The notes beneath the pieces were generated by a model. The model searched no databases and had not been told where the DNA came from. It was given only the letters and a program-made list of their open reading frames with translations. A stretch of 64,000 nt of DNA from sequence record ON528732; one strand, given 5' to 3'. The DNA comes from Shigella phage ESh22. This document shows positions 1 to 64,000 of this stretch, one piece after another (positions within the stretch are counted from its first letter, which is position 1; each line of letters begins with the position of its first letter). The translations under genes and the position numbers were made by a program.

Positions 1-20
1 TTCATAGGAATCTCCTAATT

Positions 21-98
21 TGGTGTTCCAAGACGGATTCGAACCGTCACTAATACAAGGTTTGAGCTTGCATCCTCTGCCAATTGGGATACTGGAAC
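21..98 (-). tRNA. tRNA, isotype undetermined (anticodon loop reads CAA but D-arm is atypical)
   Basis: Minus-strand T-arm GACGG-TTCGAAT-CCGTC, 7-bp acceptor pairing (GTTCCAG/TTGGAAC), encoded CCA. Confidence 0.6.
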
Positions 99-99
99 T

Positions 100-174
100 T
101 GGTACTCGCTGAAGGACTTGAACCTTCTTCACCAACTTGTAAGGATGGGGCTTTACCATATAAACTAAGCGAGC
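100..174 (-). tRNA. tRNA-Val (anticodon UAC)
   Basis: T-arm GGTTCAAGTCC, acceptor GCTCGCT/AGCGAGT, CCA encoded, loop CTTACAA. Confidence 0.7.
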
Positions 175-268
175 TTTAAAGAGGTCTGAAGTTGTGCCGC
201 TAACTCAACTCCGTGGAATTTGTTACGGTCTTCAGTTGACTCAAGCGGTCTTTCACTTGACCTCAAAT

Positions 269-345
269 TGGTGCTGCTCACAGGACTTGAACCCGCATCT
301 CCATCCTTACAAGGGATGTGTAATAGCCAATTATACGAAAGCAGC
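269..345 (-). tRNA. tRNA-Thr (anticodon UGU)
   Basis: T-arm GGTTCAAGTCC, acceptor GCTGCTT/GAGCAGC, CCA encoded, anticodon stem CATCC/GGATG with loop CTTGTAA. Confidence 0.7.
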
Positions 346-351
346 ATTATT

Positions 352-426
352 TGGAGCATCCAGAGGGAATCGAACCCTCAACCTCAGTTTGGAAGACTGT
401 AATTTTCCCGTTTAAACTATGGATGC
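352..426 (-). tRNA. tRNA-Gly (anticodon UCC)
   Basis: T-arm GGTTCGATTCC, acceptor GCATCCA/TGGATGC, CCA encoded, loop CTTCCAA. Confidence 0.7.
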
Positions 427-432
427 ACTAAT

Positions 433-508
433 TGGTGGAGAAGCAGGGAATTGAACCCTGTACTTAAGTTTGCAAAACTTATGTTTTAACCATGTAAACT
501 ACATCCCC
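433..508 (-). tRNA. tRNA-Ala (anticodon UGC)
   Basis: T-arm GGTTCAATTCC, acceptor GGGGATG/CTTCTCC (one mismatch), CCA encoded, anticodon stem TAAGT/ACTTA with loop TTTGCAA. Confidence 0.65.
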
Positions 509-514
509 GATATT

Positions 515-590
515 TGGTACAGGTGGAGGGAATTGAACCCATCATCTTACTGATTAAGAGTCAGCCGCATAACCATTTTGCTACACCTGC
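515..590 (-). tRNA. tRNA-Lys (anticodon CUU)
   Basis: T-arm GGTTCAATTCC, acceptor GCAGGTG/CACCTGT, CCA encoded, loop CTCTTAA. Confidence 0.7.
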
Positions 591-597
591 ACTAATT

Positions 598-675
598 TGG
601 TGGGAGACAAGGGATTCGAACCCTCAAACACCAACTTCTAAGGATGGTAGGTTTACCAATTACCGTCAATCTCCC
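598..675 (-). tRNA. tRNA, isotype undetermined (loop reads UAG but D-arm is atypical)
   Basis: T-arm GGTTCGAATCC, acceptor GGGAGAT/GTCTCCC, CCA encoded. Confidence 0.6.
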
Positions 676-922
676 ATTAAATCTTTGTAGAGAGCTTCCA
701 AGACTCCAAAGCAACAATGGTATATTATGCCTTGAAAACTCTCTAAAAAGACCTAAACAGTCTTTATATAGTCTTATTCAATCCGGTGACTAGAACCTTT
801 GGAGAGCTTGATACTATCTCTTCTCCGTGACACCTACTAGGTGCTTTATAGTCGTGCCGTGTACGCCAATACACGAGTAAAAACCGAGCTTGTTCGACGA
901 GCGCGGGAATTAAATCTTATTA

Positions 923-1009
923 GGCGGTAAGTAAAGGAGTCGAACCCTCACCGTATCTCTACAGTGGCAACTGTTTTCAAGACAGTTTGGCTACCATTAG
1001 CCGCTACCT
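923..1009 (-). tRNA. Type-II tRNA-like gene, Ser(UGA)-like anticodon arm, weak acceptor pairing; possibly degenerate
   Basis: T-arm GAGGG-TTCGACT-CCTTT, anticodon stem ACTGT/ACAGT with loop CTTGAAA, long variable region, no encoded CCA, only about 5 bp acceptor pairing. Confidence 0.4.
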
Positions 1010-1025
1010 ACCCCTAATGAGACTT

Positions 1026-1108
1026 TGGCATGGGACGGAGGAATCGAACCCCTTTGAGTAAGTTTTGGAGGCTTACGCACATGCCTTAGTGTCTTAACAT
1101 CGTCCCAT
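1026..1108 (-). tRNA. tRNA, 83 nt with extended D region; anticodon uncertain (possibly CCA/Trp)
   Basis: T-arm GGTTCGATTCC, perfect acceptor ATGGGAC/GTCCCAT, CCA encoded. Confidence 0.5.
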
Positions 1109-1268
1109 ACTATAATTCGAAGCTTACCGTATTATCACAACACTGTCAAGCCCCTTCTCAGATTATTTACATGTTCTGGAAAACATGAGATACAGACCAC
1201 CTCCTTATGAGATTGACTCTTTCAAGTCAATGCGGAGACCCATAAAGGTCGTCGTAGTAATCTGCTAA

Positions 1269-1616
1269 CTAATATTTTGCATGTCTTATTCTGTGGCAAT
1301 TTGCACAAAGTAACACACATTTATCAAGTTCATCCTTCAACTCTTTAGAGAATTTTAGGCTTTTCCTTCTACCAATACTAAAATCTTTTTCTGAAGGATT
1401 TAAATGATGAAAGTCATACACTGCCGGATGATACCTTTTACCACAATCGTAACATACACCACCTTTATACTCTATTGCGAGTATCTTTAAGTTTCTCTGT
1501 CTTTCGATTGTTTGCTCATTGACACACTGTTTACAGTATGAATGAGTCATCTTACCATCTTTCATGTAGAAATCATTATCATCCTTGTTCAGTTTACACT
1601 TTATACAAGTTCTCAT
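1269..1616 (-). CDS. HNH homing endonuclease embedded in the tRNA array
   Basis: 115 aa ORF; Cys-rich N-terminus (CxxC, CxxC) and C-terminal HNH-like motif YDFHHLNP...CVLLCANCHRIRH. Confidence 0.6.
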   Translation of the reverse strand: MRTCIKCKLNKDDNDFYMKDGKMTHSYCKQCVNEQTIERQRNLKILAIEYKGGVCYDCGKRYHPAVYDFHHLNPSEKDFSIGRRKSLKFSKELKDELDKCVLLCANCHRIRHAKY

Positions 1617-1631
1617 GATTTCATCCTAAAT

Positions 1632-1707
1632 TGGCACTCCGTATAGGACTCGAACCTATATATGAACTGTTTAGAAGACAGTTGCCTATCCTTTAGACTA
1701 ACGGAGC
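1632..1707 (-). tRNA. tRNA-Arg (anticodon UCU)
   Basis: T-arm GGTTCGAGTCC, acceptor GCTCCGT/ACGGAGT, CCA encoded, anticodon stem ACTGT/ACAGT with loop CTTCTAA. Confidence 0.7.
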
Positions 1708-1984
1708 ATTAACATTTTAAAGAGCACTCATTGCATTTAAGCCAAGCCCCATAAGGGATGCTCTTTAGAATGTTGCCCACTTTATTAATCATACCGTGGG
1801 CTAGTACGCCAAATTCTTTAACAGGGAGTTGGAATACCCTGCTGGTGTTTAGCCTATTAAGCTACTGCCAGAAAAACATTATCGTTTGCATTTATTTTTA
1901 AGTTTTTAAAATAGACGCTACGCTAACGAAAACTAAGGTTATCTTAAAGTGGTCACATCTGAAATGTCAACAACTTTATGAAAT

Positions 1985-2059
1985 TGGTTGTAGGTGAGGG
2001 TATCGAACCCTCTTCTAACGGTTATCAGCCGTTTGCATTACCATTTATGCTAACCCACA
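1985..2059 (-). tRNA. tRNA-Ile (anticodon GAU)
   Basis: T-arm GGTTCGATACC, acceptor TGTGGGT/ACCTACA, CCA encoded, anticodon stem AACGG/CCGTT with loop CTGATAA. Confidence 0.65.
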
Positions 2060-2061
2060 AT

Positions 2062-2138
2062 TGGAGGTTCAGGTGGGAATCGAACCCACATTCATAGGGC
2101 TTATGAGACCCTTGCATTACCTTATCTGCGACTGAACC
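2062..2138 (-). tRNA. tRNA-Met (anticodon CAU; could be elongator Met or Ile2)
   Basis: T-arm GGTTCGATTCC, acceptor GGTTCAG/CTGAACC, CCA encoded, loop CTCATAA. Confidence 0.65.
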
Positions 2139-2142
2139 ATTT

Positions 2143-2218
2143 TGGTAGAAGTGGAGGGATTCGAACCCATCGCCTGTCAGATTAAAAGTCTGCCGCATCA
2201 CCATTCTGCTACACTTCC
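2143..2218 (-). tRNA. tRNA-Lys (anticodon UUU)
   Basis: T-arm GGTTCGAATCC, acceptor GGAAGTG/CACTTCT, CCA encoded, loop CTTTTAA. Confidence 0.7.
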
Positions 2219-2639
2219 ATTAAATCATCTTTGCAGTAACCTACGCAAACCTTGCTAAAGGGTTTGTAGAGTTATCTCTTAGTAAGCTAATCTAGAATCA
2301 TGCTCAAGAGATTCATCGGCACTCATGGGACGATATATTAGCTCCATAAGTCACTGCAAAGAGGATTACCAGACCGTATCATCTTAAGTGCTACCATTAC
2401 ACCAACACGCCGTAACGTGTGAAGGAATCGAACCTTCTCCCTTTCTTTTATAGAGAATTAGATTGTTTAAATTGCTGTAAACGGTCTTCTGTAAATTTGT
2501 TGGAACCAGACCAAGTTTTAAATTTTTCAAATTAATTGGCTTGAAATATTTTTGTTGCTTGCTGAATTTGGTCTTCTGCTCCTTTAAAGAATACTCACAA
2601 GAACTCTTTAAGGGAGGGGCTAAAAAGCCCTCTCAAATT

Positions 2640-2717
2640 TGGCGGTTACGAAGGGATTCGAACCCTCATCATCCTCCGTGACAGGGAGGTATTTTAACCA
2701 GATTAAACTACATAACC
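2640..2717 (-). tRNA. tRNA-Asp (anticodon GUC)
   Basis: T-arm GGTTCGAATCC, acceptor GGTTATG/CGTAACC, CCA encoded, anticodon stem CCTCC/GGAGG with loop CTGTCAC. Confidence 0.75.
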
Positions 2718-2723
2718 TTTATT

Positions 2724-2811
2724 TGGTGCGCCGTGAAGGAGTCGAACCTACCGAGTCGTAATGACAAGCGATTTACAGTCGCCACCGCTTCCATCTACGG
2801 GATAACGACGC
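2724..2811 (-). tRNA. tRNA-Tyr (anticodon GUA), type II
   Basis: 88 nt with long variable arm, T-arm GGTTCGACTCC, acceptor GCGTCGT/ACGGCGC, CCA encoded, loop CTGTAAA. Confidence 0.7.
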
Positions 2812-2821
2812 ATTTAAATTT

Positions 2822-2898
2822 TGGCGGTTAGTCAGGGATTCGAACCCTGTGCCATTCGGTTAACAGCCGACCGCACATGCCTTATGTGCTTCCTAACC
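2822..2898 (-). tRNA. tRNA-Asn (anticodon GUU)
   Basis: T-arm GGTTCGAATCC, acceptor GGTTAGG/ACTAACC, CCA encoded, loop CTGTTAA. Confidence 0.65.
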
Positions 2899-2981
2899 GT
2901 GTTTAACATTACCAGACCGTATTCATTTTAATTTTCCGATAAAATTGTTTTTAAATTGCTGTAAACGGTCTTCTGTAAATT

Positions 2982-3058
2982 TGGAGGCGGGTGTTGGAGT
3001 CGAACCAACCGTTACCATGCTAATGAGACATGTGAGACGCCCTTTCTCTATACCCGCG
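2982..3058 (-). tRNA. tRNA with CAU anticodon (Met, fMet or Ile2); 1-72 mismatch
   Basis: T-arm GGTTCGACTCC, acceptor CGCGGGT/ACCCGCC with unpaired position 1, CCA encoded, loop CTCATTA. Confidence 0.55.
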
Positions 3059-3143
3059 ATTCTTAATGACCAGACCAAGCTTTTTATGTTTTCTATGCGC
3101 GAAAAGTAAAAGTTGTTTGCTGTATTTGGTCTTCTGTCAAATT

Positions 3144-3221
3144 TGGCGTTCCAGAAGGGACTTGAACCCTCAAAACTCCACATTGAAAGTGTGGTGACTT
3201 TACCAATTTGTCTACTGGAAC
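3144..3221 (-). tRNA. tRNA-Glu (anticodon UUC)
   Basis: T-arm GGTTCAAGTCC, perfect acceptor GTTCCAG/CTGGAAC, CCA encoded, anticodon stem CCACA/TGTGG with loop CTTTCAA. Confidence 0.75.
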
Positions 3222-3227
3222 ATAATT

Positions 3228-3307
3228 TGGTCTCCGTTGAAGGATTTGAACCCTCGACCCCTTGCTCCCAAAGCAAGTGCTGCTAAACCAAACTGAGCTA
3301 AACGGAG
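3228..3307 (-). tRNA. tRNA-Pro (anticodon UGG)
   Basis: T-arm GGTTCAAATCC, acceptor CTCCGTT/AACGGAG, CCA encoded, D-arm GCTCAGTTTGG, anticodon stem CTTGC/GCAAG with loop TTTGGGA. Confidence 0.7.
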
Positions 3308-3472
3308 ATAATCTTTTTAAACTCTATGAAACCACTATAACATTATTTTTTAGTGTTTGTCAAGAGGTTTTTTAAAACATTTTGAAAATCTTTTAGAAAA
3401 ACTCTTTTTCGTTTCGATGTAGAACATCTTACAGGGTATCAACAACCTTGTCAATACCCTTTTTAAAACTTT

Positions 3473-4888
3473 TTACCAATCGTAACGTTCAGACATTACT
3501 GCTTTTAGCATTACGCTGATTGGGTCAAACTTCTCACCACCAAGTAGAGCCTTTAATGTAGCTGGAGAGAACCCTGAAACCATTGCTACTCCGTTATCAT
3601 TAATAGACACTTCGCAGTTACCACCACGATTTGCCAGATACCAGAATACCAACTGAGGCATTTCATAACCTGATTCTTCATACTTACGACGAATTGCTTC
3701 GAAGTTAGTATTACCACGCTGACCATCAACAGAGTTAAACTGCATGTCAGAGAAGATGATAAGCTTACGTGGCATTGCATCTTGAGTCAAGTTATTTCTT
3801 TTACCAATTTCAAGAATCCTGTCAAAAGCAGCTTGAAGGTTTGTTGAACCATACTCTACATGTGACATGACCTGAGCCATACGATTCTTCAGAGAGCCAC
3901 TTAGAGTGATAAAGAATGGATTTGTGGAGTAAACCATTAACTCATCTTTAAAACACCCTGTATTGCGTTCTGCGACGTATAACGCCAAAGATACACCAAT
4001 ATCAAGAGCGTCTACAGAACCGTGACGTTCACACGTCATAGAGCCTGATACGTCAGTCATGCAAAGAATGTTTTCACCACCCTTCATCCAGTTTGGCAGT
4101 GCTTTCCATTGCTCATTAGCCACTTCACTACGACCGTACTTCACAGCTTTGGTGATATCATATGGGTAAACAGCACCAGCGTTAATCTTGGTAGTACCCT
4201 CTGTCAGAGCTTTTACATACTCTGCATAACGTTCTCCACCTTTTCGTGTGAACAATTTCTGATAACGTGCAGCAGCCAGTGAAGGAAGCTTGCTGTAATC
4301 AATCTCACCAAACTCATTTGCAGAAATCTTTTGCTCTACGGTATCTGACAGTGCTGATAACATCAGACGATACTCTTTCTGGCTTAGATTTGCAAACTTG
4401 CAGAAACGCTTTACAAAATTCATGTGACGCTTCTTAACTCTTGGCAGCCACTTAGCAGCTAACGCTGAAGTGTTTGGGTCCAACAGTCCTTGCTCAATGT
4501 GCTTGAAAGCATCAGTCTCGTAACGAGTACCTACGAAGATTTTGAAGTCATCATAACGACCTAGTTCAGAAATCTTAGCCATGATACGCAGAACTTGGAA
4601 CTCATCAAGTATGTTGGTTCTGATAGATTCTGATAGGACAGTTCTGAATGCTTTACGTTCTCCCATACCTTCTCGTGCATCTCGCATATGAAGTAAGATT
4701 CGAACCGCTACATCGATATCTTCTCGCAGAGCTTTGTAAAACAGATTTGGTAGAGTCTCTGGGTAGTTACGGCTTGAACCAGCAGCCTTATAAAAGTCTA
4801 CCAAGGCAGACATTGAGGTCAGATGGTTAACAGCACCATTTTCAGTCAAACCAGCATGTAATTTTGCGTGGTTAAATAATTCGCTCAT
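3473..4888 (-). CDS. vWA-domain protein (MIDAS DxSGS motif) with N-terminal helical domain; DUF2828/TROVE-like architecture
   Basis: Track ORF 3473..4957; start moved to ATG at 4888 (MSELFNHAKL). C-terminal motif LCMTDVSGSM typical of vWA MIDAS. Confidence 0.5.
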   Translation of the reverse strand: MSELFNHAKLHAGLTENGAVNHLTSMSALVDFYKAAGSSRNYPETLPNLFYKALREDIDVAVRILLHMRDAREGMGERKAFRTVLSESIRTNILDEFQVLRIMAKISELGRYDDFKIFVGTRYETDAFKHIEQGLLDPNTSALAAKWLPRVKKRHMNFVKRFCKFANLSQKEYRLMLSALSDTVEQKISANEFGEIDYSKLPSLAAARYQKLFTRKGGERYAEYVKALTEGTTKINAGAVYPYDITKAVKYGRSEVANEQWKALPNWMKGGENILCMTDVSGSMTCERHGSVDALDIGVSLALYVAERNTGCFKDELMVYSTNPFFITLSGSLKNRMAQVMSHVEYGSTNLQAAFDRILEIGKRNNLTQDAMPRKLIIFSDMQFNSVDGQRGNTNFEAIRRKYEESGYEMPQLVFWYLANRGGNCEVSINDNGVAMVSGFSPATLKALLGGEKFDPISVMLKAVMSERYDW

Positions 4889-4966
4889 AATACTCTCTCT
4901 TCTCTCATTGTTGTTGATGAGACAGACTCTAAAGTAACCAATAAAGTCTGTCAACACCTTTTTAAA

Positions 4967-5338
4967 TTATTTCTTCAGAGTTGCTACAGCAGAGAACGTT
5001 GGTTTGTTGTCTTGTGGTTTCTCTCCACCCTTTTCACCACCACCTTTAACATCTGCTGCAATTGCTTTCATCTCACCTGCTGAGTGAGTCATGATAGTTT
5101 TACCAGCTTCCATCATCGACTTCAAATTGACTTCATCAGGCTTGAGTCCAAACTCTGCCAGCTTTGTAGCATCCCTTGTAACAATTGCTTCAAATAACTT
5201 TGCAGCAAACTCTGCTGAGTTGTCAATGGTTAGTTGAGCTTTTACAAGAGAACTCTTGTTACGTGAACCTTTTGGTCTCCCAGAAGGGTTACCAGATTGA
5301 CCTTTTTTAAACTGGCCTTTGTTTGTTCTTTTGGTCAT
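4967..5338 (-). CDS. hypothetical protein with GNPxGRPKG motif (DUF5681-like)
   Basis: 123 aa ORF, basic N-terminus KGQSGNPSGRPKGSRN, terminator-free operon partner of the vWA gene. Confidence 0.4.
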   Translation of the reverse strand: MTKRTNKGQFKKGQSGNPSGRPKGSRNKSSLVKAQLTIDNSAEFAAKLFEAIVTRDATKLAEFGLKPDEVNLKSMMEAGKTIMTHSAGEMKAIAADVKGGGEKGGEKPQDNKPTFSAVATLKK

Positions 5339-5589
5339 TCAACCTCCTACTATGAAGACTTCTTAAAAGGCTTTTAAGATAAGAGATAGATATCCAGAAA
5401 GATATCTGTTTAAATAGCCTTTTTAGAAGAGTCTTTTAAGTTATCTTCTAAGTGTTTTATTACACTACATCTTGTCAATCCCCTTGTCAAGTAAAATTTT
5501 TAGGTTGCAATAGTTCTTGACTTGTTGTATGGATTACTGTACCATCTTACTTAAAGCTGTAGGTCTGCTTTATCTACAAAGGAGACTAA

Positions 5590-5751
5590 ATGAGAAAACT
5601 AACAAAGAAGAAAAAGGGTAATAATACCAATCACTGTAAGGAATCAAAACGTGTGGAAGCAATCCACTATACATCCTCTGAAATTGGTTTGTACCTATAT
5701 TTTCAAAATTATAGACGACAAGAGGATTACTTATGTGTAGCTCCCAATTAG
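5590..5751 (+). CDS. small hypothetical protein (53 aa)
   Basis: ATG at 5590 preceded by AAGGAGA Shine-Dalgarno 6 nt upstream; overlaps track ORF 5733..5966. Confidence 0.3.
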   Translation: MRKLTKKKKGNNTNHCKESKRVEAIHYTSSEIGLYLYFQNYRRQEDYLCVAPN

Positions 5752-5959
5752 AAATCACAGATATTATTGATTTGTACCAAACTGCAAAGAGTCATGGGTA
5801 TATAGCTTCGATTGGTAAGAATAAGCACTATGATGCTTTAACTGGTATGTATTTCAGAGCTATCGCTCAATCTAGTGAACAAGTGTTAATGGTTTCTTCC
5901 AGTGAATTTGCTTCATTTCTCTATTGCAGCAAGATTATTAACCGCAGGAGAACAGGTAA

Positions 5960-6550
5960 ATGTTAAACGTGAGTTTTAATTACAACGGTGATGGTTCTGT
6001 ATCAATTACTTCACCGTATTCTGATGACCTTCTAAAAGAATTGGTCAATCAGTGTGAAAGAGGTATGCACTATGTTCCAAGCTCATTTAAGCAGAAGACT
6101 ATTGCAAACAACCTTATGCGTGTGACTGTACAATCCAGAAATCCAGACTACACAATTGATGGTGAAAGCCCATATTCATTAATGGCTCTTGGTGCTAATA
6201 GTGAATTTAAGCTTGTATGTCACGATTCAGAGACATTCTTCAAAGTGTTCTCTAACCTCATCCATAACTCAAAGTATAGTTATGTATCTGGCTCAACATC
6301 ATTCTATCCAGCAAACTACACATGTAATCTTATTGATAATATGAGAGAGCGTGAAAGCATTGCTACAGAGATTTCTTTTGATGTGAACACTTCACCAGAA
6401 TCAACCCCAAGTAATGACTTTGATATGTCGTATGCTTTATCTCTGAGTAAGAAATCTGATTTCATTGATTACGTCAATGGGTTTGGATTTAAGTTGGACG
6501 AGACAATGAATCTCAAAAAACTTAAAAATATGCTTAAGACGATGGCTTAA
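5960..6550 (+). CDS. hypothetical protein
   Basis: 196 aa ORF followed by rho-independent terminator at 6557-6578. Confidence 0.5.
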   Translation: MLNVSFNYNGDGSVSITSPYSDDLLKELVNQCERGMHYVPSSFKQKTIANNLMRVTVQSRNPDYTIDGESPYSLMALGANSEFKLVCHDSETFFKVFSNLIHNSKYSYVSGSTSFYPANYTCNLIDNMRERESIATEISFDVNTSPESTPSNDFDMSYALSLSKKSDFIDYVNGFGFKLDETMNLKKLKNMLKTMA

Positions 6551-6556
6551 GTTTTT

Positions 6557-6578
6557 GGGGCGAAAGCCCCTTTTTATT
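6557..6578 (+). terminator. rho-independent terminator
   Basis: Hairpin GGGGCGAAAGCCCC followed by TTTTTATTT. Confidence 0.6.
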
Positions 6579-6593
6579 TGTTAAGGAAAGATA

Positions 6594-6962
6594 ATGAAGG
6601 CAAAGAGTAAAAAAGACTTTTATTGCTTCCTACAATCTTATGTCCAAAGTGTTCAAGAAGGTGAAAGGTATAATCTTGATGATGTACTTCCGACACCCTT
6701 AACATGGCGTGATAGTAAATGGCCTGAGAAGGATATCAACCCAACTACAGCTACCGTTAAATACATCCCAAAAACTGACCTACCAGATTCTGAAGAGTTA
6801 CTTTATCCGATGTTTCATATTGTTGGTCTAGGGACGTTCTTAATGGACATTCAGTATGTAATGGGAAAGGGTTATAAGATTGAAGGTGTTGTAGTTGGTG
6901 ATGTATCACCTCAACACAAAGGTTATTTCAGACTAAACGCAAGATTAGAGGCTAATAAATGA
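6594..6962 (+). CDS. hypothetical protein, paralogue of the N-terminal domain of the next gene
   Basis: 122 aa; shares EELLYxxx...FxMDxQY block with 6959..7843 product. Confidence 0.5.
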   Translation: MKAKSKKDFYCFLQSYVQSVQEGERYNLDDVLPTPLTWRDSKWPEKDINPTTATVKYIPKTDLPDSEELLYPMFHIVGLGTFLMDIQYVMGKGYKIEGVVVGDVSPQHKGYFRLNARLEANK

Positions 6963-7843
6963 TTAAAGCAAAAACATATCCAGATTTTAAAGAGTTCGTA
7001 AAAGTTTTTATTGCGAATGTTAAAGCTGGTAAGAGATACGACTTCAGAACGTATCAAGAAGCTGTGCTACCACTGACATATAGCTCTCCGTGGCCTGAGT
7101 CAGACATTGCTGAGGTTACCGATTTCAACTACACCCCAAGCTACACAGTTCCATTCTCTGAAGAACTCCTATACTCTGTAGGTGCTCAAATGAGAACTTC
7201 TGACTTCTTCATGGACTTACAATATGCAATTATCAATGGTAAAGACGTTGATACAGTTTATTGTGAATGGCTGGCAAGAGTTAAACCTTTCTCAATGCTG
7301 AATGCTAAACTGATTGATGCAGTTGTGCCACCAGCTATCACTACGCAGCCAACTAACCAAACTGTTAATGAGGGTGGTACTCTAACCTTGACAGTTGTTG
7401 CTACAAATGCAACTGGTTACCAGTGGAAGAAGGGTGCTTCTAACATCTCTGGTGCAACTTCTGCAACATACACTAAAACAAACGTAACCCCTGCTGATGC
7501 TGGGTCTTATACCTGTGTAGTTACTGGTGATGGAGGCACTACAGTTACTTCAAATGCTGCAACGGTCACTGTGAATGCACTTCCTGTAATAACTCAACAG
7601 CCAGCAAACCAAGAAATCACTGAAGGTGACACACTGACTCTTGATATTGTTGCAACCGGAGCTACAGGTTACCAGTGGAAGAAAGATAATGTAGAAATCT
7701 CTGGTGCTACAGCAGCAACCTACACCAAAGAGAATACTACGACTGCTGGTGATGCAGGAAGCTATGTATGTGTAGTTACTGGAGCAGGTGGAAGTGTTAC
7801 TTCAAACCCAGCTACTGTAGTGGTTAACGCAGTAGGAGGTTAA
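6959..7843 (+). CDS. Ig-like domain protein (two tandem Ig-like repeats); possible virion decoration or adhesin
   Basis: 294 aa; C-terminal duplicated blocks QPxNQxxxEGxTLTLxxVATxATGYQWKK...AGSYxCVVTG. Confidence 0.5.
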   Translation: MIKAKTYPDFKEFVKVFIANVKAGKRYDFRTYQEAVLPLTYSSPWPESDIAEVTDFNYTPSYTVPFSEELLYSVGAQMRTSDFFMDLQYAIINGKDVDTVYCEWLARVKPFSMLNAKLIDAVVPPAITTQPTNQTVNEGGTLTLTVVATNATGYQWKKGASNISGATSATYTKTNVTPADAGSYTCVVTGDGGTTVTSNAATVTVNALPVITQQPANQEITEGDTLTLDIVATGATGYQWKKDNVEISGATAATYTKENTTTAGDAGSYVCVVTGAGGSVTSNPATVVVNAVGG

Positions 7844-7845
7844 AA

Positions 7846-8310
7846 ATGCAATTATCCCCTCAAGGATTGGAAGCTATCAAGTTCTTTGAGGGTCTTCGTT
7901 TAGAAGCCTACAAAGACTCTGCTGGTATTCCTACAATTGGTTATGGTACAATCCGTATCAATGGTCAACCTGTCAAGATGGGTATGAAAATCACTGAAGC
8001 CCAAGCTAACAGTTATCTACTTGCTGATGTTGAGAAGTTTGTAGTAGCTGTGAACAAAGCTATCAATGCTCCAACTACCCAGAATGAATTTGACGCACTG
8101 GTTATTGAAACCTACAACATCGGTATTGGGGCTATGAAGGAATCAACCTTCATGAAGCGTCACAATGCTGGTAACAAAGTTGGCTGTGCAGAAGCTATGC
8201 AGTGGTGGAATAAGGTAACCATCAACGGTCAGAAAGTTGCTTCTAAAGGTCTGACAAACAGACGTAGAATGGAAGCGAAGATTTATCTTGACGCGGTATA
8301 TCCAAAGTAA
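7846..8310 (+). CDS. endolysin, GH24 phage lysozyme
   Basis: 154 aa; FEGLRLEAYKDSAGIPTIGYG matches T4/lambda lysozyme catalytic region. Confidence 0.8.
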   Translation: MQLSPQGLEAIKFFEGLRLEAYKDSAGIPTIGYGTIRINGQPVKMGMKITEAQANSYLLADVEKFVVAVNKAINAPTTQNEFDALVIETYNIGIGAMKESTFMKRHNAGNKVGCAEAMQWWNKVTINGQKVASKGLTNRRRMEAKIYLDAVYPK

Positions 8311-8320
8311 TATATTCATA

Positions 8321-8345
8321 GGCTCCTTCGGGAGCCTTTTTTATT
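8321..8345 (+). terminator. rho-independent terminator
   Basis: Hairpin GGCTCCTTCGGGAGCC followed by TTTTTTATTTT. Confidence 0.65.
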
Positions 8346-8361
8346 TTCTAAGGAGAAAACT

Positions 8362-8760
8362 ATGAAACTTTGGGCTGATGATGTTGGTACTTTTAAGTAC
8401 ACAAGAAGCGGTATGAAGGTCAGAGTCTATGGAAGCAAACTTATCACTTACGGAGGTAAGGTTGTCACCAAGTTTATTGTTGAGGTCATTGAGCATTCAC
8501 CTATCACAATGGCTAACAAAGGGTTCTACACAAACGAACTTTATGACGTGAACGATGATGGCCTTTTCTGCTCTCTCGGTGAAAGTTCTTTAGATATTAT
8601 TTCAGAACACCACTTGACAAGAGAACAGTTATCAGGTTACTATAAAACTCTACTTGAGAAACAGAAAGCGATGCACAATCGTGAGGCTATTTACCACAAC
8701 GACCAGTGCAATAAACTTCTGGATAAGATTGAGAAAGCTGAGAGAGGTTATTATGAATAA
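8362..8760 (+). CDS. hypothetical protein
   Basis: 132 aa ORF with AAGGAGA RBS upstream. Confidence 0.5.
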   Translation: MKLWADDVGTFKYTRSGMKVRVYGSKLITYGGKVVTKFIVEVIEHSPITMANKGFYTNELYDVNDDGLFCSLGESSLDIISEHHLTREQLSGYYKTLLEKQKAMHNREAIYHNDQCNKLLDKIEKAERGYYE

Positions 8761-9133
8761 AGAGATTCCAGTAATTGTTGACGTTTCTGCTCATGGAAAC
8801 ATGGGTGAGCAAGAAGCAAATGCAGTTGTGTACCAACATAACGGTGAGTTGCGACTTCGTTTTGTGAAAAGTGGTAGTGTCCTACATCACCGATATAACG
8901 ATGAAGATGGTTGTCCTGTCTTTGGTTGGTGTGGTATTGACTTCCCGAAATATGCCATTTACTACCCAGATGGTCAGGAAGGCTGGACTACCCAATCTAT
9001 CTATGATGAACTGAACGGAGTACCACTTGAAGAAGAACTGCAAGATACCTTACTAACCTTCACCTTTATCAAAGAAGAGAAAGTTGGTGATATTTCTATA
9101 ACAGAAGCGCTGCAAGTGACACAGGTAATCTGA
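8753..9133 (+). CDS. hypothetical protein
   Basis: Track ORF 8654..9133; start moved to ATG at 8753 (MNKEIPV) overlapping upstream stop. Confidence 0.45.
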   Translation: MNKEIPVIVDVSAHGNMGEQEANAVVYQHNGELRLRFVKSGSVLHHRYNDEDGCPVFGWCGIDFPKYAIYYPDGQEGWTTQSIYDELNGVPLEEELQDTLLTFTFIKEEKVGDISITEALQVTQVI

Positions 9134-9134
9134 T

Positions 9135-9428
9135 ATGAGTAGAGTACAGGTTATCTTTCCAATTAATGACTTCAGCTATGAAGCTGATTTTGACCTGTAC
9201 GAAGAACTGACTGATGATGTTATCTGGGGTGTAGTAACAAAGGCCATTAAGAAACTTTATGGTGGCCTTTTAAACCCTAATAACCCGAAGGTATCAACAA
9301 AGCAAGTTTCTGAGCCATACACAAGCTATGATGCTGAAAAGAGTAAGTTTGAGATTACTTGCTATGACCTTCTGATATCTGATAACAAAATCAACTACTT
9401 CTTCGTCAGAGAATATGCAGATGCTTAA
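9135..9428 (+). CDS. hypothetical protein
   Basis: 97 aa ORF in operon. Confidence 0.45.
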   Translation: MSRVQVIFPINDFSYEADFDLYEELTDDVIWGVVTKAIKKLYGGLLNPNNPKVSTKQVSEPYTSYDAEKSKFEITCYDLLISDNKINYFFVREYADA

Positions 9429-9765
9429 GCTCCACATAGTTGTTTATAAGAATTTCGCAGATATACAAGAATCCCTATCATCAAGACTTGATATGTGTCA
9501 GCAAAGATTATTTCTGATGTTAGACATGCTTGACTATAAACAACCTGATAAGCTTGTGTATAAAGATGGTACAGTAATACTGAAAAGTAAAGAATCAGTG
9601 ACCATTTTTGTTAAGCATGATATGCCAGCTAAGAGTATAGGGATGCTTGAGTTCTATATCTACCAATCCACAGGTATGCGTGGTGAGGGTATTAAAATAA
9701 ATTCTATTGAGGTCTTTGAAAAACCGAAGACACCACTTAAAAAGTATTTAGTGAGGAAGCTATAG
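9415..9765 (+). CDS. hypothetical protein
   Basis: 116 aa ORF in operon. Confidence 0.45.
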   Translation: MQMLKLHIVVYKNFADIQESLSSRLDMCQQRLFLMLDMLDYKQPDKLVYKDGTVILKSKESVTIFVKHDMPAKSIGMLEFYIYQSTGMRGEGIKINSIEVFEKPKTPLKKYLVRKL

Positions 9766-9766
9766 T

Positions 9767-10360
9767 ATGAGTGTAAACATTAAAGAAAATGGTGGAGTTG
9801 ACTCTCCACAAGTTGCATTAGTTCAACACTACGGCAATGTTCAGGGTGTGCTTGCTGCGTTCCAGCCAAACATTAACTCACCAGCAAAAATTGCCAAATT
9901 GACTATGGATGTGAACAACATCTCTGCATGTATCATTGAAGATGTGCAGTACTTTAAGTTCTCATCTAAAGAAGTTGATGAAGCACTTCTGAAGTACCGT
10001 TTAGACCTTGAGAAAGACATTAACCACCAAGAGGTTGTGAAACTGTTTGGTGACCTGCATGATATGCTTGATAAAGTTCACAAGCGTACATATTATATGA
10101 ATGGTGGTTCTATTATCACTACGTACACTTCTCCATTCACTAAAGAGGTCATCTTAACAGATGATGAGCAGTTCTTTGTTATGACTGCCTCAAGTTCAGA
10201 TTGGTGGATGAAGAACACAGGTATGAAGACGATTATTGAAGCTATTCGTCAACACATCCCAAACTTCAGCCCTTGGAAGGGTGCTTCTGATGACTTTATA
10301 TCTATCCTTGAAGATGTTCGAAGCAGAAAAAGTACACTACTGCCTAAAAGATATGCTTGA
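9767..10360 (+). CDS. hypothetical protein
   Basis: 197 aa ORF followed by hairpin plus T-run near 10380-10415. Confidence 0.5.
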   Translation: MSVNIKENGGVDSPQVALVQHYGNVQGVLAAFQPNINSPAKIAKLTMDVNNISACIIEDVQYFKFSSKEVDEALLKYRLDLEKDINHQEVVKLFGDLHDMLDKVHKRTYYMNGGSIITTYTSPFTKEVILTDDEQFFVMTASSSDWWMKNTGMKTIIEAIRQHIPNFSPWKGASDDFISILEDVRSRKSTLLPKRYA

Positions 10361-10430
10361 CAGTAATATATAGAATTTTGTATGATGGGAGCTATCGAAA
10401 GGTGGTTCCCTTTTTTATTGGAGATATAAA

Positions 10431-11180
10431 ATGAACAAAGTTAAAGAATCAGACACAATTTTTATATATGTCAAGGAAAACCCATTGCGTAGAGTTGCAG
10501 CTACGGTCACGCATGTCTCTGATAGTGGTGTGGTGTACTTCAGACCTTTGAAAAATATACACTTCAAGCTGTACCCAGATTCTCAAAACCTTGCAGAAGG
10601 ACATTTGTGGGCTGGTAAAGTTTATTCAACTGCTGATATAGAAAATCTGGTATTCACAGGAAGCTTTAGAGACCTCCTTGGTATTGCTTTGGTAGATACT
10701 GGGATTGTTAAAGATGAAGATTATGAAGAGTCTGAAAAGGCAACTTTTGAGGCAACTCCGACTCTGAAGAAAGAGGTAACTCCAAAGGTTAGAGCGATTG
10801 ATGTTACTATTGAGGCTCCTACACACAGACTTGCAGATTTACCTGAGCAAGAGTCTCGATACACAACTAAAGAAGTCGGTCATCAAACTCTGGTTGTAGA
10901 TAATGTCAGAGATTACTTCAAGTATTTCTGTGATGCAAATCCACATAGCCATGCTTGGACTACACCACAAAAGAAATTTGACTCCATGTTGACCAGCACT
11001 TGTGAAGATGCTAAAAAGAATGTGGAAGAGTTAAAAGAAGCAATCAGTGTCACAGACCATGTGGTTAATAAGAATGACATTGAGTACACAGTCAGGATGA
11101 TGTTAAAAGCTGGTTTCACACCTTATCAGATTGCTGAAGAGATTCAAAGGCAATTCTACAACGCAATGGTGACAGAATGA
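10431..11180 (+). CDS. hypothetical protein
   Basis: 249 aa ORF. Confidence 0.5.
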   Translation: MNKVKESDTIFIYVKENPLRRVAATVTHVSDSGVVYFRPLKNIHFKLYPDSQNLAEGHLWAGKVYSTADIENLVFTGSFRDLLGIALVDTGIVKDEDYEESEKATFEATPTLKKEVTPKVRAIDVTIEAPTHRLADLPEQESRYTTKEVGHQTLVVDNVRDYFKYFCDANPHSHAWTTPQKKFDSMLTSTCEDAKKNVEELKEAISVTDHVVNKNDIEYTVRMMLKAGFTPYQIAEEIQRQFYNAMVTE

Positions 11181-11395
11181 AAAAGTTTACAACTCTAGGC
11201 GAATACTGGACGCTCTCTATTTCTGAGCAGTACAGACGAGCCAAGAAGATTAAACAGTGTTATGGCAAGTTTGCCAGAGGTGATATCTTAGTATGTACTG
11301 AAGAATCACTTAAGAACGTTACTCCCAGAGGTAAGACATTCCAGAGAATGATTGACAGAGAGTGGAATGCACGATTAAAGAGGATTGAACAATGA
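11177..11395 (+). CDS. hypothetical protein
   Basis: 72 aa ORF, start overlaps upstream stop. Confidence 0.4.
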   Translation: MKKFTTLGEYWTLSISEQYRRAKKIKQCYGKFARGDILVCTEESLKNVTPRGKTFQRMIDREWNARLKRIEQ

Positions 11396-11898
11396 TTTAT
11401 GAAGATTCAAGAGACCAGATTTCTTATGAGAAGTCAAGACACCATGTATCTTTCAAGATTGTGAAAGCAAACGGTGACGAAGGAACTATTTCACACTTCG
11501 GTGGTGAAAATTGGTTTGGTACAGGATGCTTTGAAGGCTACAGCAGGGAGTATCTGAAAGCTTTCTACAGAGATTTCTCAGCCGACTATAACGAACTTAT
11601 CAATCTGGAAAATAAGCGTAGAAATGCTGAACATAATACTAGAGGTTGGGCAGGAATAGCAATTATGTTATCTGTATTCCTTGCCATGATTTGTGTAATA
11701 TCCTTCAGTGGCATGTACATGCAGGATTTAACGTTTAACCAAGCTGAGAAGAAAATTTATGAGATTTGGTTCTTGTATGTTATCCCTGTAATTGGTATCA
11801 TCCTCTCATGTTGGAGAATGACAACTCACAAGAAGAAGATTGTAGAGTTTGAGAGTAAGTTTGGAGAGGTAAGTAAAGAATGCAACCTAAAATTTTAG
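11392..11898 (+). CDS. hypothetical membrane protein
   Basis: 168 aa; two hydrophobic segments in the C-terminal half. Confidence 0.45.
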   Translation: MIYEDSRDQISYEKSRHHVSFKIVKANGDEGTISHFGGENWFGTGCFEGYSREYLKAFYRDFSADYNELINLENKRRNAEHNTRGWAGIAIMLSVFLAMICVISFSGMYMQDLTFNQAEKKIYEIWFLYVIPVIGIILSCWRMTTHKKKIVEFESKFGEVSKECNLKF

Positions 11899-11968
11899 TA
11901 ATTTGTATCCGCTATGCTATTGCGGAAATGATTAACCAGAAAATCTTAAAAGATATCTCGGAGGATAA

Positions 11969-12178
11969 ATGATTAGAACACCTATCAAGCCTTTTGGCTT
12001 TAACTCTCTGGAAGAGTTCAAAGAATACCTTGAGAAAGGTTTCTATAATGAACAGCCAGTGACAGTAATTAAATCTGACTTGGTACAGCTTGTTGACATT
12101 GCTATTGCAGCAACTGAACCTAAGAAGAAAGAGAAAAAGGCTTCTTCAAAGAAAGATAAAGAATCTGTTGAAGAGTAA
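11969..12178 (+). CDS. hypothetical protein
   Basis: 69 aa ORF, lysine-rich C-terminus. Confidence 0.4.
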   Translation: MIRTPIKPFGFNSLEEFKEYLEKGFYNEQPVTVIKSDLVQLVDIAIAATEPKKKEKKASSKKDKESVEE

Positions 12179-12221
12179 TCTGTCAAGGGGTGTAAAAGCC
12201 CCTGTTTAGAGGTAGCGAAAA

Positions 12222-12665
12222 ATGAAACTGAAGAAATATGAAATTGTGTCTCTTGTCAATTATACAACAAGAGAGCGTGTAGCCCTAGGTACAGTCAGAG
12301 AAATTGACTACAGCCGTTACCCGTTTTCAATAGAACTTGCTAATGATTTCAAAATTGGAGAGGGTGATGATGAAATGTCTTTTAAGTGTGGAGAGATTAT
12401 CACTTTTAATAATGACTTTCTCTACAGAGGTGTAGCTCATGCTGACCATAAAAGCTTTGATATTCAAATTGCCAAGGTTAGTGACAAAGACTTAGGTAAG
12501 TCACCTACATATAATATTCTGCAAGAAGATTTTGAAAAAGAAATCGTAAAAATGTCTATTGAGATTGATAATGCACTAGAACCATTGCTTCCATACTTGA
12601 AATCTGGTAAGTTATCTACTCAAACCCTTTTAAACATTGTTAATGCAAAATTATCTAAAGGTTGA
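12222..12665 (+). CDS. hypothetical protein
   Basis: 147 aa ORF. Confidence 0.45.
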   Translation: MKLKKYEIVSLVNYTTRERVALGTVREIDYSRYPFSIELANDFKIGEGDDEMSFKCGEIITFNNDFLYRGVAHADHKSFDIQIAKVSDKDLGKSPTYNILQEDFEKEIVKMSIEIDNALEPLLPYLKSGKLSTQTLLNIVNAKLSKG

Positions 12666-12964
12666 CTATGACTCCACAATCCAGAGGTGTTAAAGGTATC
12701 CATCCTCCAAAGGGTGGTTGGAAAGATAATACTTTCTATGTTGTTGAAGTTGCTTACAAACCACTTAACATGATTCATAAAGCAATGTTCTACACTGGAT
12801 TCTGTGATGAAAAAGGTGTGCCACAAGGTTATAACTGGCTTATGAATGGTGGTTATGAAGACCTTTGCAGCATCCAAGAGGCTTATTACTTGAAAGCAGT
12901 TGCAGAGTTACCTGAAGAGTTTCAAATTGAGAGAGATGAGGATTGGAACGATGAAGAGTGTTAA
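12662..12964 (+). CDS. hypothetical protein
   Basis: 100 aa ORF. Confidence 0.45.
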   Translation: MTMTPQSRGVKGIHPPKGGWKDNTFYVVEVAYKPLNMIHKAMFYTGFCDEKGVPQGYNWLMNGGYEDLCSIQEAYYLKAVAELPEEFQIERDEDWNDEEC

Positions 12965-13385
12965 AGAGGTAGTACGTAAAGCTCTACTTAACAATGGAAC
13001 TAAAGACGATATGTATAAAGATATCGTTGCAGAATTTGGTTGTTCAAGACATGCTGCAAAGGTTCTTCTACATAGCTTTATCTGGGAGTGTTCAGAAGCT
13101 TACATGCAATCTGTAATAACTGAAGGGCTTGATATGTCTCTACCTGAACGCTTCAAAGAAGAGACTGAAGATAGCTCCATAAAGCTAAACACACTCTATA
13201 TTGTAGAAACCATTGGTACAGGTGAACCAGTAGGTACAATACTTATTGAAAGTGGGTGTAATGGTAAGTTTATTGGTTATGGTGAAGCAAACGCATATAG
13301 TGCATTCTCAACCGCACACTGGATAGTTGAAAATGATGGGTATATTCAGGTCAATGGTAAAAATACTTTCAAACTTAAGATGTGA
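12951..13385 (+). CDS. hypothetical protein
   Basis: Track ORF 12900..13385; start moved to ATG at 12951 overlapping upstream stop. Confidence 0.4.
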   Translation: MKSVKEVVRKALLNNGTKDDMYKDIVAEFGCSRHAAKVLLHSFIWECSEAYMQSVITEGLDMSLPERFKEETEDSSIKLNTLYIVETIGTGEPVGTILIESGCNGKFIGYGEANAYSAFSTAHWIVENDGYIQVNGKNTFKLKM

Positions 13386-14053
13386 TTATGGGACACCTAC
13401 TGAAGAAGAGTTGGAAGAACTTAACAGATATGGTTCCCCATCTGAAGAGGAAGCGGAAGAACTCCGAAGAATGGGAAGCAATTACTAAGAAATGTTTTAA
13501 GGATTTGATAGAGATGGAAAAGTTTGAACTTGAAAGAAAGTATCTGGTACTGAGTCTAGATGATATCAATACATATCTTGATGAAAGTGAGAAGTGGTCT
13601 TTAGAATTACTTGTTAATCGACTTAAGATGGAACGAGAAGACTCAGGTAAAGAGCCACTTGAAGGTATCTTTGTGAATAAATCTTATCCGTTCTATGAAG
13701 AGACTTTGAAGAAGCTTGAGATGTATGTTAAGCAGCAGAACCGTAAAGAAATCTCTATGGCCTCTTTAGGTGGTCAACAGATGCTCTTTGCAGAAGATAT
13801 AAACCCTTCACGAGTTAATAGAGGTGTCTGTATAAAAATCACAGGGAAAGAAGAGTTTCTTTCTAAAGCTGACTTGGAAAGTTTCTGTACAGGGTTTGGT
13901 TCAGTGTTTAACGGGAATCGTTATCACATTCAATGCTTCCCTATCAAGGGTCACACTATAATGTTACAGATACGAGAATCACATAACGGAGACACTCACT
14001 TCTTTCACACGACTATTCCAGCTATTCAGGCTGTTATAGAGAACCTTTGCTAA
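13382..14053 (+). CDS. hypothetical protein
   Basis: 223 aa ORF, last gene of the plus-strand block. Confidence 0.5.
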   Translation: MIMGHLLKKSWKNLTDMVPHLKRKRKNSEEWEAITKKCFKDLIEMEKFELERKYLVLSLDDINTYLDESEKWSLELLVNRLKMEREDSGKEPLEGIFVNKSYPFYEETLKKLEMYVKQQNRKEISMASLGGQQMLFAEDINPSRVNRGVCIKITGKEEFLSKADLESFCTGFGSVFNGNRYHIQCFPIKGHTIMLQIRESHNGDTHFFHTTIPAIQAVIENLC

Positions 14054-15700
14054 GAACTACATAGCCCCTTAATATGGATTCGATAGAATCTATCTCATAG
14101 GGGCTTTTTATTGAGTAAAATTTACGAAATTTATATTTCTTATAAAATTTGGATTCACTCCGTTCATCTTGGGTCACCATGATATGTGATAAAATATCAA
14201 TACCCTCTTCAACAACCTATCTAAGCATACTCTCTATATAGTATTATATAGTATCTATATAGCCTCTTAGTCCCTATCTAGTGAAACTATATAGCCCCTT
14301 CTAAATAGCCCTTTATAAAGCTCTCTAACAAGCCCTCTTCCACACCTATACAATCACCTTCCTAGCTTCTCCATAGCCCCTTAGAAGCCCCTATATCCAT
14401 CTTAATCTCTATGTTAAGGATGATACCCTCTATAGATGGTTCACTAGGGTCAACTAAGCCTCTATATAGACTGTTATATAACACTAAACAGGTATTCCCT
14501 GTAAAGGCTTATCCTACAAGGTCTAACACGTTACTAACAAGATATCTTATAAGCCTGTTATTACCTGTTTTATAGAAGATAGTGTATAGATAGTTATTCA
14601 GTTCTATAAAATTTTTATAAAATAGACTAGGTAGGTCACTTTTTAGGTTCTTGGGAGTATCTGAAAAATATCTACAAAGGGTGTATATCTGCTTGGTAGC
14701 CCTTAACAGCCCTGTAACATCCCCTTTGCAGTTTTTTAAAATATCATTAACAATTTCTTTACAACTCTAACAAGTCTCTAACAAGTCTCCATAGTTCTTA
14801 ACAATCCCTTAATAGTTCTAACAAGGATGTAACAAGAGTTTAACAGTTCTTACAAGGGTCTAACAAACTACTAACAAGTCCCTAACATGTTAAATTTAAA
14901 AGTTATTTTGTTAAGATTATTAACAAGTGTCTATTAAGTTCTTAACATGTTTAACAGTTTATTAACATGGTCACTACCTCTTGGTCTATAGTTCCCTATC
15001 CCTCTCAGTGATTCTCTAAACAGCCCTCTTAAAAGCCCTGTATAGCTCTATGTAGCCTCTTCTAAGGTTCTTCCTAGTATCTATACCCCAATTACCTGTA
15101 TAGCTCTTTATAGCCCTTTACAGGGGCTTATATAGGTACTTCAAAGAGCCTAACAAGGTTGTAACGTAGTCTTAACAGAGATTTAACAAGGTGCTAACAA
15201 GTTGCTAATAAGCATAACTATGTAGGGATTGTTAAGATTTTGTTAAAGAAATGTTAAGGGGGCTAGCTTTTACGATACTTTTACGTAACTCTTAAGTAAC
15301 TTCATAGCCCCTATAACATACTTCATAACCACTATCAAGCCCCTGTTTAACTATTCACAAGATACTAACGAGATAATAAAGCTTATACCCCTTATAAGAT
15401 TCTTTTAAGGCTCTAGAAAGCTCTATAAAGGGCTTTTAAGAAGTGGTTAATATGATTGCTTAAGATGAGATGATAAGCCCGTATAGAGCGTTATAGAGCG
15501 TTATAGAGATTGCCCTTCCCTTTCGGGTTATGGGCTTATATTTAAGGGAAAAGTTAGTTGATTTGATAAGAGGTTATAGAGTAAGCTATAGAGTTATTAC
15601 TCTAAATGTCTTACAAGGTTCTGGGAAGGGATTTAGTTAGACGTAAAAAAGCCCCATTGAAGGGGCTTGTATAGGGTCTGGGGCTATTTGCCCCGTTGCG
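14054..15700. repeat. ORF-free, repeat-rich, strand-skewed non-coding region (short degenerate repeats TAACAAG, ATAGCCCCT; tandem 10-mer x3 at 15481-15512)
   Basis: No ORF of 60 aa or more in any frame; stop-codon-dense; flanked by convergent transcription units. Confidence 0.6.
15645..15668 (-). terminator. rho-independent terminator ending the minus-strand early block
   Basis: Minus-strand hairpin GCCCCTTCAATGGGGC followed by TTTTTT. Confidence 0.6.
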
Positions 15701-15708
15701 GCGTCTTG

Positions 15709-15957
15709 TTAGTTGCGGCCTTCTTTATCGTAATAGATAGAGATAAGAGAATCGCCCCAATAGTAAGATGAAACGCCATTTGCTAAAATCTCGTCTTTCG
15801 TTTCTTTCCAGAACCATTCAGCAGGGTTGTATTCTTTCACAGTTGCTTTCAGACACATATCAACCATATCAAAAGCGTTTCCAGTGTTTACCATGTCAAA
15901 CTTAACGTCCAGAGCATAAAAACCAAAATTGTTAACAGTTGCGCGGATAGTTGCCAT
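15709..15957 (-). CDS. hypothetical early protein
   Basis: 82 aa ORF; conserved CCTAAACTGGAGA leader immediately upstream. Confidence 0.5.
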   Translation of the reverse strand: MATIRATVNNFGFYALDVKFDMVNTGNAFDMVDMCLKATVKEYNPAEWFWKETKDEILANGVSSYYWGDSLISIYYDKEGRN

Positions 15958-15999
15958 TTTTAGAATCTCCAGTTTAGGATTATTGTTTATTGAGTCTCT

Positions 16000-16028
16000 A
16001 TAGTAGGGGCTTTGAAGCCCCTTGTCAA
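16000..16028 (-). promoter_or_regulatory. sigma70-like promoter with GC palindrome in spacer
   Basis: Minus strand TTGACA, 17-nt spacer AGGGGCTTCAAAGCCCC, TACTAT, followed by conserved leader with GGAGA RBS. Confidence 0.55.
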
Positions 16029-16032
16029 TACT

Positions 16033-16209
16033 TTAAATCACTTTCTTGTAAGAATTGCCGGAAATGATGTAGTTAGTAACTGAATGATTTAACAAGTCTG
16101 TACCAGTGATGACTACCATTTCTTCATTTTTCTTTTCTTCATGCTCTTTTTTCATTTCTTCCCAACGTTTAGCACCAAATTTTGCAATCATACGCTGTTC
16201 AAAATTCAT
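16033..16209 (-). CDS. small hypothetical protein (about 58 aa)
   Basis: ORF below track size cut-off, preceded by the conserved leader at 16210-16232. Confidence 0.35.
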   Translation of the reverse strand: MNFEQRMIAKFGAKRWEEMKKEHEEKKNEEMVVITGTDLLNHSVTNYIISGNSYKKVI

Positions 16210-16269
16210 CTTTTAAGTCTCCAGTTTAGGATTATGGGGAAGGTCATTCCCTCCCCGTTGATAAGTACT

Positions 16270-16797
16270 TTAAATGTTTGCTATCGTGTCGTCAAGTGAA
16301 TTTTCTAAGTTTTTTAAAGATTGTTCGTAAAGTCGAATTGACCTGTTCAATGCCTCGCCTAACGTTACTTTAAAAATAGTTGTTGGGTAGTCACTTGTAA
16401 ATAGATTTTCTACTTCATAGAGCGCATGTTGATGATTACCCGTCCCCATAGCATACATCCCCGTATGGTGGATTGCAATAAAAAGATTAAGAGACTTGAT
16501 AGAACGCTCATAAGCCATTTTATAGCGGTTTAGCTCGTTTTTAGTGGCTTTTATAGCCATTTCGTGAATCTCTGCAACGATAGCCATATAGTCTGGCAGA
16601 ATGACCGCTATGGCTTTCATAAAGTTGTTAGCTGTTACCATTTGCTGATTTGGGCGATGGATGTAATACTTCTTGTCTTCCCCTTTTGTGATAACTGCAA
16701 ACAACTTATCTTTAAGGGTAAATTCGAAAGTGTCTTTCACAGGTTTTTTCATTACATCTTTTGAGCGGATAGCATTGATTGCATTGAACTTATTCAT
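16270..16797 (-). CDS. hypothetical early protein
   Basis: 175 aa ORF preceded by conserved leader. Confidence 0.5.
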   Translation of the reverse strand: MNKFNAINAIRSKDVMKKPVKDTFEFTLKDKLFAVITKGEDKKYYIHRPNQQMVTANNFMKAIAVILPDYMAIVAEIHEMAIKATKNELNRYKMAYERSIKSLNLFIAIHHTGMYAMGTGNHQHALYEVENLFTSDYPTTIFKVTLGEALNRSIRLYEQSLKNLENSLDDTIANI

Positions 16798-16848
16798 CTT
16801 TGAAGTCTCCAGTTTAGGATTGTTGGTAAAGCTCTTTATCTGGGGCTT

Positions 16849-16877
16849 ATCTTATCGAACTATAAACCCCATGTAAA
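16849..16877 (-). promoter_or_regulatory. sigma70-like promoter, TTTACA-N17-TAAGAT, palindrome-containing spacer
   Basis: Minus strand TTTACA..GGGG..CCCC..TAAGAT upstream of conserved leader for gene 16270..16797. Confidence 0.5.
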
Positions 16878-16883
16878 GCACTT

Positions 16884-17081
16884 TTAGTAAATCTCATCAA
16901 ATAAATTATTGATTGCAAAAATAGCATTTTCTTTGAATCCTTGGCTATTGCTATCATCACAAAACATAACTTTACCATTGTATGTGATTTTTAATGATAC
17001 CTTTGAACCTTCAACATTCAAAGAATAAGATACACCTTTTAAACACCACAAAGTAGAAAGTTTTTGCATCAATGATAACAT
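16884..17081 (-). CDS. hypothetical early protein
   Basis: 65 aa ORF preceded by conserved leader. Confidence 0.45.
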   Translation of the reverse strand: MLSLMQKLSTLWCLKGVSYSLNVEGSKVSLKITYNGKVMFCDDSNSQGFKENAIFAINNLFDEIY

Positions 17082-17147
17082 TTTAGAATCTCCAGTTTAG
17101 GATTTTATCAGGTTGGGAGGTTTTATTCCCTCCCGTTGATGAGTACT

Positions 17148-17267
17148 TTACTTGTTTTGATTTGCCTTTGCAAGCTTTTTATCAAAGATTTTATCATCTA
17201 TTTCGCTGGCTATTAAGAGTAGGAAAGGGGTCACTACTGAGAATACCATCATATACAAAATAATCAT
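17148..17267 (-). CDS. small hydrophobic peptide (39 aa)
   Basis: ATG directly after conserved leader at 17270-17292; single predicted TM segment. Confidence 0.35.
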   Translation of the reverse strand: MIILYMMVFSVVTPFLLLIASEIDDKIFDKKLAKANQNK

Positions 17268-17452
17268 TTTTGAATCTCCAGTTTAGGAAGTTAACCGACT
17301 GAGAGAACTATAGAGAATCTTTGAAGCAATTGCAAGGCTTATCTATAAAGAATCTTTTAAGTGAATCCTTTTAGATAAACCCCCTCGAACAAATGTACTA
17401 TTGTCAAGGGGTAAAGTCAACAGTTTTTTCAAAGTATTTTGTAAGTTACTGA

Positions 17453-17794
17453 TTAGCTTATAAAGATTTTTTCAGGCTTGACATAGGTCATTTTTTGGTC
17501 TTTGAGTAAATCACTCCAGATTAAAGCGGCAATGTGACCATAGCCGGATTCACGTAATATCTTCATTGTGTTAACTTTTGTTTCAAATCGTGTTGCATAG
17601 TATTCACTGTTTAAGGTTGTTTTATTTCCTTCTTTGTCAGTGTGAACTATACGCATCACATGAAACGGGCTAACATCCTCGCCGCGATTCCATTGCTCAA
17701 AGTATTTTAGGCACTGTAAAGGCGACACTTTATCACTTACTTTTGTAGACCAAGATGAATTTTCTTTATCAGTAATTATGGTTACATGTGCCAT
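17453..17794 (-). CDS. hypothetical early protein
   Basis: 113 aa ORF preceded by conserved leader. Confidence 0.5.
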   Translation of the reverse strand: MAHVTIITDKENSSWSTKVSDKVSPLQCLKYFEQWNRGEDVSPFHVMRIVHTDKEGNKTTLNSEYYATRFETKVNTMKILRESGYGHIAALIWSDLLKDQKMTYVKPEKIFIS

Positions 17795-17841
17795 TTTCAG
17801 ATTCTCCAGTTTAGGAAGTGGGCTTGATAGATACTGTAACT

Positions 17842-17991
17842 TTACTTAATACGGTTTACAATAGATTTTTTCTTTAAATGTAGTTTTTCTGCTTTTTTCA
17901 TGGTTTTTACTAGTAACATCATGATAAATGAGAAAATCATCTCTGAGAATACAGGGTTGTTAAAAACTGTCTCAATAGTATGCGTCATCAT
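17842..17991 (-). CDS. small hydrophobic peptide (about 49 aa)
   Basis: ATG directly after conserved leader at 17991-18012. Confidence 0.3.
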   Translation of the reverse strand: MMTHTIETVFNNPVFSEMIFSFIMMLLVKTMKKAEKLHLKKKSIVNRIK

Positions 17992-18065
17992 TTGAATCTC
18001 CAGTTTAGGAAAGCTCTTTATCTGGGGCTTATAGTAGCAAGGTTTAAAGCCCCATGTAAAGTACT

Positions 18066-18302
18066 TTATTTGTAAATCTCTAAAAATTCATCTTCATTAA
18101 CGTTTTCGTAGTATTCTGTGCTTTCGTCTTCACCTTGTAAGACATAACAGTCCATTATAGACGATTTCGGGTAGTCCTGTCTAGCAATATTGAAAGCCTC
18201 TACTGCATTTTGTTTAGTGCCTTCGAAAGATTCCATAATGCCATAATGACAATTATTTGCACCAGAGCAAACGGCAAGCATGAGATAGATAGTCGTTAAC
18301 AT
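18066..18302 (-). CDS. hypothetical early protein
   Basis: 78 aa ORF. Confidence 0.45.
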   Translation of the reverse strand: MLTTIYLMLAVCSGANNCHYGIMESFEGTKQNAVEAFNIARQDYPKSSIMDCYVLQGEDESTEYYENVNEDEFLEIYK

Positions 18303-18365
18303 GATTTAAACCCCTTGTAAGCCCCTATACAGGGCTTTTGAATGTTGTTAGTGTGATTATATGGT

Positions 18366-18923
18366 TTACGCTAAAACGTCGCTTACAGTGCTTTCTGTGA
18401 TGTTAGATTGTAAGTTGTCGCACAAATCACAAAACACGTTATTCATCTCATCGCTACGTTGAATCATTACAGCAATGTTATGTAATTCATCAGGTACATA
18501 GCCAAGATTTCTATTGTTTAAGTTAGGTACAAAGAACGGCGCATACATAGCATTAAAATCAGTTGTGTAAATCTTTTTAATCCAAGATTTATCAAAGTGT
18601 TCTGTAAAGCTTGCAACGTCGCTCATATTCTCACAACTCCAGTCATCTTGTAATTCATCCTCTGGAATGTCAAGTTCCAAGATAACTATTTTTTGTGATT
18701 TCATCTGGAAAGCTGCTGTAATGCTTGCGCTATCAAGAGCATTTCGGATACCCTCATCAGTGATTTGTTCTGCGTCCATATCTTCTACATCATAGAACTT
18801 GCTAACAGGGTAAACATAAAAACACCCATCACTATCTGAGCAATTCCAAGCCCCTGAAGGTTTTTCTCCACCACTTAGCAGGTTTACAAAGTTTTCTTGA
18901 GTAGTTCCGTGAAAGCATTTCAT
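18366..18923 (-). CDS. hypothetical early protein
   Basis: 185 aa ORF preceded by conserved leader. Confidence 0.5.
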   Translation of the reverse strand: MKCFHGTTQENFVNLLSGGEKPSGAWNCSDSDGCFYVYPVSKFYDVEDMDAEQITDEGIRNALDSASITAAFQMKSQKIVILELDIPEDELQDDWSCENMSDVASFTEHFDKSWIKKIYTTDFNAMYAPFFVPNLNNRNLGYVPDELHNIAVMIQRSDEMNNVFCDLCDNLQSNITESTVSDVLA

Positions 18924-19010
18924 TTTATAATCTCCAGTTTAGGATTATTGGGGCTTGCTTGCCCGTTGATGAGTACTTTAATATATCTAAAAATCAGTGT
19001 CAAACGTTTT

Positions 19011-19412
19011 TTAAAGTTCTGCGTAAATTGTATCGCAGATATCTTGAAAATCTTGCTTTTCTAAATTACGTTGTAACCACGTTGCAAAGAAATCAGCAAT
19101 TGCAAAGTTAGCATCAAACTCAACAGATAGCCACACTTTAACAGCAAATCGAAACATTTTCAAGTCTAATTCTTTATTAAGAACTTTTGACTTTGAAAGC
19201 ATATCAGCCATTTCATATTGTGCGCCGTCAAGTGTAACACCCTGTGCAACATTTGCAAGTGAATCTCTGATGTTTTCTACGTCTAAAATTACGCCTTGAA
19301 CTTTACCGATAATGCTATGTAAAACCTCATCCGGTGCGGTTGACGTGATAGCATTAATGCGGTTAACGGTCAAACGTGCTTTCAGAATAGCGATATCACG
19401 ATTAGTAGTCAT
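19011..19412 (-). CDS. hypothetical early protein
   Basis: 133 aa ORF preceded by conserved leader. Confidence 0.5.
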   Translation of the reverse strand: MTTNRDIAILKARLTVNRINAITSTAPDEVLHSIIGKVQGVILDVENIRDSLANVAQGVTLDGAQYEMADMLSKSKVLNKELDLKMFRFAVKVWLSVEFDANFAIADFFATWLQRNLEKQDFQDICDTIYAEL

Positions 19413-19498
19413 TTTTGAATCTCCAGTTTAGGTTATTGGGTAAATCTCTTTATCTGGGGCTATCTTATCAACCTGATAACCCCATGTAAAGCAATTTA

Positions 19499-19771
19499 TT
19501 AGACTAAATACAACTTTTTACCATTAACAATAATGTAACTTACACCACTATTGCTATAAACATCTTGATAAATTCTGCGTAACTTGCCTAAATAGCGTAC
19601 TTTCCAAGATGTAGGAATTTTCTTTCCATATCCTGTAGCTGTTTTTTGTAAACCTACTATTTGCCAATCTAATAAATGTTGCTCCGCTTTCAAGTCTTCA
19701 AAGTTTAATACACCATCTATATAGTGCTTTAAAGTTACGTTTAAAGTTCTGCCATTATTAGTTGTATACAT
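19499..19771 (-). CDS. hypothetical early protein
   Basis: 90 aa ORF preceded by conserved leader. Confidence 0.5.
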   Translation of the reverse strand: MYTTNNGRTLNVTLKHYIDGVLNFEDLKAEQHLLDWQIVGLQKTATGYGKKIPTSWKVRYLGKLRRIYQDVYSNSGVSYIIVNGKKLYLV

Positions 19772-19857
19772 TTTCAGATTCTCCAGTTTAGGATTGTTGG
19801 GGCTTCTATCTTGCCCCGTTGATGAGTACTTTACTTGTTTTGATTTGCCTTTGCAAG

Positions 19858-20184
19858 CTATTTTTTGCGTTTATTAATTTCTTGTGTAATAACCGGATAA
19901 TATTCTTTTAAATCAGTAGCTTGAATAGCATTTAGCAACGCATTGTAATCATTAACAAGCTCAAAGTTACCGGATAAAACATCACTGATTTGATAAGTGT
20001 CTGCCTTAAACCTGAAGCCCATCTCTAAACGCTGTAATTGTTCCACGCTTAAACGCTCTAGGAAGCTGCTTACAAGGTTTATTTTAACTTTCCTTGTGAT
20101 AGCCTTATCTGCATAATCTGAGGCTTGATAGGCTTTATACAGCGCCACAATTGAAATCAGAATTGCAATACCAGAAAGTAACAT
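19858..20184 (-). CDS. hypothetical membrane protein
   Basis: Track ORF 19858..20241; start moved to ATG at 20184 with GGGAAGG RBS; N-terminal TM segment. Confidence 0.4.
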   Translation of the reverse strand: MLLSGIAILISIVALYKAYQASDYADKAITRKVKINLVSSFLERLSVEQLQRLEMGFRFKADTYQISDVLSGNFELVNDYNALLNAIQATDLKEYYPVITQEINKRKK

Positions 20185-20185
20185 T

Positions 20186-20476
20186 TTAAACCTTCCCAAC
20201 GTGTGATAATCTACCAGTGTGACTAATTTCATATGAATCAATCATATCAGCTTTTGATTTTACTGCTGATTTGCTAGTATTATCATAAATGTCAACCTGA
20301 AGCAATGGCTTGCCATGTTCTTTTTGAAAGTTCCAAATACAGATTAAAACTTCTTTCTTGTTAATCTTCCCATGATACCACTCTATAACACCCTGTGAAC
20401 GTCTATGAGATTCTACAAAAGAAATGTTTTGTAGTAATTGGCTTAACTTTGAGCGTACATTAGCAGGAATTTTCAT
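20186..20476 (-). CDS. hypothetical early protein
   Basis: 96 aa ORF preceded by conserved leader. Confidence 0.5.
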   Translation of the reverse strand: MKIPANVRSKLSQLLQNISFVESHRRSQGVIEWYHGKINKKEVLICIWNFQKEHGKPLLQVDIYDNTSKSAVKSKADMIDSYEISHTGRLSHVGKV

Positions 20477-20560
20477 TTTAGATACTCCAGTTTAGGATTG
20501 TTGGTAAAGCTCTTTATCTGGGGCTATCTTATCAGCCTGATAACCCCATGTAAAGTACTT

Positions 20561-21073
20561 TTAGATATTAAAGATATTCATCACACTATCTTTTAAATCT
20601 TCCAAGCGCTCTAAAACTTCCTCTTCAGCACCTGAATTACTCACTTCCTCTTTTAAGCGTGAATCTAAATCTTCCCCGTCAAGATAGCACCAATCGAAAC
20701 CATACGCAAGAGAAAAACTATTTAGAACCGTGTTCCCTTCTGAGTCAATCACTGAGGCGTATAGAATGTAGCTATTTGCCCCTAAATCCCTTTCTAGTTC
20801 ATCTTGTAAGCTCTTGTAAGCGGCTAATGATGGGTTATCCCTTCCCTGTTTTGCGTAATCACTGGCAAGCTGTGAAAGCGCATAGTGCATAGGAATTGCA
20901 TATTTGTAGCCGTTACGTTCTGAGTTTTTAACTTTGATTGTAACTCCTCCTTTATGCTCATCAGTGAATTGCCAGTTATCCACACAATGGGAAGGCTCAT
21001 AAACATTCATTGCTTCAAAGATGATAGTAAATTTTTCTTTTTGAACTTCAAAGGTGCTTTCGACTGATTTCAT
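20561..21073 (-). CDS. hypothetical early protein, acidic C-terminus
   Basis: 170 aa ORF preceded by conserved leader. Confidence 0.5.
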   Translation of the reverse strand: MKSVESTFEVQKEKFTIIFEAMNVYEPSHCVDNWQFTDEHKGGVTIKVKNSERNGYKYAIPMHYALSQLASDYAKQGRDNPSLAAYKSLQDELERDLGANSYILYASVIDSEGNTVLNSFSLAYGFDWCYLDGEDLDSRLKEEVSNSGAEEEVLERLEDLKDSVMNIFNI

Positions 21074-21159
21074 TTTTTGAATTTCCAGTTTAGGATTGTT
21101 GGTAAAGCTCTTTATCTGGGGCTTATACTATCGACTTATAAACCCCATGTAAAGTACTT

Positions 21160-21417
21160 TTAGATTAAATTGCCAATTAATGCTAAGTGCATTTTGTAAC
21201 CCTGTTTTGTAAACACGTTAGTGTTACCGATAGTTTTTACACCTTTAAACATATTGCAAGAGCTATGTTTGAGAGTTAATTTTTTGTCTGTCTTTACGCC
21301 CCATCTTACAGCAGAATCTTTTCCGTTGTCAACCACTTTACCATTTAATTTTTTAGCAGTTGCACGAGCATCATCACGGGATTTTGCAGTAATTACGATG
21401 TTTTTAATGGTAGCCAT
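21160..21417 (-). CDS. hypothetical early protein
   Basis: 85 aa ORF preceded by conserved leader. Confidence 0.5.
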   Translation of the reverse strand: MATIKNIVITAKSRDDARATAKKLNGKVVDNGKDSAVRWGVKTDKKLTLKHSSCNMFKGVKTIGNTNVFTKQGYKMHLALIGNLI

Positions 21418-21504
21418 TTTTAGAATCTCCAGTTTAGGTTAGTGATAAAATTCTTTATCTGGGGCTTATACTAGCAACTCATAAACCCCATGTAAAGCAC
21501 TTTA

Positions 21505-21888
21505 TTAGTTAATTTTGAAATCTGTTACATACCCATCACTACCAATCATTTGAGATACGCCAGCTTTTTCGACATTGTAACCCATATTAGCAAGATGATA
21601 GATTGCATCCTCATAACCATAAGTGCCACCCTGATAGCGGCGTTTATCACAACGGATTAACGTTTTACCACGTGCAGCCAGTGCATTGATGATGGCTTTT
21701 TCTCCTGAGAGTGTATCATCTAACATTGTAACGGTGTAGTGGTTTATCTTGTTACCGTTTACATCATACTTAAAATTGTATGCGTGTACAACAATTATTT
21801 TGCCTTTGAATTGCTCATTCATGGAATTTTCCAGAGCATCGCGAAAGTTTTCTTTCTTGATAAACTTTGGCATATAGTATTTTTTCAT
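21505..21888 (-). CDS. hypothetical early protein
   Basis: 127 aa ORF preceded by conserved leader. Confidence 0.5.
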   Translation of the reverse strand: MKKYYMPKFIKKENFRDALENSMNEQFKGKIIVVHAYNFKYDVNGNKINHYTVTMLDDTLSGEKAIINALAARGKTLIRCDKRRYQGGTYGYEDAIYHLANMGYNVEKAGVSQMIGSDGYVTDFKIN

Positions 21889-21976
21889 TTTAGATTCTCC
21901 AGTTTAGGATTGTTTAGTGATAAAGTTCTTTATCTGGGGCTTAAGATACTACCTTTTAAACCCCATGTGAAGCACT

Positions 21977-22138
21977 TTATGCAATAATTTTTATAAAATC
22001 TTTCATGGTTATTTTGTCGCCATTTGTTAGGGCTATGCAGTCATTACCCATCACTGACTTGTAAAGATAGAAAACTTTTCCCGTTTTAGGGTAGCCGTCT
22101 AAATCCTTGTAACGTATTACATTGCTTTCTTTAATCAT
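21977..22138 (-). CDS. small hypothetical protein (53 aa)
   Basis: ORF below track size cut-off; weak RBS. Confidence 0.25.
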   Translation of the reverse strand: MIKESNVIRYKDLDGYPKTGKVFYLYKSVMGNDCIALTNGDKITMKDFIKIIA

Positions 22139-22150
22139 TGTCAAGCCCTT

Positions 22151-22357
22151 TTAAACGTCATAGTAGTAAACTGCTGTATGTCTTGTAAACTGTCTTGTGT
22201 GATTTGTCAAATAACAATCCGACCTGATTGATGTATCAACATACTTGTCATAATCCTTTTCGGATATTCTCTGCCATACATCACAAATAAGCATAAAGAA
22301 ACGGCGCTTTTTAGTCTTGTTATTGTCTACAATCATCAATTGGCGTTGATATAACAT
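22151..22357 (-). CDS. hypothetical early protein
   Basis: 68 aa ORF preceded by conserved leader at 22360-22382. Confidence 0.45.
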   Translation of the reverse strand: MLYQRQLMIVDNNKTKKRRFFMLICDVWQRISEKDYDKYVDTSIRSDCYLTNHTRQFTRHTAVYYYDV

Positions 22358-22544
22358 TTTAGAATCTCCAGTTTAGGATTGTTGGGATTGCTTCCCGTTG
22401 ATGCAAATACTATAAGACTGGTTTTTTAGAGTCAAGCAAATTTTTAAAAATATTTTTGGCATGTTGTGAATGAAACGGGCGCGTACACATAGCACTAAAC
22501 AGAAAACTAGTCAAGAATTATTTTTTAATCCGCTACAAATTTTT

Positions 22545-22800
22545 CTCTTGACTTTTGGGAGGAAGGGGAGTAAGAGGGGGTGGTGGGGCTGGCTGGCTAT
22601 ATCTGGCTACCTGCACAAATTGAAAATGAATTTTCTTGCCCGACCTGATTTTTCTCTGCACAATTTTGAAATGAAAAAGCTCTTTGGAGTTCACCTGCAC
22701 AAATTGAAAATGAATTTTCCCTTTGGAGTTGACTTTGATTTCACTCTACAGATTTCTTTATAGACCTTTATCTGCACGATTTTGAAATGAAAAAGCCCTC
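22545..22800. repeat. G-rich tract followed by four copies of a 22-26 bp iteron-like repeat
   Basis: CCTGCACAAATTGAAAATGAATTTTC at 22610-22635 and 22697-22722; related CTGCACAATTTTGAAATGAAAAAGC at 22647-22673 and 22771-22797. Confidence 0.6.
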
Positions 22801-22862
22801 CTTACCTTGTGTTTGCAAGAACAAGAAAGGCTTACTCTATTGTGAATACTTTACAAAGTTAC

Positions 22863-23657
22863 TTAGTTACGTGCTTCAACAAAGCTAAAACGTTTATCAG
22901 AGATAATCTTATCAGCTTCTTCATGGTCTTGTGCAAGAAGGTAAACACTTGCATTGTCACCAAATGTTACTGCTCTCAAGCAGTGGTCGTGTAACGGGTG
23001 GGTAACTTGAGCGTTACTCAGAGAGTACTTCTCAACCGGAGGGTTACTTTTATGCACCTTACCCTTCCGTTTTACCCGTAGTGTAACTTGATTATCCTTC
23101 ACAACTGCGACACCATCAAAGTGTTGAGGTTCACTGTAGTTGTTCCAACCAACTATGTTATTGGTTAGTCGTCTGTGCATTGTTTCTTCATAGACATAAA
23201 GGTAAACGTCTACATCTTTCATTGTCTGGTTAATGATTGAAGTAACTGCAAAGATATCCAGACCACCAATCCCTGCACAAATCATTGGAAGACCAACCTT
23301 CTTAAGCTGGTTTACTTTGCAGTAGTTGTTAAGACGCTGCAAAGCTGCTTCTAAGGCATTGTAACGTGCATCTTTACCAGTGATAACCTGAGTGTATAGG
23401 TTAGCAATTCGACCCTGCTTGAAACGTGCTACAGAGATATTGCCAAGCATAAGATGTACAGGTTTATGGTTCTCACCACCAACTGTCTCATAAACTTCAG
23501 CGTCAGTCTCATAAGCTTTTGGGTAGCGTTTTGAGATTGTTGCTGCAATACCTGCACCCATCAAGTTCATGCAGTTGCATCCGTGACCAATGATATCAAA
23601 CTTCTGGTTATCAAAGGCTTCAAAGATATCACCTTTAATGATTTTTACAATGCCCAT
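22863..23657 (-). CDS. macro-domain protein, TARG1/DarG-like (candidate ADP-ribose hydrolase)
   Basis: 264 aa; KGDIFEA...DIIGHGCNCMNLMGAGIAATI and VGLPMICAGIGGLDIF recalled as TARG1-type macro-domain motifs; extra C-terminal region of about 110 aa. Confidence 0.6.
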   Translation of the reverse strand: MGIVKIIKGDIFEAFDNQKFDIIGHGCNCMNLMGAGIAATISKRYPKAYETDAEVYETVGGENHKPVHLMLGNISVARFKQGRIANLYTQVITGKDARYNALEAALQRLNNYCKVNQLKKVGLPMICAGIGGLDIFAVTSIINQTMKDVDVYLYVYEETMHRRLTNNIVGWNNYSEPQHFDGVAVVKDNQVTLRVKRKGKVHKSNPPVEKYSLSNAQVTHPLHDHCLRAVTFGDNASVYLLAQDHEEADKIISDKRFSFVEARN

Positions 23658-23658
23658 G

Positions 23659-23859
23659 TTACCATTTCTCCCACGATTCTTTATCTTCAGAAGGTTTTAC
23701 ACGTTGCCCTTCATGGTCTACCCAGATTCCACCACAACCTTCACAGAGTGTTGGCATAGCATAACCAGCTTTGAAATCTTCTTCAGTGATAAGACCTTTC
23801 AAGTCTCCTGTATCTCGTCCAAACATTTCAATAGAGCAATCTTTGCAGAAATCAGCCAT
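23659..23859 (-). CDS. small zinc-ribbon protein
   Basis: 66 aa; CKDC...CEGCGG cysteine pairs. Confidence 0.45.
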   Translation of the reverse strand: MADFCKDCSIEMFGRDTGDLKGLITEEDFKAGYAMPTLCEGCGGIWVDHEGQRVKPSEDKESWEKW

Positions 23860-24106
23860 TTGAAATTACCTCTTGGAAGAAAACATCATTGTAAGTTTTA
23901 TATTGGCGTTGTTTGTACTCTCCCAATGACTCACTCAGGTACTTGCCTACGTAATGTTTGAAATCACCATCTTTGAAATGTCTATGCCCTAACACAGAAC
24001 CTTCACAAATCTTTGCGCTAAATGGAATTACTTCTCGGCGACCTACAAAGATTGCACCACCAAGTGCTTTTCTAGTCTTCTTACAGCGTGTGATTATTGC
24101 TTTCAT
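23852..24106 (-). CDS. hypothetical protein
   Basis: 84 aa ORF. Confidence 0.4.
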   Translation of the reverse strand: MKAIITRCKKTRKALGGAIFVGRREVIPFSAKICEGSVLGHRHFKDGDFKHYVGKYLSESLGEYKQRQYKTYNDVFFQEVISNG

Positions 24107-24407
24107 ACATCACCTTTTCAGTTAGTTGATACAAGTCTACATGTTCAATTCCAACAATGTCAATACCAATTTTAGCGTAACGCTCTTTGATATCATTATC
24201 GTTCATCCAAACGAGACACCAATGATTTCTAACAGACTCTTCAAGCTTATGTACACAATCTTGGAATGTTGGGGTATCACCTCTTGTACCAATCATGGCG
24301 ATTACACCATATAGAAACTCACCATTGCCATATGTCACTTGGGCTACACCAATATCTTTCTCATTATCTGAGAATACGGCTACAATGGTTTTACCATTAA
24401 GTTCCAT
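24081..24407 (-). CDS. hypothetical protein
   Basis: 108 aa ORF. Confidence 0.45.
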   Translation of the reverse strand: MELNGKTIVAVFSDNEKDIGVAQVTYGNGEFLYGVIAMIGTRGDTPTFQDCVHKLEESVRNHWCLVWMNDNDIKERYAKIGIDIVGIEHVDLYQLTEKVMYESNNHTL

Positions 24408-24567
24408 TAGAGATTACCTCTTTAATTTGTTGTAAGATTGCTTCTGAAGCTTCTTCCCATAAGGTAGAGTTTTCAATTGAATCTTTAACCTGTGCAATAC
24501 CAATATTAAAACGGGTATCACCATACTCTTCAATCAAGTTAAGAAGCTTCTGTTTGTCCACAATCAT
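24397..24567 (-). CDS. small hypothetical protein (56 aa)
   Basis: ORF below track cut-off, ATG 3 nt after upstream stop. Confidence 0.3.
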   Translation of the reverse strand: MIVDKQKLLNLIEEYGDTRFNIGIAQVKDSIENSTLWEEASEAILQQIKEVISNGT

Positions 24568-24833
24568 TCCCTCGTTTTTAACGTTGCGTAGATTTCTTTG
24601 GAATCTTCACCGAACCAGATATAGTGATTCTCTTTGATTTCAGGATGGTTGTCAACACGAATCTTACATTCTCTTCCAACATGTTTTAACTGTGCCGTGA
24701 TTCCCTGTATGAATAGGTGACACATGATATCATCCATGATTGTTGGTAAGAAGTCAATTCTCATGTAAGTGTTGCTTGGTCTTGGGAGTAGTAGATAACC
24801 TTCTACATAGAACGTTTCATTCTTCTCTGTCAT
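24564..24833 (-). CDS. hypothetical protein
   Basis: 89 aa ORF. Confidence 0.45.
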   Translation of the reverse strand: MTEKNETFYVEGYLLLPRPSNTYMRIDFLPTIMDDIMCHLFIQGITAQLKHVGRECKIRVDNHPEIKENHYIWFGEDSKEIYATLKTRE

Positions 24834-25099
24834 TGCTGCTTATTCCCTAACAAAATCATATCAATCAAATTGTTTGCCTTGATAGCACATTCATAGAATC
24901 CATCACGATAAAACTCCATAGCACTAGCAAGGTCTTCACCCTTAGTACCTTTGACAGTGTACCTAGTTTCTTCCTGAGTGTACTTGTCACTCTCACTTAC
25001 TTGGGAGTTTTTGAAGGTACTGTTCACCTTGTTCATTGAACACCCTGACATAAGACTCAGTAGCACAAATATTAAGAAACTCTGTCTTAGTTTTTTCAT
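24830..25099 (-). CDS. o-spanin-like outer-membrane lipoprotein
   Basis: 89 aa; signal peptide with lipobox LMSGC; start lies inside the i-spanin-like gene in another frame. Confidence 0.5.
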   Translation of the reverse strand: MKKLRQSFLIFVLLSLMSGCSMNKVNSTFKNSQVSESDKYTQEETRYTVKGTKGEDLASAMEFYRDGFYECAIKANNLIDMILLGNKQQ

Positions 25100-25340
25100 A
25101 AGTTAATACCTCTTTTGTGTGTTTGTTTTTAGCAAGCACATCTTTCAAATCGTTTTTGTAATTAGCGCTAAGGTTTGCTAAACCTTCTTGGTAAGCATCC
25201 TTAGCAACACTAACCAATCTCTGATTAGTCAACTCTTTCTCGTTAACTTGGCTGGTCTTGTAAGTATAACCTCCCCAAGCACCAACACCTAACAGAAACA
25301 TGATTACAAAAGCAGCTTGACAAAATTCTTTAAATGTCAT
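24993..25340 (-). CDS. i-spanin-like inner-membrane protein
   Basis: 115 aa; N-terminal TM segment then charged helical periplasmic part; overlaps lipoprotein gene. Confidence 0.5.
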   Translation of the reverse strand: MTFKEFCQAAFVIMFLLGVGAWGGYTYKTSQVNEKELTNQRLVSVAKDAYQEGLANLSANYKNDLKDVLAKNKHTKEVLTYEKTKTEFLNICATESYVRVFNEQGEQYLQKLPSK

Positions 25341-25357
25341 TTAACTTCTCCTAGAAA

Positions 25358-25383
25358 TGAAAAAGGCTCCCGAAGGAGCCTCT
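25358..25383 (-). terminator. rho-independent terminator
   Basis: Minus-strand hairpin GAGGCTCCTTCGGGAGCC followed by TTTTT. Confidence 0.6.
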
Positions 25384-25392
25384 ATATTAACC

Positions 25393-25857
25393 TTAACCTA
25401 GAACTTTAGCAAGCACATTTGCAGCCATTGTTGAGGCTTTAGCAGCAGCGTTAACCCCAGCTTTAATGGTGCTGTCCTTGATAGCTGATACCGTTGCAGC
25501 ATCAGTAAACAGATAAGTGGTAGTCTTTTCACCACTTGTGAAGGAAAGCATAAGAGCAGTTTCCAGATTGAAGGAACGGTATGGTGCTCCCTGTTTTACA
25601 ATCCCTGCTGCACCAAGTTCTGAAGCCATACCCATATCATAGATGGTCATCAGATTTTCTTTGTGGGCAGTTGTAGAACCAACACCTTTAACGTGTTTAG
25701 AAACATTCAGCAGAGCACGATACTCACGAATTTCTCCGTCAGCTTTGACGTTTACTGCTCGGAAGATTTTACCTTCAAAGTTGTCTTTGATGATACGACG
25801 AACAACTTCAGATTTGTTTCCGGTTGCATCGATAGCTACTGTGATAATATTTTGCAT
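25393..25857 (-). CDS. hypothetical protein
   Basis: 154 aa ORF followed by terminator. Confidence 0.5.
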   Translation of the reverse strand: MQNIITVAIDATGNKSEVVRRIIKDNFEGKIFRAVNVKADGEIREYRALLNVSKHVKGVGSTTAHKENLMTIYDMGMASELGAAGIVKQGAPYRSFNLETALMLSFTSGEKTTTYLFTDAATVSAIKDSTIKAGVNAAAKASTMAANVLAKVLG

Positions 25858-25868
25858 GGTTTTATCTC

Positions 25869-26564
25869 TCAGTTTTTAACTAACATTGTTTTAATGTGTG
25901 GAAGGATTCTTTCGACCTTTGCCACGTTCTTTACTGTATCTTCTATAAAGCATACTACATCATAGTAAGGTAGAATGCAAGACTGAAGCATACGAACTTT
26001 CAAACTTTCTGCACTAATCTCATTGTCACCGAATCCACGCATAAATAGTAGGAAGTCACTGTCTGTGTTCTCATTCAGGAAGAGATGTGTAACCACTCTT
26101 TGTGATTCACCACGAGCAGTTAAGAATCCTATATCAGCATTCTGTGAGATTCCACATAGGATGTTAAAAACATAAGTTGGTTTAGCCCTGTGAGAGTCTA
26201 CCAAGTTTGTGTACTGTGAGTAAGTACCATCATCTAACAAGGTTGCATTAAGACTTTTGTCAAAGCTTGTAAGAACTCCGTCAATATCTGCCAGAACCAT
26301 TTTACGTTTTGCTTCTAAGTCTTTTGCAACTAAGATGAGGCTGTTACGATTTACATACACAGTCTTACCAGTTAGCAAATCTTGACAAGGAATCTTTGTC
26401 ATCGTTGAGTGAAAATCTTCAAAACGACACACAACATATCTTGCTGTATCTGCAAAGTCAGCTTTAACAGTTTCTGACCAGCTTGCAGAACTGATATCTA
26501 AATCCAAAGGTTTGATATCATAAGCATGACACAGCACCTTATCAAATTGTTTTGATTCGCTCAT
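25869..26564 (-). CDS. HAD-superfamily hydrolase-like protein (candidate nucleotide phosphatase)
   Basis: 231 aa; DxDGxLT motif (VLADIDGVLT) after an N-terminal extension of about 85 aa. Confidence 0.4.
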   Translation of the reverse strand: MSESKQFDKVLCHAYDIKPLDLDISSASWSETVKADFADTARYVVCRFEDFHSTMTKIPCQDLLTGKTVYVNRNSLILVAKDLEAKRKMVLADIDGVLTSFDKSLNATLLDDGTYSQYTNLVDSHRAKPTYVFNILCGISQNADIGFLTARGESQRVVTHLFLNENTDSDFLLFMRGFGDNEISAESLKVRMLQSCILPYYDVVCFIEDTVKNVAKVERILPHIKTMLVKN

Positions 26565-27090
26565 ATTTTACCTTTTTAATGTTTGTTGCAAACTCACATT
26601 GAGCAAGCAGTTGCATGTTATTGTACACGTCTTGAGAGTATTGTCTAGCCTTTGGAATCTTATATTTGTAACCAGCATTATAAGATGCTAAGACACGCTT
26701 CATAGAATACTTTCCATTTGGGTGACCATGTACATTTGTCCAGAAAAGAAGTTCCTTGTGAGCCTCTTTAGCTGAGTAATGGAAATCACTGATAAGCTTT
26801 CTCTTTGCAACGTTAGGTGAAATCTTGTTACGCTTTACAACAGTCTTCAAATGATTCTGGAACACTCCATAATCGTGAGTCTTTTTATTAACAACCTTGA
26901 CACCTAATTGTGACTCTTGTAAGGCTATAGCTGCTAATGGGATTCCCCAACCTTGTCCCATCTCTTTCTCGCCATAATTGTAAGCCTTTAACATGTTAAC
27001 TTTCTGGCTAATTGTTAGTTCTGGACAATCTGACGCTGTAGCAACCTGTGCTGTTAATAATAAGCACAAACCTAAAATGAATTTCTTCAT
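26542..27090 (-). CDS. secreted lytic transglycosylase (SLT domain)
   Basis: Track ORF 26542..27114; start moved to ATG at 27090 with AGGAGA RBS; signal peptide; ALQESQ catalytic motif, YNAGY. Confidence 0.6.
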   Translation of the reverse strand: MKKFILGLCLLLTAQVATASDCPELTISQKVNMLKAYNYGEKEMGQGWGIPLAAIALQESQLGVKVVNKKTHDYGVFQNHLKTVVKRNKISPNVAKRKLISDFHYSAKEAHKELLFWTNVHGHPNGKYSMKRVLASYNAGYKYKIPKARQYSQDVYNNMQLLAQCEFATNIKKVKYERIKTI

Positions 27091-27151
27091 TGGGTCTCCT
27101 ATTTTGTTAAACATGCAGACAATTATACACCATCCTGCACATTTTTCAAAT

Positions 27152-27176
27152 AAAAAAGGCTGCCGAAGCAGCCCTT
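27152..27176 (-). terminator. rho-independent terminator after rIIB-like gene
   Basis: Minus-strand hairpin GGGCTGCTTCGGCAGCC followed by TTTTTTATTT. Confidence 0.6.
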
Positions 27177-27191
27177 TAGGATTCTTACTAA

Positions 27192-28301
27192 TTAAACTTC
27201 ACGTTTACGCTGAGAAATCAGTTCACCAGCAGTACCTACAACTACGTGTAGTGCTTCTGAACCATCCCACTCTTTAACAACTTCACGACGGCCATTCACG
27301 ATTGCTGCTACTTCATAACGGGAAGCTCGCATTTTCATATCTTGGTAATCAGTTGGTACTGATACAACATCTCGTGGGTGTACACGAACTTTCAGGATGG
27401 TATCTCCAGAGAAGCTTGTTACATAATCCCAAGCACCAACATGAAGACCCTGAGAGCAAGTTACGTTACGGTTATTATCAACCATCCAACGTGGCATCTC
27501 TACAATGTTACCCAAATCATTAGGAACCTTGCAAGTACGAGAGTCAAACAGTTTACCACCACGGCTAGTTACTTTCTTCCAACCAATAATGTAACCTTCT
27601 TCGTCAATCTCAACGTCAAGATGTGATACGAATCCCCAAAGTTGTTCTACAGAATCTTTGGATGGGTTCTCCATCAGCTTCTCGAAGAACGCTAATAGAT
27701 GGGTAAATCCTTCATCACCATTCTTCATCATGGTCAGGATACGGTCTACCAGAGTTGAACGCATCTGAACAGCACCGTAGTACAGGTTATCACCCTTGAT
27801 AGTGATAGCACCCTGAGTGAAGTTCTCAATAGACTTACGGATATTCATAAGGTCAAATGCTTTCTTGTACTCACCTGAAACGACTGCTACTTTGATTTCT
27901 GCAAAGTTTGGATGAGTTGATTCAACAATCTCAGACTCTGCACCGAAAGTCATGATAACAGAATCACCAGTAATCATGTACTCAATCTTGCTGTTACTTT
28001 GCATTGCATCATGTAGAGCATTTACTGGTTCGGCTTTGACTTCTTCTTTCTTAACAGCTTTTACAACAGTAGTCTTGGAAGTTGCTTTCTTAGAAGTCTT
28101 AGCAGCTTTTGCAATAGACTTCAGAGTTTTGGCTAGTTTAGCTGGAGCCTTATCCAGAGTTGCTTGGTGACGTTCTACAGCACGACCAACAGAACGAGTT
28201 GAAGTTTTGTAACGATTTGCAATGGCAGTCTTGGTCAGTTTACCTTCCATTACCAGTGCATAGATTTCTGCGTCGATTTGTGCTTTAGTTTTAGTAGTCA
28301 T
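27192..28301 (-). CDS. rIIB: rIIB-like protein
   Basis: 369 aa; lies immediately downstream of the rIIA-like gene in the T4-type order; no motif-level support of its own. Confidence 0.45.
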   Translation of the reverse strand: MTTKTKAQIDAEIYALVMEGKLTKTAIANRYKTSTRSVGRAVERHQATLDKAPAKLAKTLKSIAKAAKTSKKATSKTTVVKAVKKEEVKAEPVNALHDAMQSNSKIEYMITGDSVIMTFGAESEIVESTHPNFAEIKVAVVSGEYKKAFDLMNIRKSIENFTQGAITIKGDNLYYGAVQMRSTLVDRILTMMKNGDEGFTHLLAFFEKLMENPSKDSVEQLWGFVSHLDVEIDEEGYIIGWKKVTSRGGKLFDSRTCKVPNDLGNIVEMPRWMVDNNRNVTCSQGLHVGAWDYVTSFSGDTILKVRVHPRDVVSVPTDYQDMKMRASRYEVAAIVNGRREVVKEWDGSEALHVVVGTAGELISQRKREV

Positions 28302-28336
28302 CTTAATATCTCTCTTTAGTTAATTAACAGTTTCGT

Positions 28337-28365
28337 ATTCTAAGGGGCTTTTCAGCCCCTGTCAA
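28337..28365 (-). promoter_or_regulatory. sigma70-like promoter TTGACA-N17-TAGAAT with GGGGCTGAAAAGCCCC palindrome in the spacer
   Basis: Minus strand TTGACA, AGGGGCTGAAAAGCCCCT, TAGAAT about 30 nt upstream of rIIB-like start. Confidence 0.5.
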
Positions 28366-28371
28366 ACTCTT

Positions 28372-30741
28372 TTAAGACCAAGAATTAGTATCTTCTGGGA
28401 TGTGCTTAACATCAAACCCTAAGAACTTACCAACCTCAACAGGTGATACTTTATTCCAGTCTAAGTTAGAAAGCAAGAAGTTTTCTGTGCGACGATGCTC
28501 AAAATACTTCTCAATTTTCCTTTTAAGACGGCTCTTAGCTTTGTCAAGAGACTGTCTCATCTTAGTCTTAGGCCGCATTGCTTTACGTAAGGACTCCAGA
28601 ACACTGCTAGTACCCTCATAAGCAATAGTCCCAGCAGAGTAAGCCAAACGTCCAAACATTGCTTCTACAGCGTCTTCGTTACCTTCTAAGAACATCGTAA
28701 ATTTGATATCCTTGGAGTAAACATAACCTTTAGACTTCTTCTTATTATTAAACGTAAATTCACGAGAAATAATATGTTTATCAGTCAGGTCACACTTATT
28801 TGCAGCCCACTGGTAAATCATGTGACGATGGTAATCTACCCAATGAGAACTGTCAACATAATCTTTGAAGACTTGTTCAGTTACTTCAATCCAGTCTTCC
28901 GGTACTTTCTTCCAGTTTGCTTTACGGAAGACATACACAGACTGCCCAGTTAACTCTGTCACGAGTTTAGCAGCAGTCTCTGGAGAACATGAGAACAAGC
29001 CACCAATTACTTCATCACTTTGTGCTTTGATGTAAAGTTGTGGTTCTTCAATCTCATCAAAGTTCTCTTTAACTTCTGAGTAACCTACTTGGTCATCATT
29101 GAAGACAAAAGCTTTGTAGAGTTTAACAACTCCACGAGTAATTGTACGTTTCTCGTAATGGTGCTCTTTAGATGACATATTGTGAACACTTAGCAGACTC
29201 TTATCAAGCATGTGTAGCGTTACAAACGCATCAAATTGTTCCTGACTGTTAAACAGGAATGCAATACCATTGTAGCGACGGAAGTTTGACTCTTCTTGTT
29301 CACGGTCACGGCAAGCACCACGAATAATCTGATTCTTACCAGTTGTCTTTTCAGTACCATTCTTGTTTCGACGGTCATTGATAAGGAACAGGTAATTGCT
29401 CAACTTATCTTTACTCATTGCACCGAAGATACTAAACATTGCAGAGTCTTGTGTATGCGTGGCTGAAGTTGCACGAATACGATTCTCAAGACTGCTGTAT
29501 TTGTAGTATGCAACAGGTTCATACAAGTTACCGATATTAGGAACCTGATTACCATCTTTGTCAAGACGGAAGTTACCATTCTCATCTTTTAAGAAGGATG
29601 GTGAACCATCAGTCTCAGCCAATTGACCACGGCGAATACCCAAAAGTTTACGTTCAAGGTCTGCTAAGTTCTGACCTTGCCACTCTAACTTATCATTAAC
29701 GTGATAGAATATTTCACGAGCATTCTTCCTCATATCATCATAAGCTTGTGCAGCGTCAATCAACGTGGGTTTGTCTGCAACCTCTTTAATAACATCCTCA
29801 ACAATAGTTGAAGTAATCTTTTTAACTGCTTCAACAATTTTGTTTTTGGTAGTGTCGTTCATCTGCAATGCTTCACGAGATGCAGCAATAGCCACTGAAC
29901 CAATCGGCATGTAGATGTTTACAAGGTCTACAGAACTACGGAAGAACTGAGGCAGAACCGTTGTAAATTCTGAACCAAGTAATTCACCCATTTCAACAGG
30001 GTATGCAATATTCCCCATTACAACGTTGAAGTGAACACTGTTATTGTTTGAGCGCCAACCCTCTTTGTATTTCATTGCATCATAAACACCATCTTCACGA
30101 GAGATTGAAGTCATTGCTGCAAGAATATCGAAGAACTCAATGTTGCAATCTGGTTTAACTTTAAAGTATGAGAATACATTACTTGCTTCTTCTTGGAACT
30201 TAGAAATGCGACTCTCAGAGACTGCTACTCGAACTGCTAAACCATTTGGTTCAGTTGTTGGGTTAGTAGTCAGTTTAGTAACTTGAGGAATACCATTCTC
30301 AAGATATACAGAGTACTTGTTAACAACACCATCAACGTAGCTTGATACAGTGAATGATTGAGCAATTGCAAACGGTGACTTTGAACCGATACCCATAGCA
30401 CCGATGTAGTCATTTGAGTCATTCTTTGTTGACTCTCCGTAGGTCATGTAAAGTTTCATTACTTTATCATGGGTCAATCCAGTACCAAAGTCTCGAACTT
30501 CAAAGTACGGCTCAAAACGAGTTGGTAAGTGAACCAAGAAAGGTTTATCACTATTACCTGAATCAATGTGAGCATCTACTGCGTTACAGGATAACTCACG
30601 AATTACAGCACGTTCTTTGTAGGTGTATACACCAGAACTCAGAAGACTAAACATTTCAGGTGTCATCTTAATCTGAGCTTGAGAAGTTTCTAAAGTGTCT
30701 GAACTTTTGATAATCTCTGCGTGGTCATTTACCATACGCAT
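28372..30741 (-). CDS. rIIA: rIIA-like protein with N-terminal GHKL ATPase domain
   Basis: 789 aa; GHKL N-box RELSCNAVDAH, G1 RDFGTGL, G2 IGAMGIGSKSPF, recalled as matching T4 rIIA N-terminus. Confidence 0.65.
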   Translation of the reverse strand: MRMVNDHAEIIKSSDTLETSQAQIKMTPEMFSLLSSGVYTYKERAVIRELSCNAVDAHIDSGNSDKPFLVHLPTRFEPYFEVRDFGTGLTHDKVMKLYMTYGESTKNDSNDYIGAMGIGSKSPFAIAQSFTVSSYVDGVVNKYSVYLENGIPQVTKLTTNPTTEPNGLAVRVAVSESRISKFQEEASNVFSYFKVKPDCNIEFFDILAAMTSISREDGVYDAMKYKEGWRSNNNSVHFNVVMGNIAYPVEMGELLGSEFTTVLPQFFRSSVDLVNIYMPIGSVAIAASREALQMNDTTKNKIVEAVKKITSTIVEDVIKEVADKPTLIDAAQAYDDMRKNAREIFYHVNDKLEWQGQNLADLERKLLGIRRGQLAETDGSPSFLKDENGNFRLDKDGNQVPNIGNLYEPVAYYKYSSLENRIRATSATHTQDSAMFSIFGAMSKDKLSNYLFLINDRRNKNGTEKTTGKNQIIRGACRDREQEESNFRRYNGIAFLFNSQEQFDAFVTLHMLDKSLLSVHNMSSKEHHYEKRTITRGVVKLYKAFVFNDDQVGYSEVKENFDEIEEPQLYIKAQSDEVIGGLFSCSPETAAKLVTELTGQSVYVFRKANWKKVPEDWIEVTEQVFKDYVDSSHWVDYHRHMIYQWAANKCDLTDKHIISREFTFNNKKKSKGYVYSKDIKFTMFLEGNEDAVEAMFGRLAYSAGTIAYEGTSSVLESLRKAMRPKTKMRQSLDKAKSRLKRKIEKYFEHRRTENFLLSNLDWNKVSPVEVGKFLGFDVKHIPEDTNSWS

Positions 30742-30804
30742 AACAGGATTCCTCTTTGTTGTTTGGTGAGGTAACTATATTCTTTTATAGATACCTCTGT
30801 CAAG

Positions 30805-30984
30805 TTACTTTTTAAATTTCTTTCCAGTTCCGTTACAGTAAGGGCAACAATGCCCAATACCAGCTATTCCAGAACCTTCACACTCATTACATGGTTCAGT
30901 CTCTGCAAAGTACTTGCAAAGCAATACTGCAATAGCAACAATACAACCAAGTGATAAGATAATCTCTAACCAATAACCTTGCAT
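30805..30984 (-). CDS. small membrane protein with DnaJ-like Cys-rich zinc-finger motif
   Basis: 59 aa ORF below track cut-off; TM segment then CNECEGSG...CCPYCNGTG. Confidence 0.35.
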   Translation of the reverse strand: MQGYWLEIILSLGCIVAIAVLLCKYFAETEPCNECEGSGIAGIGHCCPYCNGTGKKFKK

Positions 30985-31301
30985 ACATTCTCTCCTACAG
31001 TTTTGAACAGGATAAAGCTTCTGTCATGAACGATGCTTGAAGAGACTGCAAAATTATCTTCAAGGATTCTTTTGTTCGGATTATAGAAGTGTTCACAGAA
31101 CAGGTCAAGGGCTTCTTGGTGATTTTGTGGAAGACCTTTGATGTAAACCTTCAAAGTAATCGTTGTATGAATCTCAGAAGCAAGTTGAGTCTGAGCTTCC
31201 TGCATAATCTTGTTAACAAACTTATAACCATCTTCAGTACATTTGATGTTTTCCCAACGTTCTTCTAAGATAAGGTTGATATTCATCTGCTTAATTTTCA
31301 T
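30966..31301 (-). CDS. hypothetical protein
   Basis: 111 aa ORF. Confidence 0.45.
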   Translation of the reverse strand: MKIKQMNINLILEERWENIKCTEDGYKFVNKIMQEAQTQLASEIHTTITLKVYIKGLPQNHQEALDLFCEHFYNPNKRILEDNFAVSSSIVHDRSFILFKTVGENVCKVIG

Positions 31302-31316
31302 AGCATTCTCCAGAAA

Positions 31317-31342
31317 TTAAAAAGGCTCCCGTAGGAGCCTCT
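31317..31342 (-). terminator. rho-independent terminator after NAMPT-like gene
   Basis: Minus-strand hairpin GGCTCCTACGGGAGCC followed by TTTTT. Confidence 0.6.
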
Positions 31343-31354
31343 TATAATACTCAG

Positions 31355-33181
31355 TTAGAGTTGTTTGTCAATGTTATTTCGAACATCACGAAGGTTTACA
31401 TAACCATATGGTTGAGAGTTGCTAAACACCAACTTCAAAGCACATTCTGGATTATCCAGTACACCTTCAAACTCTGCAAAGCCAAAGCCGTCTACAGCTT
31501 CCAGTTTATCACCGTCACACATAGGAACTACACCACCAAAAGCAGACTTCTTAAGACCACTGTCAGTTTTAGGGTCTTTTGCCAGCATGATTTCTTCACC
31601 GTCCATCTGAGCAAGAGTAGCCTTGACAGCAAATGCAAAGGTATCACGAGTCAGGTACTGGTAAGTGTATGAACCAACACCAAAGACCACGTTAGAGCTT
31701 GCAAAACCTTTGTCAGCAAGACGACCAAGAATCTCATTAGCTCGCTCAAGGGTGATAGAATCACCATAGATTAAACCGATGTGCTCATCCAGTACTTTGT
31801 AACCTTTACTGTTCACACGACCACCAAAGATGTTGTAGAGAGTTGGGATAGCCCCATCAATCTCTGCTGTCAGCATACGCTTAACAACAATATTTCCGGT
31901 CTTATTAAAATCTTTCAAGTTAACTGTTTCAGCAGTTTCAAAATCTTCTTTATCAACAACTAACTCATAACCTTCAGAGATAAGCCATGCAGCAAACCCA
32001 TAACCCATATCCTGCAACTCACAATACTGAATAAGATTCAGGAGTTTATCATTGTTCGGTGCAATTTCTTTCATATGTTTGTAGAACATACTCTTGGCAT
32101 TTTCCCACTCAACAGCACGATAACCAGCAACAATGTGAATGGGGTCTCCAGAGTCTGGACGTATTACCAGTTTACCTTCACGCTTCAGGATAACTTCACG
32201 GAGTTCTGGGAGAATCTCTGTAACAGTACGCCAGAAGTTGTAAGTATCTGAAACAACACTTGCAATACCAGTTGGATATACGTCTACCAGTAAATGCTCA
32301 AAGGTTTTAACCTCACCACGCCAACGTTTTGCATCCAGCAAGCTATCAGACTGCATGATGTACTGTGAATGAATATCTTCCTCTGACAAGTCTTTCATAT
32401 TCCATGAAATGTTTGCGCACATCACAGAGTGTTCAGTAGCTGGTACAGAGTTGCCGATATCACTTACTTCCATAAACTGACCATAAGCACGTTTAGCAGT
32501 GTAGACAGCAGGGAAGCTGTCAGTACCTTTAAAGCTTGTCAGGTGACCTACAGCGTTAAAAGCATCATCTGTAAAGCCTGACATACCACGCATTGCAAAA
32601 TCATGACACTGCCAAGGTAAATGGAAGTCATTATCACAGGTTACATCAGCCCATTGCTTACAGATGCGTTTGTAGTGTAATGCAATAGTGGCAATCGTAG
32701 AAGCTTTCCAAATTTCAGCAGAGAAAGCATCTTCCAGATATCCAGCTACCCAATGGAAGCCCTCTACAGTATTCTTGAAGATAATCATTGGAACACGCAT
32801 TGGAACCACTGTACCCTCTTCTACAGAGTAGACTTCGACTGGCAGATAGCCTAAATCGTGAAGTTCTTCCCAATGCTCACGACCAATCGCATCTGCACCG
32901 AGAACACCGTTCATGATTTCTAAGATTTCGTCAACAACTTCTTTCTTATCTCGTTCAAAGAAGGTAGCATTCCAGTGGTCTACTAAGTAATCTTTAACGA
33001 AACGTTGAATACCAAAAGCAACTACACCGTCAATATCAAGTGGAGTGTTAAACCACTTATCACCACGAGGTGTAAGATTTAGCATCAGATACTGTGTAGC
33101 ACTTGGGTACTGGTAGATATGGCCAGCTTTGTAAGCATCCGCATTAAGACCTGCTGGTACTGCATAAACTGATTTAGACAT
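31355..33181 (-). CDS. NAMPT-family phosphoribosyltransferase homologue; candidate Namat of a NARP1-type NAD+ reconstitution pathway, or canonical NadV
   Basis: Track ORF starts at TTG 33223; ATG at 33181 preferred. Aligns by eye to NAMPT blocks: DAYKAGHIYQYP, HDFAMRGMS...SFKGTDS, SVPATEHS, SVVSDTYN, IRPDSGDP, YGDS. Confidence 0.7.
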   Translation of the reverse strand: MSKSVYAVPAGLNADAYKAGHIYQYPSATQYLMLNLTPRGDKWFNTPLDIDGVVAFGIQRFVKDYLVDHWNATFFERDKKEVVDEILEIMNGVLGADAIGREHWEELHDLGYLPVEVYSVEEGTVVPMRVPMIIFKNTVEGFHWVAGYLEDAFSAEIWKASTIATIALHYKRICKQWADVTCDNDFHLPWQCHDFAMRGMSGFTDDAFNAVGHLTSFKGTDSFPAVYTAKRAYGQFMEVSDIGNSVPATEHSVMCANISWNMKDLSEEDIHSQYIMQSDSLLDAKRWRGEVKTFEHLLVDVYPTGIASVVSDTYNFWRTVTEILPELREVILKREGKLVIRPDSGDPIHIVAGYRAVEWENAKSMFYKHMKEIAPNNDKLLNLIQYCELQDMGYGFAAWLISEGYELVVDKEDFETAETVNLKDFNKTGNIVVKRMLTAEIDGAIPTLYNIFGGRVNSKGYKVLDEHIGLIYGDSITLERANEILGRLADKGFASSNVVFGVGSYTYQYLTRDTFAFAVKATLAQMDGEEIMLAKDPKTDSGLKKSAFGGVVPMCDGDKLEAVDGFGFAEFEGVLDNPECALKLVFSNSQPYGYVNLRDVRNNIDKQL

Positions 33182-33229
33182 AATTTTATCTCTCTCAATA
33201 GTGGGGCTTTTCAGCCCCTTCAAAGTTTA

Positions 33230-34111
33230 TTACTCAATGTTTGCTACAGTTACTTGTGAGAACTGATTCAGACCACGGTCTTCAGCATCCCCTAGCGAGT
33301 TTGTAGTGTAGATATGGTCAATGCCATTGTCAAGAAGATTTTCAACACCTTTTGAGAAAATCCCATGAGTTACATAAAGTTCTACACGGCTTGCACCAGC
33401 TTCACGAAGATGTTTTGCAGCTTCTACAAAGGTACGACCACCATCACAGATATCATCGAGAATCATGACAGCTTTACCAGTTAAGTCTACATCATCAAGG
33501 ATTCGCATACCAGTGATTTCACCAGTTTTCAGATTACGAATCTTAGCCATTGTGATATATGGCTTATCAACCTCTTTAGCAGCCTCTTCAGTCTTCTTGG
33601 CTGCACCTGCATCTGGAGCCACTAAGAAATCAATACGTGGGTCACTTGCAAAGTGTACTGCTGCTTCTTTCTGGGGCAGGTTATGGAAGCACTTAAACAA
33701 GTTCTCTGCTACGTTGCTGTGAGTATCTAAAGCACATACTGCATCAAACTCCATAGCATTTACCAGATTTGCAAAGACTTTCAATGCTGCTGCATCACCT
33801 TTAAACATGTGACGGTCATAACGAGCATTTGGTAAGAAGCCAAATACAGCAGTCTTCATAGTTGATTTCTGAGGAATTAGTTTGTCAATAGCTTCTTTCG
33901 CCAGAGCTAAAGCAAACAGAGTATCTTTGTCGTAACCCTGTACAGTGAGGATTACATTCTCAATCTGGGAAGCATTCTGTTCAGCATAGGCTACTAGGTC
34001 TTCTGAGAAGTTACCACCAATTTCTCCAGACGGAAACTGGATAATGTTGAACTCTTCTTGGTGAGCACCTTTTTTACGTGAGTGTAACAGTACACTAATA
34101 ATAGTTTTCAT
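33230..34111 (-). CDS. ribose-phosphate pyrophosphokinase (Prs) homologue; candidate Adps of a NARP1-type pathway
   Basis: 293 aa; PRPP-binding-type motif ILDDICDGGRT and VAPDAGAAKK; directly upstream of the NAMPT-like gene on the same strand. Confidence 0.65.
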   Translation of the reverse strand: MKTIISVLLHSRKKGAHQEEFNIIQFPSGEIGGNFSEDLVAYAEQNASQIENVILTVQGYDKDTLFALALAKEAIDKLIPQKSTMKTAVFGFLPNARYDRHMFKGDAAALKVFANLVNAMEFDAVCALDTHSNVAENLFKCFHNLPQKEAAVHFASDPRIDFLVAPDAGAAKKTEEAAKEVDKPYITMAKIRNLKTGEITGMRILDDVDLTGKAVMILDDICDGGRTFVEAAKHLREAGASRVELYVTHGIFSKGVENLLDNGIDHIYTTNSLGDAEDRGLNQFSQVTVANIE

Positions 34112-34123
34112 ATTTAATATCTC

Positions 34124-34417
34124 TCAATCAAAAGTTACAAAGGTTACAGCCATAGCTGTTTTGCATTTCTTTGGGTCTACAGTATGATAAATCACTAAAC
34201 AGTTACCTGTACCGTCTGGAACTGGTTTTGTCCAAGTGCGTTCAATGTTTGGCTCTCCAAACTCTTTGTAGTAGCCATTAGATTGATGGTCTACCATCTC
34301 AAGTGCAAGGGCATCTGGAACGTGACCACGTATCATGTACATTTCACAACCGTTACCACCTTCACTAATAAGTTCTTTGATTTCCCATTGTTCTCTAGCC
34401 ATTATAAGTCGCCTCAT
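34124..34417 (-). CDS. hypothetical protein
   Basis: 97 aa ORF. Confidence 0.45.
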   Translation of the reverse strand: MRRLIMAREQWEIKELISEGGNGCEMYMIRGHVPDALALEMVDHQSNGYYKEFGEPNIERTWTKPVPDGTGNCLVIYHTVDPKKCKTAMAVTFVTFD

Positions 34418-34910
34418 AAACAGTCTCGAACTTCAACAAGAGAGATATTGCCAGAACTGCATATTCCTTGTCAAGCATTGGTGGCATATTATTTTTAATA
34501 TATTCTTTTTGTTCTGCATAGGTCATCTTAGGGGCTTCTAGAAGCTTCTCTCCTTGCTTCTGGTTATCAAGTTGAGTCTGGATAAACCAGTTAGAGCAAT
34601 GGTGCTCCCCACCCTTTGTAACGGGCTTATGGTGGCCTAATGTGAAAGATTGCTTACCAGAGTAACGGCAAAGCTTGTTAAGAGTAGCTATAGTGTTCTT
34701 TACAACACAGTACTCATAGAGGTTGTCAATAGTGTAGTGAGGGTAATATGCAAAGAGGGAACTATCACGGTACTTCCCACGATTCCAAAGAACCATGTGA
34801 TTAGAGTTTGAAGGGTCATATTGGTGAGACTCAATGAACTCTTGACGCTCATCAAAATCAAGACGTAAAACAGACATTGCAGCAGCACGTTTAAGGTTTG
34901 CGTAGTACAT
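34395..34910 (-). CDS. HNH endonuclease-like protein
   Basis: 171 aa; motif GHHKPVTKGGEHHCSNWFIQTQLDNQ. Confidence 0.4.
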   Translation of the reverse strand: MYYANLKRAAAMSVLRLDFDERQEFIESHQYDPSNSNHMVLWNRGKYRDSSLFAYYPHYTIDNLYEYCVVKNTIATLNKLCRYSGKQSFTLGHHKPVTKGGEHHCSNWFIQTQLDNQKQGEKLLEAPKMTYAEQKEYIKNNMPPMLDKEYAVLAISLLLKFETVYEATYNG

Positions 34911-34923
34911 GATTTCTCCAAAA

Positions 34924-34950
34924 TAAAAAGGGAACCTTTTACAGTTCCCT
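34924..34950 (-). terminator. rho-independent terminator
   Basis: Minus-strand hairpin GGGAACTGTAAAAGGTTCCC followed by TTTTTATTT. Confidence 0.55.
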
Positions 34951-34962
34951 AATCATATACTT

Positions 34963-35274
34963 TTACTGTGTGACTTTCAACACTTTGAAGAAACCTTCTT
35001 CACCGATGTTGCTTGTAACGTAATCTGTAGGTTTGATTGAATGGTTCAGACATACAATCTTCTTAGCTTTCTTGTCATAAGTCAGCTTAAGTTGTTTTAC
35101 CTCTTTGTCACTAGCTAGTGACTCATTGTACATCTTTACAGCTTTCTTAAACGGGATATATTCACCACCAAAAGCTAGAAAACCTGTGCCACAATAATGT
35201 GCATTATATTTCTCAACCATAAATTGGCACAGAACTGCAATCTGAATCTTACGAGTGTTATAAATCTTTTCCAT
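34963..35274 (-). CDS. hypothetical protein
   Basis: 103 aa ORF. Confidence 0.45.
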   Translation of the reverse strand: MEKIYNTRKIQIAVLCQFMVEKYNAHYCGTGFLAFGGEYIPFKKAVKMYNESLASDKEVKQLKLTYDKKAKKIVCLNHSIKPTDYVTSNIGEEGFFKVLKVTQ

Positions 35275-35286
35275 GTTGGGTATCCC

Positions 35287-35559
35287 TTATTTGCTACGTT
35301 TACGGTTGCGAGCTTTTTTAGCTGCACGTTTAATTGCTGCTGCACCAGACTGACGGTGAGCTTGCTTCTTACCACCTTTACCACGTCCAACGTGAATGTA
35401 AGGCTGCTGTTCAATCTGGCTTGCAAGAACCTGTGCAACTGCTGAAGCATCTACACCGACCTGCTTACCTGTCATAGAAACAATTGCTGCTGCTTTTGCC
35501 AGTGCCGCTAAGAAACCCGCTTTCATGTTACTAAAAATTCCCATTTTAATCTCTCTCAT
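35287..35559 (-). CDS. small basic protein
   Basis: 90 aa; Lys/Arg-rich C-terminus. Confidence 0.4.
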   Translation of the reverse strand: MREIKMGIFSNMKAGFLAALAKAAAIVSMTGKQVGVDASAVAQVLASQIEQQPYIHVGRGKGGKKQAHRQSGAAAIKRAAKKARNRKRSK

Positions 35560-35880
35560 TTAAAGTTTAATACAGAACTTATTAAGTTCTTCTTCAGTAA
35601 CTGCGACAACTTTATCATCAACACGTAAGTTTGTCGCGTAAAAATTTGAGAAATGTGCTTTGTATTTTACTTTAAATACTCCAGCATCCTCAATACATTT
35701 CAATGCTTCCATACCAGTGGAGTCAAACAGACTTTTAGTATAGACTTTCCACTCTTCAAGGGTTTCTGGATTTACTTTGTAGCTACCAAATAGTGACATG
35801 TTACAGTACGACATAACAAACTCACCGCGTTTGAATCCACCGCTACTCTGCTCTCCATTGACAGTCACCTTGCCAGCCAT
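35560..35880 (-). CDS. hypothetical protein
   Basis: Track ORF 35560..35961; start moved to ATG at 35880 with GGAGAA RBS to reduce overlap with nrdG. Confidence 0.4.
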   Translation of the reverse strand: MAGKVTVNGEQSSGGFKRGEFVMSYCNMSLFGSYKVNPETLEEWKVYTKSLFDSTGMEALKCIEDAGVFKVKYKAHFSNFYATNLRVDDKVVAVTEEELNKFCIKL

Positions 35881-36328
35881 ATTCTTTTCTCCACAAGTTT
35901 TGGTTGTCTGAACCACGATACGGTTTATTCGTTGGTTTAGAAGCATCATACTTACCATCAATCACTACGTCAACATATTTCATCACCTCTTCATTGATTT
36001 TTTCATGAAGCTGAAAGCCTGTCCAAAGCCATATAGACTTTTCTGGGTAAACAGTTTTAATACGTTTACATATGTTGGTGACTTCTTGAATGTTTCTCTC
36101 ATCCAGAGGCTCTCCACCAAGTATTGACAGCCCACTAATAGCATTATCATTCATTAGCTGCATAATGCCATAAAGGTTTGCGTAAGTAAACTCTTTTCCT
36201 GCATTAAACTTCCAAGATTCCCTGTTAAAGCAACCCTCACAGTGGTGTCGGCATCCAGCTACAAAAAGACTGACACGAGCACCTTCACCGTTAGCTGTAT
36301 CAAATTTTCGTATTTCCATGTAATTCAT
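35843..36328 (-). CDS. nrdG: anaerobic ribonucleotide reductase activating protein (radical SAM)
   Basis: 161 aa; CxxxCxxC cluster motif GCRHHCEGC; adjacent to nrdD. Confidence 0.75.
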   Translation of the reverse strand: MNYMEIRKFDTANGEGARVSLFVAGCRHHCEGCFNRESWKFNAGKEFTYANLYGIMQLMNDNAISGLSILGGEPLDERNIQEVTNICKRIKTVYPEKSIWLWTGFQLHEKINEEVMKYVDVVIDGKYDASKPTNKPYRGSDNQNLWRKEYGWQGDCQWRAE

Positions 36329-36735
36329 TAAATCACCTCAAAATCTACCTTCTCATATTTAACAACATACTCTTCACAGTGTTCTTTGATGAAGTCTGTT
36401 AGCAATTCATCTTCCTGTGCTCTTGTTATTAAAGCTACGTATTTGGGATTCATGATTTGCTGGTGGCTGTGAATCTCGAAGCAACCTACATCTGTACCAT
36501 CGTCATCAGACCAAGTACCGTGAAGGACTACAACTAACCCGTCAAGTTCTTGAGGAAGTTGTAGATTGGAATCAATAGCATCTGCAAAGACCTCTGAAGT
36601 AATCAAGCACTCTGCTGAGATGTAGAAAGTGCTTCCACGACGATGTTCTTTAGAAGAACTCCCAAACTCAAGAGCATACTCTACTAAGAACTCTTTCATA
36701 TCTTTAGTTAGTTTTATCATTTTTATTTCCTGCAA
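36328..36735 (-). CDS. hypothetical protein
   Basis: 135 aa ORF between nrdD and nrdG. Confidence 0.45.
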   Translation of the reverse strand: MQEIKMIKLTKDMKEFLVEYALEFGSSSKEHRRGSTFYISAECLITSEVFADAIDSNLQLPQELDGLVVVLHGTWSDDDGTDVGCFEIHSHQQIMNPKYVALITRAQEDELLTDFIKEHCEEYVVKYEKVDFEVI

Positions 36736-36814
36736 AGTGTGTGTAAAGTAATCCTAAACAGAATCCTAGTGTAGTCGAACCTATTAGTGTTATCAATAAA
36801 AATTCTTTTATCAT

Positions 36815-37072
36815 TTAGTACCACCATATTGACTGATTGTTATCACAAGTATACAAGTACTCTGTACCAGTTTGTGGGACTAGGATTGTTGTATTCCCTG
36901 CCTGAACTGACACATAATAAGTGTACTCTCTACTCTGTGAAGTTTGTTGACAGTGGTTTGCCTCCATCCAGATAGAAGTGTGATAAGCATAGTATGCAGC
37001 ATAACCTATCATAGCTACTAAGAGAATGCCAATAACCCACATCCAAAAGTTATGCCAGAAGTCATAACTCAT
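36815..37072 (-). CDS. hypothetical membrane protein
   Basis: 85 aa; hydrophobic N-terminal segment. Confidence 0.4.
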   Translation of the reverse strand: MSYDFWHNFWMWVIGILLVAMIGYAAYYAYHTSIWMEANHCQQTSQSREYTYYVSVQAGNTTILVPQTGTEYLYTCDNNQSIWWY

Positions 37073-37251
37073 GGTGTTACCTCTTGATAGACTTTCCAGA
37101 ACTCACCTGTTAACTTCTCATCGTACCAAGTGCCATTTGAAGTCTGCCAAGAGACTACATAGCCATTGTCAAGAATGTATTTCAGTTTTGCTTCAAGAGT
37201 TGTGCCACCAACTTTACCAACAAACAGGTAGACTTTCCCAACTTCCAACAT
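37069..37251 (-). CDS. hypothetical protein
   Basis: 60 aa ORF. Confidence 0.35.
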   Translation of the reverse strand: MLEVGKVYLFVGKVGGTTLEAKLKYILDNGYVVSWQTSNGTWYDEKLTGEFWKVYQEVTP

Positions 37252-37265
37252 TTTATTCTCTCCAA

Positions 37266-37304
37266 TAAAAAAGGTAGTGCAAGCCTATCAAGACCTACAC
37301 TACC
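37266..37304 (-). terminator. rho-independent terminator after nrdD
   Basis: Minus-strand hairpin GGTAGTG...CACTACC followed by TTTTTT. Confidence 0.55.
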
Positions 37305-37315
37305 TTGTCAATTAC

Positions 37316-39460
37316 TTACATAGATTTTCTGTCTTTAATCTCTGCAATTTTTGCATCGTTCATTCTTGAGGTTCCCTTGATTTTAGTCCAACCAAGATAC
37401 CCACAAACACGGTTAATAACAGAGATATCATGTGAGTGACACTTAGGACATTCTTCAACATCTGCACTTGGACGGTGACCACAATTTTCACAGATTGCTA
37501 AGTCAAAGTTAACACCTTGATAGAAGCCCTTACCCATACCCCTTGTAACACATGCTTCAATAGCTTTATGATTCTCTGGGTTAGCAATACGAACATATTG
37601 AATATGCCCTCCATTGCAGGAATGGAAGAAAGGTTCTTCTAAGTCTTGCTTCTCAAATGGTGTAATATCTGCTGCTACGTTCATGTGGAAGCTGTTTGTA
37701 AAGTACTCTTTATCGGAGACACCTTTAATAACTCCAAACATGTGACGAAACTGCTTCAATTGCGTACCACAAAGGCTCTCAGCAGGTGTACCATAAAGGG
37801 CATATAAGAATCCATCTTCTTGCTTAAACTGCTCCAGCTTGGTGTTTAGGTGCTCCATAACTTGATGTGCAATACCTTCTGAAGATGACTCATGAAGTCT
37901 ACCTTCTCCAGCCAAAACAGAAAGCTCATCTAGTGCGGTAACACCAAAAGAAGCTGTGAAGGATTTCACAGTATCCCAACCAATCTTGTCAGTTGGTTTC
38001 TTATGACCTTTGTACAGTCCACCTTGAGTAAACGCCAGAGGGTTAGAACTTGCTGGCATGTTAGCAATCATTTCATAACGCTTCTGGTGGAATGCTCGAA
38101 TCATTTCAAGGTACTTGTCAATCTCTTCAAAGAAATCAAGTTGATTCTCCTTAGCATACTGATAAATCATTGGCAAGTTCAGTGAGACAGCACCAATGTT
38201 AGCACGTCCTACATAGAACTCTCCACCATCTTCATCAAGGTATGGTGACAGATAAGCCCTGCAACCCATCGGTGAAATCACTTTACCCGAGCGTTTAAAA
38301 GCATCTGCTGCAGCACCATGACCAGATACACTCAGGAAGTCTGGGTACATTGCTTTAGAGCAACACTCAATAGCTTTTCCATAAAGTTGACCTTGCCAGA
38401 TATCCAGAGAGTGTCTTTTCTCATCATAGATATATACCAGTTTAGGGAATACTACTGGTTTCTTGGCTTTACCTTGACCATTCATACGAACATCCAAGAT
38501 AGTCTTAGCAATCATATATTGTAGACGGTTATCATGATTTGATATATCTGGTTCAAGTAATCCAAATGTTAAAGTTGTAAAAGCAAAGTCACCACGACTG
38601 CAAGGGACAGTGTTAAGTTTCATCTCAAGGGATTGAAAGCCCTGAGTTAACTCAATTTGTAACTGGTTCTTGACATAGTGGTAAATCTTGTCTTGAGGGA
38701 TTCCATAAGCAATAGCCATTTCCTCATGATACTTCTGAGACTTCTTAGCATATGGTACTAAAATCTTATCAATCTCTGGGATAGTGAATCCACCAAATTG
38801 CTGTGCAGTTGCTGATAGAACAACGTCACCGATAACCTGTAAAGCTGACAGAACAGACTTTGGTTCACAGTATTCAATACCAGACATTTCAAAGCCACCT
38901 TCCAAGACTTTGCCAATATCAAATAAGCAACAGTTGATTCCACCAAATACCAAGTCTCTTAGGTCGTGAATGTAGATAAATCCATCTTCAATAGCTCTTA
39001 TTTCTTCTGGTGTTAAGTGATACTGTTTAAAGATTTCTTTTGTCAGGTATCCACGAATAATAGAACCCTTTGTAGAGATTAAGCTACTGTCAAAGTTAGC
39101 ATTCTCACGGTCACCTAAGAAGAGAGTGTCTTTAGTCTTCTGATACAGATAATCCCAATTCTGTGCCACCTCTTTACGGTAGTTACGATACGTTGAGTAT
39201 GACTCATAAATCTCATGGTTAGTGACAGCCAGAGCACCTTCTACAATACTGTGAATGTCATCTACAGAGATTAGTAAAGCATTCTGATTAGATGCCTTTG
39301 CAAGAATCCTCTTGAAAGCTGCTTCTAAAGCATGGATAACTTCTAGTGGAAGTTCTTTGTAGCCAACACGATTAGCTGATTTCTCAACGGCTGTCAAGAT
39401 TTTGTTAATATCTGGTTTTTCCAGTGAGCCGTTCTTTTTGATAATTTGTACTTTAACCAT
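37316..39460 (-). CDS. nrdD: anaerobic ribonucleoside-triphosphate reductase
   Basis: 714 aa; N-terminal ATP-cone, C-terminal Cys cluster and glycyl-radical motif RVCGYLG. Confidence 0.85.
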   Translation of the reverse strand: MVKVQIIKKNGSLEKPDINKILTAVEKSANRVGYKELPLEVIHALEAAFKRILAKASNQNALLISVDDIHSIVEGALAVTNHEIYESYSTYRNYRKEVAQNWDYLYQKTKDTLFLGDRENANFDSSLISTKGSIIRGYLTKEIFKQYHLTPEEIRAIEDGFIYIHDLRDLVFGGINCCLFDIGKVLEGGFEMSGIEYCEPKSVLSALQVIGDVVLSATAQQFGGFTIPEIDKILVPYAKKSQKYHEEMAIAYGIPQDKIYHYVKNQLQIELTQGFQSLEMKLNTVPCSRGDFAFTTLTFGLLEPDISNHDNRLQYMIAKTILDVRMNGQGKAKKPVVFPKLVYIYDEKRHSLDIWQGQLYGKAIECCSKAMYPDFLSVSGHGAAADAFKRSGKVISPMGCRAYLSPYLDEDGGEFYVGRANIGAVSLNLPMIYQYAKENQLDFFEEIDKYLEMIRAFHQKRYEMIANMPASSNPLAFTQGGLYKGHKKPTDKIGWDTVKSFTASFGVTALDELSVLAGEGRLHESSSEGIAHQVMEHLNTKLEQFKQEDGFLYALYGTPAESLCGTQLKQFRHMFGVIKGVSDKEYFTNSFHMNVAADITPFEKQDLEEPFFHSCNGGHIQYVRIANPENHKAIEACVTRGMGKGFYQGVNFDLAICENCGHRPSADVEECPKCHSHDISVINRVCGYLGWTKIKGTSRMNDAKIAEIKDRKSM

Positions 39461-39473
39461 TCTAACTCCTGAT

Positions 39474-39498
39474 ATGAAAAAGGTCTCCGAAGAGACCC
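39474..39498 (-). promoter_or_regulatory. conserved hairpin GGTCTCTTCGGAGACC upstream of nrdD (terminator or attenuator)
   Basis: Same stem-loop as at 43598-43622 upstream of nrdA, each about 15-20 nt before the start codon. Confidence 0.5.
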
Positions 39499-39503
39499 TT
39501 ATT

Positions 39504-39710
39504 TTAATTTTTGTTTAAGAGATTATCAAGGAAGTTTTTAACCTTGGTACTCCATCCAAACTGAATGTCTAGAATTTCAATGATTAGCCATACTAGCATA
39601 AACCCGAACATTAAACCTTGTTTAAAGTCAATGAACATGTTCAGCAAGAAAATTACCCAGAGAAGCATAGGAGCATCTTCTTTGAAGCCTTTAAAGATTT
39701 TATCCAGCAT
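39504..39710 (-). CDS. small membrane protein
   Basis: 68 aa; two hydrophobic segments. Confidence 0.4.
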   Translation of the reverse strand: MLDKIFKGFKEDAPMLLWVIFLLNMFIDFKQGLMFGFMLVWLIIEILDIQFGWSTKVKNFLDNLLNKN

Positions 39711-39945
39711 TATTCACCTCTGCCATGAAGTTTTGTAAAGTACCTACAGGAGTTAAAACTGTATCTTCCGTTTTCATGATGAACGGCATTTGACGAACTG
39801 GCATTTTTGCAATGCCCATCAAATCTTGGAGTTCATAGTCTTTGCCAAGCATTCTTACAATGTGGTCAATCCCACGAGCTTGAGCAAAATTCTTTGCGGT
39901 TACACACTGAGGGCAACCGTCTTTTGAATAAATTACATAAGTCAT
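39700..39945 (-). CDS. glutaredoxin-like protein
   Basis: 81 aa; CPQC active-site motif near N-terminus; located between nrdB and nrdD. Confidence 0.65.
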   Translation of the reverse strand: MTYVIYSKDGCPQCVTAKNFAQARGIDHIVRMLGKDYELQDLMGIAKMPVRQMPFIMKTEDTVLTPVGTLQNFMAEVNNAG

Positions 39946-41018
39946 TAAGGAACCTCTAAAAATCCTGAAGATAAATCATCTACAACTGTGTTAAGCAAGT
40001 AAGCACCATTTTGCTGTTCTTGGTTAGCATTTTGCTCTTTGTCGATTTCCATCTTCTTAATCATGTAAGCAAGTGGAGCTTCTTTAGGAGCTACGAAATC
40101 TCTTGGGATTCCAAACATATCATACAGCGGTGCAGCATTATAGTAAACCCATTCGTGAAGAAGTTTTGTGTTTAAACCTACAACTGCTCGACCTTCAGAG
40201 AAGATATAGTAAGACCACTTCTCTTCACATTCAACAACTTCGTCCAGAATAACTTTAATCTCTGGCATAATCTGTCTGAATGCTTCCTGCCAGTTCTCAT
40301 CCTTCAGAGTTTCTTTCAACACTTCGATATCAATTTTGGTGTGAATAATTTCATCAAGCATAATCTTTTGAACAGCTTGTGCAATACCTTGGAACTTATC
40401 TTGTGCATCCAGTGCAAAAGTACATGCAAAAGATGCCATGAAGGAAATGCCTTCCAAAGCAGTCACTGCAAAGAGAGCCTTTAAGATTGCCTTATGGAAA
40501 TGTAAAGGGTCTTTATCTGTCAGTTCCTGACGAACGTAACTTAAACGATAGTTGATACCTTCGTCAAGTAGTTCTTGTAAAGTTCTGTTCACTGTCTTCA
40601 GACGGTCTTGAACAGCAACGTTATTGTTAATCTCATCAAGGATTGTTTCAGGATTCTTGATACACTGACGAACAATCTCAGAATAAGTTAAAGCATGAAG
40701 GTTCTCAATTTCAGATTGCTTCATGATTGCAGTTGCATAAATGTCATCAGAGATAAACGGTGCAAAAGCGAATGCTAAACTCTTGGCAACTTGGGTATCT
40801 GCTTCCCATTGCCATTTAAGAATTTCAAGCATAACCCCAGACATTGACTGAGGGACACTCTCAAAGTCTAAGCGTGATTGCTCAAATGGAAATTCCTCTT
40901 CAGACCAGTCTTGAGCTTTCTGCTGCTTATACAGTTCAAAGATTTTTGGATAGTATTTATTAAGTGAATCAAAAGTCTTACGTTCTTCACCTAAGAAGAT
41001 TGGATGTGAATTAATCAT
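39945..41018 (-). CDS. nrdB: ribonucleotide reductase small (beta) subunit
   Basis: 357 aa; R2-like helical fold with conserved Glu/His-containing helices; adjacent to nrdA. Confidence 0.75.
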   Translation of the reverse strand: MINSHPIFLGEERKTFDSLNKYYPKIFELYKQQKAQDWSEEEFPFEQSRLDFESVPQSMSGVMLEILKWQWEADTQVAKSLAFAFAPFISDDIYATAIMKQSEIENLHALTYSEIVRQCIKNPETILDEINNNVAVQDRLKTVNRTLQELLDEGINYRLSYVRQELTDKDPLHFHKAILKALFAVTALEGISFMASFACTFALDAQDKFQGIAQAVQKIMLDEIIHTKIDIEVLKETLKDENWQEAFRQIMPEIKVILDEVVECEEKWSYYIFSEGRAVVGLNTKLLHEWVYYNAAPLYDMFGIPRDFVAPKEAPLAYMIKKMEIDKEQNANQEQQNGAYLLNTVVDDLSSGFLEVP

Positions 41019-41290
41019 TCTGGTAATTTTCCTGTTCTGAACATATCTCTCGCAGCTTGTCTTGTAAGGACTAGCCAGTTTTCCATATTAAATAACTCAG
41101 GTGCTCTAACATATTCTTTGCCGCCATTAAAGCAGTCAATATATCTCACACATTTCTTCCAAGAATCATCATCCTGCTTTACCATTACCTCTGTACTGGC
41201 AACATAGTAAAGTGTATTTCTTGGCTTATACATCAGATAAACAGATTTGCCTTCTGCTTTATTTCTTGCGGATTCTATTAAGTCTATCAT
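41015..41290 (-). CDS. hypothetical protein
   Basis: Track ORF 41015..41401; start moved to ATG at 41290 with GGAGAG RBS. Confidence 0.4.
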   Translation of the reverse strand: MIDLIESARNKAEGKSVYLMYKPRNTLYYVASTEVMVKQDDDSWKKCVRYIDCFNGGKEYVRAPELFNMENWLVLTRQAARDMFRTGKLPE

Positions 41291-41345
41291 AGACTCTCCA
41301 AAGTTAATTTTAGAGGGTCTTTTACGACCCTCATAGTTATTGAAA

Positions 41346-43580
41346 CTAAACACCACAACCTTCACAGTAAGTATCTTGTAGTGCTGACTTACCAACACCA
41401 ATACGACTGTTAAGGTAATACATGGTTTTCATACCAACTGAGTTAGCATAAATCATGTACTTCAGAGCTTGCTCTAATGATACCTTCTTAGACTTCGAGT
41501 AGTCAACATAGAAATCTGAAGAGATAGCTTGACCAGTGAATTTTTGAACAATTGCATAGCAATCAATCATATCAAATGTGTCAATATCCCAAGCAATTTC
41601 ATAGACATACTTCAACTCTTCGTAGTCTGGTACGATAAACAGTACGTTACCAGTTGCAGACTTTTTAGTTAAAATAAAGTCACGGATTGGGTACAAGCCA
41701 TTTGTCGTATTAGTTGCTAGTGAAGAACTCTCGTTAGGCATGTAAGCTTCTAATACAGAGTTTCGGATTCCACCATTTTCTTTGATACGTTGTGCTAAGT
41801 CATCCCAATCATATCTTAGTTTTGCATCATGTTTTTCATCAATCTTCTTGTTAGCTGTCTTAGTTGGAACCCAACCATCAGGGTACTTAGTAAACTTCAT
41901 GTACTCAGGTACACCACGCTCTTTAGACAGTCTCAGTGAAGCCTCATGCAGATAGAATGAGTGCATCTCTGCAAGTTCATGTAGCTTCGTTTTACCAGCC
42001 CTTGAAGAGTAGTTCACGTAGTTCTTTGCAAGGTAATGAGCCACATTTGTAAGGCCAATCCCAACAGAGCGACGTTTCTGTACATGGTTACACATCGACG
42101 GATACGGGTAATCCATAAGGTCAATAACGGAGTCAACCATTGCAAGAGCATAATAAGCAACGTCAGCGTATTCATCTTCTGAAATTCTCCCTGCAACCAA
42201 ACTAGCTAGGAAGCAAAGAGCTACTTCACCATCTTCTTTAGCAGCATTGTAGCTGTAAAGGTCTGTCTCTTTCTCAAATCCATAAACTGGCAATATAATT
42301 TCCATGCACAGGTTAGACATTTTCAAAGGTTCTTTGAACGGCGTATGTGTGTTTGCGTTGTTCGTAAAGAACGGATAAACACGACCAGTTGCATAACGTT
42401 GCTGGATAAACAACTTAGCAATCTCACGAGCTTTTACTCGTTTATGTTTAACACCAGTGTGAACCGCATGTCCAACAGCCATTGCAAACTCATCTGCACT
42501 TGCTGTATAGAACATATCATACAATTTTGGAGCGTCCTTGTAAGAGAACAGTAGCCAATCTGTATCGTACTGCACACATTGCCAGAAGTAATCGTTTGTT
42601 CCAAATGAGTAATCCATCTCATTAATACGCTTTGAAGTAACCGTTGTAGGGTGCTTCAGACGAAGTAAATCTTCAATCTGAGGGTCAAGAGCAGTGTAGA
42701 AGTTGTTCGCTGAACCACCTCGACTCTTTTGTTTATTAGCCTCTACAGCAGCACGTACAAGCTTATAATAAGGGAGTTTCCCCATATGCTCAATGGTATT
42801 CTGACGAATCCCGTCACCAATCGTTCTGGTCTCCATAAGCATACCAATACCAGCTTGCTTTGTAGTCATATCATAAGCTACCTTTGTAGCAATACCAAGT
42901 GATTCAGCGGTATCGTTAGCTTTAATCAAGCAGCATGAAGCATAACCTGACTTAGTAGCTCTCAAACCATTCAGGTAAGGAGTTGGAGCATTAATTTTCA
43001 AGTCTGACAGATAAGTATACAGCTTGATAACATCCTCTAAGCGACGGTGCTTAGGCTGTCTCTCAAAGGCTTTCATAGCCATTCCCATAAACATAAACTG
43101 AGGTGACTCAAAGAGTTGTCCAGTTTTAATGTCACGGATTCCGTACTTGTCACGGAACTGTTTCAGTACTGCATAACCATATGAGATATCTTTTGAGTGA
43201 ACGATGAAGCCTTGAAGGTATTCTAACTCTTCTCGTGAGTAATCCATCTTCTCCCATAAACCTGACTCTTCCATATTCTTAACAAATACGTAAAGATTTG
43301 GAACTTTAGTGAATCCACCAAAAGCTTCTTTATAGATAATACCTAACAGAAGTCGTCCAGCCATGTCAGAGTATTCTTGACTTTGCTTATCAATACAAAC
43401 GTCAATCATAGCTTGGTGCATCTCTTTAGTGGTGCAACCTTCATAGACACGTTTCATAGCTTCCATTGTAACTTCTGACCAGATAATACCTCGTTTGTCA
43501 GCCCATGAAGCCCACTTATTCAAACGTTCAGGCTCGAATGTTACAACGTTTCCGTTAGATTTGCGAATAGTTTTAATCAT
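41346..43580 (-). CDS. nrdA: ribonucleotide reductase large (alpha) subunit, class Ia
   Basis: 744 aa; N-terminal ATP-cone (VVTFEPERLNKW), C-terminal Cys pair CEGCGV. Confidence 0.85.
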   Translation of the reverse strand: MIKTIRKSNGNVVTFEPERLNKWASWADKRGIIWSEVTMEAMKRVYEGCTTKEMHQAMIDVCIDKQSQEYSDMAGRLLLGIIYKEAFGGFTKVPNLYVFVKNMEESGLWEKMDYSREELEYLQGFIVHSKDISYGYAVLKQFRDKYGIRDIKTGQLFESPQFMFMGMAMKAFERQPKHRRLEDVIKLYTYLSDLKINAPTPYLNGLRATKSGYASCCLIKANDTAESLGIATKVAYDMTTKQAGIGMLMETRTIGDGIRQNTIEHMGKLPYYKLVRAAVEANKQKSRGGSANNFYTALDPQIEDLLRLKHPTTVTSKRINEMDYSFGTNDYFWQCVQYDTDWLLFSYKDAPKLYDMFYTASADEFAMAVGHAVHTGVKHKRVKAREIAKLFIQQRYATGRVYPFFTNNANTHTPFKEPLKMSNLCMEIILPVYGFEKETDLYSYNAAKEDGEVALCFLASLVAGRISEDEYADVAYYALAMVDSVIDLMDYPYPSMCNHVQKRRSVGIGLTNVAHYLAKNYVNYSSRAGKTKLHELAEMHSFYLHEASLRLSKERGVPEYMKFTKYPDGWVPTKTANKKIDEKHDAKLRYDWDDLAQRIKENGGIRNSVLEAYMPNESSSLATNTTNGLYPIRDFILTKKSATGNVLFIVPDYEELKYVYEIAWDIDTFDMIDCYAIVQKFTGQAISSDFYVDYSKSKKVSLEQALKYMIYANSVGMKTMYYLNSRIGVGKSALQDTYCEGCGV

Positions 43581-43597
43581 TATTTGAATCCTACAGG

Positions 43598-43622
43598 TGA
43601 AAAGGGTCTCCGAAGAGACCCC
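43598..43622 (-). promoter_or_regulatory. conserved hairpin GGGTCTCTTCGGAGACCC upstream of nrdA
   Basis: Identical stem-loop to 39474-39498. Confidence 0.5.
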
Positions 43623-43629
43623 TTAGAGA

Positions 43630-43965
43630 TTAAATGCTAAAAATCTTTTGATTATCCCAGAGTTCGTAGAATCTTTGAGATACTTTGGTAATTGAGCCTT
43701 TAGACATTGCATTGCAATACCAGCTACCATATTGGTCACTGAAGATTCTTTCAAGTTTTTCATGGATATTGTCATCAATCCTTGCAATTGAAAAGTTACC
43801 ACGAACTTTAGAAACAACACGACCAAACTTAATATCACTACGACCTTTGCAATCTTCTGTATACATTACAAAGTCACCGAAGTGGAGTGGTTCTCCATAT
43901 TTGTCAACACCTAGTTCTACACCAGATTTAACATCTTCAATAGTCAACTTTTTAGCTTTAGACAT
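43630..43965 (-). CDS. hypothetical protein
   Basis: 111 aa ORF. Confidence 0.45.
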   Translation of the reverse strand: MSKAKKLTIEDVKSGVELGVDKYGEPLHFGDFVMYTEDCKGRSDIKFGRVVSKVRGNFSIARIDDNIHEKLERIFSDQYGSWYCNAMSKGSITKVSQRFYELWDNQKIFSI

Positions 43966-44281
43966 GGTATCTATCCAGATTTCGTTTTAAATAAGTCCAC
44001 TGCTCATCTGTGCGTTCTACACCAATAAACAGAGGAGCTACAACTACTTGACCATAAGTATTTCTGTGCTGACAAATCTCATAAGAGAACTTTTTATCAA
44101 TGTTAAAGCCATATTTGTACAGGACAGCTTTAAGAACTTGTTCGTTATCCAGAAGTGTATCTGGAGTTTCACCATATTTCGCTAACAGTGAATCATTCAT
44201 GAATACTGTCATAGAAATATTATAGTTTGAGAAATGGCTCTCCTGAGCCACCTCTGCTTTATTAGTGTTCTGTGAATCCAT
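43958..44281 (-). CDS. hypothetical protein
   Basis: 107 aa ORF. Confidence 0.45.
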   Translation of the reverse strand: MDSQNTNKAEVAQESHFSNYNISMTVFMNDSLLAKYGETPDTLLDNEQVLKAVLYKYGFNIDKKFSYEICQHRNTYGQVVVAPLFIGVERTDEQWTYLKRNLDRYHV

Positions 44282-45017
44282 TATAACCTACCCCTTTTAA
44301 CCAATTCTTCAGGTTATTTGCATCATAGTTCAACTTCGGGTATGAGGTCGTATGGAACTTCTCACCATCGTAGTAAACGATATCTGCAACCCACAAGTCA
44401 TTATCTCTACAGAAATCTCTATCAGCTTTAGAACTGATTGGAGTAATTTCTGTGAAGTTATCTACACCAAGGCTTCTCAGACTTCCTAGTAAGCCCTGAC
44501 AGATAACACATGTGTCAGATACTACCACGAATAACTCTTTAGATTCAACCTCTGCGATAAACTCTGCAAGCTGAACTTTTGGGAGATTAGACTGCTTCAT
44601 AATCTTACCATCTGATTTACGTACTACTGCAAACCACTCTTTACCTTCAACCATTGACGGGCGTAGATAGCATTCATCACCAGTACGTTTCTCAATGTCA
44701 AACATACGTTGTACAGCTTCTTGATAGTTATCTGTATATTTCAGGTTGTTATTCTGGCAAACAGCTTCCATAGCACCATCGTGGTCATGCTGTGACAAGA
44801 ATACCAAACCATCTAAAACATACTGCAAATCAGCCTGAGCATCAAGGGTTTCAACAGGGTCTTTTGCTTCAACTGCTGACACTAACTCTTTAGCTTCTTC
44901 CAACATACAAAGAGATTGACTCTTCAGTGATTCCCAATATTCAGGGCTGTATAGAACCTTTGGAGTATTACCACAACGAAGATTCCAATTTACTACGGAT
45001 TCTCTGGAATTAAACAT
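44262..45017 (-). CDS. hypothetical protein with CxxC motif
   Basis: 251 aa; CVICQG in C-terminal half. Confidence 0.45.
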   Translation of the reverse strand: MFNSRESVVNWNLRCGNTPKVLYSPEYWESLKSQSLCMLEEAKELVSAVEAKDPVETLDAQADLQYVLDGLVFLSQHDHDGAMEAVCQNNNLKYTDNYQEAVQRMFDIEKRTGDECYLRPSMVEGKEWFAVVRKSDGKIMKQSNLPKVQLAEFIAEVESKELFVVVSDTCVICQGLLGSLRSLGVDNFTEITPISSKADRDFCRDNDLWVADIVYYDGEKFHTTSYPKLNYDANNLKNWLKGVGYNGFTEH

Positions 45018-45226
45018 TAAACCTCCTGAAACAATTCCTGTTTAGACAAAATATAATCCAGACGGGCTTTCAGTTCAACACGTTTGTTAATCAGGTGCTG
45101 AATTTGAGACTCCAGAGCATCCATCTCTGTTTCAGTGGCTTCTTTAGCCTTTGCAATAACCGTCTTCAGATTATCCAAGCCAGCTTCGATTTTAGCTTGA
45201 TGGTCGTGCTTGATAGATTTAAACAT
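45017..45226 (-). CDS. hypothetical coiled-coil protein
   Basis: 69 aa ORF. Confidence 0.4.
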   Translation of the reverse strand: MFKSIKHDHQAKIEAGLDNLKTVIAKAKEATETEMDALESQIQHLINKRVELKARLDYILSKQELFQEV

Positions 45227-45731
45227 GATTTTCTCTCTCGTTAAGCTTCATGATTTTGTTAATACGTTTCTCAGCTTCTTCATAAGTTTCTTTTGTAAGG
45301 AACTTGATAGCTGCAATATTGGCATTGTAGAAGAGTCTGAGTTTCGAGTCAATCCTTTTTGTCATAACATCGAACTTATGTTGGAGATTTGCTTCTCCGT
45401 AGACTAATCCACCTCGTGTATAATAGGTTTGCACAATGTAGAAGTCAAACTCTTTCATACCAAAAGCTTCAATATCTTTCTTAATGTACTCAGAAGAAGT
45501 CTGGTAAACCATCCAGTCACTCTCTTTGGTGACAACCTTACGTCTGGTCTTTCCAGCAACCTTCTTCTTAGTGATACTATTGAACTGTTTTTTACCCAAA
45601 TAGTACTGACCAGTCTTTTTGCAGTAGACTAGATAAACGAAGCCAAAGTACTTTGCAGGGTCAATTTCACCACATAATGATACCCAATGTCCGTAAGTAG
45701 GGCAATTACCAAAACCTTTAATCTTTATCAT
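45219..45731 (-). CDS. GIY-YIG-like homing endonuclease (tentative)
   Basis: 170 aa; FVYLVY...GQYYLGKK resembles GIY-YIG motif. Confidence 0.35.
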   Translation of the reverse strand: MIKIKGFGNCPTYGHWVSLCGEIDPAKYFGFVYLVYCKKTGQYYLGKKQFNSITKKKVAGKTRRKVVTKESDWMVYQTSSEYIKKDIEAFGMKEFDFYIVQTYYTRGGLVYGEANLQHKFDVMTKRIDSKLRLFYNANIAAIKFLTKETYEEAEKRINKIMKLNERENHV

Positions 45732-46264
45732 TCATAAGTTTCTCCGTGATTTGCAAACTCTCTATGGAGTTCTTCTCTTTTCTTTCTAACAACATTTTCA
45801 GCCTCAGCTACAGAATCAAACAGTCCGAGGTGATAGCAAACTTTATTATGTTTAACCTGCGCAACCCATCTGCATCTTTGCTTGTGGTAATAGACACCCT
45901 TCACACCAGACTTGTTGTCTTTCCTCTTAGTTGCGTTGCAGTTATTATCTGACCTGCTGCACTCTCTTAAATTGTCGAACCAGTTTTCGTGCCTAATACC
46001 GTTCTTATGGTCAACTAATTTAGGTAGGTAACCTTTTATGTATAAAAATGCTAACCTGTGTGCTGCGTACCTTTTACCAAAAAGTTTTATATAAACATAG
46101 CCGCTATGGTGTTTAACTCCAGCTACAGAGCCAGCTTTAGCCTTACCAGTTCTATCTACTAACCAAGTAAAGACCCCTGTTTCGGGGTCATAGTGTAGGT
46201 ATTCTTTAAGAATCTGCTGAGTTAACATTTGGTGTCCACCCATACTTATCAAAAGTGAAATCAT
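45728..46264 (-). CDS. HNH homing endonuclease with AP2 DNA-binding domain
   Basis: 178 aa; VDHKNGIRHENWFDNLRECSRSDNNCN plus AP2-like SGVKGVYYHKQRCRWVAQV; start may be a downstream ATG. Confidence 0.6.
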   Translation of the reverse strand: MISLLISMGGHQMLTQQILKEYLHYDPETGVFTWLVDRTGKAKAGSVAGVKHHSGYVYIKLFGKRYAAHRLAFLYIKGYLPKLVDHKNGIRHENWFDNLRECSRSDNNCNATKRKDNKSGVKGVYYHKQRCRWVAQVKHNKVCYHLGLFDSVAEAENVVRKKREELHREFANHGETYE

Positions 46265-47252
46265 CTTTCTTGTTTCTTTCCTGATAGGCTAAGAAGAAGT
46301 GTTGCTGCATTAACTCTAAAGGTGTTCTGGTAATTGTCTGGCCATCCCATGAAACATAAGTATAAGAGTCTTTCTTAGCGTAGAGTTCGTAAATTGCATC
46401 AAGACATTCTTTATAAGTGGTTTTACCTTCAAGAGCTTTCATTACTGCAACTTTACCAGCACCTTTTAAACCAAAGTAGTTATCTGCATTATCACCAGCG
46501 ACAGCTTGGTAGCAGAGGAATTTAAATCCCACTCCGACCGCCTTCTTAGCTTTTGGTGTAGATTTTATTGGACAATCCCAAATCTCACCAACGTTATTAT
46601 CAGCAATAAAAATCAATGGGTTTTTCTCATAAGTCATATCAATGCAATAAGTACCTTCAGCTTGACGAAGGTCTTTGTCAATACTCATGAGGGCAGCTTT
46701 TTTACCCATCTTCTCAGCTTTCGCAATAACGATAGAGTCAGCTTCAAATCCATCAAGAATCAGCTTAAACTCAGGTCGTGACAGAAGATACTCACGACAA
46801 GCAACTAGGTGCGTAGGTGTCACCGCTTCTTTTCTGTTACCTTGATATTGGTGTTCAAGACCTTTGATATCCTTGTGTTTGTGAACACCTTTCTCAGTAA
46901 GGTAACCCATCCATTTTCGCTCTTTACCAACGACTTTCAACCACTCCTGAAGAACCTGCTGAGTCGCCATAATAGCTTCTTTTTCACTCTTGGCTTCCTT
47001 CCAAGTCTGTCTTTCCCATTCATCTTCATCAAAGTCAAGTCCAAGTTCCTCTGTAAGAACTCTCTGGTCAGCTAACCATTGTGAAGATAACTTAGCACTA
47101 TCAAAGTCATCAGACTCTTCAGCGGTAAGTTTATTCACATACTTGTACTTTGCTTTTTCAACTACACAAGCACCCTTGTAAGCAATGCTGTCTGCGTCAA
47201 TGAAGACGTGTGTAACGCTTTCTGGGAGCTTTGTAAGTGTATACTGATTCAT
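46206..47252 (-). CDS. 5'-3' exonuclease / flap endonuclease
   Basis: 348 aa; H3TH-type motif VAGDNADNYFGLKGAGKVAV and N-terminal acidic pocket HVFIDADSIAY. Confidence 0.65.
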   Translation of the reverse strand: MNQYTLTKLPESVTHVFIDADSIAYKGACVVEKAKYKYVNKLTAEESDDFDSAKLSSQWLADQRVLTEELGLDFDEDEWERQTWKEAKSEKEAIMATQQVLQEWLKVVGKERKWMGYLTEKGVHKHKDIKGLEHQYQGNRKEAVTPTHLVACREYLLSRPEFKLILDGFEADSIVIAKAEKMGKKAALMSIDKDLRQAEGTYCIDMTYEKNPLIFIADNNVGEIWDCPIKSTPKAKKAVGVGFKFLCYQAVAGDNADNYFGLKGAGKVAVMKALEGKTTYKECLDAIYELYAKKDSYTYVSWDGQTITRTPLELMQQHFFLAYQERNKKDDFTFDKYGWTPNVNSADS

Positions 47253-47263
47253 TGTACCTCCAT

Positions 47264-47296
47264 ACGAAAAAGCCCTATACGTTCTGTACAGGGCTT
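47264..47296 (-). terminator. rho-independent terminator
   Basis: Minus-strand hairpin AGCCCTGTACAGAACGTATAGGGCT followed by TTTTT. Confidence 0.55.
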
Positions 47297-47314
47297 TGTA
47301 GTAACTACTGAGAA

Positions 47315-48160
47315 TTAATCTTCAGTATCGAAATCATCATCATCATCCGGTGTTGGTAGGTCGTCATCGTCATCACCACCTTTATCATCATCAGAATCTT
47401 TTGCATCTTCTTCAGAGATTTCACCGTTGTCTTCAACACCTGCGAGACCAAGCAGTGCCAGTTCGTCTTCATCAAGTTCAGTCTCGGTTGCACCACCAGT
47501 ACCACCAGTGTATGGAACCAGAGTATCAATGATAAACTGCTCCTGAATTGGCTTAGTCAGAACGTTACCTTCGAAGGTGTAGAAGTGAGTCGAAAGAATC
47601 ACACTACCAAAAGAACCATTACCGACTGCAATATCTGGACAGACAACATCGTAAGTCTTGTCATCGTCATGCTTGTCAGATTTTGCTGCCTTAATTTTCT
47701 TCATAGGTTGCTTAACCGCAACACGTTTACCGTTCAGTTCTTCAACCAGCATCACAGGAAAACTCTGTTTTGCTGACCATACAGCACCATCTTTGTAAGC
47801 TGCTGAACGGCTAACCTTCAGGATGTAATAAGTGTCAGCTTCGAATGGAGGCTCACAACCAAACTTCTCTTCAAAGTCATCTGCATCAACAGTCTCTGTA
47901 GTGACCTTATCCCAACCATCTGGATTTTTTTTAGACTTGGTGAACTCTTTAAAGAGCTTGTTACCGTCTTTTGCCAGAATTGAAACGCTGTAATTACAGT
48001 CTTTGCCTGGGAAATGTTTGTCTACAGACTTGCCCTTCTGAGGGCGTGGAATAGTATTCAGGTAGTAGAACCAAACATCTTTCAGCAGGTAACGATAAGT
48101 TTCAAGTTCTTTACCGTTGTATTTTTCTACCGGAGATTTCATTTTAACAACTTTAGACAT
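47315..48160 (-). CDS. single-stranded DNA-binding protein-like, acidic C-terminal tail
   Basis: 281 aa; extreme acidic tail ending DDDDDFDTED; position between primase-helicase and exonuclease. Confidence 0.45.
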   Translation of the reverse strand: MSKVVKMKSPVEKYNGKELETYRYLLKDVWFYYLNTIPRPQKGKSVDKHFPGKDCNYSVSILAKDGNKLFKEFTKSKKNPDGWDKVTTETVDADDFEEKFGCEPPFEADTYYILKVSRSAAYKDGAVWSAKQSFPVMLVEELNGKRVAVKQPMKKIKAAKSDKHDDDKTYDVVCPDIAVGNGSFGSVILSTHFYTFEGNVLTKPIQEQFIIDTLVPYTGGTGGATETELDEDELALLGLAGVEDNGEISEEDAKDSDDDKGGDDDDDLPTPDDDDDFDTED

Positions 48161-48247
48161 TTTAATACCTCTTTCTCAAATTAACTATCAATTCAAATCT
48201 TATTGGGAGTACAATCTTACATGCTTCATACCCCCATGTCAAACATT

Positions 48248-48385
48248 TTAAGCAGCTTTCTTGGCAGCTTTACGAGCAGTCTTACCAGTGCGAACTCGCT
48301 TCGTTTCGTAATGTTCAGCAGACTTACCAGCAGTTGCTTTCAGGGAATCACCAAATACTGCTTCAAATGCTTTAGAGTGTTTCAT
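48248..48385 (-). CDS. small basic protein (45 aa)
   Basis: ORF below track cut-off with GGAG RBS. Confidence 0.3.
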   Translation of the reverse strand: MKHSKAFEAVFGDSLKATAGKSAEHYETKRVRTGKTARKAAKKAA

Positions 48386-48666
48386 TTTGTGCTCCGATAT
48401 ATTTCATATTCAAATGTTTTTAAAGTCAAGGTAAAAAGATAAATTGTTTCAGCTTTGTCAATTGACAGTGCAAACAAGTCTTTATCTTCACGGCTTTCAT
48501 GTTCATAAGTAACATCATGCCCCTTGTTGATTAGTACTTTAGCGAACTCTTCAATCTTAGTCAAGCAATCTTTTGCAAATTTTTTAGTGCTATTTTCTGA
48601 ATAGAAGGGCGTGATGCCCTCCTTCAGATAACTATCAGTCAGTTTCAAACGGGCAGTCATCATCAC
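48382..48666 (-). CDS. hypothetical protein
   Basis: Track ORF 48382..48927 overlaps primase 3' end; start moved to internal ATG at 48666. Confidence 0.3.
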   Translation of the reverse strand: MMMTARLKLTDSYLKEGITPFYSENSTKKFAKDCLTKIEEFAKVLINKGHDVTYEHESREDKDLFALSIDKAETIYLFTLTLKTFEYEIYRSTK

Positions 48667-50665
48667 CATCCTCATTGATTGCAGGAGGAATTGTAGAACT
48701 CTGACGTTGCTCTTGAGTATACAACTCTCCAGTGTCACGGTCAAATGCTTCATCTTCATAGTGTGGCATGGTATCATCGTAATGGTCTTCAGCATCACCA
48801 ATACCATACTGCTGACGGATATTCTCTGCTGCACCATCAATATCAACACCACAACCAGCAGCCTTGATAAGACGGCCTGTTTCTGGATTATACCAAGTGT
48901 GACCAGCAATACCAGTGGATTTACCATGACGACGACATTTAGTTAACTTGATTTTTGTCAAGTTTTTCTTAACAGGGTCTGGGTCAACCTTGTTGCGCAT
49001 TAACAAAATGTTGTTCATAGAAATCTGGAAGTATGCACCAGAACCCTTGATATCTTCTTCAGAGATATCTCCACCTTCAGAGTTAGCTTTCTGACCACCT
49101 GCACTCTTACGAACGTGACAGACGTTTACCTGAGCATACTGATAACGCTTGCAACGACGCAACAGTTCAGACAGGACTTCTTCTTCGTCAGTATCAGAGC
49201 GTGACAAAGCCAATGTAATTGGGTCAAGGATGATAATCTTACAATCAAGACTATTAACAAGATAGTCAACAAATTCTAGCAAGTTGTCTTGGTCAATTGC
49301 CCCTTGATGGTCTACGATGTGAATACGACGACCTTTTGACAAATCCGCATGTGCTCCTTTTAGCTCATCCCAATCTCGCTCATCGTAAGGAATCTCTGAA
49401 ATCTGCTTACTTAGATGGATTGCACAGAGCATTTCCATAAGTTCTTCGTAAGTATCTTCTACAGGAATTACACCAATGTTGTACTCAGTATCTTTCCATG
49501 CTGTATAAATCATTTCACGAGTATAGGCAGATTTACCAACAGATGACGGTGCAGCCAGTGTAGTGATTTCGCCTAACCCATAACCACCATAAGTTAACTT
49601 GTTCAAATCCCCGAAAGATTCTGGAAAAGGAATCAAAGGAATCTGACCACGATTCTTCATTGCTTCGAAACCATCTGCAAAGTTCTTAATACCAGCAGGG
49701 CAGTAACGAGGTGCATTATAGATTCTCTGCTTAAACCCTTCTAAGACTGTATCTTTGTCTTTAAAGAATTTAGTCCACCACTCACTAAGGTCTTTGACAC
49801 CTTCAGGGTACTGGAACAGTCGAACCTTTTCAATAGGAAGGATACCAGCAGCTTCCTTAGTTACCTTGGCACCTGCTTCATCGTTGTCGAAGCAAAGGTA
49901 AATCTCATCAAAGGATGTGATGTACTGATAATTCTCCTTGATAGACTTAACGTTTGCACCAGATGGGACAGATACGTGACAGTAGTTCTTTCTACGTGAC
50001 TTATCCTTAATTGCCAAAGAAGTCATATAGACTGCTGTAGCACACTCCATCTCACCTTCCCAGATGAATAAGCGATTACCACCTTCAGGTGCAATCCATG
50101 AACCGAACATAGCCAGTTCACCTTTGATATCACCTACACCACCTGAGAAGTCTTTTAACTTACCACGAAGCTGTTCTTTAGGGTGGTCATCAGGGTATTT
50201 GTGACGAACTCGATAACCAACATGCTTCAATTTCCCATCTTCATCCTTCTTATAAGTTGGATAGAAATGAGCGTCAATATCTCCATTCTCATCTACGTCA
50301 ACTTTAATACCAAGACGTTCTAAAACCTTTGCAGGAATCTTCCTGTCTTTTAAATCCATTGCTTCGAGGTTTTCTTTAACATCATCTAAATCCATACCAC
50401 GAAACTTACGATTTTTACTATCAGAACCTGTAGACATTGTGCTAACAATTTGACCTTTATCAAAATCCCACTCTGGAAAACCTTTACCACAACTAAAACA
50501 AGTCATTGAATATGAGTCGTCGTCGTGATGATAAATTGAACCTGCATCTGAAGAATCACATTTAGGACATGCACAATGTCCTACAAATTGACCAGCTTCT
50601 TTTAATTTTCTTGGTTTAGCCATTGACACCTCTACGACGCAGTTCTGCTTTAAGACCATTCTCAA
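48635..50665 (-). CDS. DNA primase-helicase (T7 gp4-like)
   Basis: 676 aa; N-terminal zinc ribbon CPKCDSS...CFSCG, central TOPRIM region, DnaB-type Walker A AAPSSVGKS. Confidence 0.8.
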   Translation of the reverse strand: MRMVLKQNCVVEVSMAKPRKLKEAGQFVGHCACPKCDSSDAGSIYHHDDDSYSMTCFSCGKGFPEWDFDKGQIVSTMSTGSDSKNRKFRGMDLDDVKENLEAMDLKDRKIPAKVLERLGIKVDVDENGDIDAHFYPTYKKDEDGKLKHVGYRVRHKYPDDHPKEQLRGKLKDFSGGVGDIKGELAMFGSWIAPEGGNRLFIWEGEMECATAVYMTSLAIKDKSRRKNYCHVSVPSGANVKSIKENYQYITSFDEIYLCFDNDEAGAKVTKEAAGILPIEKVRLFQYPEGVKDLSEWWTKFFKDKDTVLEGFKQRIYNAPRYCPAGIKNFADGFEAMKNRGQIPLIPFPESFGDLNKLTYGGYGLGEITTLAAPSSVGKSAYTREMIYTAWKDTEYNIGVIPVEDTYEELMEMLCAIHLSKQISEIPYDERDWDELKGAHADLSKGRRIHIVDHQGAIDQDNLLEFVDYLVNSLDCKIIILDPITLALSRSDTDEEEVLSELLRRCKRYQYAQVNVCHVRKSAGGQKANSEGGDISEEDIKGSGAYFQISMNNILLMRNKVDPDPVKKNLTKIKLTKCRRHGKSTGIAGHTWYNPETGRLIKAAGCGVDIDGAAENIRQQYGIGDAEDHYDDTMPHYEDEAFDRDTGELYTQEQRQSSTIPPAINEDGDDDCPFETD

Positions 50666-50813
50666 TCTTATCTAATTCATGAATTTCTTCTGCAATCTCT
50701 TTCCGACGAGAAGCGACCCTTTCAAGTCGCTCCATCATTACTTCTTTAGAAAGAGATGAGAGTTCTACACTACGGTGGTCAACAACTTTCAAGTTATTAT
50801 CTCTCATCTTCAA
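50616..50813 (-). CDS. hypothetical protein
   Basis: 65 aa ORF overlapping primase start. Confidence 0.3.
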   Translation of the reverse strand: MKMRDNNLKVVDHRSVELSSLSKEVMMERLERVASRRKEIAEEIHELDKIENGLKAELRRRGVNG

Positions 50814-50820
50814 TATCTCT

Positions 50821-51558
50821 CTATTTTATGATGACTTTCAGTTTATCTGCAAGTTCATCTATTGTTCCGTTGTTCTGAATAATATCTCTTTCGAAGCGTG
50901 TAGAGATACCTTTTTCAGAATGGTGTGAAGCAACCTGCTCAATACCATTTCTGGTCACTTCGATGATTTGACTATTATAGCTCTTGATAAATTCCGCTTC
51001 AATATCAAACCTCAAATCACAAATTAGGATTACTGGAATGTGGCCTTTTCTTTCTGTTTCACCATAAAACTTTTCTATTCTTTCTGCAAGGTCAATAATC
51101 CAGAAACGCTCCCCAAGGATTTTACGAATAACCTCACTACCCCAAACTTGTTGGATTTGTCGTGAAGAGAAGATGTATTCATTCCTGAAACCCATCCTTG
51201 TCAAGAGAGTCGGTTTAGCAACCTTCTTCAGTTCTTTGATAAGTCTGTCTGTGATTTCACCACAAAGTTTCTCATCATTATGTATACCTTTATCTTTCAA
51301 GTGTCTGAAGAAAGAATATTTAACGTTACTATGCACATTTGAGAATGTTAAGTCAAATTTCTGAGGTTTCTCTTTGGTGTCGCCATACAAGTCTTGCCAA
51401 TCTAAGTCAAAGATATCTCCAGCAGTTGCTTTAAGATTATCTGCGAACGCAAAGACTTTAACAGTGTAGCCTTCTTCAATCAAGTGGTTCTTAACGATGG
51501 TGCAGGAAGTATCTTTACCAGAACGTGCCTTACCAGTGAATGCAATAATACTCTTCAT
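50821..51558 (-). CDS. deoxynucleoside monophosphate kinase
   Basis: Track ORF 50821..51588; start moved to ATG at 51558; P-loop FTGKARSGKDT. Confidence 0.6.
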   Translation of the reverse strand: MKSIIAFTGKARSGKDTSCTIVKNHLIEEGYTVKVFAFADNLKATAGDIFDLDWQDLYGDTKEKPQKFDLTFSNVHSNVKYSFFRHLKDKGIHNDEKLCGEITDRLIKELKKVAKPTLLTRMGFRNEYIFSSRQIQQVWGSEVIRKILGERFWIIDLAERIEKFYGETERKGHIPVILICDLRFDIEAEFIKSYNSQIIEVTRNGIEQVASHHSEKGISTRFERDIIQNNGTIDELADKLKVIIK

Positions 51559-51616
51559 AATATACCTCTCATAATAAAAAGCCCCCAATTAAGGAGGCTT
51601 GGGGAAAACAATTGTA

Positions 51617-52420
51617 TTAGTGAATCTGGTTAGAGTCCAGTTTTTCTTTTTCAGAGATAGCCTGAAGAGTCTCAACAAACTCATCACCGAAGTGGATAGC
51701 AATTTTCTCTTGGAGTACTGCTGCACCAGTCTGCATAATGACTTCGCGTAGTGCTTCACCACTTACATCACCAGCAATCTGTTCAACAAACTCGATAGGT
51801 GCATCAATCAGTTGAGCGACTTCAAACAGAGCGTGGATACCCATTACAGTGATGATTGATGGGACCAATGCGGTAAGTTTAACCTGAATCTCATCAAGTC
51901 CATGTTCAGCTTCACGCGCAACAACCTCTTTAAGTTGCTCACTAGTAAGGGCCACCATCTCCAGCACTCGCTCAAAGATATCTACGAATCCCCAATCAAG
52001 TTGTTCATAGCGTGGAAGTTTATCTTGAACACGCTTCTCAAGAACAGCCATAACACTTGCAATTGAGTTGATAATCAGTTCAAAGGTAGCATCTTCAGAG
52101 AAGTTAAGGATTCCTTCTTTCTCTTCCTCAGAAAGAACTTTGAAGTCACCAGTCTGCATGTTGTCAAAGATATAACCAGCAAAGGCATCTACACCAACCG
52201 CTACAGATGCCAGAGCTAGTTTACGGTCACTTAGAAGGAGTTTAACTTGCGAGCGAAACGATGACTCATCAGAGATATCTCCATTAACCTGATATGATTC
52301 AGGCATTACCTTGGAACTAAATGTGTTGCTACGCATTACAATAGCAAGACTTTCAATTGTATTGAGCATAAAGTTGCTATCAATACCTTTTGAGGACAGC
52401 ATTTCATTTACAGTAGTCAT
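51617..52420 (-). CDS. hypothetical protein
   Basis: 267 aa ORF. Confidence 0.5.
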   Translation of the reverse strand: MTTVNEMLSSKGIDSNFMLNTIESLAIVMRSNTFSSKVMPESYQVNGDISDESSFRSQVKLLLSDRKLALASVAVGVDAFAGYIFDNMQTGDFKVLSEEEKEGILNFSEDATFELIINSIASVMAVLEKRVQDKLPRYEQLDWGFVDIFERVLEMVALTSEQLKEVVAREAEHGLDEIQVKLTALVPSIITVMGIHALFEVAQLIDAPIEFVEQIAGDVSGEALREVIMQTGAAVLQEKIAIHFGDEFVETLQAISEKEKLDSNQIH

Positions 52421-52421
52421 A

Positions 52422-52844
52422 TTAATTCTCTCTTATTTTGTTAATAGTTAGTCGTGATAATCTTAAGCTTTCTTGTGAAGAGAAGTCAAGTCCTTTTTCA
52501 GACCTTGGGAAGTAATTCCTGTCCCATGTATTCTCTGCATCCTGAAGCAGTTGTGATAGACTATCTAAATCCGTTCCATTTTGCAACTTATTTTTTAAGG
52601 TATCTATCAAAAAGATAGTATCTTTTGCTTTACGTCTTTCTGAAGATATCTCTTTCATGTGCTCAAAGACTGAACACTTCATCTTATCGTCGTACCCTTC
52701 TGACAACTCTATCTCATGCTGCACATCAACCATACGTCGATGATGGAAAGCATATTCCTTCTGTGCTTCTAAGTCAAGCCTTTCAAGTTTCTCTAAAGCA
52801 TCAATGAAGTTTTGTATATCTGGGTGAATGTACATCCTCTGCAT
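52422..52844 (-). CDS. hypothetical protein
   Basis: 140 aa ORF. Confidence 0.5.
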   Translation of the reverse strand: MQRMYIHPDIQNFIDALEKLERLDLEAQKEYAFHHRRMVDVQHEIELSEGYDDKMKCSVFEHMKEISSERRKAKDTIFLIDTLKNKLQNGTDLDSLSQLLQDAENTWDRNYFPRSEKGLDFSSQESLRLSRLTINKIREN

Positions 52845-53103
52845 AATTGCCTCTACTAAGTTTCTATAAAGATTTTAATCTCTTATCTTTACGTATTCTA
52901 TACGTATAACTTTAAAGCTTTTAAAAGACTATTAAAAATCTTTTAAGGGTTTTAAAGAATCTGTATAGTTAACCTGTAAAGAGAGTCTATTAAGATAAAA
53001 CCCACTCCGCAAAGATTAACACCTTGTCAAGTGCTTTGTCAACTTGCTTTTTCATAAAAATTGGAGTAGGGTATTAAGCAGTATGATTTGAGAGGGAGTT
53101 AAA

Positions 53104-55803
53104 ATGAACAATGTAGATTTTGAGAACTTACATTTGGTTGGTGATACAGAAACTGACGGGTTGCTGCTTGAGTTTACAAAAGCTCACGTTATGGCATTCG
53201 CAGATTACAAAGATGATAGTGATGAACCTGCTGTGTGGGTTTTCACTGATGAGCCTATCCTTGGTCACAAGTATACAAAATACATCAAAGGTGGTTTGCG
53301 TGAAGGTGTGGAGTTTGCATTGAAAGCCAAACGCCTTTGTATCCACAATGGTCTTGGTTATGACTGGTGGGTGTTCAACCATATTGCACCTGACCTGTGG
53401 AACTTTGATAATCCTAAGTGTAAACCTTGGAGTGACTTCTTTCAGGATTCACTTATCCAATCTCGTGTGCAGTGGATGGATAGACCTACACCAAAAGGCT
53501 ACAAGGGTGCTCATGGCTTGGCTGCATGGGGTGCTCGTGTCGGTGTTCGTAAACCAGAGATTGAAGAGTGGGGTGTGTGGAACGCTGATATTCTTAACCG
53601 TGTTGTTGAGGATATTCGAATCAACGCCAAAGCAAAACGTGCTATGGATAATGAATACCTTAAGCTTAAGAAGTGTGGTGTAGATACTTACGAAACCTAC
53701 ATGCGAGCTAAAGAGACTTCTTTCTGGATGAGTCAACAAGCTATTAATGGTTGGAAAGCTAACATTGACCTTATGAAGTCCTGTGTAGAAGAACTGGATA
53801 AGATGACTTCTGAGTTAGCCTCTGAAGTTGAACCGTTCCTACCTCCGACTATTAAGACGAAAGGTAAAGTAACTGGTGAAGAGTTTGCCAAGGCATGGAA
53901 TGAGTATGTTGAAACATTTGGTCATGTAGATGGTTTGAAACGTATCACAAAGTATCCAAAGACAAAGTATCGTGAGCAGATGCGTGAAGGGGAACTGAAG
54001 ACGTACCCTATCAAGCCATATGGGAAACCAACTACAAAGATTTTCAACATTGAGAAACGTAATTGCTACACTCCAACTAACACTGTCACTGGCGAAGAGT
54101 ACAGGGAAGGTTTTGTAGCAATGAAAGATGCTCGTGCAATCTGCAATGAGTTGAATGCTAAGGTTGGCAAGAAGTGTAAGGATTGGAAGCCAGTTAAGAC
54201 AGTTAAAACTGTGAAGTACTACAATAACCACGTAGTAAATCACTTTGAAATGGAGTCAAGCCGTTACACAGGTCTTGTTGATGCACCTTATACACCAATT
54301 GAGTTTGAAGTTTCACGTATGACTCAAGTTGCAGTGGTGAAGGAATACTTGAAATCTGTTGGCTGGATTCCTGATGATTGGAACTACAAAAAGGATTCTG
54401 ATAACCGTCCAATCAAGGTATGCCGCTTCAAAGATAATAAGAAGATGATTCGTAAACATCCTAAGTGGGATGAGATGGTTGAACGTTGTGGATTGAACTA
54501 CATTGAGCATGAAGGGGTTCATTACATTGAGTATAACTGGTCTGTTAGGAAGTACACAGATTTGCTTGAGCCTTGCTTGATTCGTACTTCACCTAAACTT
54601 ACTGAATCTTCTTATGACACCATTGAAGGTGAACTTGGACAAAAGATTGCGAAGTACTATACTTTGATGCACCGACGTAGAACTATTGAGAACTCAAAAG
54701 ATGACGAGAAAGGTTGGTTAAACCAGATTCGTCCAGATGGTCGCTTGAGTGCTGGTGCAATGGTGTTTGGTACTTCAACTGGTCGTATGACACAGTATGG
54801 TATTGTGAACGTACCTTCTGGGGCTGCTGTTTACGGGGAACCAATGAGGGCAGTCTGGATTTGTGAAGAAGGAACCAACGTAGTATCCGTTGATATGAAC
54901 TCTGCACAGCTTGTGTTACTGTGTAACTTTATGGGTGATAAAGAGTTCACCAAAGCAGTAACAGAAGGTAAGGAAGAAATTGAGTTTATTCGTCAAGAAG
55001 ATGGTCGCTATTACTGCAAACACTTCGACGAATACCTTAACCCAGAAGTTGACAAGTATCTGCGTTATGACTCTGAAAACGACTTGTACGTAGTCTATTC
55101 AGGCACTGATGCTCACACACTGAACAGTATTTACTTCAGCTTGAATGATGAGCAGGATATCTTGACTTGTCGTATGACTCAGGATGAGAATCTTCTCCAT
55201 GAGATTAGTAAGGGTCGTAAGAAAGCTAAGAACGGTATCTATGCACTGCTGTTCGGTGCGGGTGATGAGAAGTTTGCTAAGACCATCAAAGCTTCAACTA
55301 CTCAAGAAGGTGCATTGACTAAGCAGACTTACTTTGTTCGTTTGCCGAAGATTAAGAAACTGATTGATAACTTAGAAGCTGACTTTAAAGCAACTAAGAA
55401 AGCTCTTGAAGAGGTCTTTGGTAAAACTGCTGCAATTGCTAAAGGTGGATTTGTTCAGGTTGCTGGGGCGTGGTTGTGGTGTAAATCTCCACACAAACTC
55501 TTGAACTATCTGTTGATGGGTTCAGAAGCACAAGTTCAGAATGAAGCAATCAACCTTGCTTGTCGTCGTATGATTGATGAAGGTTTGATGAAACTAAATG
55601 GTCGTAAGCCAGCTATCGGTGCTCGTTTACTTTGTGCTTACCACGACGAAACAAGCTGGGAATGTCCAGAAAGCATGACAGCAGAAGTTAAGGCAGTAAC
55701 TGACTGGTATTATGGTCAAGCTTCTAAAAACTTGGGACTGAAGAAGGATACTTTGGTAACGGGTACTGGTAAGGTTGGTAAATCGTGGCTTGAAGTCCAC
55801 TAA
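53104..55803 (+). CDS. DNA polymerase, family A, with 3'-5' exonuclease domain
   Basis: 899 aa; Exo I VGDTETDG, motif B KKAKNGIYALLFGAG, motif C CAYHDETSWE. Confidence 0.85.
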   Translation: MNNVDFENLHLVGDTETDGLLLEFTKAHVMAFADYKDDSDEPAVWVFTDEPILGHKYTKYIKGGLREGVEFALKAKRLCIHNGLGYDWWVFNHIAPDLWNFDNPKCKPWSDFFQDSLIQSRVQWMDRPTPKGYKGAHGLAAWGARVGVRKPEIEEWGVWNADILNRVVEDIRINAKAKRAMDNEYLKLKKCGVDTYETYMRAKETSFWMSQQAINGWKANIDLMKSCVEELDKMTSELASEVEPFLPPTIKTKGKVTGEEFAKAWNEYVETFGHVDGLKRITKYPKTKYREQMREGELKTYPIKPYGKPTTKIFNIEKRNCYTPTNTVTGEEYREGFVAMKDARAICNELNAKVGKKCKDWKPVKTVKTVKYYNNHVVNHFEMESSRYTGLVDAPYTPIEFEVSRMTQVAVVKEYLKSVGWIPDDWNYKKDSDNRPIKVCRFKDNKKMIRKHPKWDEMVERCGLNYIEHEGVHYIEYNWSVRKYTDLLEPCLIRTSPKLTESSYDTIEGELGQKIAKYYTLMHRRRTIENSKDDEKGWLNQIRPDGRLSAGAMVFGTSTGRMTQYGIVNVPSGAAVYGEPMRAVWICEEGTNVVSVDMNSAQLVLLCNFMGDKEFTKAVTEGKEEIEFIRQEDGRYYCKHFDEYLNPEVDKYLRYDSENDLYVVYSGTDAHTLNSIYFSLNDEQDILTCRMTQDENLLHEISKGRKKAKNGIYALLFGAGDEKFAKTIKASTTQEGALTKQTYFVRLPKIKKLIDNLEADFKATKKALEEVFGKTAAIAKGGFVQVAGAWLWCKSPHKLLNYLLMGSEAQVQNEAINLACRRMIDEGLMKLNGRKPAIGARLLCAYHDETSWECPESMTAEVKAVTDWYYGQASKNLGLKKDTLVTGTGKVGKSWLEVH

Positions 55804-55864
55804 TAGTGTTGACAAGGTGCTCATGGAAGAGTACCATATACTCTATATTGTATAGGAGACTTGT

Positions 55865-56065
55865 ATGACTATTTCAGAAATTGAAGTTCAACTGCAATGT
55901 GCTGGATATTCTCAAAGTGAGATTGAGGCTATGTGCATCATCATTTGCAGTAGCCATAAGCACCTCAAGCTTTCTAATGAAAATCTTTTCAAGGTTGATA
56001 TTTTTATCGCTGGGGGCAAGATTATCAAGGATAAGACAGGCTACCTTAAAGGTGAACGTCTATGA
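55865..56065 (+). CDS. hypothetical protein
   Basis: 66 aa ORF. Confidence 0.4.
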   Translation: MTISEIEVQLQCAGYSQSEIEAMCIIICSSHKHLKLSNENLFKVDIFIAGGKIIKDKTGYLKGERL

Positions 56066-56274
56066 GCCACCGTGGAAGAACCCATCTCGCCATGATGCAA
56101 GGTGCTTCAAAAGATACTATCAAGAATCGGAAGAAAACTCTTTTTGACAGAATGAATAGACTCATTGATAATGCGAGCCTACCTAACTCTGAAAAGGTTT
56201 TCTTGAAAGGGAATCTGAAGAGTATTGCACAGGAACTTATTGACATTGAATTTTGGAGAAATCAAAATGAGTAA
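56062..56274 (+). CDS. hypothetical protein
   Basis: 70 aa ORF. Confidence 0.4.
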   Translation: MSHRGRTHLAMMQGASKDTIKNRKKTLFDRMNRLIDNASLPNSEKVFLKGNLKSIAQELIDIEFWRNQNE

Positions 56275-56515
56275 AGAGCAAGAAGCAATAGATATCTTTA
56301 AAAATGACGATAAGTCAATAGCTTATATCTCAGAAGCTTGGTGCAGAGGGCTAGGTTATGACTGGTATCTTTTCCTATGTGCTAAAAAGGATGTTAAACC
56401 AGTTGATGAAACCAGATTCAAAGAACTGTATAATATCTGTCAAGAAGGTTATGAAGAACATTACGAAGGTTCTTTGAATCCTGTAAATTCAAAAGCTTCA
56501 GATTTATTTTATTGA
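56267..56515 (+). CDS. hypothetical protein
   Basis: Track ORF 56225..56515; start moved to ATG at 56267. Confidence 0.4.
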   Translation: MSKEQEAIDIFKNDDKSIAYISEAWCRGLGYDWYLFLCAKKDVKPVDETRFKELYNICQEGYEEHYEGSLNPVNSKASDLFY

Positions 56516-56525
56516 GAGGTTTGAA

Positions 56526-56771
56526 ATGTTAAAATTATTGATACCAGCTTTAGTAGTCCTACTGGTTGGATGTAACCCTTCTTATGAGAATAAGGATGCT
56601 TCTTACAGACTTCCTCCAGAAATGCAAGACTGCAAGATTTATAAACTTAATGGTGATGCCATTAGCAGGGATGTTATTGTAGTTCGCTGCCCAAATTCTC
56701 AGACTACAACTTCTTACAAGTATGGAAAGAATAGTCAGTCACACACCACAGTTTTTGATGGAGGATATTGA
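56526..56771 (+). CDS. small lipoprotein
   Basis: 81 aa; signal peptide with lipobox LVGC. Confidence 0.45.
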   Translation: MLKLLIPALVVLLVGCNPSYENKDASYRLPPEMQDCKIYKLNGDAISRDVIVVRCPNSQTTTSYKYGKNSQSHTTVFDGGY

Positions 56772-56772
56772 T

Positions 56773-56979
56773 ATGCAGGTTCTGGTAAACTTTATCTATA
56801 AGTATGAAAACATCTTCAGCACTATGACTGAAGGTCAACGCAATCCAGTTATCCCACGAGAAGGGGAGACTGTTGAGATTAATGATTGGAACCACAGAGT
56901 TGCAGAGGTCAAGCATAAACTTAAAGATGATTATGACCACCAAGTTGTAAATGTGTATTTAGAAGGTAAGTGGCAATGA
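56773..56979 (+). CDS. hypothetical protein
   Basis: Track ORF 56722..56979; start moved to ATG at 56773. Confidence 0.4.
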   Translation: MQVLVNFIYKYENIFSTMTEGQRNPVIPREGETVEINDWNHRVAEVKHKLKDDYDHQVVNVYLEGKWQ

Positions 56980-57070
56980 GAATCTTACATATCATCTCTG
57001 AAGATTTTGGAGGGTGCTCTTGGCACTCATTTTTCACAAAAGGTTGTCTAGCTTGTGAGGCACGTAATAA

Positions 57071-58171
57071 ATGACAATTCTGTACAAACAAAATAAAGAT
57101 GGTTCTTTCAACGTCTGGTCATGTGTTGCTGTAGGTGATAAAGTCGTCACAACTTATGGTAAAGAAAATGGCAAGATGATGTTTGAAGAGTACACAGCAG
57201 AATCTAAGAACATCGGTAAGAAGAATGAGCGTAATGCTGAACAGCAAGCTCTCTTTGAAGTTTCTGCAAAGTACAAGAAGCAAGTAGACCGTAAAGGTTA
57301 TGCTTACACAAAGTCTGAAGCAGAGAACGTTGAAAAGGTTGGTGTACAGCTTGCTCACGATGCTGTAAAGATTAGTCACGCAAAATACCTGAAGTTCCCT
57401 GCTGACGCTCAACCTAAACTTGATGGTGTTCGTTGCAGGATTTCAAGAGATGTTGATACAGTAAGCTTCACGGCTTATTCTCGTGAAAACACTGTTTATA
57501 ATGTACCAGCAGAGCTAATCCCAGATTTGTTCCTAATGCTGAAGTGTCACCCACAAGTTGAAGATTTTGATGGTGAGATTTACGCTCATGGTTGGGACTT
57601 AGAGGATATTGTATCCATGATTAAGAATACTGACAATCCAGACCGTCACCTTCTTAAGTTCTACTGGTATGATATCTGTGATAATACCAAGACTTGGCCT
57701 GAGCGTCGTGAAGTTATTGACAATTCACCTCTTGTTGAACTTGGTGAAGCTTGCAGGGTTGTTCCTGTACAGACTATCCGTGTTAATTCTTGGGAAGAGT
57801 TCGACAAAGCACATGATAATTGGGTTAAGCTGAAGTTTGAAGGGGCAATGTACCGTTCAATCTCCCCAGAATCCTTCTATGAGTGTGGTCACCGTTCTTA
57901 CTTCCTGATTAAACACAAGAAGATGCACACTCAGGAGTTTAAAGTCACTGGTGTGAAGACTGACAAACGGGGTCATGGTAAGTTCGTTGTAGAGACTCTT
58001 CCTAACGTCTTTGTAGATGTTTCATGGAAAACTACCCATGAGAAGAAGAAGTATCTTGCTGAACATCCTGAAGAGTTTATCGGTAAACCTCTGACGGTTC
58101 AGTTCCAGAAGATGACTCGTAAGGGGTCTTTACAGTTCCCTGTTGGGCTTGTTATTAGAGATTATGAGTGA
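57071..58171 (+). CDS. ATP-dependent DNA ligase
   Basis: 366 aa; adenylation motif I KLDGVRC; size similar to T7-type ligase. Confidence 0.7.
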   Translation: MTILYKQNKDGSFNVWSCVAVGDKVVTTYGKENGKMMFEEYTAESKNIGKKNERNAEQQALFEVSAKYKKQVDRKGYAYTKSEAENVEKVGVQLAHDAVKISHAKYLKFPADAQPKLDGVRCRISRDVDTVSFTAYSRENTVYNVPAELIPDLFLMLKCHPQVEDFDGEIYAHGWDLEDIVSMIKNTDNPDRHLLKFYWYDICDNTKTWPERREVIDNSPLVELGEACRVVPVQTIRVNSWEEFDKAHDNWVKLKFEGAMYRSISPESFYECGHRSYFLIKHKKMHTQEFKVTGVKTDKRGHGKFVVETLPNVFVDVSWKTTHEKKKYLAEHPEEFIGKPLTVQFQKMTRKGSLQFPVGLVIRDYE

Positions 58172-58328
58172 TTACACTATGGGGATTGCAATTGCAGTAG
58201 TGATTATCGGTATCTTATTTTTCTCTTGGTTATACATGTAGAAAGTTGTTGACATGAGATTCTTAGTGGGTATACTAGCAATATACAAGATATTATATAG
58301 GAACCCACTAGTTAGTTTGGAGGTAATT

Positions 58329-58709
58329 ATGAAAAAGCTTGCACTATGTCTCTTTGCAGTACTAAGCTTCAATGCTTATGCGGTTATGCCAAATATGGAC
58401 TACGGTAAAGTTAAACTGGAGTCTTGTGAGCTTTCTCAAAAGATTGTTTCTAAGTCTGGAGAGTTAACTAAACCAATCACTCAAGAAACTTTTCAGGAAA
58501 TGACAGACCGTACAACTGACCTCATCTACCACACTATGGGTGGTTACTACAACGATGTGGCTGATATGATGGTTTCTGAGAATATTGATGTGCTAAGTTC
58601 TGAACAGATTTCTGAAACTAAAGCTGTAGAAGAACGTGTTACACAGTCTGTTTTAGATGGGTTTGAGTACTTTATCATTAACCGTCACTGCATGGGTCTG
58701 CCACAATGA
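58329..58709 (+). CDS. secreted hypothetical protein
   Basis: Track ORF 58254..58709; start moved to ATG at 58329 with GGAGG RBS; signal peptide MKKLALCLFAVLSFNAYA. Confidence 0.45.
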   Translation: MKKLALCLFAVLSFNAYAVMPNMDYGKVKLESCELSQKIVSKSGELTKPITQETFQEMTDRTTDLIYHTMGGYYNDVADMMVSENIDVLSSEQISETKAVEERVTQSVLDGFEYFIINRHCMGLPQ

Positions 58710-58909
58710 AAAAGAACATCTGTAGAATCGACTATGGTGAAGTTGTTGACGACGATGGAGTAGTTATTTACAGAGTTTGGGCTAAGGATTTTAATACAGT
58801 TGTAGAGGCTCTAGACCACTTCGTCAACGGGACTCGTGAGAATGTAAGAGCAACCAGTATAGATTCCTTAATAGACACTTCGCGTAAACGGAGGAAGAAG
58901 GATGAATAA
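58706..58909 (+). CDS. hypothetical protein
   Basis: 67 aa ORF. Confidence 0.4.
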   Translation: MKKNICRIDYGEVVDDDGVVIYRVWAKDFNTVVEALDHFVNGTRENVRATSIDSLIDTSRKRRKKDE

Positions 58910-59201
58910 AGTCTTCGACCCTTATGCACCCCAAGATGATTGGGAAGCTGATAGAGAGTCTGAAATGGAAGCATACATAGCTGGAATGGATGTGGATGAG
59001 ATGAAGTTCTATATCTCTGAGAAACTACACATTCACATGAAAAGAAACAATCTATCACAAGTTCAGGTAGCAAAGATTTGTGAGATTTCTCAAGCAAGAG
59101 TTTCAAACATCTTAAACGGTAGCGGTAAAGTTTCTCTTGACTACATGATTAGTGTTTGTGATAAACTTGGTTTAAACTTCAACTTAAGTAAGGCAGATTG
59201 A
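58902..59201 (+). CDS. helix-turn-helix DNA-binding protein
   Basis: 99 aa; HTH-like LSQVQVAKICEISQARVSNILNG. Confidence 0.5.
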   Translation: MNKVFDPYAPQDDWEADRESEMEAYIAGMDVDEMKFYISEKLHIHMKRNNLSQVQVAKICEISQARVSNILNGSGKVSLDYMISVCDKLGLNFNLSKAD

Positions 59202-59563
59202 TTATGAAACGTAAGAATGCAATTTTCAACGACAACTTTGCACTTGGTTTCTACGGGAAACCGACGAGTGCTGAGAAGTCATTTGGTGAAGAACTCTTGG
59301 GAGTCCTGAAGCAGATGTATCAAGAAGGAAGAATCAAGCATACTGAGAAGAGGCGTATTGCTGGTTATATGACAATTGGCTCCGCTATCTCTAACATTAA
59401 GCTTGAGACAACTTGTGCTCATGATGTTCGTAACAAGTTCATCAAAGAACTGGTTGGCAATATTGATGGTGTATCTGTTAAGGCTATCTGGCTAAATGTT
59501 GATGGGACTAACTACACCACGTTCACCTTTAAAAATGAGGATATTAAATGTCTCTTCCCGTAA
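59198..59563 (+). CDS. hypothetical protein
   Basis: 121 aa ORF. Confidence 0.45.
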   Translation: MIMKRKNAIFNDNFALGFYGKPTSAEKSFGEELLGVLKQMYQEGRIKHTEKRRIAGYMTIGSAISNIKLETTCAHDVRNKFIKELVGNIDGVSVKAIWLNVDGTNYTTFTFKNEDIKCLFP

Positions 59564-60051
59564 AACTGAACTTGTACTTTGGATACAATGTATTACAAGA
59601 TTGTATTCTAAGCCTCCCTAAATCAGATTATCGTGCTGATTTAGGTTCTGTGAAACGTGCTGCTCACTTCAACAACGTGATTTTTGGTCTCCAGAGTCTT
59701 TATCGTTGGCTTGAAGAAGACGGTCGCCTTAACGAGTACCTTCATAACCTAAAGATTGCCAGAGAGAAAGGTCAAATGGGTTATGAGCTTCTTCCAAGAC
59801 TCTACAAAGTTGGTAGTGTTAGTGAGCAACGTTGGAATGAGCAAGCTGTTGAGAGCTATAAGAGAGCCAATATAACTATTGGTACAAGAGCTTGGAAGGA
59901 ATATGACGCTCTGCGTGAAATTATCTATCAAACAGTTGGTAAGAGAGTCTCTCAAGGTCTTTCTTATGACCAAAAGATTGACTGGAAGACTCAGAAGTGT
60001 ATAAAATTCTTCAAGTTTGATAATGACAAAAACACCTTTGTAGAGGTATGA
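59548..60051 (+). CDS. hypothetical protein
   Basis: 167 aa ORF. Confidence 0.45.
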   Translation: MSLPVKLNLYFGYNVLQDCILSLPKSDYRADLGSVKRAAHFNNVIFGLQSLYRWLEEDGRLNEYLHNLKIAREKGQMGYELLPRLYKVGSVSEQRWNEQAVESYKRANITIGTRAWKEYDALREIIYQTVGKRVSQGLSYDQKIDWKTQKCIKFFKFDNDKNTFVEV

Positions 60052-60052
60052 C

Positions 60053-60574
60053 ATGCAAAAGATTGGAATCAACTTACTGCTCCCAGAAGCATCAATGTTG
60101 AGAGGTATTATCACCACTCACCTTGAAACCAAAAAGTCACAAGAAGGTGAAATACTGATTAAAACAAACTATGATGCAGGAACTATTGAGTTGGTTGATG
60201 AAGATACTGGGGACTCACTTTGTATTCTTCCTGCTCATCTGTTCGCAACTGAGTTCAGAGATGCTAAATCAATCTCTGTAAAGACTGAAGCAAGCATTGA
60301 CTTGTATGAAGGGACTCAGTACCCTAAATCCTTCAAAGCTCTTTTGAACATCTTCATAGATGATATCAGAGAGGTTGTGAAGCCATACATAGGCCGACAT
60401 GTAGTTAACGCAACCTGTGAAAACAATTATTACATTCGCTTAGTAGGTGACTTAGGTTCTATGGACTTCCTAAGCTTTATACCCAAGCACTTTGAAGATT
60501 TCTTATCAAGTGAGTGTGATGATTTAGACTTCGTAGTTGATATCCAGCAAACTTTTAAGGTAAACAAAAAATGA
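60053..60574 (+). CDS. hypothetical protein
   Basis: 173 aa ORF. Confidence 0.45.
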   Translation: MQKIGINLLLPEASMLRGIITTHLETKKSQEGEILIKTNYDAGTIELVDEDTGDSLCILPAHLFATEFRDAKSISVKTEASIDLYEGTQYPKSFKALLNIFIDDIREVVKPYIGRHVVNATCENNYYIRLVGDLGSMDFLSFIPKHFEDFLSSECDDLDFVVDIQQTFKVNKK

Positions 60575-60843
60575 AACTTTTTGAGAAGTTTGAGCAATGC
60601 TACAACCAAGATGGTGAACCTCTAAAATGCCCCCATTGTGGGGGTACAAATTTCCAAGGTGAGATTACAGAGATTGTGGCAGGGAACGTAGCAGAAGAGT
60701 ACACACGTTGCACTGATTGTGACAACATCATCTCTTTCTGGGCTTATGGCAGTTATCAACCACAACCACGCTTAGTATTCCATCCAGTAAAAACTGTGAA
60801 GAATATTGCTAACTGGTTTATTGTAAAAGGGTTCACACAATGA
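60571..60843 (+). CDS. small zinc-ribbon protein
   Basis: 90 aa; CPHCGG...CTDCD. Confidence 0.45.
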   Translation: MKLFEKFEQCYNQDGEPLKCPHCGGTNFQGEITEIVAGNVAEEYTRCTDCDNIISFWAYGSYQPQPRLVFHPVKTVKNIANWFIVKGFTQ

Positions 60844-61385
60844 TTAAATTGGTTTTTGCAAACGGTCTTAACGGGGAGTTTGGTTGCCCCTCTGGTATGC
60901 CTTGGCCTCGTAATAAGCAAGATATGCAAGAGTTCAAGAGGATTACTACAGGTCAATTGGTAGTTATGGGTAATGACACTTTCAAGAGTCTTGGAAGTAA
61001 ACCTTTACCAGACCGTGATAATCTTGTTCTGACAAACTCATTACCGTATGAAGGTATAGATTTTGGTAGAGAAGATGTAATGTTTGCTAAGGTTCACCCA
61101 GACGCTTTTGGGGCATTCTTAAAACATCTGGATAGTAGTATTGAGCAAGATGTTTGTATAATTGGTGGAGCAGGTATTCTTATCCAAGCTTTACCATATG
61201 CAGATGCAATTTGTCAAACATATATCCGTGAAGTGACTGAAGAAGCAACTGTTAAGCTGCCTTATAAGGGTTTCTTTGAGCACTTGTATGACGAGTCAAC
61301 TTTTGCTAGAATACAGTCAAAACCGTCGAAAGATGACAGCGTTGTATTCAACATTTATGTTCCACAAGTAAGAGGACGTTTCTAA
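60840..61385 (+). CDS. folA: dihydrofolate reductase
   Basis: 181 aa; N-terminal LVFANGLNGEFGCPSGMPWP and LVVMGNDTF typical of DHFR. Confidence 0.75.
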   Translation: MIKLVFANGLNGEFGCPSGMPWPRNKQDMQEFKRITTGQLVVMGNDTFKSLGSKPLPDRDNLVLTNSLPYEGIDFGREDVMFAKVHPDAFGAFLKHLDSSIEQDVCIIGGAGILIQALPYADAICQTYIREVTEEATVKLPYKGFFEHLYDESTFARIQSKPSKDDSVVFNIYVPQVRGRF

Positions 61386-61386
61386 T

Positions 61387-62286
61387 ATGTCACAAGCAGA
61401 TGTAAGCTACAAAGGGATTCTCAACCATGTTCTTTCTGTTGGTGAAGAACGTAAAACCAGAACTGGAAAGGTTATTACAACGTTTGCACCTCCAGAGTTT
61501 CGTTTTGACATGCGTAGTGGTTTCCCATTAATTACTTCAAAGCAAACCTTCATGCGTCAAGTTTTAGGTGAAGCATTGTGGTTTTTGAATGGTGAAAACA
61601 AGTTGGGTGATTTACGCTACAGAACTTGGGGAGAGAACGATGGAGAGCGTTGGACTATCTGGACAGATGATTTTGAACGTTGGTTAAAGACAACCTATGC
61701 AACTGAAAATGATTGGTTGGAAGACGCAGGTGGGCGAATCTATGGTGTCCAATGGAGGTCTTTTGAGGGGCATGGTGGGGTTGTCGTTGACCAGTTGAGT
61801 AATCTTGTGGATAAGATGAAAAAGTCTCCTACAGACCGTTACATGCTGGTTAACGCATGGAATGCAGCAGATATCTCAAGCAACTCTATGGCATTAGCAC
61901 CTTGTCATGTTCTTTTCCAGATTTATATCTCGAATACTGGAGAGGTTGACTTGAAATGGTATCAACGTTCATGTGATACGTTCTTAGGTTTACCATTTAA
62001 CATTGCTTCTTATGGGTTTATCTTGCAAGTTCTTTGTAAGATGACAGGATTAACTCCACGTTATCTTGTTGGTACTTTTGGTGATACCCAGATTTATCTG
62101 AACCATATGCAGCAAGTTTATCAGTTGTTAGGTAACGAAGATTACCCAGCACCTAAGTTTGAGATTGATGTTGAGTTAAACAGTATTGATGACCTGAAGC
62201 ACTTAACAGCAAGTGACTTTATAGGTGGTTTGAAAGATTACCGACATGCTGGTAAGATTGAAGCTCCCTTGTCAGTAGGTAAGTAG
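61387..62286 (+). CDS. thyA: thymidylate synthase
   Basis: 299 aa; active-site block ALAPCHVLFQ, C-terminal DTQIYLNH. Confidence 0.85.
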   Translation: MSQADVSYKGILNHVLSVGEERKTRTGKVITTFAPPEFRFDMRSGFPLITSKQTFMRQVLGEALWFLNGENKLGDLRYRTWGENDGERWTIWTDDFERWLKTTYATENDWLEDAGGRIYGVQWRSFEGHGGVVVDQLSNLVDKMKKSPTDRYMLVNAWNAADISSNSMALAPCHVLFQIYISNTGEVDLKWYQRSCDTFLGLPFNIASYGFILQVLCKMTGLTPRYLVGTFGDTQIYLNHMQQVYQLLGNEDYPAPKFEIDVELNSIDDLKHLTASDFIGGLKDYRHAGKIEAPLSVGK

Positions 62287-62289
62287 ATA

Positions 62290-62318
62290 CAAAAAAGGCT
62301 CCTTTTTACGGGAGCCTT
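62290..62318. terminator. bidirectional rho-independent terminator
   Basis: Hairpin AAGGCTCC..GGGAGCCTT flanked by A-run and T-run between convergent genes. Confidence 0.6.
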
Positions 62319-62322
62319 AGCA

Positions 62323-62697
62323 TTATTTCTTTTTAACATTCTGTGTATTTTGTTCGGTAATTGCTTGTAAAGCTGATACAGACTGTGCTAAGTTGTTCAC
62401 ACTATCTGAGAATTTATCAAGGGTTTTGGTCAACTTAGCGTTTTCCCCTTTAACGTTCTCTAACTGCACTTTCTGGTTTTCCATCCCTAACTGAAGGAGT
62501 TTCATATCAGACTGTAAATCACGAATAGCTGAATAGTTACCTTTTGAGTAACCATCCAACTGTTGTAACTTTGTGTTGATAGAAACTTCTTGCTTTCCAT
62601 CAGAGACCTGCATCGTAGTGTACATACCAATTACACTGAAAATACCTACAACAATTGCGCCAATGTTGTTCTTAAAAGCCTCTTCAATCCACTTCAT
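62323..62697 (-). CDS. membrane-anchored coiled-coil protein
   Basis: 124 aa; N-terminal TM segment then heptad-like region. Confidence 0.45.
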   Translation of the reverse strand: MKWIEEAFKNNIGAIVVGIFSVIGMYTTMQVSDGKQEVSINTKLQQLDGYSKGNYSAIRDLQSDMKLLQLGMENQKVQLENVKGENAKLTKTLDKFSDSVNNLAQSVSALQAITEQNTQNVKKK

Positions 62698-62891
62698 TAT
62701 TTTTCACCCTTAAAAGCCTTTTCCAAGGTATCTACAAATTCATCATCAATAGGTGTGTCTGTTTTACTCGCAAGGTATCTTGCAAGCTTGAAGAACACTT
62801 TTTCAATCATGTATTCGCTAAGAAGAGAAAGTAGAAGCTTCCAGAAGAATGCCCCAAGATTTTTCAAGAGGATTGCTAGAATGGTTGGCAT
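62697..62891 (-). CDS. small membrane protein
   Basis: 64 aa; N-terminal hydrophobic segment. Confidence 0.4.
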   Translation of the reverse strand: MPTILAILLKNLGAFFWKLLLSLLSEYMIEKVFFKLARYLASKTDTPIDDEFVDTLEKAFKGEK

Positions 62892-62977
62892 TTAATCACC
62901 TTACTTCTTAAGCCAAGATGGTGAGAATACCTACTAAGAAATATTAACACCATCTTGACAGTTAGTCAACAAGGTAA

Positions 62978-63940
62978 TTATGCAGTTCTTACCCAAGCCA
63001 TTAGTTTAATGTAAGTGTTAAGAACACTGAATGCTGCACCAGAACCAGTCGCACCAGTGTCACCACTGAATGTGTGGTTGTGTCCACCAATGCCTACACC
63101 GTGAGCATGAGCACCTACCCAACTTGTTCTACCTGTCCAAGTTCTGGAAGCATAGAAGTTAACTGGCGCACCATAAGTGAAGTTAGAACCTGTCCAGCTA
63201 TGCAAACCTTGGCTACCACTCATTGCAAAAGCACCGTCTGCAACGTAGAACGAGTTATTATCACTTCTAAACCATCCAAAGTTACCAGAGATTTCCATAT
63301 TACCTCTGTCATGGTCGTGAGCACCCTGACCATCTGTGTACTTAGTTCCATAGTCAAACCAAGAAGTTGTCCCAGAGAAGCCGTGAGTGTGTGCAGGGAT
63401 GTGACCAACACTTAATGCAACCGTATCAGCACCACCAAGACCTTTCACATCAGAGCCATTTTCAGAACCAATCCTAATAGTTCTGTTTGCACCCTCAGTT
63501 AAGTAAGTCCAAGTAGTGCCTGGGAAAGCTGTATTTGGGTTGACATTAGAAGCAAAGAACGTCACAATACCAACTGGATACACTTTCTTAAGGTCTGTAG
63601 CATCAGTTACAGCGGAAGCAATACGTTGGTCTACTTCAGCCTTGGTGTAAGCACCAAGTTCAGAAGGTGTAGGCTTAGCCTTATCTGTATAGATTTTAGT
63701 CCAAAACTCTTCAAAACCAACACTATCCCTTGCTGTTCTATAGTAGATTCCACCATTTTTGTATTCGAACCTAAGCTGTGCAGAAGGTGTAGATGCACCA
63801 ATTCCAAGGTGCATTTGGTAAACTAAGTGAGATGAACCACCACTTGCACTTGTAACATTGTACAAACCTGTTTTTGCATCCCAAGCAACACCTGTGCCAT
63901 CACCTACTTCTGTTCCAGTTCCAGATACACCAGACAACAT
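62978..63940 (-). CDS. tail fibre-like protein (tail-collar-type C-terminal domain); N-terminus may extend past the window edge
   Basis: 320 aa; Gly/Ser/Thr-rich with repeated HTHG/HAHG motifs. Confidence 0.5.
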   Translation of the reverse strand: MLSGVSGTGTEVGDGTGVAWDAKTGLYNVTSASGGSSHLVYQMHLGIGASTPSAQLRFEYKNGGIYYRTARDSVGFEEFWTKIYTDKAKPTPSELGAYTKAEVDQRIASAVTDATDLKKVYPVGIVTFFASNVNPNTAFPGTTWTYLTEGANRTIRIGSENGSDVKGLGGADTVALSVGHIPAHTHGFSGTTSWFDYGTKYTDGQGAHDHDRGNMEISGNFGWFRSDNNSFYVADGAFAMSGSQGLHSWTGSNFTYGAPVNFYASRTWTGRTSWVGAHAHGVGIGGHNHTFSGDTGATGSGAAFSVLNTYIKLMAWVRTA

Positions 63941-64000
63941 ATATCTTGAGTTTGCAGCAGATTGTGTGTAGTATCTTGAGTCAAAGTTTGACCAATCGCT

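What the first reader, a model, noticed from the sequence alone, without database searches (positions are those of the whole stretch)
1..3310. Dense minus-strand tRNA array with embedded HNH endonuclease, degenerate members and repeated 3' flanks
At least 19 tRNA genes are packed head-to-tail, most with encoded CCA. Several deviate from canonical structure: an 83-nt gene with an extended D region (1026-1108), a Ser-like type-II gene with poor acceptor pairing (923-1009), and two genes with Leu-type anticodon triplets but type-I length (21-98, 598-675). A T-arm-only remnant lies at 2419-2440. A 34-nt element GTTTAAATTGCTGTAAACGGTCTTCTGTAAATTTG occurs at 2465-2499 and 2946-2984 just 3' of tRNA ends, with related GGTCTTCTG-containing segments near 2557-2580 and 3117-3145. 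The HNH gene at 1269-1616 suggests homing-endonuclease-driven rearrangement.
Basis: seen in the sequence. Interest (0 to 1): 0.4.

Follow-up and report, generated by a model that had tools for sequence, protein, structure and literature searches.

The report
Y-RNA-like RNAs beside phage Ro60-like gene
The "repeated flanks" inside this Felix O1-like phage tRNA cluster are four copies of a conserved, apparently undescribed structured RNA that sits next to a Ro60-like RNA-binding protein gene in very diverse phages, so it is probably that protein's missing Y-RNA-type partner.

Summary
The window is a Felix O1-like (Mooglevirus) phage. The tRNA array is real: 18 ARAGORN tRNAs, one atypical Trp-like gene and an HNH gene.

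The repeated 3' flanks and the "T-arm remnant" are not tRNA debris. They are four copies of one RNA module:
- a 7-bp closing stem that covaries;
- an invariant nUWCAGCAA at the 5' side of the loop;
- an invariant G after the stem.

One copy (2366-2494) carries a permuted tRNA-like domain (T arm, closed acceptor hairpin, D arm), as in bacterial YrlA.

The gene just upstream (3473-4888, DUF2828/DUF7788) is predicted to fold like Ro60.

A covariance model of the module gave 105 of 105 hits on the DUF2828 strand in 80 viral loci, and 35 of 35 in bacterial and MAG contigs. It also hit beside homologues in Listeria, Campylobacter, Klebsiella and Mycobacterium phages. It hit nothing in four tRNA arrays whose regions carry no DUF2828 gene.

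Rfam 15 does not contain it, and YrlA and Y_RNA models do not match. I found no description in the literature searched. A 2024 preprint only speculated that such RNAs exist.

Protein binding is inferred, not shown. Verdict: new variant of a known kind, of high interest.

The parts
3067..3139 (-). Module A (short form), between tRNA-Glu and tRNA-Met. Outer helix UGAC/GUCA, internal loop AGA/G, 7-bp stem AGACCAA/UUGGUCU, CAGCAA at 3122-3117.
   Evidence: R1 hit 3066-3140, 53.0 bits, E 1.4e-8; fold; coordinates.
2909..2978 (-). Module B (short form), between tRNA-Met and tRNA-Asn. Outer helix UUAC/GUAA, stem AGACCGU/ACGGUCU, CAGCAA at 2961-2956.
   Evidence: R1 hit 2908-2979, 58.5 bits, E 7e-10.
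2503..2581 (-). Module C (short form). Outer helix GGAGC/GUUCC, stem AGACCAA/UUGGUCU, CAGCAA at 2564-2559.
   Evidence: R1 hit 2502-2582, 45.9 bits, E 6e-7.
2366..2494 (-). Module D (long form). It has the same closing helix (stem 2487-2481 with 2377-2371) and CAGCAA at 2477-2472. The loop holds a permuted tRNA-like domain: a 4-bp junction helix AUCU/AGAU, a V hairpin, a T arm GAAGG-UUCGAUU-CCUUC (2437-2421), a closed acceptor-like hairpin ACACGU-UACG-GCGUGU, and a D arm with a GG loop.
   Evidence: Constrained fold; partial R1 hit 2424-2495; weak Rfam tRNA hit 2413-2476, 19 bits. Orthologues in L001-L007 carry a compensatory change in the acceptor-like hairpin.
3473..4888 (-). Ro60-like protein gene of 471 aa. 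The true start is probably the ATG at 4888, not the GTG of the 494-aa ORF. DUF2828 forms the HEAT-repeat ring and DUF7788 is a vWA domain with a MIDAS DxSxS motif.
   Evidence: Pfam; phrog_850 'RNA-binding protein', E 1e-171; AF2 pLDDT 90.3; Foldseek top 9 PDB hits all Ro60/TROVE; D279/S281/S283 invariant.
3334..3454 (-). Two sigma-70-like promoters (3454-3426 and 3363-3334) between the Ro60-like gene and tRNA-Pro. They are the likely start of the polycistronic tRNA/module transcript.
   Evidence: Consensus scan, 10/12 and 11/12 matches. No terminator-like site on the minus strand inside the array. Consensus matches only.
21..3307 (-). tRNA array: 18 ARAGORN tRNAs (Pro, Glu, Met, Asn, Tyr, Asp, Lys, Met, Ile, Arg, Ser, Leu, Lys, Ala, Gly, Thr, Val, Leu). 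The tRNAs on either side of modules A and B lie within a few bases of them.
1026..1108 (-). Atypical Trp(CCA)-like tRNA gene with a non-canonical D region.
   Evidence: Not called by ARAGORN or Rfam.
1269..1616 (-). HNH endonuclease gene inserted in the array.
   Evidence: phrog_2255, E 1.6e-38. Variable among relatives.
175..268 (-). Possible degenerate relative of the module. Two nested bulged helices carry GUGAAAGACCGC and ACUGAAGACCGU but no CAGCAA.
   Evidence: Fold -30 kcal/mol. 97-98% identical in Felix-like relatives against about 83% for the region. Not hit by R1.

Best explanation
The repeated elements are four genes for a structured non-coding RNA that works as the Y-RNA-type partner of the adjacent Ro60-like protein.

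Shown:
- Each RNA is a hairpin closed by a 7-bp stem (A-G-R-N4 paired with N4-Y-C-U) whose sequence covaries.
- The 5' side of the loop starts with the invariant single-stranded motif nUWCAGCAA.
- An invariant unpaired G follows the stem.
- In this phage an extra 4-5-bp outer helix and an AGA/G internal loop extend the stem.
- The loop is a variable cargo. It is short and AU-rich in modules A-C, and a permuted tRNA-like domain in module D. In other phages it can be other folded domains or even a whole tRNA.
- The family is found on the same strand as DUF2828/DUF7788 genes, at a median distance of about 220-340 nt, across very distant phages.
- The protein is predicted to have the Ro60 ring-plus-vWA fold.

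Inferred:
- The array is transcribed as one precursor from the promoter-like sites at 3454-3334.
- Host RNase P and tRNA 3'-end processing of the adjacent tRNAs release the modules as RNAs of about 75-130 nt with short single-stranded tails.
- The protein binds the closing helix and the CAGCAA strand.
- The loop cargo recruits or mimics other factors. The tRNA-like domain would engage tRNA-recognising enzymes or defence nucleases, as Y RNAs tether Ro60 to PNPase.
- The particle then acts in RNA surveillance or counter-defence during infection. This fits the report that the Bas63 protein gp130, inferred here to be the orthologue, counters the Ppl defence system.
For: RNA structure:
- The 5'-half signature alone occurs at 89 distinct sites on the gene strand and 3 on the other strand.
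- 72 of the 89 have a perfect 7-nt partner downstream, against 6.3 expected. 70 of those 72 partners are followed by G.
- In 53 model hits, 99.5% of cells pair and 6 of 7 pairs change on both sides. G:C at pair 2, CAGCAA and the 3' G are invariant or nearly so.

Link to the protein:
- R1 gave 105 of 105 hits (E<=1) on the gene strand over 898 kb. In the 64-kb window it hit only the four modules.
- 52 of 80 viral loci have at least one module, 87 in all, and none lies inside the gene.
- At least 14 loci with a module (R1 E<0.01) have no tRNA at all.
- An independent collection gave 35 of 35 hits on the gene strand, mostly within 400 nt of the gene.
- Modules lie beside homologues of only about 31-50% identity in Listeria, Campylobacter, Klebsiella and Mycobacterium phages.
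- There is no hit in the tRNA arrays of Pistou, RB14, SB9 and tuntematon, whose fetched regions carry no annotated DUF2828 gene. Pistou is an Ounavirinae relative with the DUF5681 gene and a 26-tRNA array.

Protein:
- AF2 pLDDT is 90.3. The top nine PDB matches are full-length Ro60/TROVE structures, with E 7e-10 to 4e-7 and TM 0.53-0.66.
- The MIDAS motif is invariant.

tRNA mimicry: T arm, closed acceptor-like hairpin and D arm appear in module D and in L003, L008, L034 and L087. This is the YrlA layout described in PMC4201824.

Literature: Bas63 gp130 is Ro60-like and counters Ppl. The authors guessed that some 'tRNA genes' are Y RNAs (PMC11482910).
Against: - No binding or expression data exist. 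The partnership rests on synteny, strand and analogy.
- The Ro-binding motifs of known Y RNAs (GGUCCGA, GNCGAA) are absent. Rfam YrlA and Y_RNA models do not match.
- The protein has no sequence-level or profile-level similarity to solved Ro60 proteins.
- In the reverse search, 24 of 37 bona fide modules lay in stored stretches without a DUF2828 homologue. Several of those I then examined sit inside tRNA arrays. Many of these stretches end close to the module, and the rest of each contig could not be read, so an obligate link is not proven.
- 28 of 80 loci showed no module under the strict pattern.
Confidence: 0.65

Rival explanations
1. The modules are cis-regulatory sites on the messenger or precursor RNA. 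The Ro60-like protein, or another factor, would bind them to control its own translation or stability, or the yield of the tRNA operon. They would not be free trans-acting RNAs.
For: Many copies lie 17-370 nt upstream of the gene or about 20-30 nt after its stop codon, where a leader or 3'-UTR element would sit.
Against: In this phage the modules are separated from the gene by two promoter-like sites and two tRNAs, and lie within a few bases of the flanking tRNAs. Copy number reaches 3-5 per locus. Copies occur on either side of the gene. Elaborate cargo domains, including tRNA mimics, are unlike simple operator sites.
Confidence: 0.15
2. The modules are processing or stabilising punctuation of polycistronic tRNA precursors, for example RNase III or RNase E entry sites or spacers that help tRNAs fold. 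They would have no specific tie to the Ro60-like protein.
For: In the window and in several metagenomic loci they fill the space between two tRNAs almost exactly. Some of those stretches show no DUF2828 gene.
Against: At least 14 loci have modules beside the gene and no tRNA at all. Four tRNA arrays from phages whose fetched regions carry no DUF2828 gene have none. An invariant 8-nt single-stranded motif and conserved cargo are not needed for a nuclease site.
Confidence: 0.12
3. The flanks are decayed tRNA fragments or DNA-level repeats, such as homing-endonuclease targets or recombination scars left by rearrangement of the array.
For: A T arm lies inside one copy. An HNH gene is in the array, and HNH content varies among relatives.
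Against: The stems keep pairing through compensatory changes across phages that share no other DNA similarity. The element is strictly strand-specific, and tRNA order is conserved. The T arm is part of a complete, conserved T/acceptor/D domain.
Confidence: 0.03

Closest known systems
Bacterial and phage YrlA / Y RNAs bound by Ro60 (Rsr); Rfam RF02553 and RF00019; Chen et al. 2014, PMC4201824
   Same: Encoded next to a ring-shaped Ro60-type protein gene, on the same strand and often in several copies. Modular design: a stem formed by the RNA's two ends, plus a variable loop module. At least one copy per locus can carry a tRNA-like domain ordered T arm, closed acceptor-like hairpin, D arm.
   Different: The conserved motif is nUWCAGCAA in the loop next to an A-G-R/Y-C-U stem base, not GGUCCGA or GNCGAA. 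Rfam models do not detect it. The protein is Pfam DUF2828/DUF7788, not TROVE, and resembles Ro60 only in predicted fold. In Felix O1-like phages the RNAs are embedded in a tRNA array.
Thermus phage phiLo Ro60 with Yrl1/Yrl2 (PMC12135203; PDB 9KOP, 9L5Y)
   Same: A phage-encoded Ro60-type ring protein with phage-encoded partner RNAs beside the gene. It is the best structural match to the model (E 6.7e-10).
   Different: Yrl1 and Yrl2 were picked by the CGAA motif and a stem-bulge-stem shape. Sequence identity is only 16-17% in the structural alignment, and there was no sequence hit.
Bas63 gp130 (PhageMaP preprint, PMC11482910)
   Same: Bas63 is a Felixounavirus. gp130 lies directly upstream of the tRNA genes and is described as Ro60-like, so it is very probably the orthologue of 3473-4888. 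That equivalence is inferred and was not aligned here.
   Different: The preprint reports a phenotype (countering Ppl). It only speculates that some annotated tRNAs are Y RNAs. The RNAs found here are not the annotated tRNAs but the spacers between them.
Stable non-tRNA RNAs in the phage T4 tRNA cluster (species 1 and 2 RNAs; from my own knowledge)
   Same: Small stable RNAs co-transcribed with phage tRNAs and released by tRNA processing.
   Different: A T4-like tRNA region (RB14) has no match to the module. T4-like phages do not appear among the DUF2828 tblastn matches.

Membership tests
Y RNA / YrlA | Encoded close to a Ro60-type gene and on the same strand | tested here: met
   105/105 and 35/35 model hits on the gene strand. 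Median distance 223 nt upstream and 341 nt downstream.
Y RNA / YrlA | Stem formed by the 5' and 3' ends carries the Ro-binding motif (GGUCCGA in animals, GNCGAA(N)G in bacteria) | tested here: not met
   A terminal stem exists and covaries. The motif is absent, and the invariant bases are instead CAGCAA in the loop, G:C at stem pair 2, and a 3' G.
Y RNA / YrlA | At least one RNA per locus has a tRNA-like domain (T arm, acceptor-like stem-loop, D arm) | tested here: met
   Module D 2366-2494, and long forms in L003, L008, L034 and L087. The T loop UUCGAUU and the D-loop GG are read directly from the sequence.
Y RNA / YrlA | Matches the Rfam covariance models RF02553 (YrlA) or RF00019 (Y_RNA) | tested here: not met
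   No hit on the modules at E<=10 in window 1-3600, or at E<=1 in six related loci.
Y RNA / YrlA | Physically bound by the Ro60-type protein in cells | not testable with these tools
   Needs RIP/CLIP or gel shifts.
Ro60 / TROVE protein | HEAT-repeat ring followed by a vWA domain with a MIDAS site | tested here: met
   AF2 model pLDDT 90.3. Full-length Foldseek matches to 9kop, 2i91, 1yvp, 9nfa and 9l5y, TM 0.53-0.66. DxSxS is invariant.
Ro60 / TROVE protein | Sequence membership in Pfam TROVE (PF05731), or detectable homology to solved Ro60 | tested here: not met
   Pfam gives only DUF2828 and DUF7788. phmmer and profile searches of PDB find no Ro60.
tRNA (gene 1026-1108) | Cloverleaf recognised by tRNA detectors | tested here: not met
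   Not called by ARAGORN or by Rfam at E<=10. A cloverleaf with an extended 8-10 spacer is still possible. The acceptor and anticodon stems show compensatory differences from the L008 copy.
HNH homing endonuclease (1269-1616) | HNH catalytic motif and family profile match, with presence/absence variation among relatives | tested here: met
   phrog_2255, E 1.6e-38. HH...N...H motif with CxxC pairs read in the translation. There is one copy here and three at other sites in Felix O1. Relatives with 93% query coverage list no HNH among the features shown.

The most novel reading that the evidence does not exclude
DUF2828/DUF7788 proteins and CAGCAA-stem RNAs form a widespread, previously unrecognised phage ribonucleoprotein. 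It would be a second, sequence-unrelated lineage of Ro60/Y-RNA-type particles, present in more than 700 sequenced phages, including Felix O1-like, Listeria P100-like (Pecentumvirus), Campylobacter, Vibrio and mycobacterial phages. A common protein-binding handle would display interchangeable cargo (tRNA mimics, whole tRNAs, larger folded domains) to manipulate host RNA enzymes or to disarm defence systems such as Ppl. Because DUF2828 also occurs in eukaryotes, the handle motif could guide a search for their unknown RNA partners.
Probability: 0.5. Interest if true: 0.85.

Novelty: new variant of a known kind. Interest (0 to 1): 0.72.

Why it matters
- It turns an unexplained repeat in a routine tRNA cluster into a defined RNA family with exact coordinates, a consensus and a working covariance model.
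- It gives a large family of phage "RNA-binding proteins" (phrog_850) a candidate ligand. tblastn found homologues in 709 phage records, and at least 3,313 homologous protein clusters were detected.
- It makes directly testable the published guess that Felix O1-like phages carry Y RNAs used with a Ro60-like protein against the Ppl defence.
- It shows that spacers in phage tRNA arrays can be genes in their own right. At least one annotated small CDS (MsGreen gp55) is probably such an RNA.
- The handle-plus-cargo design, including tRNA mimics, suggests a general way in which phages present decoy or adaptor RNAs.

Tried and rejected
- Rfam at gathering and at permissive thresholds found only tRNAs. 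Weak hits to permuted tmRNA (1857-2045), tRNA-Sec, Dictyostelium class I RNA and plastid elements are below threshold. They mostly overlap tRNA genes or the modules, and I treat them as chance.
- Sequence and profile searches of the protein against PDB found no Ro60. NCBIfam gave nothing.
- I considered the modules as promoters, because module A contains TTGACA. The other copies lack it and no -10 box follows.
- I considered them as terminators. There is no U tract, and no minus-strand terminator-like site in the array.
- I could not read the phage list of Chen et al. 2014 (supplement not held) or two Wolin reviews. I therefore cannot exclude that a DUF2828 phage was among their 22 phages. They selected genomes by TROVE annotation.
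- The reverse search from the RNA pattern was only partly informative. Stored stretches are cut arbitrarily, and the rest of each contig cannot be fetched.
- The Trp-like gene has too few distinct homologues (Sf16, L008) for a covariation test.

Full report
IDENTITY OF THE WINDOW. Bases 1-5400 match 299 phage records, nearly all Felix O1-like (Ounavirinae). Shigella phage Sf16 (Mooglevirus) covers 100% at 87.6% identity. Shigella phage ESh21 is 94.4% identical over 2200-3320, and its DUF2828 protein is 99.6% identical. In Felix O1 and Sf16 the same layout is annotated. It runs DUF5681 gene, then an 'RNA-binding protein'/DUF2828 gene, then a long same-strand tRNA array with HNH genes.

CHECK OF THE OBSERVATION. 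ARAGORN minus-strand tRNAs between 21 and 3307. The Rfam tRNA model passes 16; it misses Tyr 2724-2811 and Met 2982-3058. Seventeen encode CCA. Ser ends GCC followed by U.

The 83-nt gene at 1026-1108 is not called by either tool. It has a 7-bp acceptor stem, G73-CCA, the anticodon loop CUCCAAA and a T arm. A 9-nt spacer precedes a 3-bp D stem. The published Sf14 set of 26 tRNAs covers 19 amino acids and lacks only Trp (PMC12482277), so this gene may be the missing twentieth.

The two Leu genes are of type-I length. The Ser gene pairs 7 of 7 in the acceptor stem once the boundaries are 926-1012 (read from the sequence).

The 35-mer is exact at 2465-2499 and has one mismatch at 2949-2983. GGTCTTCTG occurs at 2483, 2570, 2967 and 3128. 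The HNH gene is confirmed by PHROGs.

WHAT THE REPEATS ARE. Read on the minus strand, each repeat is the 5' half of a hairpin. It runs (A/U-rich)-ACAGA-AGACCNN-nUWCAGCAA ... NNGGUCU-G-GUNN. The four copies are:
- A, 3139-3067, between tRNA-Glu and tRNA-Met;
- B, 2978-2909, between tRNA-Met and tRNA-Asn;
- C, 2581-2503;
- D, 2494-2366.

In this phage group an outer 4-5-bp helix also covaries between copies and between orthologues. Examples are UGAC/GUCA, UUAC/GUAA, UUGC/GCAA and GAGC/GCUC.

With the closing stem constrained, module D folds into a four-way junction. It has a V hairpin, a T arm (GAAGG-UUCGAUU-CCUUC, 2437-2421), a closed acceptor-like hairpin and a D arm with a GG loop. This is the order described for YrlA in Chen et al. 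2014.

THE NEIGHBOURING PROTEIN. ORF 3473-4957 matches Pfam DUF7788 (E 1.4e-43) and DUF2828 (E 1.9e-25), and phrog_850 'RNA-binding protein'. Homologues are 471 aa long, which puts the start at the ATG at 4888.

An AlphaFold2 model built on 48 homologues has mean pLDDT 90.3. Its nine best PDB matches are all full-length Ro60/TROVE structures. They include Thermus phage phiLo Ro60 and Xenopus Ro60 with RNA, at E 7e-10 to 4e-7 and TM 0.53-0.66. Isolated vWA domains follow. The MIDAS DxSxS motif is invariant.

No sequence or profile similarity to solved Ro60 proteins is detectable. Mycobacteriophage homologues are annotated 'Ro-like RNA binding protein'. Bas63 gp130 was noted as Ro60-like and as a counter to the Ppl defence. 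The authors guessed that some annotated tRNAs might be Y RNAs (PMC11482910).

THE RNA FAMILY ELSEWHERE. I fetched 80 viral loci encoding homologues of 37-80% identity. A simple scan found the same architecture on the gene strand beside most of them, with different stem sequences. Examples are AGAGCAC/GUGCUCU, AGGAUAG/CUAUCCU and UUGGUUCC/GGAACCAG.

A test that uses only the 5' half gave the following:
- The signature [AT]G[GA]N4-nTn-CAGCAA occurs at 89 distinct sites on the gene strand and at 3 on the other strand.
- 72 of the 89 have a perfect 7-nt partner 15-260 nt downstream, against 6.3 expected from shuffled downstream sequence.
- 70 of those 72 partners are followed by G.

A covariance model was built from 38 short forms (A2, R1). 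Over 898 kb it gave 105 hits at E<=1, all on the strand of the DUF2828 gene. In the 64-kb window it hit only the four modules.

In 53 aligned hits, 99.5% of cells pair, and six of seven pairs change on both sides, the inner four showing four or more pair types each. Stem pair 2 is always G:C. C-A-G-C-A-A and the 3' G are invariant or nearly so. That alignment is fitted to the model, so the test is the cleaner evidence.

By the strict pattern, 52 of 80 loci carry 87 modules, none inside the gene. The median distance is 223 nt upstream or 341 nt downstream. Sizes fall into two classes, 46-73 nt and 87-251 nt.

IS THE LINK TO THE PROTEIN OR TO tRNAs? About half of the 60 loci I scanned have tRNA arrays nearby. 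At least 14 loci with modules (R1 E<0.01) have no tRNA at all.

Conversely, Erwinia phage Pistou is an Ounavirinae relative with the DUF5681 gene and a 26-tRNA array. It has no DUF2828 gene at that position and no module; the best score is 9 bits. The tRNA regions of RB14 (T4-like), SB9 (T5-like) and tuntematon also have none.

The model finds modules beside homologues in four more phages:
- Listeria phage LP-048, three copies, near an RtcB ligase gene;
- Campylobacter phage Los1;
- Klebsiella phage FBKp34, including a long form with a canonical D arm, a 7-bp closed acceptor hairpin and a T arm;
- Mycobacterium phage MsGreen.

In an independent set of 80 bacterial and MAG contigs, 35 of 35 hits are on the gene strand, mostly within 400 nt of the gene.

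The reverse search started from the RNA pattern and was less clean. Of 37 sites with a proper stem, 13 lay in stretches encoding a homologue, always on the same strand. Of 53 sites without a stem, 3 did. Among the stem-positive sites without a homologue, several of those examined sit between tRNAs in arrays. The rest of those contigs could not be read.

COMPARISON WITH KNOWN FAMILIES. The design is that of Y RNAs: a terminal stem as protein handle, a variable loop as effector module, a tRNA mimic in some copies, and a position next to a Ro60-type gene. It fails two defining tests for YrlA/Y RNA membership. The GGUCCGA/GNCGAA motif is absent, and Rfam RF02553 and RF00019 do not match. The protein is Ro60-like in predicted fold only.

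Nothing in Rfam 15 matches the module. My literature searches found no description of it. I therefore class it as a new variant of a known kind.

MECHANISM. The best-supported account is as follows, and every step in it is inferred.
1. Promoter-like sites at 3454-3426 and 3363-3334 drive one precursor.
2. Processing of the tRNAs that flank the modules within a few bases frees the modules.
3. The Ro60-like ring binds the closing helix and the CAGCAA strand.
4. The cargo engages tRNA-recognising or RNA-degrading host factors.

The rivals are an autoregulatory cis element, tRNA-precursor punctuation, and tRNA debris or DNA repeats. Each is scored separately in the rival explanations.

HNH. HNH content differs among close relatives while tRNA order is the same as in Sf14 and Felix O1. 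That indicates mobile insertion rather than rearrangement.

Noticed in passing
window 1026-1108 (-): Atypical Trp(CCA)-like tRNA with G73-CCA and an extended region before the D stem. No tool calls it and relatives do not annotate it. The closely related Sf14 is reported to cover 19 amino acids and to lack only Trp, so this may be the twentieth. A variant with compensatory stem changes is at L008 about 8993-9060 (Rfam tRNA 28.7 bits, just under threshold).
   Followed up: partly
window 21-98 and 598-675 (-): tRNA-Leu(CAA) and tRNA-Leu(UAG) are 78 nt, so they are type I with no long variable arm, unlike bacterial and T4 tRNA-Leu. Other Ounavirinae (Pistou, L008) have the same short Leu tRNAs. 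In Sf14 they still score best as Leu in isotype models.
   Followed up: partly
window 2982-3058 (-): This tRNA-Met has a C1 x C72 mismatch at the top of the acceptor stem and discriminator U. The Rfam tRNA model does not detect it even at E<=10. It is flanked on both sides by modules A and B.
   Followed up: no
window 175-268 (-): A 94-nt spacer between tRNA-Thr and tRNA-Val is 97-98% identical in Felix-like relatives, against about 83% for the region. It folds into two nested helices, each with a purine bulge (GUG-AAAGA-CCGC, ACU-GAAGA-CCGU). It may be a diverged module lacking CAGCAA.
   Followed up: partly
window 1708-1984 (-): A 277-nt spacer after tRNA-Ile has a promoter-like site (1970-1941) and hairpins. 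About 135 nt are 80% conserved even in Erwinia phage Pistou. The weak sub-threshold hit to permuted tmRNA (33.8 bits against 47) is probably driven by the tRNA-Ile T arm.
   Followed up: partly
window 2219-2364 (-): A 146-nt near-perfect long hairpin (-48.5 kcal/mol) follows module D. Among the fetched loci it is found only in Sf16 (Mooglevirus).
   Followed up: partly
L055 4731-4830; L010 3840-4064, L016 2973-3184, L026 628-833, L057 4409-4659, L075 4066-4318; L010 4276-4370, L012 3133-3232, L017 149-280: Cargo diversity inside the same handle. One carries a complete tRNA-Thr (L055). One class carries a conserved domain of about 200-250 nt with GNRA-type loops and a GGUUCGAAC element. Another class contains CCUUUCUGGAGGGGAAAG. 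None matched Rfam in the loci I scanned.
   Followed up: no
L084 4664-4756 (Mycobacterium phage MsGreen gp55): A 30-codon 'hypothetical protein' overlaps a module hit (4665-4720). It is probably an RNA gene annotated as a CDS.
   Followed up: no
L085 (Listeria phage LP-048): The DUF2828 gene lies with three modules, tRNAs, an RtcB-like ligase and a phosphohydrolase. This recalls the bacterial rsr-yrlBA-rtcBA operon. LeBron's homologue (gp53) was moderately toxic when over-expressed (PMC13148394).
   Followed up: partly
L034 6895-7015 and 7025-7137; L039 4218-4330; L087 5003-5116: tRNA-model hits or annotated tRNAs of 113-121 nt, so they carry insertions of about 40 nt. They lie next to DUF2828 genes.
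   Followed up: no
window 2583-2639 (-): Two small conserved hairpins (GAGAGGGCUUUUUAGCCCCUC and an AU-rich one) lie between tRNA-Asp and module C. They are 91-96% conserved and have no U tract.
   Followed up: no

What the first reader, a model, noticed from the sequence alone, without database searches (positions are those of the whole stretch)
3473..4888. vWA-domain protein next to the tRNA array: possible Ro60-like RNA-binding system
The protein combines a helical N-terminal domain with a C-terminal vWA domain carrying an intact MIDAS motif (DVSGSM), an architecture shared by TROVE/Ro60 proteins, which bind structured Y RNAs that often have tRNA-like modules and are encoded nearby. The gene sits at the edge of the tRNA array beside unassigned structured non-coding stretches (175-268, 676-920, 1708-1984).
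Basis: inference. Interest (0 to 1): 0.4.

Follow-up and report, generated by a model that had tools for sequence, protein, structure and literature searches.

The report
Phage Ro60-like protein with Y-RNAs
A FelixO1-type phage gene next to the tRNA genes encodes a ring-shaped Ro60-like RNA-binding protein, and four small partner-type "Y-like" RNAs, one of which mimics a tRNA, are hidden between the tRNA genes just downstream; the same RNA family sits beside this protein family in many unrelated phages.

Summary
Window 3473-4888 (-) encodes a 471-aa protein with a helical N-terminal domain and a C-terminal vWA domain carrying an invariant MIDAS motif. It lies at the edge of an 18-tRNA array in an Ounavirinae (FelixO1/Moogle-like) phage.

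The protein is 79% identical and syntenic to Bas63 gp130. That protein is already published as Ro60-like and as a counter to the Ppl defence system.

The RNA partner appears to be new. Four elements on the gene's strand are:
- a 117-nt long form (2371-2487) with a terminal stem, a CAGCAA motif and a permuted tRNA-like core (T arm, closed acceptor-like hairpin, D arm);
- three ~65-nt short forms (3069-3135, 2911-2974, 2505-2577).

A covariance model found 83 matches around homologous genes, all on the gene's strand. They occur in 45 of 75 distant loci, mostly within 500 nt of the gene, with strong stem covariation. Rfam's YrlA model misses them.

Verdict: a Ro60/Y-RNA-type system, with a known protein and a new variant of Y RNA. 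Binding and function remain inferred.

The parts
3473..4888 (-). Gene for a 471-aa Ro60-like protein (DUF2828 helical domain + DUF7788 vWA domain); ortholog of Bas63 gp130 and FelixO1 ORF42
4094..4888 (-). N-terminal all-helical (HEAT/TROVE-like) domain, residues ~1-265, with many invariant Arg/Lys residues (R40, R69, R72, R78, R111, K146, R150, R208)
3476..4081 (-). C-terminal vWA domain, residues ~270-471
4040..4054 (-). MIDAS DxSxS motif (D279-V-S-G-S283)
   Evidence: Read from the translation. D279, S281, S283, T349 and D381 are invariant in 45 homologs.
4926..4954 (-). Sigma-70-like promoter site upstream of the gene (TTGACA-17-TAGAGT)
   Evidence: Consensus scan, 10 of 12 matches. Pattern match only.
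3334..3454 (-). Two sigma-70-like promoter sites between the gene and the first tRNA (3454-3426 TTGACA-17-TAAGAT; 3363-3334 TTGACA-18-TATAGT with TG)
   Evidence: Consensus scan, 10 and 11 of 12 matches. Pattern match only.
2368..2490 (-). Long Y-like RNA (core 2371-2487). Components: terminal stem AGACCGU (2487-2481) with ACGGUCU (2377-2371); CAGCAA motif (2477-2472); anticodon/variable-like hairpin (~2456-2442); T arm GAAGG-UUCGAUU-CCUUC (2437-2421); closed acceptor-like hairpin ACACGU-UACG-GCGUGU (2420-2405); D arm GUGU-AAUGGUA-GCAC (2402-2388)
   Evidence: Read from the sequence. Descriptor scan. CM R1 138.9 bits, R2 95.8 bits. Conserved in 247 Ounavirinae records. The acceptor-like hairpin has a different sequence but stays paired in FelixO1/Bas63.
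3069..3135 (-). Short Y-like RNA 1 (stem AGACCAA/UUGGUCU + CAGCAA + A/U-rich loop). It fills the gap between tRNA-Glu and tRNA-Met.
   Evidence: R2 32.8 bits, E 2.4e-5 over 6 kb. Repeat families D7/D8. Present at the same position in FelixO1 and Sf16.
2911..2974 (-). Short Y-like RNA 2 (stem AGACCGU/ACGGUCU + CAGCAA). It fills the gap between tRNA-Met and tRNA-Asn.
   Evidence: R2 41.2 bits, E 3.6e-7. R1 44.6 bits.
2505..2577 (-). Short Y-like RNA 3 (stem AGACCAA/UUGGUCU + CAGCAA), immediately 5' of the long form
   Evidence: R2 37.8 bits, E 1.9e-6. Fold z = -2.1.
21..3307 (-). Array of 18 tRNA genes in which the Y-like RNAs are embedded (context)
   Evidence: ARAGORN. Rfam tRNA hits.

Best explanation
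The gene encodes a phage homolog of the Ro60/Rsr ring protein: a HEAT-repeat, TROVE-like ring closed by a vWA domain with a MIDAS site. It belongs to the divergent DUF2828/DUF7788 branch that is common in phages.

The adjacent tRNA operon also encodes four Y-RNA-like small RNAs on the same strand. Each has a 7-bp terminal stem made from its 5' and 3' ends. The stem is followed on the 5' side by a nearly invariant U-N-CAGCAA segment. Three RNAs are short (~65 nt). One is long (117 nt) and carries a circularly permuted tRNA mimic in the order T arm, closed acceptor-like hairpin, D arm. That is the layout of bacterial YrlA.

Inferred mechanism:
1. The RNAs are transcribed with the tRNAs.
2. They are released by the enzymes that trim the neighbouring tRNAs.
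3. The protein binds them through the stem/CAGCAA module.
4. The tRNA-like elbow of the long form recruits or decoys a tRNA-recognising host factor, such as an exoribonuclease (PNPase in known Ro60 systems) or a defence nuclease.

The resulting RNP would serve phage RNA surveillance or repair and counter-defence. The 79%-identical Bas63 ortholog is experimentally a counter to the Ppl defence system.

Status of each step:
- Shown here: the fold, the orthology, the existence and covariation of the RNA family, and its genomic linkage to the protein family.
- Taken from a paper: the anti-Ppl phenotype.
- Inferred: RNA-protein binding, RNA processing, and the partner recruited.
For: Protein
- AlphaFold2 model: pLDDT 89.9, pTM 0.89.
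- Foldseek: the top 11 PDB hits are all Ro60/TROVE, E 3e-8 to 3.5e-6, with 494-575 aligned columns.
- MIDAS residues are invariant.
- Homologs occur in 709 phage records, including mycobacteriophage 'Ro-like RNA binding protein' genes.
- MsGreen gp54 is likewise DUF2828 + DUF7788 and has an Rfam YrlA match (39.3 bits, E 6e-6) 130 nt downstream on the same strand.
- The protein is 79% identical and syntenic to Bas63 gp130, which is Ro60-like and a Ppl counter (PMC11482910).

RNA
- A structure descriptor (stem + CAGCA + T arm + hairpin + D arm + stem) gave 15 hits in 14 of 80 homolog loci on the gene strand. It gave 0 on the opposite strand and 2 in three shuffles.
- CM R2 gave 83 matches at E <= 0.05, all on the gene strand.
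- 45 of 75 non-Felix loci have at least one match. 54 of 74 matches lie within 500 nt of the gene, and 24 loci have one within 100 nt.
- Only 3 matches overlap predicted tRNAs, and 79 of the other 80 carry the CNGCA motif.
- 95.4% of pair cells are canonical, against 36-43% when the partners are slid. The terminal stem is 98% paired, with double-sided changes at 7 of 7 pairs.
- C14, G16, C17 and A18 of CAGCAA are invariant or near-invariant in 80 sequences.
- R2 also hits next to the homolog in Enterococcus phage EFDG1, Klebsiella FBKp34, Aeromonas Aeh1, Listeria LP-048, Campylobacter Los1 and Staphylococcus BE02.
- It finds nothing but a dimeric-tRNA artefact in the T4 tRNA region, which lacks the gene, and nothing in the other 58 kb of the window.

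Context
- In Listeria phage LP-048 the gene neighbours RtcB and RNA ligase genes, as rsr does in bacteria.
Against: - No expression, processing or binding data exist for these RNAs.
- Rfam YrlA and Y_RNA models do not match them in the window, even at E <= 10.
- The canonical GNCGAAN0-1G / GGUCCGA Ro-binding motif is replaced by CAGCAA.
- Pfam TROVE is not matched by any of 45 family members. PDB sequence and profile searches find no Ro60. Foldseek TM-scores are only 0.41-0.63.
- Bas63 gp130 alone, expressed from a plasmid or inserted into T7 without the Bas63 RNAs, restores plaquing on the Ppl strain. The RNAs are therefore not required for that phenotype.
- 30 of 75 distant loci have no detectable RNA within 6 kb.
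- The covariation counts come from an alignment fitted to the model, which favours the modelled structure.
Confidence: 0.62

Rival explanations
1. The protein acts alone as a vWA/MIDAS protein-protein inhibitor, for example binding and blocking the Ppl ATPase-PHP nuclease directly. The nearby stem-CAGCAA elements would then be irrelevant to it or merely regulatory.
Against: The whole-chain resemblance is to Ro60, not to vWA proteins in general. The helical domain has many invariant Arg/Lys residues. A covarying RNA family is tightly linked in position and strand to the gene across unrelated phages. The protein could also bind host RNAs in the T7 experiment.
Confidence: 0.17
2. The stem-CAGCAA elements are cis-acting sites in the untranslated regions of the Ro-like mRNA (autoregulatory operators or stabilisers), not separate stable RNAs.
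For: In many distant loci the short forms abut the gene: 24 loci have one within 100 nt, either upstream or downstream. Some are in tandem directly after the stop codon, as in Staphylococcus phage BE02.
Against: In this window they lie 340-1100 nt downstream, beyond two strong promoter-like sites, and are separated from the gene and from one another by tRNA genes that must be excised. The long forms carry a complete tRNA-elbow mimic, as trans-acting YrlA RNAs do (PMC4201824).
Confidence: 0.1
3. The elements are tRNA-operon spacers, processing signals or decayed tRNA genes (dimeric-tRNA artefacts) with no link to the protein.
For: They sit between tRNAs. Dimeric tRNAs do score up to 26-32 bits with the model. 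The array also contains a decayed tRNA-like element at ~1024-1113.
Against: The same RNAs flank the gene in loci with no tRNA genes at all, e.g. L014, L019, L025, L037. In the long form the strands after the T arm and before the D arm pair with each other into a closed hairpin with a 4-nt loop and no CCA. The stem and CAGCAA are conserved with covariation. The T4 tRNA cluster has none.
Confidence: 0.05

Closest known systems
Bas63 (Escherichia phage JohannRWettstein) gp130, reported in the PhageMaP preprint (PMC11482910)
   Same: Direct ortholog. It is 79% identical over all 471 residues and sits in the same position, between a DUF5681 gene and tRNA-Pro. It was reported as structurally Ro60-like and as the phage's counter to the Ppl defence system. 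The authors guessed that some neighbouring 'tRNA genes' might be Y RNAs.
   Different: That work named no RNA. Here the candidate RNAs are located: they are not annotated tRNAs but unannotated elements between them, in Bas63 at L003:3898-3970, 4065-4128, 4520-4593 and 4607-4738. No experiment was done on the phage of this window.
Bacterial Rsr (Ro60) with YrlA/YrlB RNAs, as in the Salmonella and M. smegmatis rsr-yrlBA-rtcBA loci (PMC4201824)
   Same: A ring protein plus vWA domain. The RNAs are encoded within a few kb on the same strand. There is a long RNA with a T arm / acceptor-like hairpin / D arm tRNA mimic closed by a terminal stem, and a shorter RNA lacking the mimic. A conserved motif lies just inside the 5' strand of the terminal stem. 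An RtcB neighbourhood is seen in some phage homologs.
   Different: The protein is DUF2828 by profile, not TROVE. The motif is CAGCAA rather than GNCGAAN0-1G. The Rfam YrlA model scores 0-39 bits against a gathering score of 69. The RNAs are embedded in a phage tRNA array in four copies.
Thermus phage phiLo Ro60 with Yrl1/Yrl2 (PMC12135203; PDB 9KOP, 9L5Y)
   Different: phiLo Ro60 is deposited in the PDB as a TROVE domain-containing protein, its RNAs carry CGAA motifs and lie upstream, and no tRNA array is involved. Sequence identity to the window protein is about 15-17%.
Mycobacteriophage 'Ro-like RNA binding protein' genes (e.g. MsGreen gp54)
   Same: Same Pfam architecture (DUF2828 + DUF7788) and 33% identity. 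The downstream RNA L004:5522-5653 is matched both by Rfam YrlA (39.3 bits) and by the model built here (61.9 bits), and it has the CAGCAA motif.
   Different: A single long RNA, GC-rich, with no tRNA array around it.

Membership tests
Ro60 / Rsr (TROVE + vWA ring proteins) | Single chain with a HEAT-repeat (TROVE) ring closed by a C-terminal vWA domain | tested here: met
Ro60 / Rsr (TROVE + vWA ring proteins) | Sequence-profile match to Pfam TROVE (PF05731) | tested here: not met
   0 of 45 family members match TROVE at E <= 10. All 45 match DUF2828 and DUF7788. No Ro60 chain was found by phmmer or hmmsearch against PDB sequences.
Ro60 / Rsr (TROVE + vWA ring proteins) | Intact MIDAS motif (DxSxS...T...D) in the vWA domain | tested here: met
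   D279, S281, S283, T349 and D381 are invariant across 45 homologs.
Ro60 / Rsr (TROVE + vWA ring proteins) | Ro60-type vWA domain (Pfam PF25045 vWA_Ro60) | tested here: inconclusive
   11 of 45 family members match weakly (best E 4.7e-4). The window protein itself does not.
Ro60 / Rsr (TROVE + vWA ring proteins) | Binds Y RNA on the outer ring surface and single-stranded RNA ends in the central hole | not testable with these tools
   Needs gel shifts, CLIP or a solved structure.
YrlA-type Y RNA (Rfam RF02553; PMC4201824) | Encoded within ~4 kb of the Ro60 gene on the same strand | tested here: met
   All four elements are on the - strand. The nearest starts 338 nt downstream of the stop codon and the furthest ends 1105 nt downstream. 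All 83 matches in related loci are on the gene strand.
YrlA-type Y RNA (Rfam RF02553; PMC4201824) | Terminal helix formed by the 5' and 3' ends | tested here: met
   A 7-bp stem, 98% paired in 80 distinct sequences, with compensatory changes at all 7 pairs. Pairing falls to 36-43% when the partners are slid.
YrlA-type Y RNA (Rfam RF02553; PMC4201824) | tRNA-like module in the order T arm, acceptor-like stem-loop, D arm | tested here: met
   Long form 2371-2487: GAAGG-UUCGAUU-CCUUC, ACACGU-UACG-GCGUGU, GUGU-AAUGGUA-GCAC. The three short forms lack it, as YrlB does.
YrlA-type Y RNA (Rfam RF02553; PMC4201824) | GNCGAAN0-1G motif near the 5' end | tested here: not met
   CAGCAA occupies the equivalent position, with C, G, C and A nearly invariant in 80 sequences.
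YrlA-type Y RNA (Rfam RF02553; PMC4201824) | Reaches the Rfam gathering score (69 bits) | tested here: not met
   No YrlA or Y_RNA hit in the window at E <= 1 over 6 kb or at E <= 10 over 2219-2640. Related loci score 39.3 bits (MsGreen) and 24.7 bits (L017).
DUF2828/DUF7788 phage proteins (PHROG 850) | Profile matches above the curated cut-offs over the full length | tested here: met
   DUF7788 149 bits (cut-off 27.1) and DUF2828 90 bits (cut-off 29). PHROG 850 E 1.2e-171 over profile positions 1-476 of 476.
Anti-Ppl counter-defence protein (Bas63 gp130) | Orthology to the tested protein | tested here: met
   79% identity with no gaps and the same flanking genes.
Anti-Ppl counter-defence protein (Bas63 gp130) | Relieves Ppl-mediated restriction | not testable with these tools
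   Phenotype reported only for Bas63 gp130.

The most novel reading that the evidence does not exclude
DUF2828-type Ro60 homologs and a previously uncatalogued 'CAGCAA-class' family of Y RNAs form a widespread phage ribonucleoprotein module. The RNAs come as short stem-loop forms and long permuted-tRNA mimics. The module is found from Felixounaviruses to Herelleviridae, T4-like, Campylobacter and mycobacterial phages. The tRNA mimic would act as bait or adaptor for host tRNA-directed nucleases or exoribonucleases. That would tie phage tRNA arrays, RNA repair and counter-defence (Ppl and perhaps others) into one mechanism.
Probability: 0.4. Interest if true: 0.75.

Novelty: new variant of a known kind. 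Interest (0 to 1): 0.6.

Why it matters
Ro60/Y-RNA particles are well known in animals and in a few bacteria, but their role in phage biology is barely explored. The Ro60-likeness of this protein is already published.

What this analysis adds is a concrete, testable set of partner RNAs, with coordinates, a consensus (terminal stem + U-N-CAGCAA) and a covariance model. These RNAs are missed by Rfam and by genome annotation. In several records they lie under spurious ORFs or are overlapped by oversized 'tRNA' calls.

The family occurs beside the protein gene in about 60% of sampled distant phage loci and in all six named phages tested, which infect six different bacterial genera (Enterococcus, Klebsiella, Aeromonas, Listeria, Campylobacter, Staphylococcus). 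It may therefore be a common and overlooked phage RNP.

It gives a direct handle on three questions:
- how gp130-type proteins defeat the Ppl defence system;
- why these genes so often adjoin phage tRNA arrays;
- what tRNA mimicry in Y RNAs is for.

Tried and rejected
- Rfam: searches of 1-6000 (E <= 1) and 2219-2640 (E <= 10) gave only tRNAs and chance hits. These included sub-threshold tmRNA_permuted at 1857-2045 and Dicty_Class_I at 2913-2970. No Y RNA or YrlA was found.
- PDB sequence search (phmmer) and profile search (hmmsearch): no Ro60. NCBIfam: no family.
The better of those scores come from overlap with adjacent tRNAs.
- A MAFFT alignment of 11 diverse long forms (A2) misaligned the 5' and 3' stem strands.
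- The descriptor hit on the + strand at 54109-54210 lies inside an 899-aa ORF and is treated as chance.
- The upstream DUF5681 gene (4967-5338) is conserved only within Ounavirinae, so it is not a general partner.
- T4 rnaC/rnaD, the classic stable RNAs of a phage tRNA cluster, are not members. rnaC scores 15.6 bits, and the only 32-bit hit there is a tRNA-Leu/tRNA-Gly junction.
- R2 hits of 17-26 bits in the window (2017-2141, 297-430, 553-678, 1605-1731) are the same dimeric-tRNA artefact.
- Supplementary tables of PMC4201824 and the review PMC10870794 were not available. I therefore could not check whether any enterobacterial phage was in the 2014 list of 22 phages.
Full report
**Where the window comes from.** Bases 1-6000 match 299 phage records at 80-99% identity. 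Nearly all are Ounavirinae: FelixO1, Moogle, Sf16, Bas63 and relatives. Shigella phage ESh21 is nearly identical, at 99.7% DNA identity over 2340-2600 and 99.6% protein identity. The region is therefore the tRNA-array end of a FelixO1-type myovirus genome.

**The observation.**
- The ORF at 3473-4888 (-) is real. Homologs and the PHROG profile start at the ATG at 4888, not at the upstream GTG.
- A promoter-like TTGACA-17-TAGAGT site lies at 4954-4926.
- Eighteen tRNA genes occupy 21-3307 on the same strand.
- Pfam assigns DUF2828 (N-terminal, 1.9e-25) and DUF7788 (C-terminal, 1.4e-43). PHROG 850, labelled 'RNA-binding protein', matches end to end at 1e-171.
- In an alignment of 45 homologs (42-84% identity) the MIDAS residues D279, S281, S283, T349 and D381 are invariant. 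So are many basic residues of the helical domain.

**Is the protein Ro60-like?** By sequence profile it is not:
- No family member matches Pfam TROVE.
- PDB sequence and profile searches find no Ro60.
- 11 of 45 members weakly match Pfam vWA_Ro60.

By structure it is:
- The AlphaFold2 model is confident (pLDDT 89.9, pTM 0.89).
- Foldseek against the PDB returns Ro60/TROVE entries as the eleven best hits, at E 3e-8 to 3.5e-6 and aligned over the whole chain. Generic vWA domains appear only at E > 2e-3.

**What is already known about the protein.**
- It is 79% identical, without gaps and in the same gene order, to bas63_0130 of phage Bas63.
- A 2024 preprint reports that gp130 resembles Ro60 structurally. 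Deleting it cripples Bas63 on a host carrying the Ppl defence gene (ATPase + PHP domain). gp130 alone, from a plasmid or inserted into T7, restores T7 plaquing on that host. The authors speculated that some neighbouring tRNA genes might be Y RNAs (PMC11482910).
- tblastn finds homologs in 709 phage records, including 95 mycobacteriophage records, where the sampled homologs are annotated 'Ro-like RNA binding protein' or 'RNA-binding protein'.
- MsGreen gp54 has the same DUF2828 + DUF7788 architecture. It has an Rfam YrlA match (39.3 bits, below the gathering score of 69) 130 nt downstream on the same strand.
- Y-like RNAs next to Ro60 homologs were reported in mycobacteriophages and a few other phages in 2014 (PMC4201824). 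They were shown to bind a phage Ro60 in 2025 (PMC12135203).

**Finding the RNA.** Reading the minus strand of the array shows a repeated unit in four inter-tRNA gaps: 5'-AGAAGACC(G/A)(U/A)(U/A)U(A/U)CAGCAA ... (A/U)(C/U)GGUCUGGU-3'. Repeat families D7, D8 and D11 capture the repeated 5' segment.

In one copy the loop contains three elements in order:
1. a perfect T arm (GAAGG-UUCGAUU-CCUUC);
2. a closed hairpin with a UACG loop (ACACGU-UACG-GCGUGU);
3. a D arm (GUGU-AAUGGUA-GCAC).

T arm, acceptor-like stem-loop, D arm, closed by a terminal stem: this is the permuted tRNA layout that defines YrlA. It is not a junction of two tRNAs, because the strand after the T arm pairs with the strand before the D arm and there is no CCA.

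In FelixO1 and Bas63 the acceptor-like hairpin has a different sequence (ACUCGGC-AGAU-GUCGAGU) but remains a hairpin. The short copies use either AGACCGU/ACGGUCU or AGACCAA/UUGGUCU.

**Is the RNA linked to the protein family?**
- I fetched 80 viral contigs encoding homologs, mostly at 37-49% identity.
- A hand-written descriptor (terminal stem >= 6 bp, CAGCA-type motif, T arm, hairpin, D arm) gave 15 hits in 14 loci on the gene strand. It gave none on the opposite strand and 2 in three shuffles of 919 kb.
- Every hit had a different, complementary terminal stem followed 2-4 nt later by CAGCAA or a one-base variant.
- A covariance model built from five Ounavirinae copies (R1) recovered diverse long and short forms. 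The rebuilt model R2 gave 83 matches at E <= 0.05 over 935 kb searched on both strands, every one on the gene strand.
- 45 of 75 non-Felix loci have at least one match. 54 of 74 matches lie within 500 nt of the gene, on either side, and 24 loci have one within 100 nt.
- Only 3 matches overlap predicted tRNAs, and 79 of the other 80 carry the motif.
- Pair counts are 95.4% canonical, against 36-43% when partners are slid by 1-3 columns. The terminal stem is 98% paired, with compensatory changes at all seven pairs. This alignment was fitted to the model, which favours the modelled structure.
- C14, G16, C17 and A18 of the motif, the G5:C416 pair and the G just 3' of the stem are nearly invariant. 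Lengths fall into two classes, roughly 43-74 nt and 93-175 nt.
- R2 also finds the RNAs beside the gene in Enterococcus phage EFDG1 (70.6 and 48.9 bits), Klebsiella FBKp34 (65), Aeromonas Aeh1 (43), Listeria LP-048, Campylobacter Los1 and Staphylococcus BE02, which has three tandem short forms after the stop codon.

Negative controls:
- The remaining 58 kb of the window has no hit at E <= 0.05.
- The T4 tRNA cluster has no such gene. It gives only a tRNA-Leu/tRNA-Gly junction artefact, and T4 rnaC scores 15.6 bits.

**In the window.** With filters off, R2 gives four clear matches:

| Element | Coordinates (-) | R2 bits | Position |
|---|---|---|---|
| Long form | 2368-2490 | 95.8 | after short form 3 |
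| Short form 2 | 2911-2974 | 41.2 | tRNA-Met to tRNA-Asn gap |
| Short form 3 | 2505-2577 | 37.8 | immediately 5' of the long form |
| Short form 1 | 3069-3135 | 32.8 | tRNA-Glu to tRNA-Met gap |

Matches below these are dimeric-tRNA artefacts. Short forms 1 and 2 fill their inter-tRNA gaps almost exactly, with 7-12 nt spacers. The enzymes that trim the flanking tRNAs could therefore release them (inference). Two strong promoter-like sites (3454-3426 and 3363-3334) precede the array. The element is conserved at 82-92% in 247 Ounavirinae records and is mostly unannotated, or lies under small opposite-strand 'hypothetical protein' calls.

**tRNA association.** Of the 75 non-Felix loci, 29 have at least one tRNA gene within the <= 6 kb flanks and 24 have three or more. 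All of these tRNAs are on the gene strand. In Listeria phage LP-048 the gene lies between a tRNA array and genes for RtcB, an HD phosphohydrolase and an RNA ligase. This echoes the bacterial rsr-yrlBA-rtcBA operon. I did not measure the background frequency of tRNA arrays, so this remains an observation rather than a statistic.

**Interpretation.** The best-supported reading is a Ro60/Y-RNA-type ribonucleoprotein system.
- Protein: a member of a known, divergent phage branch of Ro60, with a close ortholog of published counter-defence function.
- RNAs: a variant of the Y/YrlA kind with the same architecture and gene linkage, a different conserved motif, multiple copies, and no detection by the curated Rfam model.
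- Shown: fold similarity (on a predicted model), orthology, and the RNA family's structure, covariation and linkage.
- Inferred: that the protein binds these RNAs through the stem/CAGCAA module; that the tRNA-like elbow engages a host tRNA-binding factor, such as PNPase in known Ro60 systems or a defence nuclease; and that this underlies counter-defence.
- Main caveat: gp130 alone suffices against Ppl in T7. The RNAs may therefore regulate or extend the protein's function rather than being required for that phenotype.

**Novelty.** The Ro60-like nature of the protein is already known from annotation, the PHROG label and the Bas63 study. I found no description of the RNAs in FelixO1-type phages, nor of a CAGCAA-class family, in Rfam 15 or in the searchable literature. 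The supplementary list of the 2014 YrlA survey was not available to check.

Noticed in passing
window 2219-2367 (-): A ~145-nt extended hairpin lies directly 3' of the long Y-like RNA. It has 21-nt inverted arms at 2223-2243 and 2347-2367, MFE -50.4 kcal/mol and z -5.4, and 0 of 200 shuffles fold as well. It has no Rfam match and its function is unknown.
   Followed up: partly
window 175-268 (-): An inter-tRNA stretch (Thr-Val gap) folds into a stable hairpin (-30 kcal/mol, z -3.35). It contains GAAGACCGU, like the 5' stem strand of the Y-like RNAs, but lacks CAGCAA and is not matched by model R2. It may be a decayed copy.
   Followed up: partly
window ~1024-1113 (-): An unannotated, degenerate tRNA-like element lies just upstream of tRNA-Ser. 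It has a 7-bp acceptor stem, a T arm, an encoded CCA and a 9-nt anticodon loop (CCUCCAAAA). ARAGORN calls it only at a lowered threshold, as an odd tRNA with a 4-base anticodon.
   Followed up: partly
window 1269-1616 (-): An HNH homing-endonuclease ORF (PHROG 2255, 1.6e-38) sits inside the tRNA array. Relatives carry different numbers of such insertions at other positions (three in FelixO1, none at this spot in Bas63).
   Followed up: no
window 1708-1984 (-): This 277-nt gap has its own promoter-like site (1970-1941, TTGACA-18-TAAGAT). It also has sub-threshold Rfam hits to permuted tmRNA (1857-2045, 33.8 bits against a gathering score of 47) and alpha tmRNA. ARAGORN finds no tmRNA, and the hits partly rest on the adjacent tRNA-Ile.
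   Followed up: partly
L012:1187-1654: A viral contig encoding a homolog has a GOLLD-RNA-like match (117 bits, gathering score 150) among its tRNA genes, about 1 kb from its long Y-like RNA.
   Followed up: no
L085 (Listeria phage LP-048) 4660-11503: The Ro-like gene is preceded by three tandem Y-like hits. It is followed by genes for an HD phosphohydrolase, an RtcB ligase, a 'tRNA amidotransferase' and an RNA ligase. This RNA-repair neighbourhood resembles bacterial rsr-rtcBA operons.
   Followed up: partly
L089:7003-7116, L088:9151-9272 and L042:5750-5821: Two annotated oversized tRNAs and one tRNA call overlap Y-like model hits: a 114-nt tRNA-Asp in Klebsiella phage FBKp34, a 122-nt tRNA-Val in Aeromonas phage Aeh1, and an ARAGORN tRNA-Thr call in L042. 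They may be mis-called Y-like RNAs.
   Followed up: no
window 54109-54210 (+): The structure descriptor matched once on the other strand, inside an 899-aa ORF (53104-55803). Model R2 does not match it, so I treat it as chance.
   Followed up: yes

Follow-up and report, generated by a model that had tools for sequence, protein, structure and literature searches.

A gene-free region of Shigella phage ESh22 very probably contains the terminal repeat of a Felix O1-like genome and carries helically phased repeat arrays

The 64,000-nucleotide stretch of the genome of Shigella phage ESh22 that we analyzed (the window) contains a 1.65-kb gene-free region at 14054–15708, bounded by the stop of a plus-strand gene block at 14053 and the stop of a minus-strand gene block at 15709. 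Homology to relatives with mapped ends indicates that this region very probably marks the terminus of a Felix O1-like myophage genome (subfamily Ounavirinae), or the junction between genomes in a concatemer. A terminus with a direct terminal repeat (DTR) is already known for the Felix O1-like group, and the feature is largely ordinary. What interest remains lies in phased arrays of a short motif and in the symmetry of the repeat boundaries, which together suggest a testable recognition mechanism.

Several lines of evidence place the repeat. First, the database records of phages Pr103Blw, Ro111lw, and D4, the ends of which were set with PhageTerm (PMC8303462; PMC6454146; PMC11737134), begin and end with one exact repeat each, of 581, 613, and 581 bp, respectively. 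All of these repeats map to 15263 through 14695 of the window, starting with GCCCCCTTAACATTTTC and ending with GTTAAGGGCTACC, with the starts of the three records at 15263 and their ends at the left boundary. Second, time-limited Bal31 digestion of UAB_Phi87 DNA removed two SpeI fragments, run-off sequencing gave a DTR of 608 bp, and cos ends were excluded by heating of digests (PMC4837284). The published UAB_Phi87 repeat, 608 bp in JN225449, aligns end to end with 15255 through 14693 of the window, and the boundaries from run-off sequencing and PhageTerm are 2 nt apart at one end and 8 nt apart at the other. Third, the records of H12, ZX4221, pEP20, and KMM2 start or stop at the ends of their match to the DTR segment. 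The large terminase of the relatives has been assigned to a Felix O1 DTR clade (PMC4837284), and the Felix O1 genome paper inferred "short terminal repeats" from PFGE, giving no location. The DTR segment is present once in the 64-kb window. Because the mapped repeats of the relatives align with this single-copy segment, we place the DTR of ESh22 at 14695–15263.

In the window sequence the two terminal copies appear to have been collapsed into a single DTR, as expected when an assembly merges them. In the virion, the first 569 bp of the linear DNA would be the reverse complement of 15263..14695, and these 569 bp would recur at the far end; with the repeat at the virion ends, both terminal gene blocks would read outwards to the ends and be closed there by terminators. 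The records of Z31 and BPS17L1 break at ~15062 instead, and these are probably assembly breaks. A preliminary description of this DNA had offered four options for the region, namely a terminus, a packaging site, a replication origin, or a long non-coding RNA, and had proposed comparison with related phages as a check. In that comparison the mapped ends of the relatives coincide with the region, and the 569-bp segment orthologous to a mapped DTR favors the first two options; the origin and the long RNA gained no support. Read-start analysis, another check that it proposed, had already settled the termini in the relatives.

Coordinates of features in the gene-free region of the ESh22 window. A caret marks the predicted end or nick.
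Feature	Position	Strand	Description
Terminator closing the plus-strand block	14063..14113	+	Intrinsic; nested hairpin AGCCCCU...AGGGGCU, then U-run
Left flank	14054..14694		In the virion, would lie just inside the end carrying the reverse complement of 15263..14695
Left DTR boundary element	14683..14720	+	GTATATCTGCTT ^ GGTAGCCCTTAACAGCCCTGTAACAT; predicted end or nick between 14694 and 14695
DTR ortholog	14695..15263 (569 bp)		Homology to mapped DTRs of relatives
Main TAACA(A/G)G array	14748..14969	+	All units in plus orientation; spacings of 9, 11, and 20 nt
Second TAACAAG array	15151..15212	+	Five units at 11- or 22-nt spacing
Right boundary with three inverted TTAACA units	15228..15275	-	AATGTTAAGGGGGC ^ TAGCTTTTACGA; predicted end or nick between 15263 and 15264
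Right flank	15264..15708		Inverted copies of left-flank motifs
Terminator closing the minus-strand block	15643..15694	-	Intrinsic; stem 15668 to 15649 plus T-run (TTTTTT)

Phage records matching the region number 247; all but one name an enterobacterial host in their organism field, and those that we retrieved belong to the Ounavirinae (Felix O1-like myophages). Shigella phage ESh21 is closest (92%), followed by Mooglevirus (~85%) and Felixounavirus (~76–80%). A gene-free gap of ~1.6 kb lies between the same convergent genes in Felix O1 (ORF24/ORF23), in Mooglevirus, and in Suspvirus SUSP2, and the equivalent gap in a distant relative, Kolesnikvirus FIfi106, spans 1.49 kb. Between ESh22 and Felix O1, the non-coding region is 75% identical, higher than the 57%, 70%, and 60% seen in three of the flanking genes, and a flanking 223-amino-acid protein has ~50% amino-acid identity to its Felixounavirus homologs. 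Selection in this region acts on the DNA itself and on neither a protein nor a recognized RNA.

The coding content of the region is consistent with that view. The region had been described as free of open reading frames of 60 codons or more, and the longest that we found within 14054–15700 encodes 54 amino acids (14411..14575, plus strand), with all others at 48 or fewer. A search for a conserved small open reading frame across nine relatives found none; the longest frames change place and strand from one phage to another, and in Felix O1 the longest in the region encodes at most 35 amino acids. Because the place and strand of the longest frames vary in this way, the coding sequences annotated in the region in ESh21, Michonne, and UAB_Phi87 are probably spurious. 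Stop trinucleotides occupy 8.6% of positions in the region versus 6.0% window-wide, in keeping with the high stop-codon density noted earlier.

Convergent terminators had also been proposed, and intrinsic terminators do lie at both sides and point into the region. The plus-strand hairpin at 14063–14105, followed by TTTTT, has a folding energy of −21.4 kcal/mol and a z-score of −3.9 relative to shuffled sequences, and a terminator is annotated at the equivalent place in Michonne. For the minus-strand terminator, a z-score of −3.9 relative to shuffles applies to a 73-nt stretch containing the hairpin. A second GC hairpin (15694 to 15680) precedes its stem, and counterparts of this terminator are annotated in both Michonne and Moogle. 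The strand skew is likewise present: the plus strand is C-rich up to ~15250 and the bias reverses after ~15400, with GC skew between −0.06 and −0.47 for windows that begin at 14050–15100, near zero at 15250, and +0.33 at 15400–15699.

The region is strongly enriched in short repeats. TAACAAG occurs 11 times on its plus strand, compared with 0.18 ± 0.4 times in 1000 dinucleotide shuffles, and these copies make up 11 of the 16 on the plus strand of the whole 64 kb. The more permissive motif TAACA[AG] occurs 18 times on the plus strand of the region (1.4 in shuffles), and AGCCC[CT]T occurs 9 times in the region (0.5 in shuffles). A double copy of CTAACAAGTCTC was found at 14767–14789, with the two copies overlapping by one base. 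Of the supposedly perfect triple repeat of CGTTATAGAG, two perfect copies exist (15489–15508), and the copy preceding them reads CGTATAGAG, lacking one T; TRF reports a period of 10 and 2.7 copies at 15482–15508. As the repeats, skew, terminators, and absence of open reading frames all check out, the preliminary description was correct save for the copy number of CGTTATAGAG.

We compared the DTR boundaries among 13 phages of Felixounavirus, Mooglevirus, and Suspvirus and scored conservation in 30-nt blocks among eight genomes from three genera. The left boundary is the best-conserved 30-nt block of the region, with a score of 0.96. On its flank side, GTATATCTGCTT is identical in 13 of 13 phages; on its DTR side, 12 of 13 phages have GGTAGCCCTTAACA, and KMM4 has AGTAGCCCTTAACA, which differs by one substitution at the first base of the repeat. 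The right junction, ATGT(T/A)AAGGGGGC ^ TA(G/A)C, was found in all 13 phages. At this end the repeat starts on the minus strand with GCCCCCTTAACA, and the boundary sequence forms an inverted repeat with 14700–14719. The same element is present in inverted orientation at the two boundaries, as ^GGTAGCCCTTAACA on the plus strand and ^GCCCCCTTAACA on the minus strand, with TAGCCC..TTAACA in common. On the strand predicted to receive the nick, both boundaries begin, 5' to 3', with (GGTA)GCCC(CC)TTAACA and continue with further TTAACA units at 11-nt spacing. The distance from cut to motif is unequal, as the cut is positioned 8 nt upstream of TTAACA on one strand and 6 nt upstream on the other.

Between these boundaries the motif recurs in helical phase. 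Two arrays are oriented on the plus strand, and three inverted units with 11-nt spacing (15228–15256) adjoin the right boundary. A Fourier peak gives an array period of 10.2–10.4 nt, corresponding to one turn of B-DNA. Among the 13 phages, TAACA/TGTTA positions are 94% conserved and spacers 76% conserved (Mann-Whitney p = 1.7e-8), a contrast that would be expected of protein-binding sites. Homologs of the DTR range from 569 to 624 bp in length, and 44 of 48 are within ±1 of 569 + 11k. Because these lengths are stepped by 11 bp, isolates differ by whole array units, together with a 22-nt palindromic insert in some.

The non-coding flanks carry a second family of motifs, which takes opposite orientations on the two sides: ATAGCCCCT and CTCTATA occur to the left of the DTR, and AGGGCT and TATAGAG to its right. 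Clusters of CTCTATA and ATAGCCCCT-type sequences occupy ~14232–14400 of the left flank, which also contains a TAACA pair at 14524–14541. In the right flank, tandem copies of TATAGAGCGT are found at 15480–15508 and copies of TATAGAG at ~15570–15598. A 36-nt inverted repeat links the two flanks, with 15414–15449 pairing with 14292–14327 at 83% complementarity. From 14114 on, the 30-nt blocks of the left flank are 0.72–0.93 conserved, and the two terminator blocks score 0.46 and 0.61; the right-flank block at 15404–15433 scores 0.95.

Elements of this architecture recur in Kolesnikvirus FIfi106. Its gap cannot be aligned with that of ESh22 yet carries TCTTAACA arrays at 11–13 nt, and its right-flank array is built of the related motif TTAGAAG. 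Boundary-like sequences, GTATATCTACTT ^ AGTGGCC and AAAGTGGC ^ TAAC, predict a DTR of ~439 bp; the FIfi106 record is an older circular version that was not opened at the termini, and these ends are predicted by similarity alone.

How might such a repeat be made? In the exact-DTR model, a fixed site is recognized in concatemers, staggered nicks are introduced, and synthesis at 3' ends duplicates the repeat (PMC5557969). Applied to ESh22, this T7-type model would have a single DTR between neighboring genomes in the concatemer. A packaging nuclease would nick each strand once, in staggered fashion, at the side of the repeat that is 5' on that strand, and synthesis from the 3' ends would copy the repeat, allowing every genome to leave with a full DTR. 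Because the inverted boundary elements match, one sequence-specific protein could set both nicks. The phased arrays and flank motifs are predicted binding sites for the recognition component of the packaging machinery or for a partner protein, and proteins bound to units phased at ~10.4 nt would line up along a single face of the double helix. The convergent terminators may keep read-through transcription away from the junction. Two observations fit this model less well: the cut-to-TTAACA distance of 8 nt on one strand but 6 nt on the other, and the 2- and 8-nt offsets between the ends given by run-off sequencing and by PhageTerm.

The identity of the recognition component bears on this model. 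No small terminase has been annotated in the group (PMC4837284), and the D4 annotation has none. A search for TerL and TerS within the 64-kb window found neither; its large open reading frames encode NAMPT, Nrd proteins, a primase-helicase, PolA, and a DUF7788/DUF2828 protein, and in D4 the TerL gene is located ~1.7 kb past the position of the left edge of the window, with small open reading frames of 66 and 244 amino acids immediately upstream of it. In a PHROG scan of the ten open reading frames flanking the region, nine matched only families of unknown function and one matched none. We tentatively propose, as a possibility held with limited confidence, that the TTAACA array and the inverted boundary elements are an assembly platform for a protein that recognizes DNA on behalf of a terminase with no identifiable small subunit. 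A protein bound there would coat one face of the DNA and nick each strand, and array length would set DTR length in quanta of 11 bp. If true, this proposal would explain, by a defined mechanism of recognition, how a myovirus forms an exact DTR.

The same arrays might instead serve as telomere-like sites for end protection or end pairing, at which a bound phage protein, possibly an injected one, blocks RecBCD or pairs DTRs for concatemer recombination. Both virion ends, read inwards, would present a short G/C-rich stretch and then two or three TTAACA units at 11-nt spacing, and the motif is conserved across the subfamily, as this reading would have it. No RecBCD inhibitor or end-binding protein was recognized among the flanking genes, none of which has a known function. 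Most units, however, are 50–500 bp from the ends, deeper than end capping requires. We regard a role of this kind as rather unlikely. It would be compatible with a role in packaging, and sequence alone does not separate the two.

It is improbable that the region is or includes an iteron-type replication origin, in which an initiator would occupy the phased TAACAAG repeats and melting would take place in the neighboring AT-rich stretches at ~14570–14625 and 14885–14920. The 18 plus-strand copies of TAACA[AG] do amount to many direct repeats adjoining AT-rich DNA in a gene-free region, the region is better conserved than the flanking genes, and the phage encodes its own primase-helicase and DNA polymerase; we found no origin defined for it in the literature. 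Iterons in plasmid and lambdoid origins are typically 17–22 bp, however, unlike the 7-nt cores spaced at ~10.4 nt that are seen here. Moreover, the region contains no DnaA box with one mismatch or fewer and no IHF consensus, and its AT-rich stretches are not specific. No initiator-like gene was recognized among the ten flanking open reading frames, nine of which match only PHROG families of unknown function. The arrays also sit exactly inside the mapped DTR, with copy number setting its length, and the skew change at ~15250 tracks motif orientation rather than a genome-wide switch. A search of the region for GATC sites found none. An origin could coexist with a terminus.

A further explanation, which we consider very improbable, is that the region is the source of one long non-coding RNA or of several small ones. 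A conserved block just past the plus-strand terminator (14174–14203, 0.92) contains an extended −10-like sequence, TGATAAAAT, and a promoter scan of 13500–16500 returned 16 weak sites versus 8.9 expected. Against these hints, the sigma-70-like sites in the region reach no more than 9 of 12, and the TTAACA repeat itself supplies the first hexamer of many; both strands of 13800–16000 gave no Rfam 15 match at E ≤ 1; the terminators on both sides point inwards; and conservation of motifs over spacers at the helical period is a signature at the level of DNA. It is hardly credible that the repeats arose by slippage and have no function, in a gap that is tolerated between convergent operons: copy number does differ between isolates in 11-bp steps, as slippage would predict, but motif positions are kept while spacers drift, three genera share near-invariant boundary sequences, the neighboring genes are less conserved than the region, and the architecture is kept in Kolesnikvirus despite the loss of alignable similarity.

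The reading of the region as a terminus has practical consequences. With 14695 and 15263 as probable physical ends, the genome can be oriented and annotated and a second DTR added (+569 bp), and the small "hypothetical proteins" called in the region by some pipelines can be discarded. Felix O1-like phages are widely used in Salmonella typing and biocontrol, and the boundary element and arrays mark what to keep in phages engineered or rebooted from synthetic DNA. To our knowledge, T7 and T3 are the only phages in which the recognition and duplication of an exact terminal repeat have been elucidated in detail. The boundary element and phased arrays offer mutable targets for working out how a terminase with no recognized small subunit finds its site.

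Several better-known systems place motif clusters or repeats in comparable settings. In lambda cosB (R sites), SPP1 (pacL and pacR boxes), and P1 (pac hexamers), clusters of motifs that bind multimeric proteins flank a cleavage site. The analogy with the sites predicted here is functional: those systems make cohesive or headful ends rather than exact DTRs, and their motifs are unrelated to TAACA(A/G)G and far fewer. The parC site of plasmid R1, which is bound by ParR, has about ten or more direct repeats spaced at approximately one helical turn and supports a cooperative filament or ring on one face of the DNA. Here the likeness is in DNA geometry only, as ESh22 is a virulent phage and no partition genes were identified. 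In T5, a gene-free, repeat-rich region is found at the inner end of the terminal repeat, in the region of the injection stop signal. This repeat-dense non-coding stretch beside a terminal repeat resembles the ESh22 region, but the T5 repeat is ~10 kb long and carries genes, and we know of no two-step DNA transfer in Felix O1-like phages.

In T7, arrays of short repeated heptamers are located beside a 160-bp repeat. The repeat in ESh22 is 3.5 times longer and is part of a 1.65-kb gene-free region; both of its neighboring operons read towards the ends, whereas the early promoters of T7 read inwards from the left end; and, in contrast to T7, ESh22 has no phage RNA polymerase and no recognized small terminase. 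The T7/T3 concatemer junction likewise has fixed ends and a short, gene-free, exact repeat, to which the same model of duplication during packaging applies (PMC5557969). This likeness is one of function only, and we claim no sequence similarity.

Papers on relatives of ESh22 give only the length or sequence of the repeat (PMC8303462; PMC4837284; PMC6454146), and the accessible part of the PhageMaP paper on Felixounavirus Bas63 does not mention the region. In the literature on DTRs of this group we found no description of the flank motifs, the element inverted between the boundaries, the phased arrays with their motif-over-spacer conservation, the 11-bp steps in DTR length, or the recurrence of this layout in Suspvirus and Kolesnikvirus. 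The Felix O1-like repeats themselves (UAB_Phi87, Ro111lw, and Pr103Blw) are orthologous to that of ESh22, with 73–78% identity, the same boundaries, the same convergent neighbor genes, and the same 1.6-kb gene-free setting; the 569-bp ESh22 copy differs from them in having fewer whole 11-bp units and in lacking the 22-nt palindromic insert.

Within the gene-free region between the convergent gene blocks, several annotation pipelines call small 'hypothetical proteins' of 25–66 aa, whose strand and location vary. Proteins of this kind were likewise called at equivalent places in the related phages ESh21, Michonne, UAB_Phi87, and D4, and none was conserved among the relatives. A block immediately 3' of the plus-strand terminator was 92% conserved and contained an extended –10-like element, TGATAAAAT, oriented into the non-coding region, for which no good –35 element was found.

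Features of the ESh22 sequence and positions corresponding to features of related phages.
Feature	Window position	Strand	Remark
Small ORF place	14149–14241		
Small ORF place	14411–14575		
Small ORF place	14651–14770		
Conserved block	14174–14203		3' of plus-strand terminator
Extended –10-like element	14187–14195		within conserved block
22-nt insert of relatives	about 14886–14905		corresponding position
21-nt insert of ESh21	near 14975		
Ends of two records	about 15062		within DTR homolog
DUF2828 + DUF7788 protein	3473–4957	–	494 aa

The direct terminal repeats (DTRs) of UAB_Phi87, SUSP2, Ro111lw, and ekra carry a 22-nt insert with the palindromic core GGGATTGGTAACAATACCAATT, which is missing both in the window and in Felix O1. 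ESh21 has a different insert of 21 nt. Two database records, MN655999 (Z31) and NC_042096 (BPS17L1), start or stop within the DTR homolog rather than at its boundaries, and these ends are probably assembly break points in the double-coverage repeat. One of the records that matched this region of an enterobacterial phage bears an organism name beginning with 'Staphylococcus', and its host or name may be mislabelled.

In the Kolesnikvirus Erwinia phage FIfi106, which belongs to a distant genus, the gap between the equivalent convergent blocks (8007–9493 of its sequence) carries arrays of TCTTAACA. On its right flank, TTAGAAG repeats form an array of their own with a spacing of 10–12 nt. The gap also has boundary-like sequences, from which the predicted DTR would occupy 8485–8923 and measure about 439 bp.

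Outside the non-coding region, the D4 counterpart of the 494-aa DUF2828/DUF7788 protein is annotated as 'RNA-binding protein' and adjoins the tRNA cluster, and a preprint on Bas63 places a Ro60-like protein upstream of the tRNA genes of that phage. Across the entire window (1–64000), GATC does not occur once, compared to an expectation of 195 ± 13.5 occurrences from dinucleotide shuffles. In-silico analyses of the relatives VpaE1 and Alf5 are reported to have found no GATC (MboI) sites either, a property also ascribed to further members of the genus (PMC4690856; PMC5477317).
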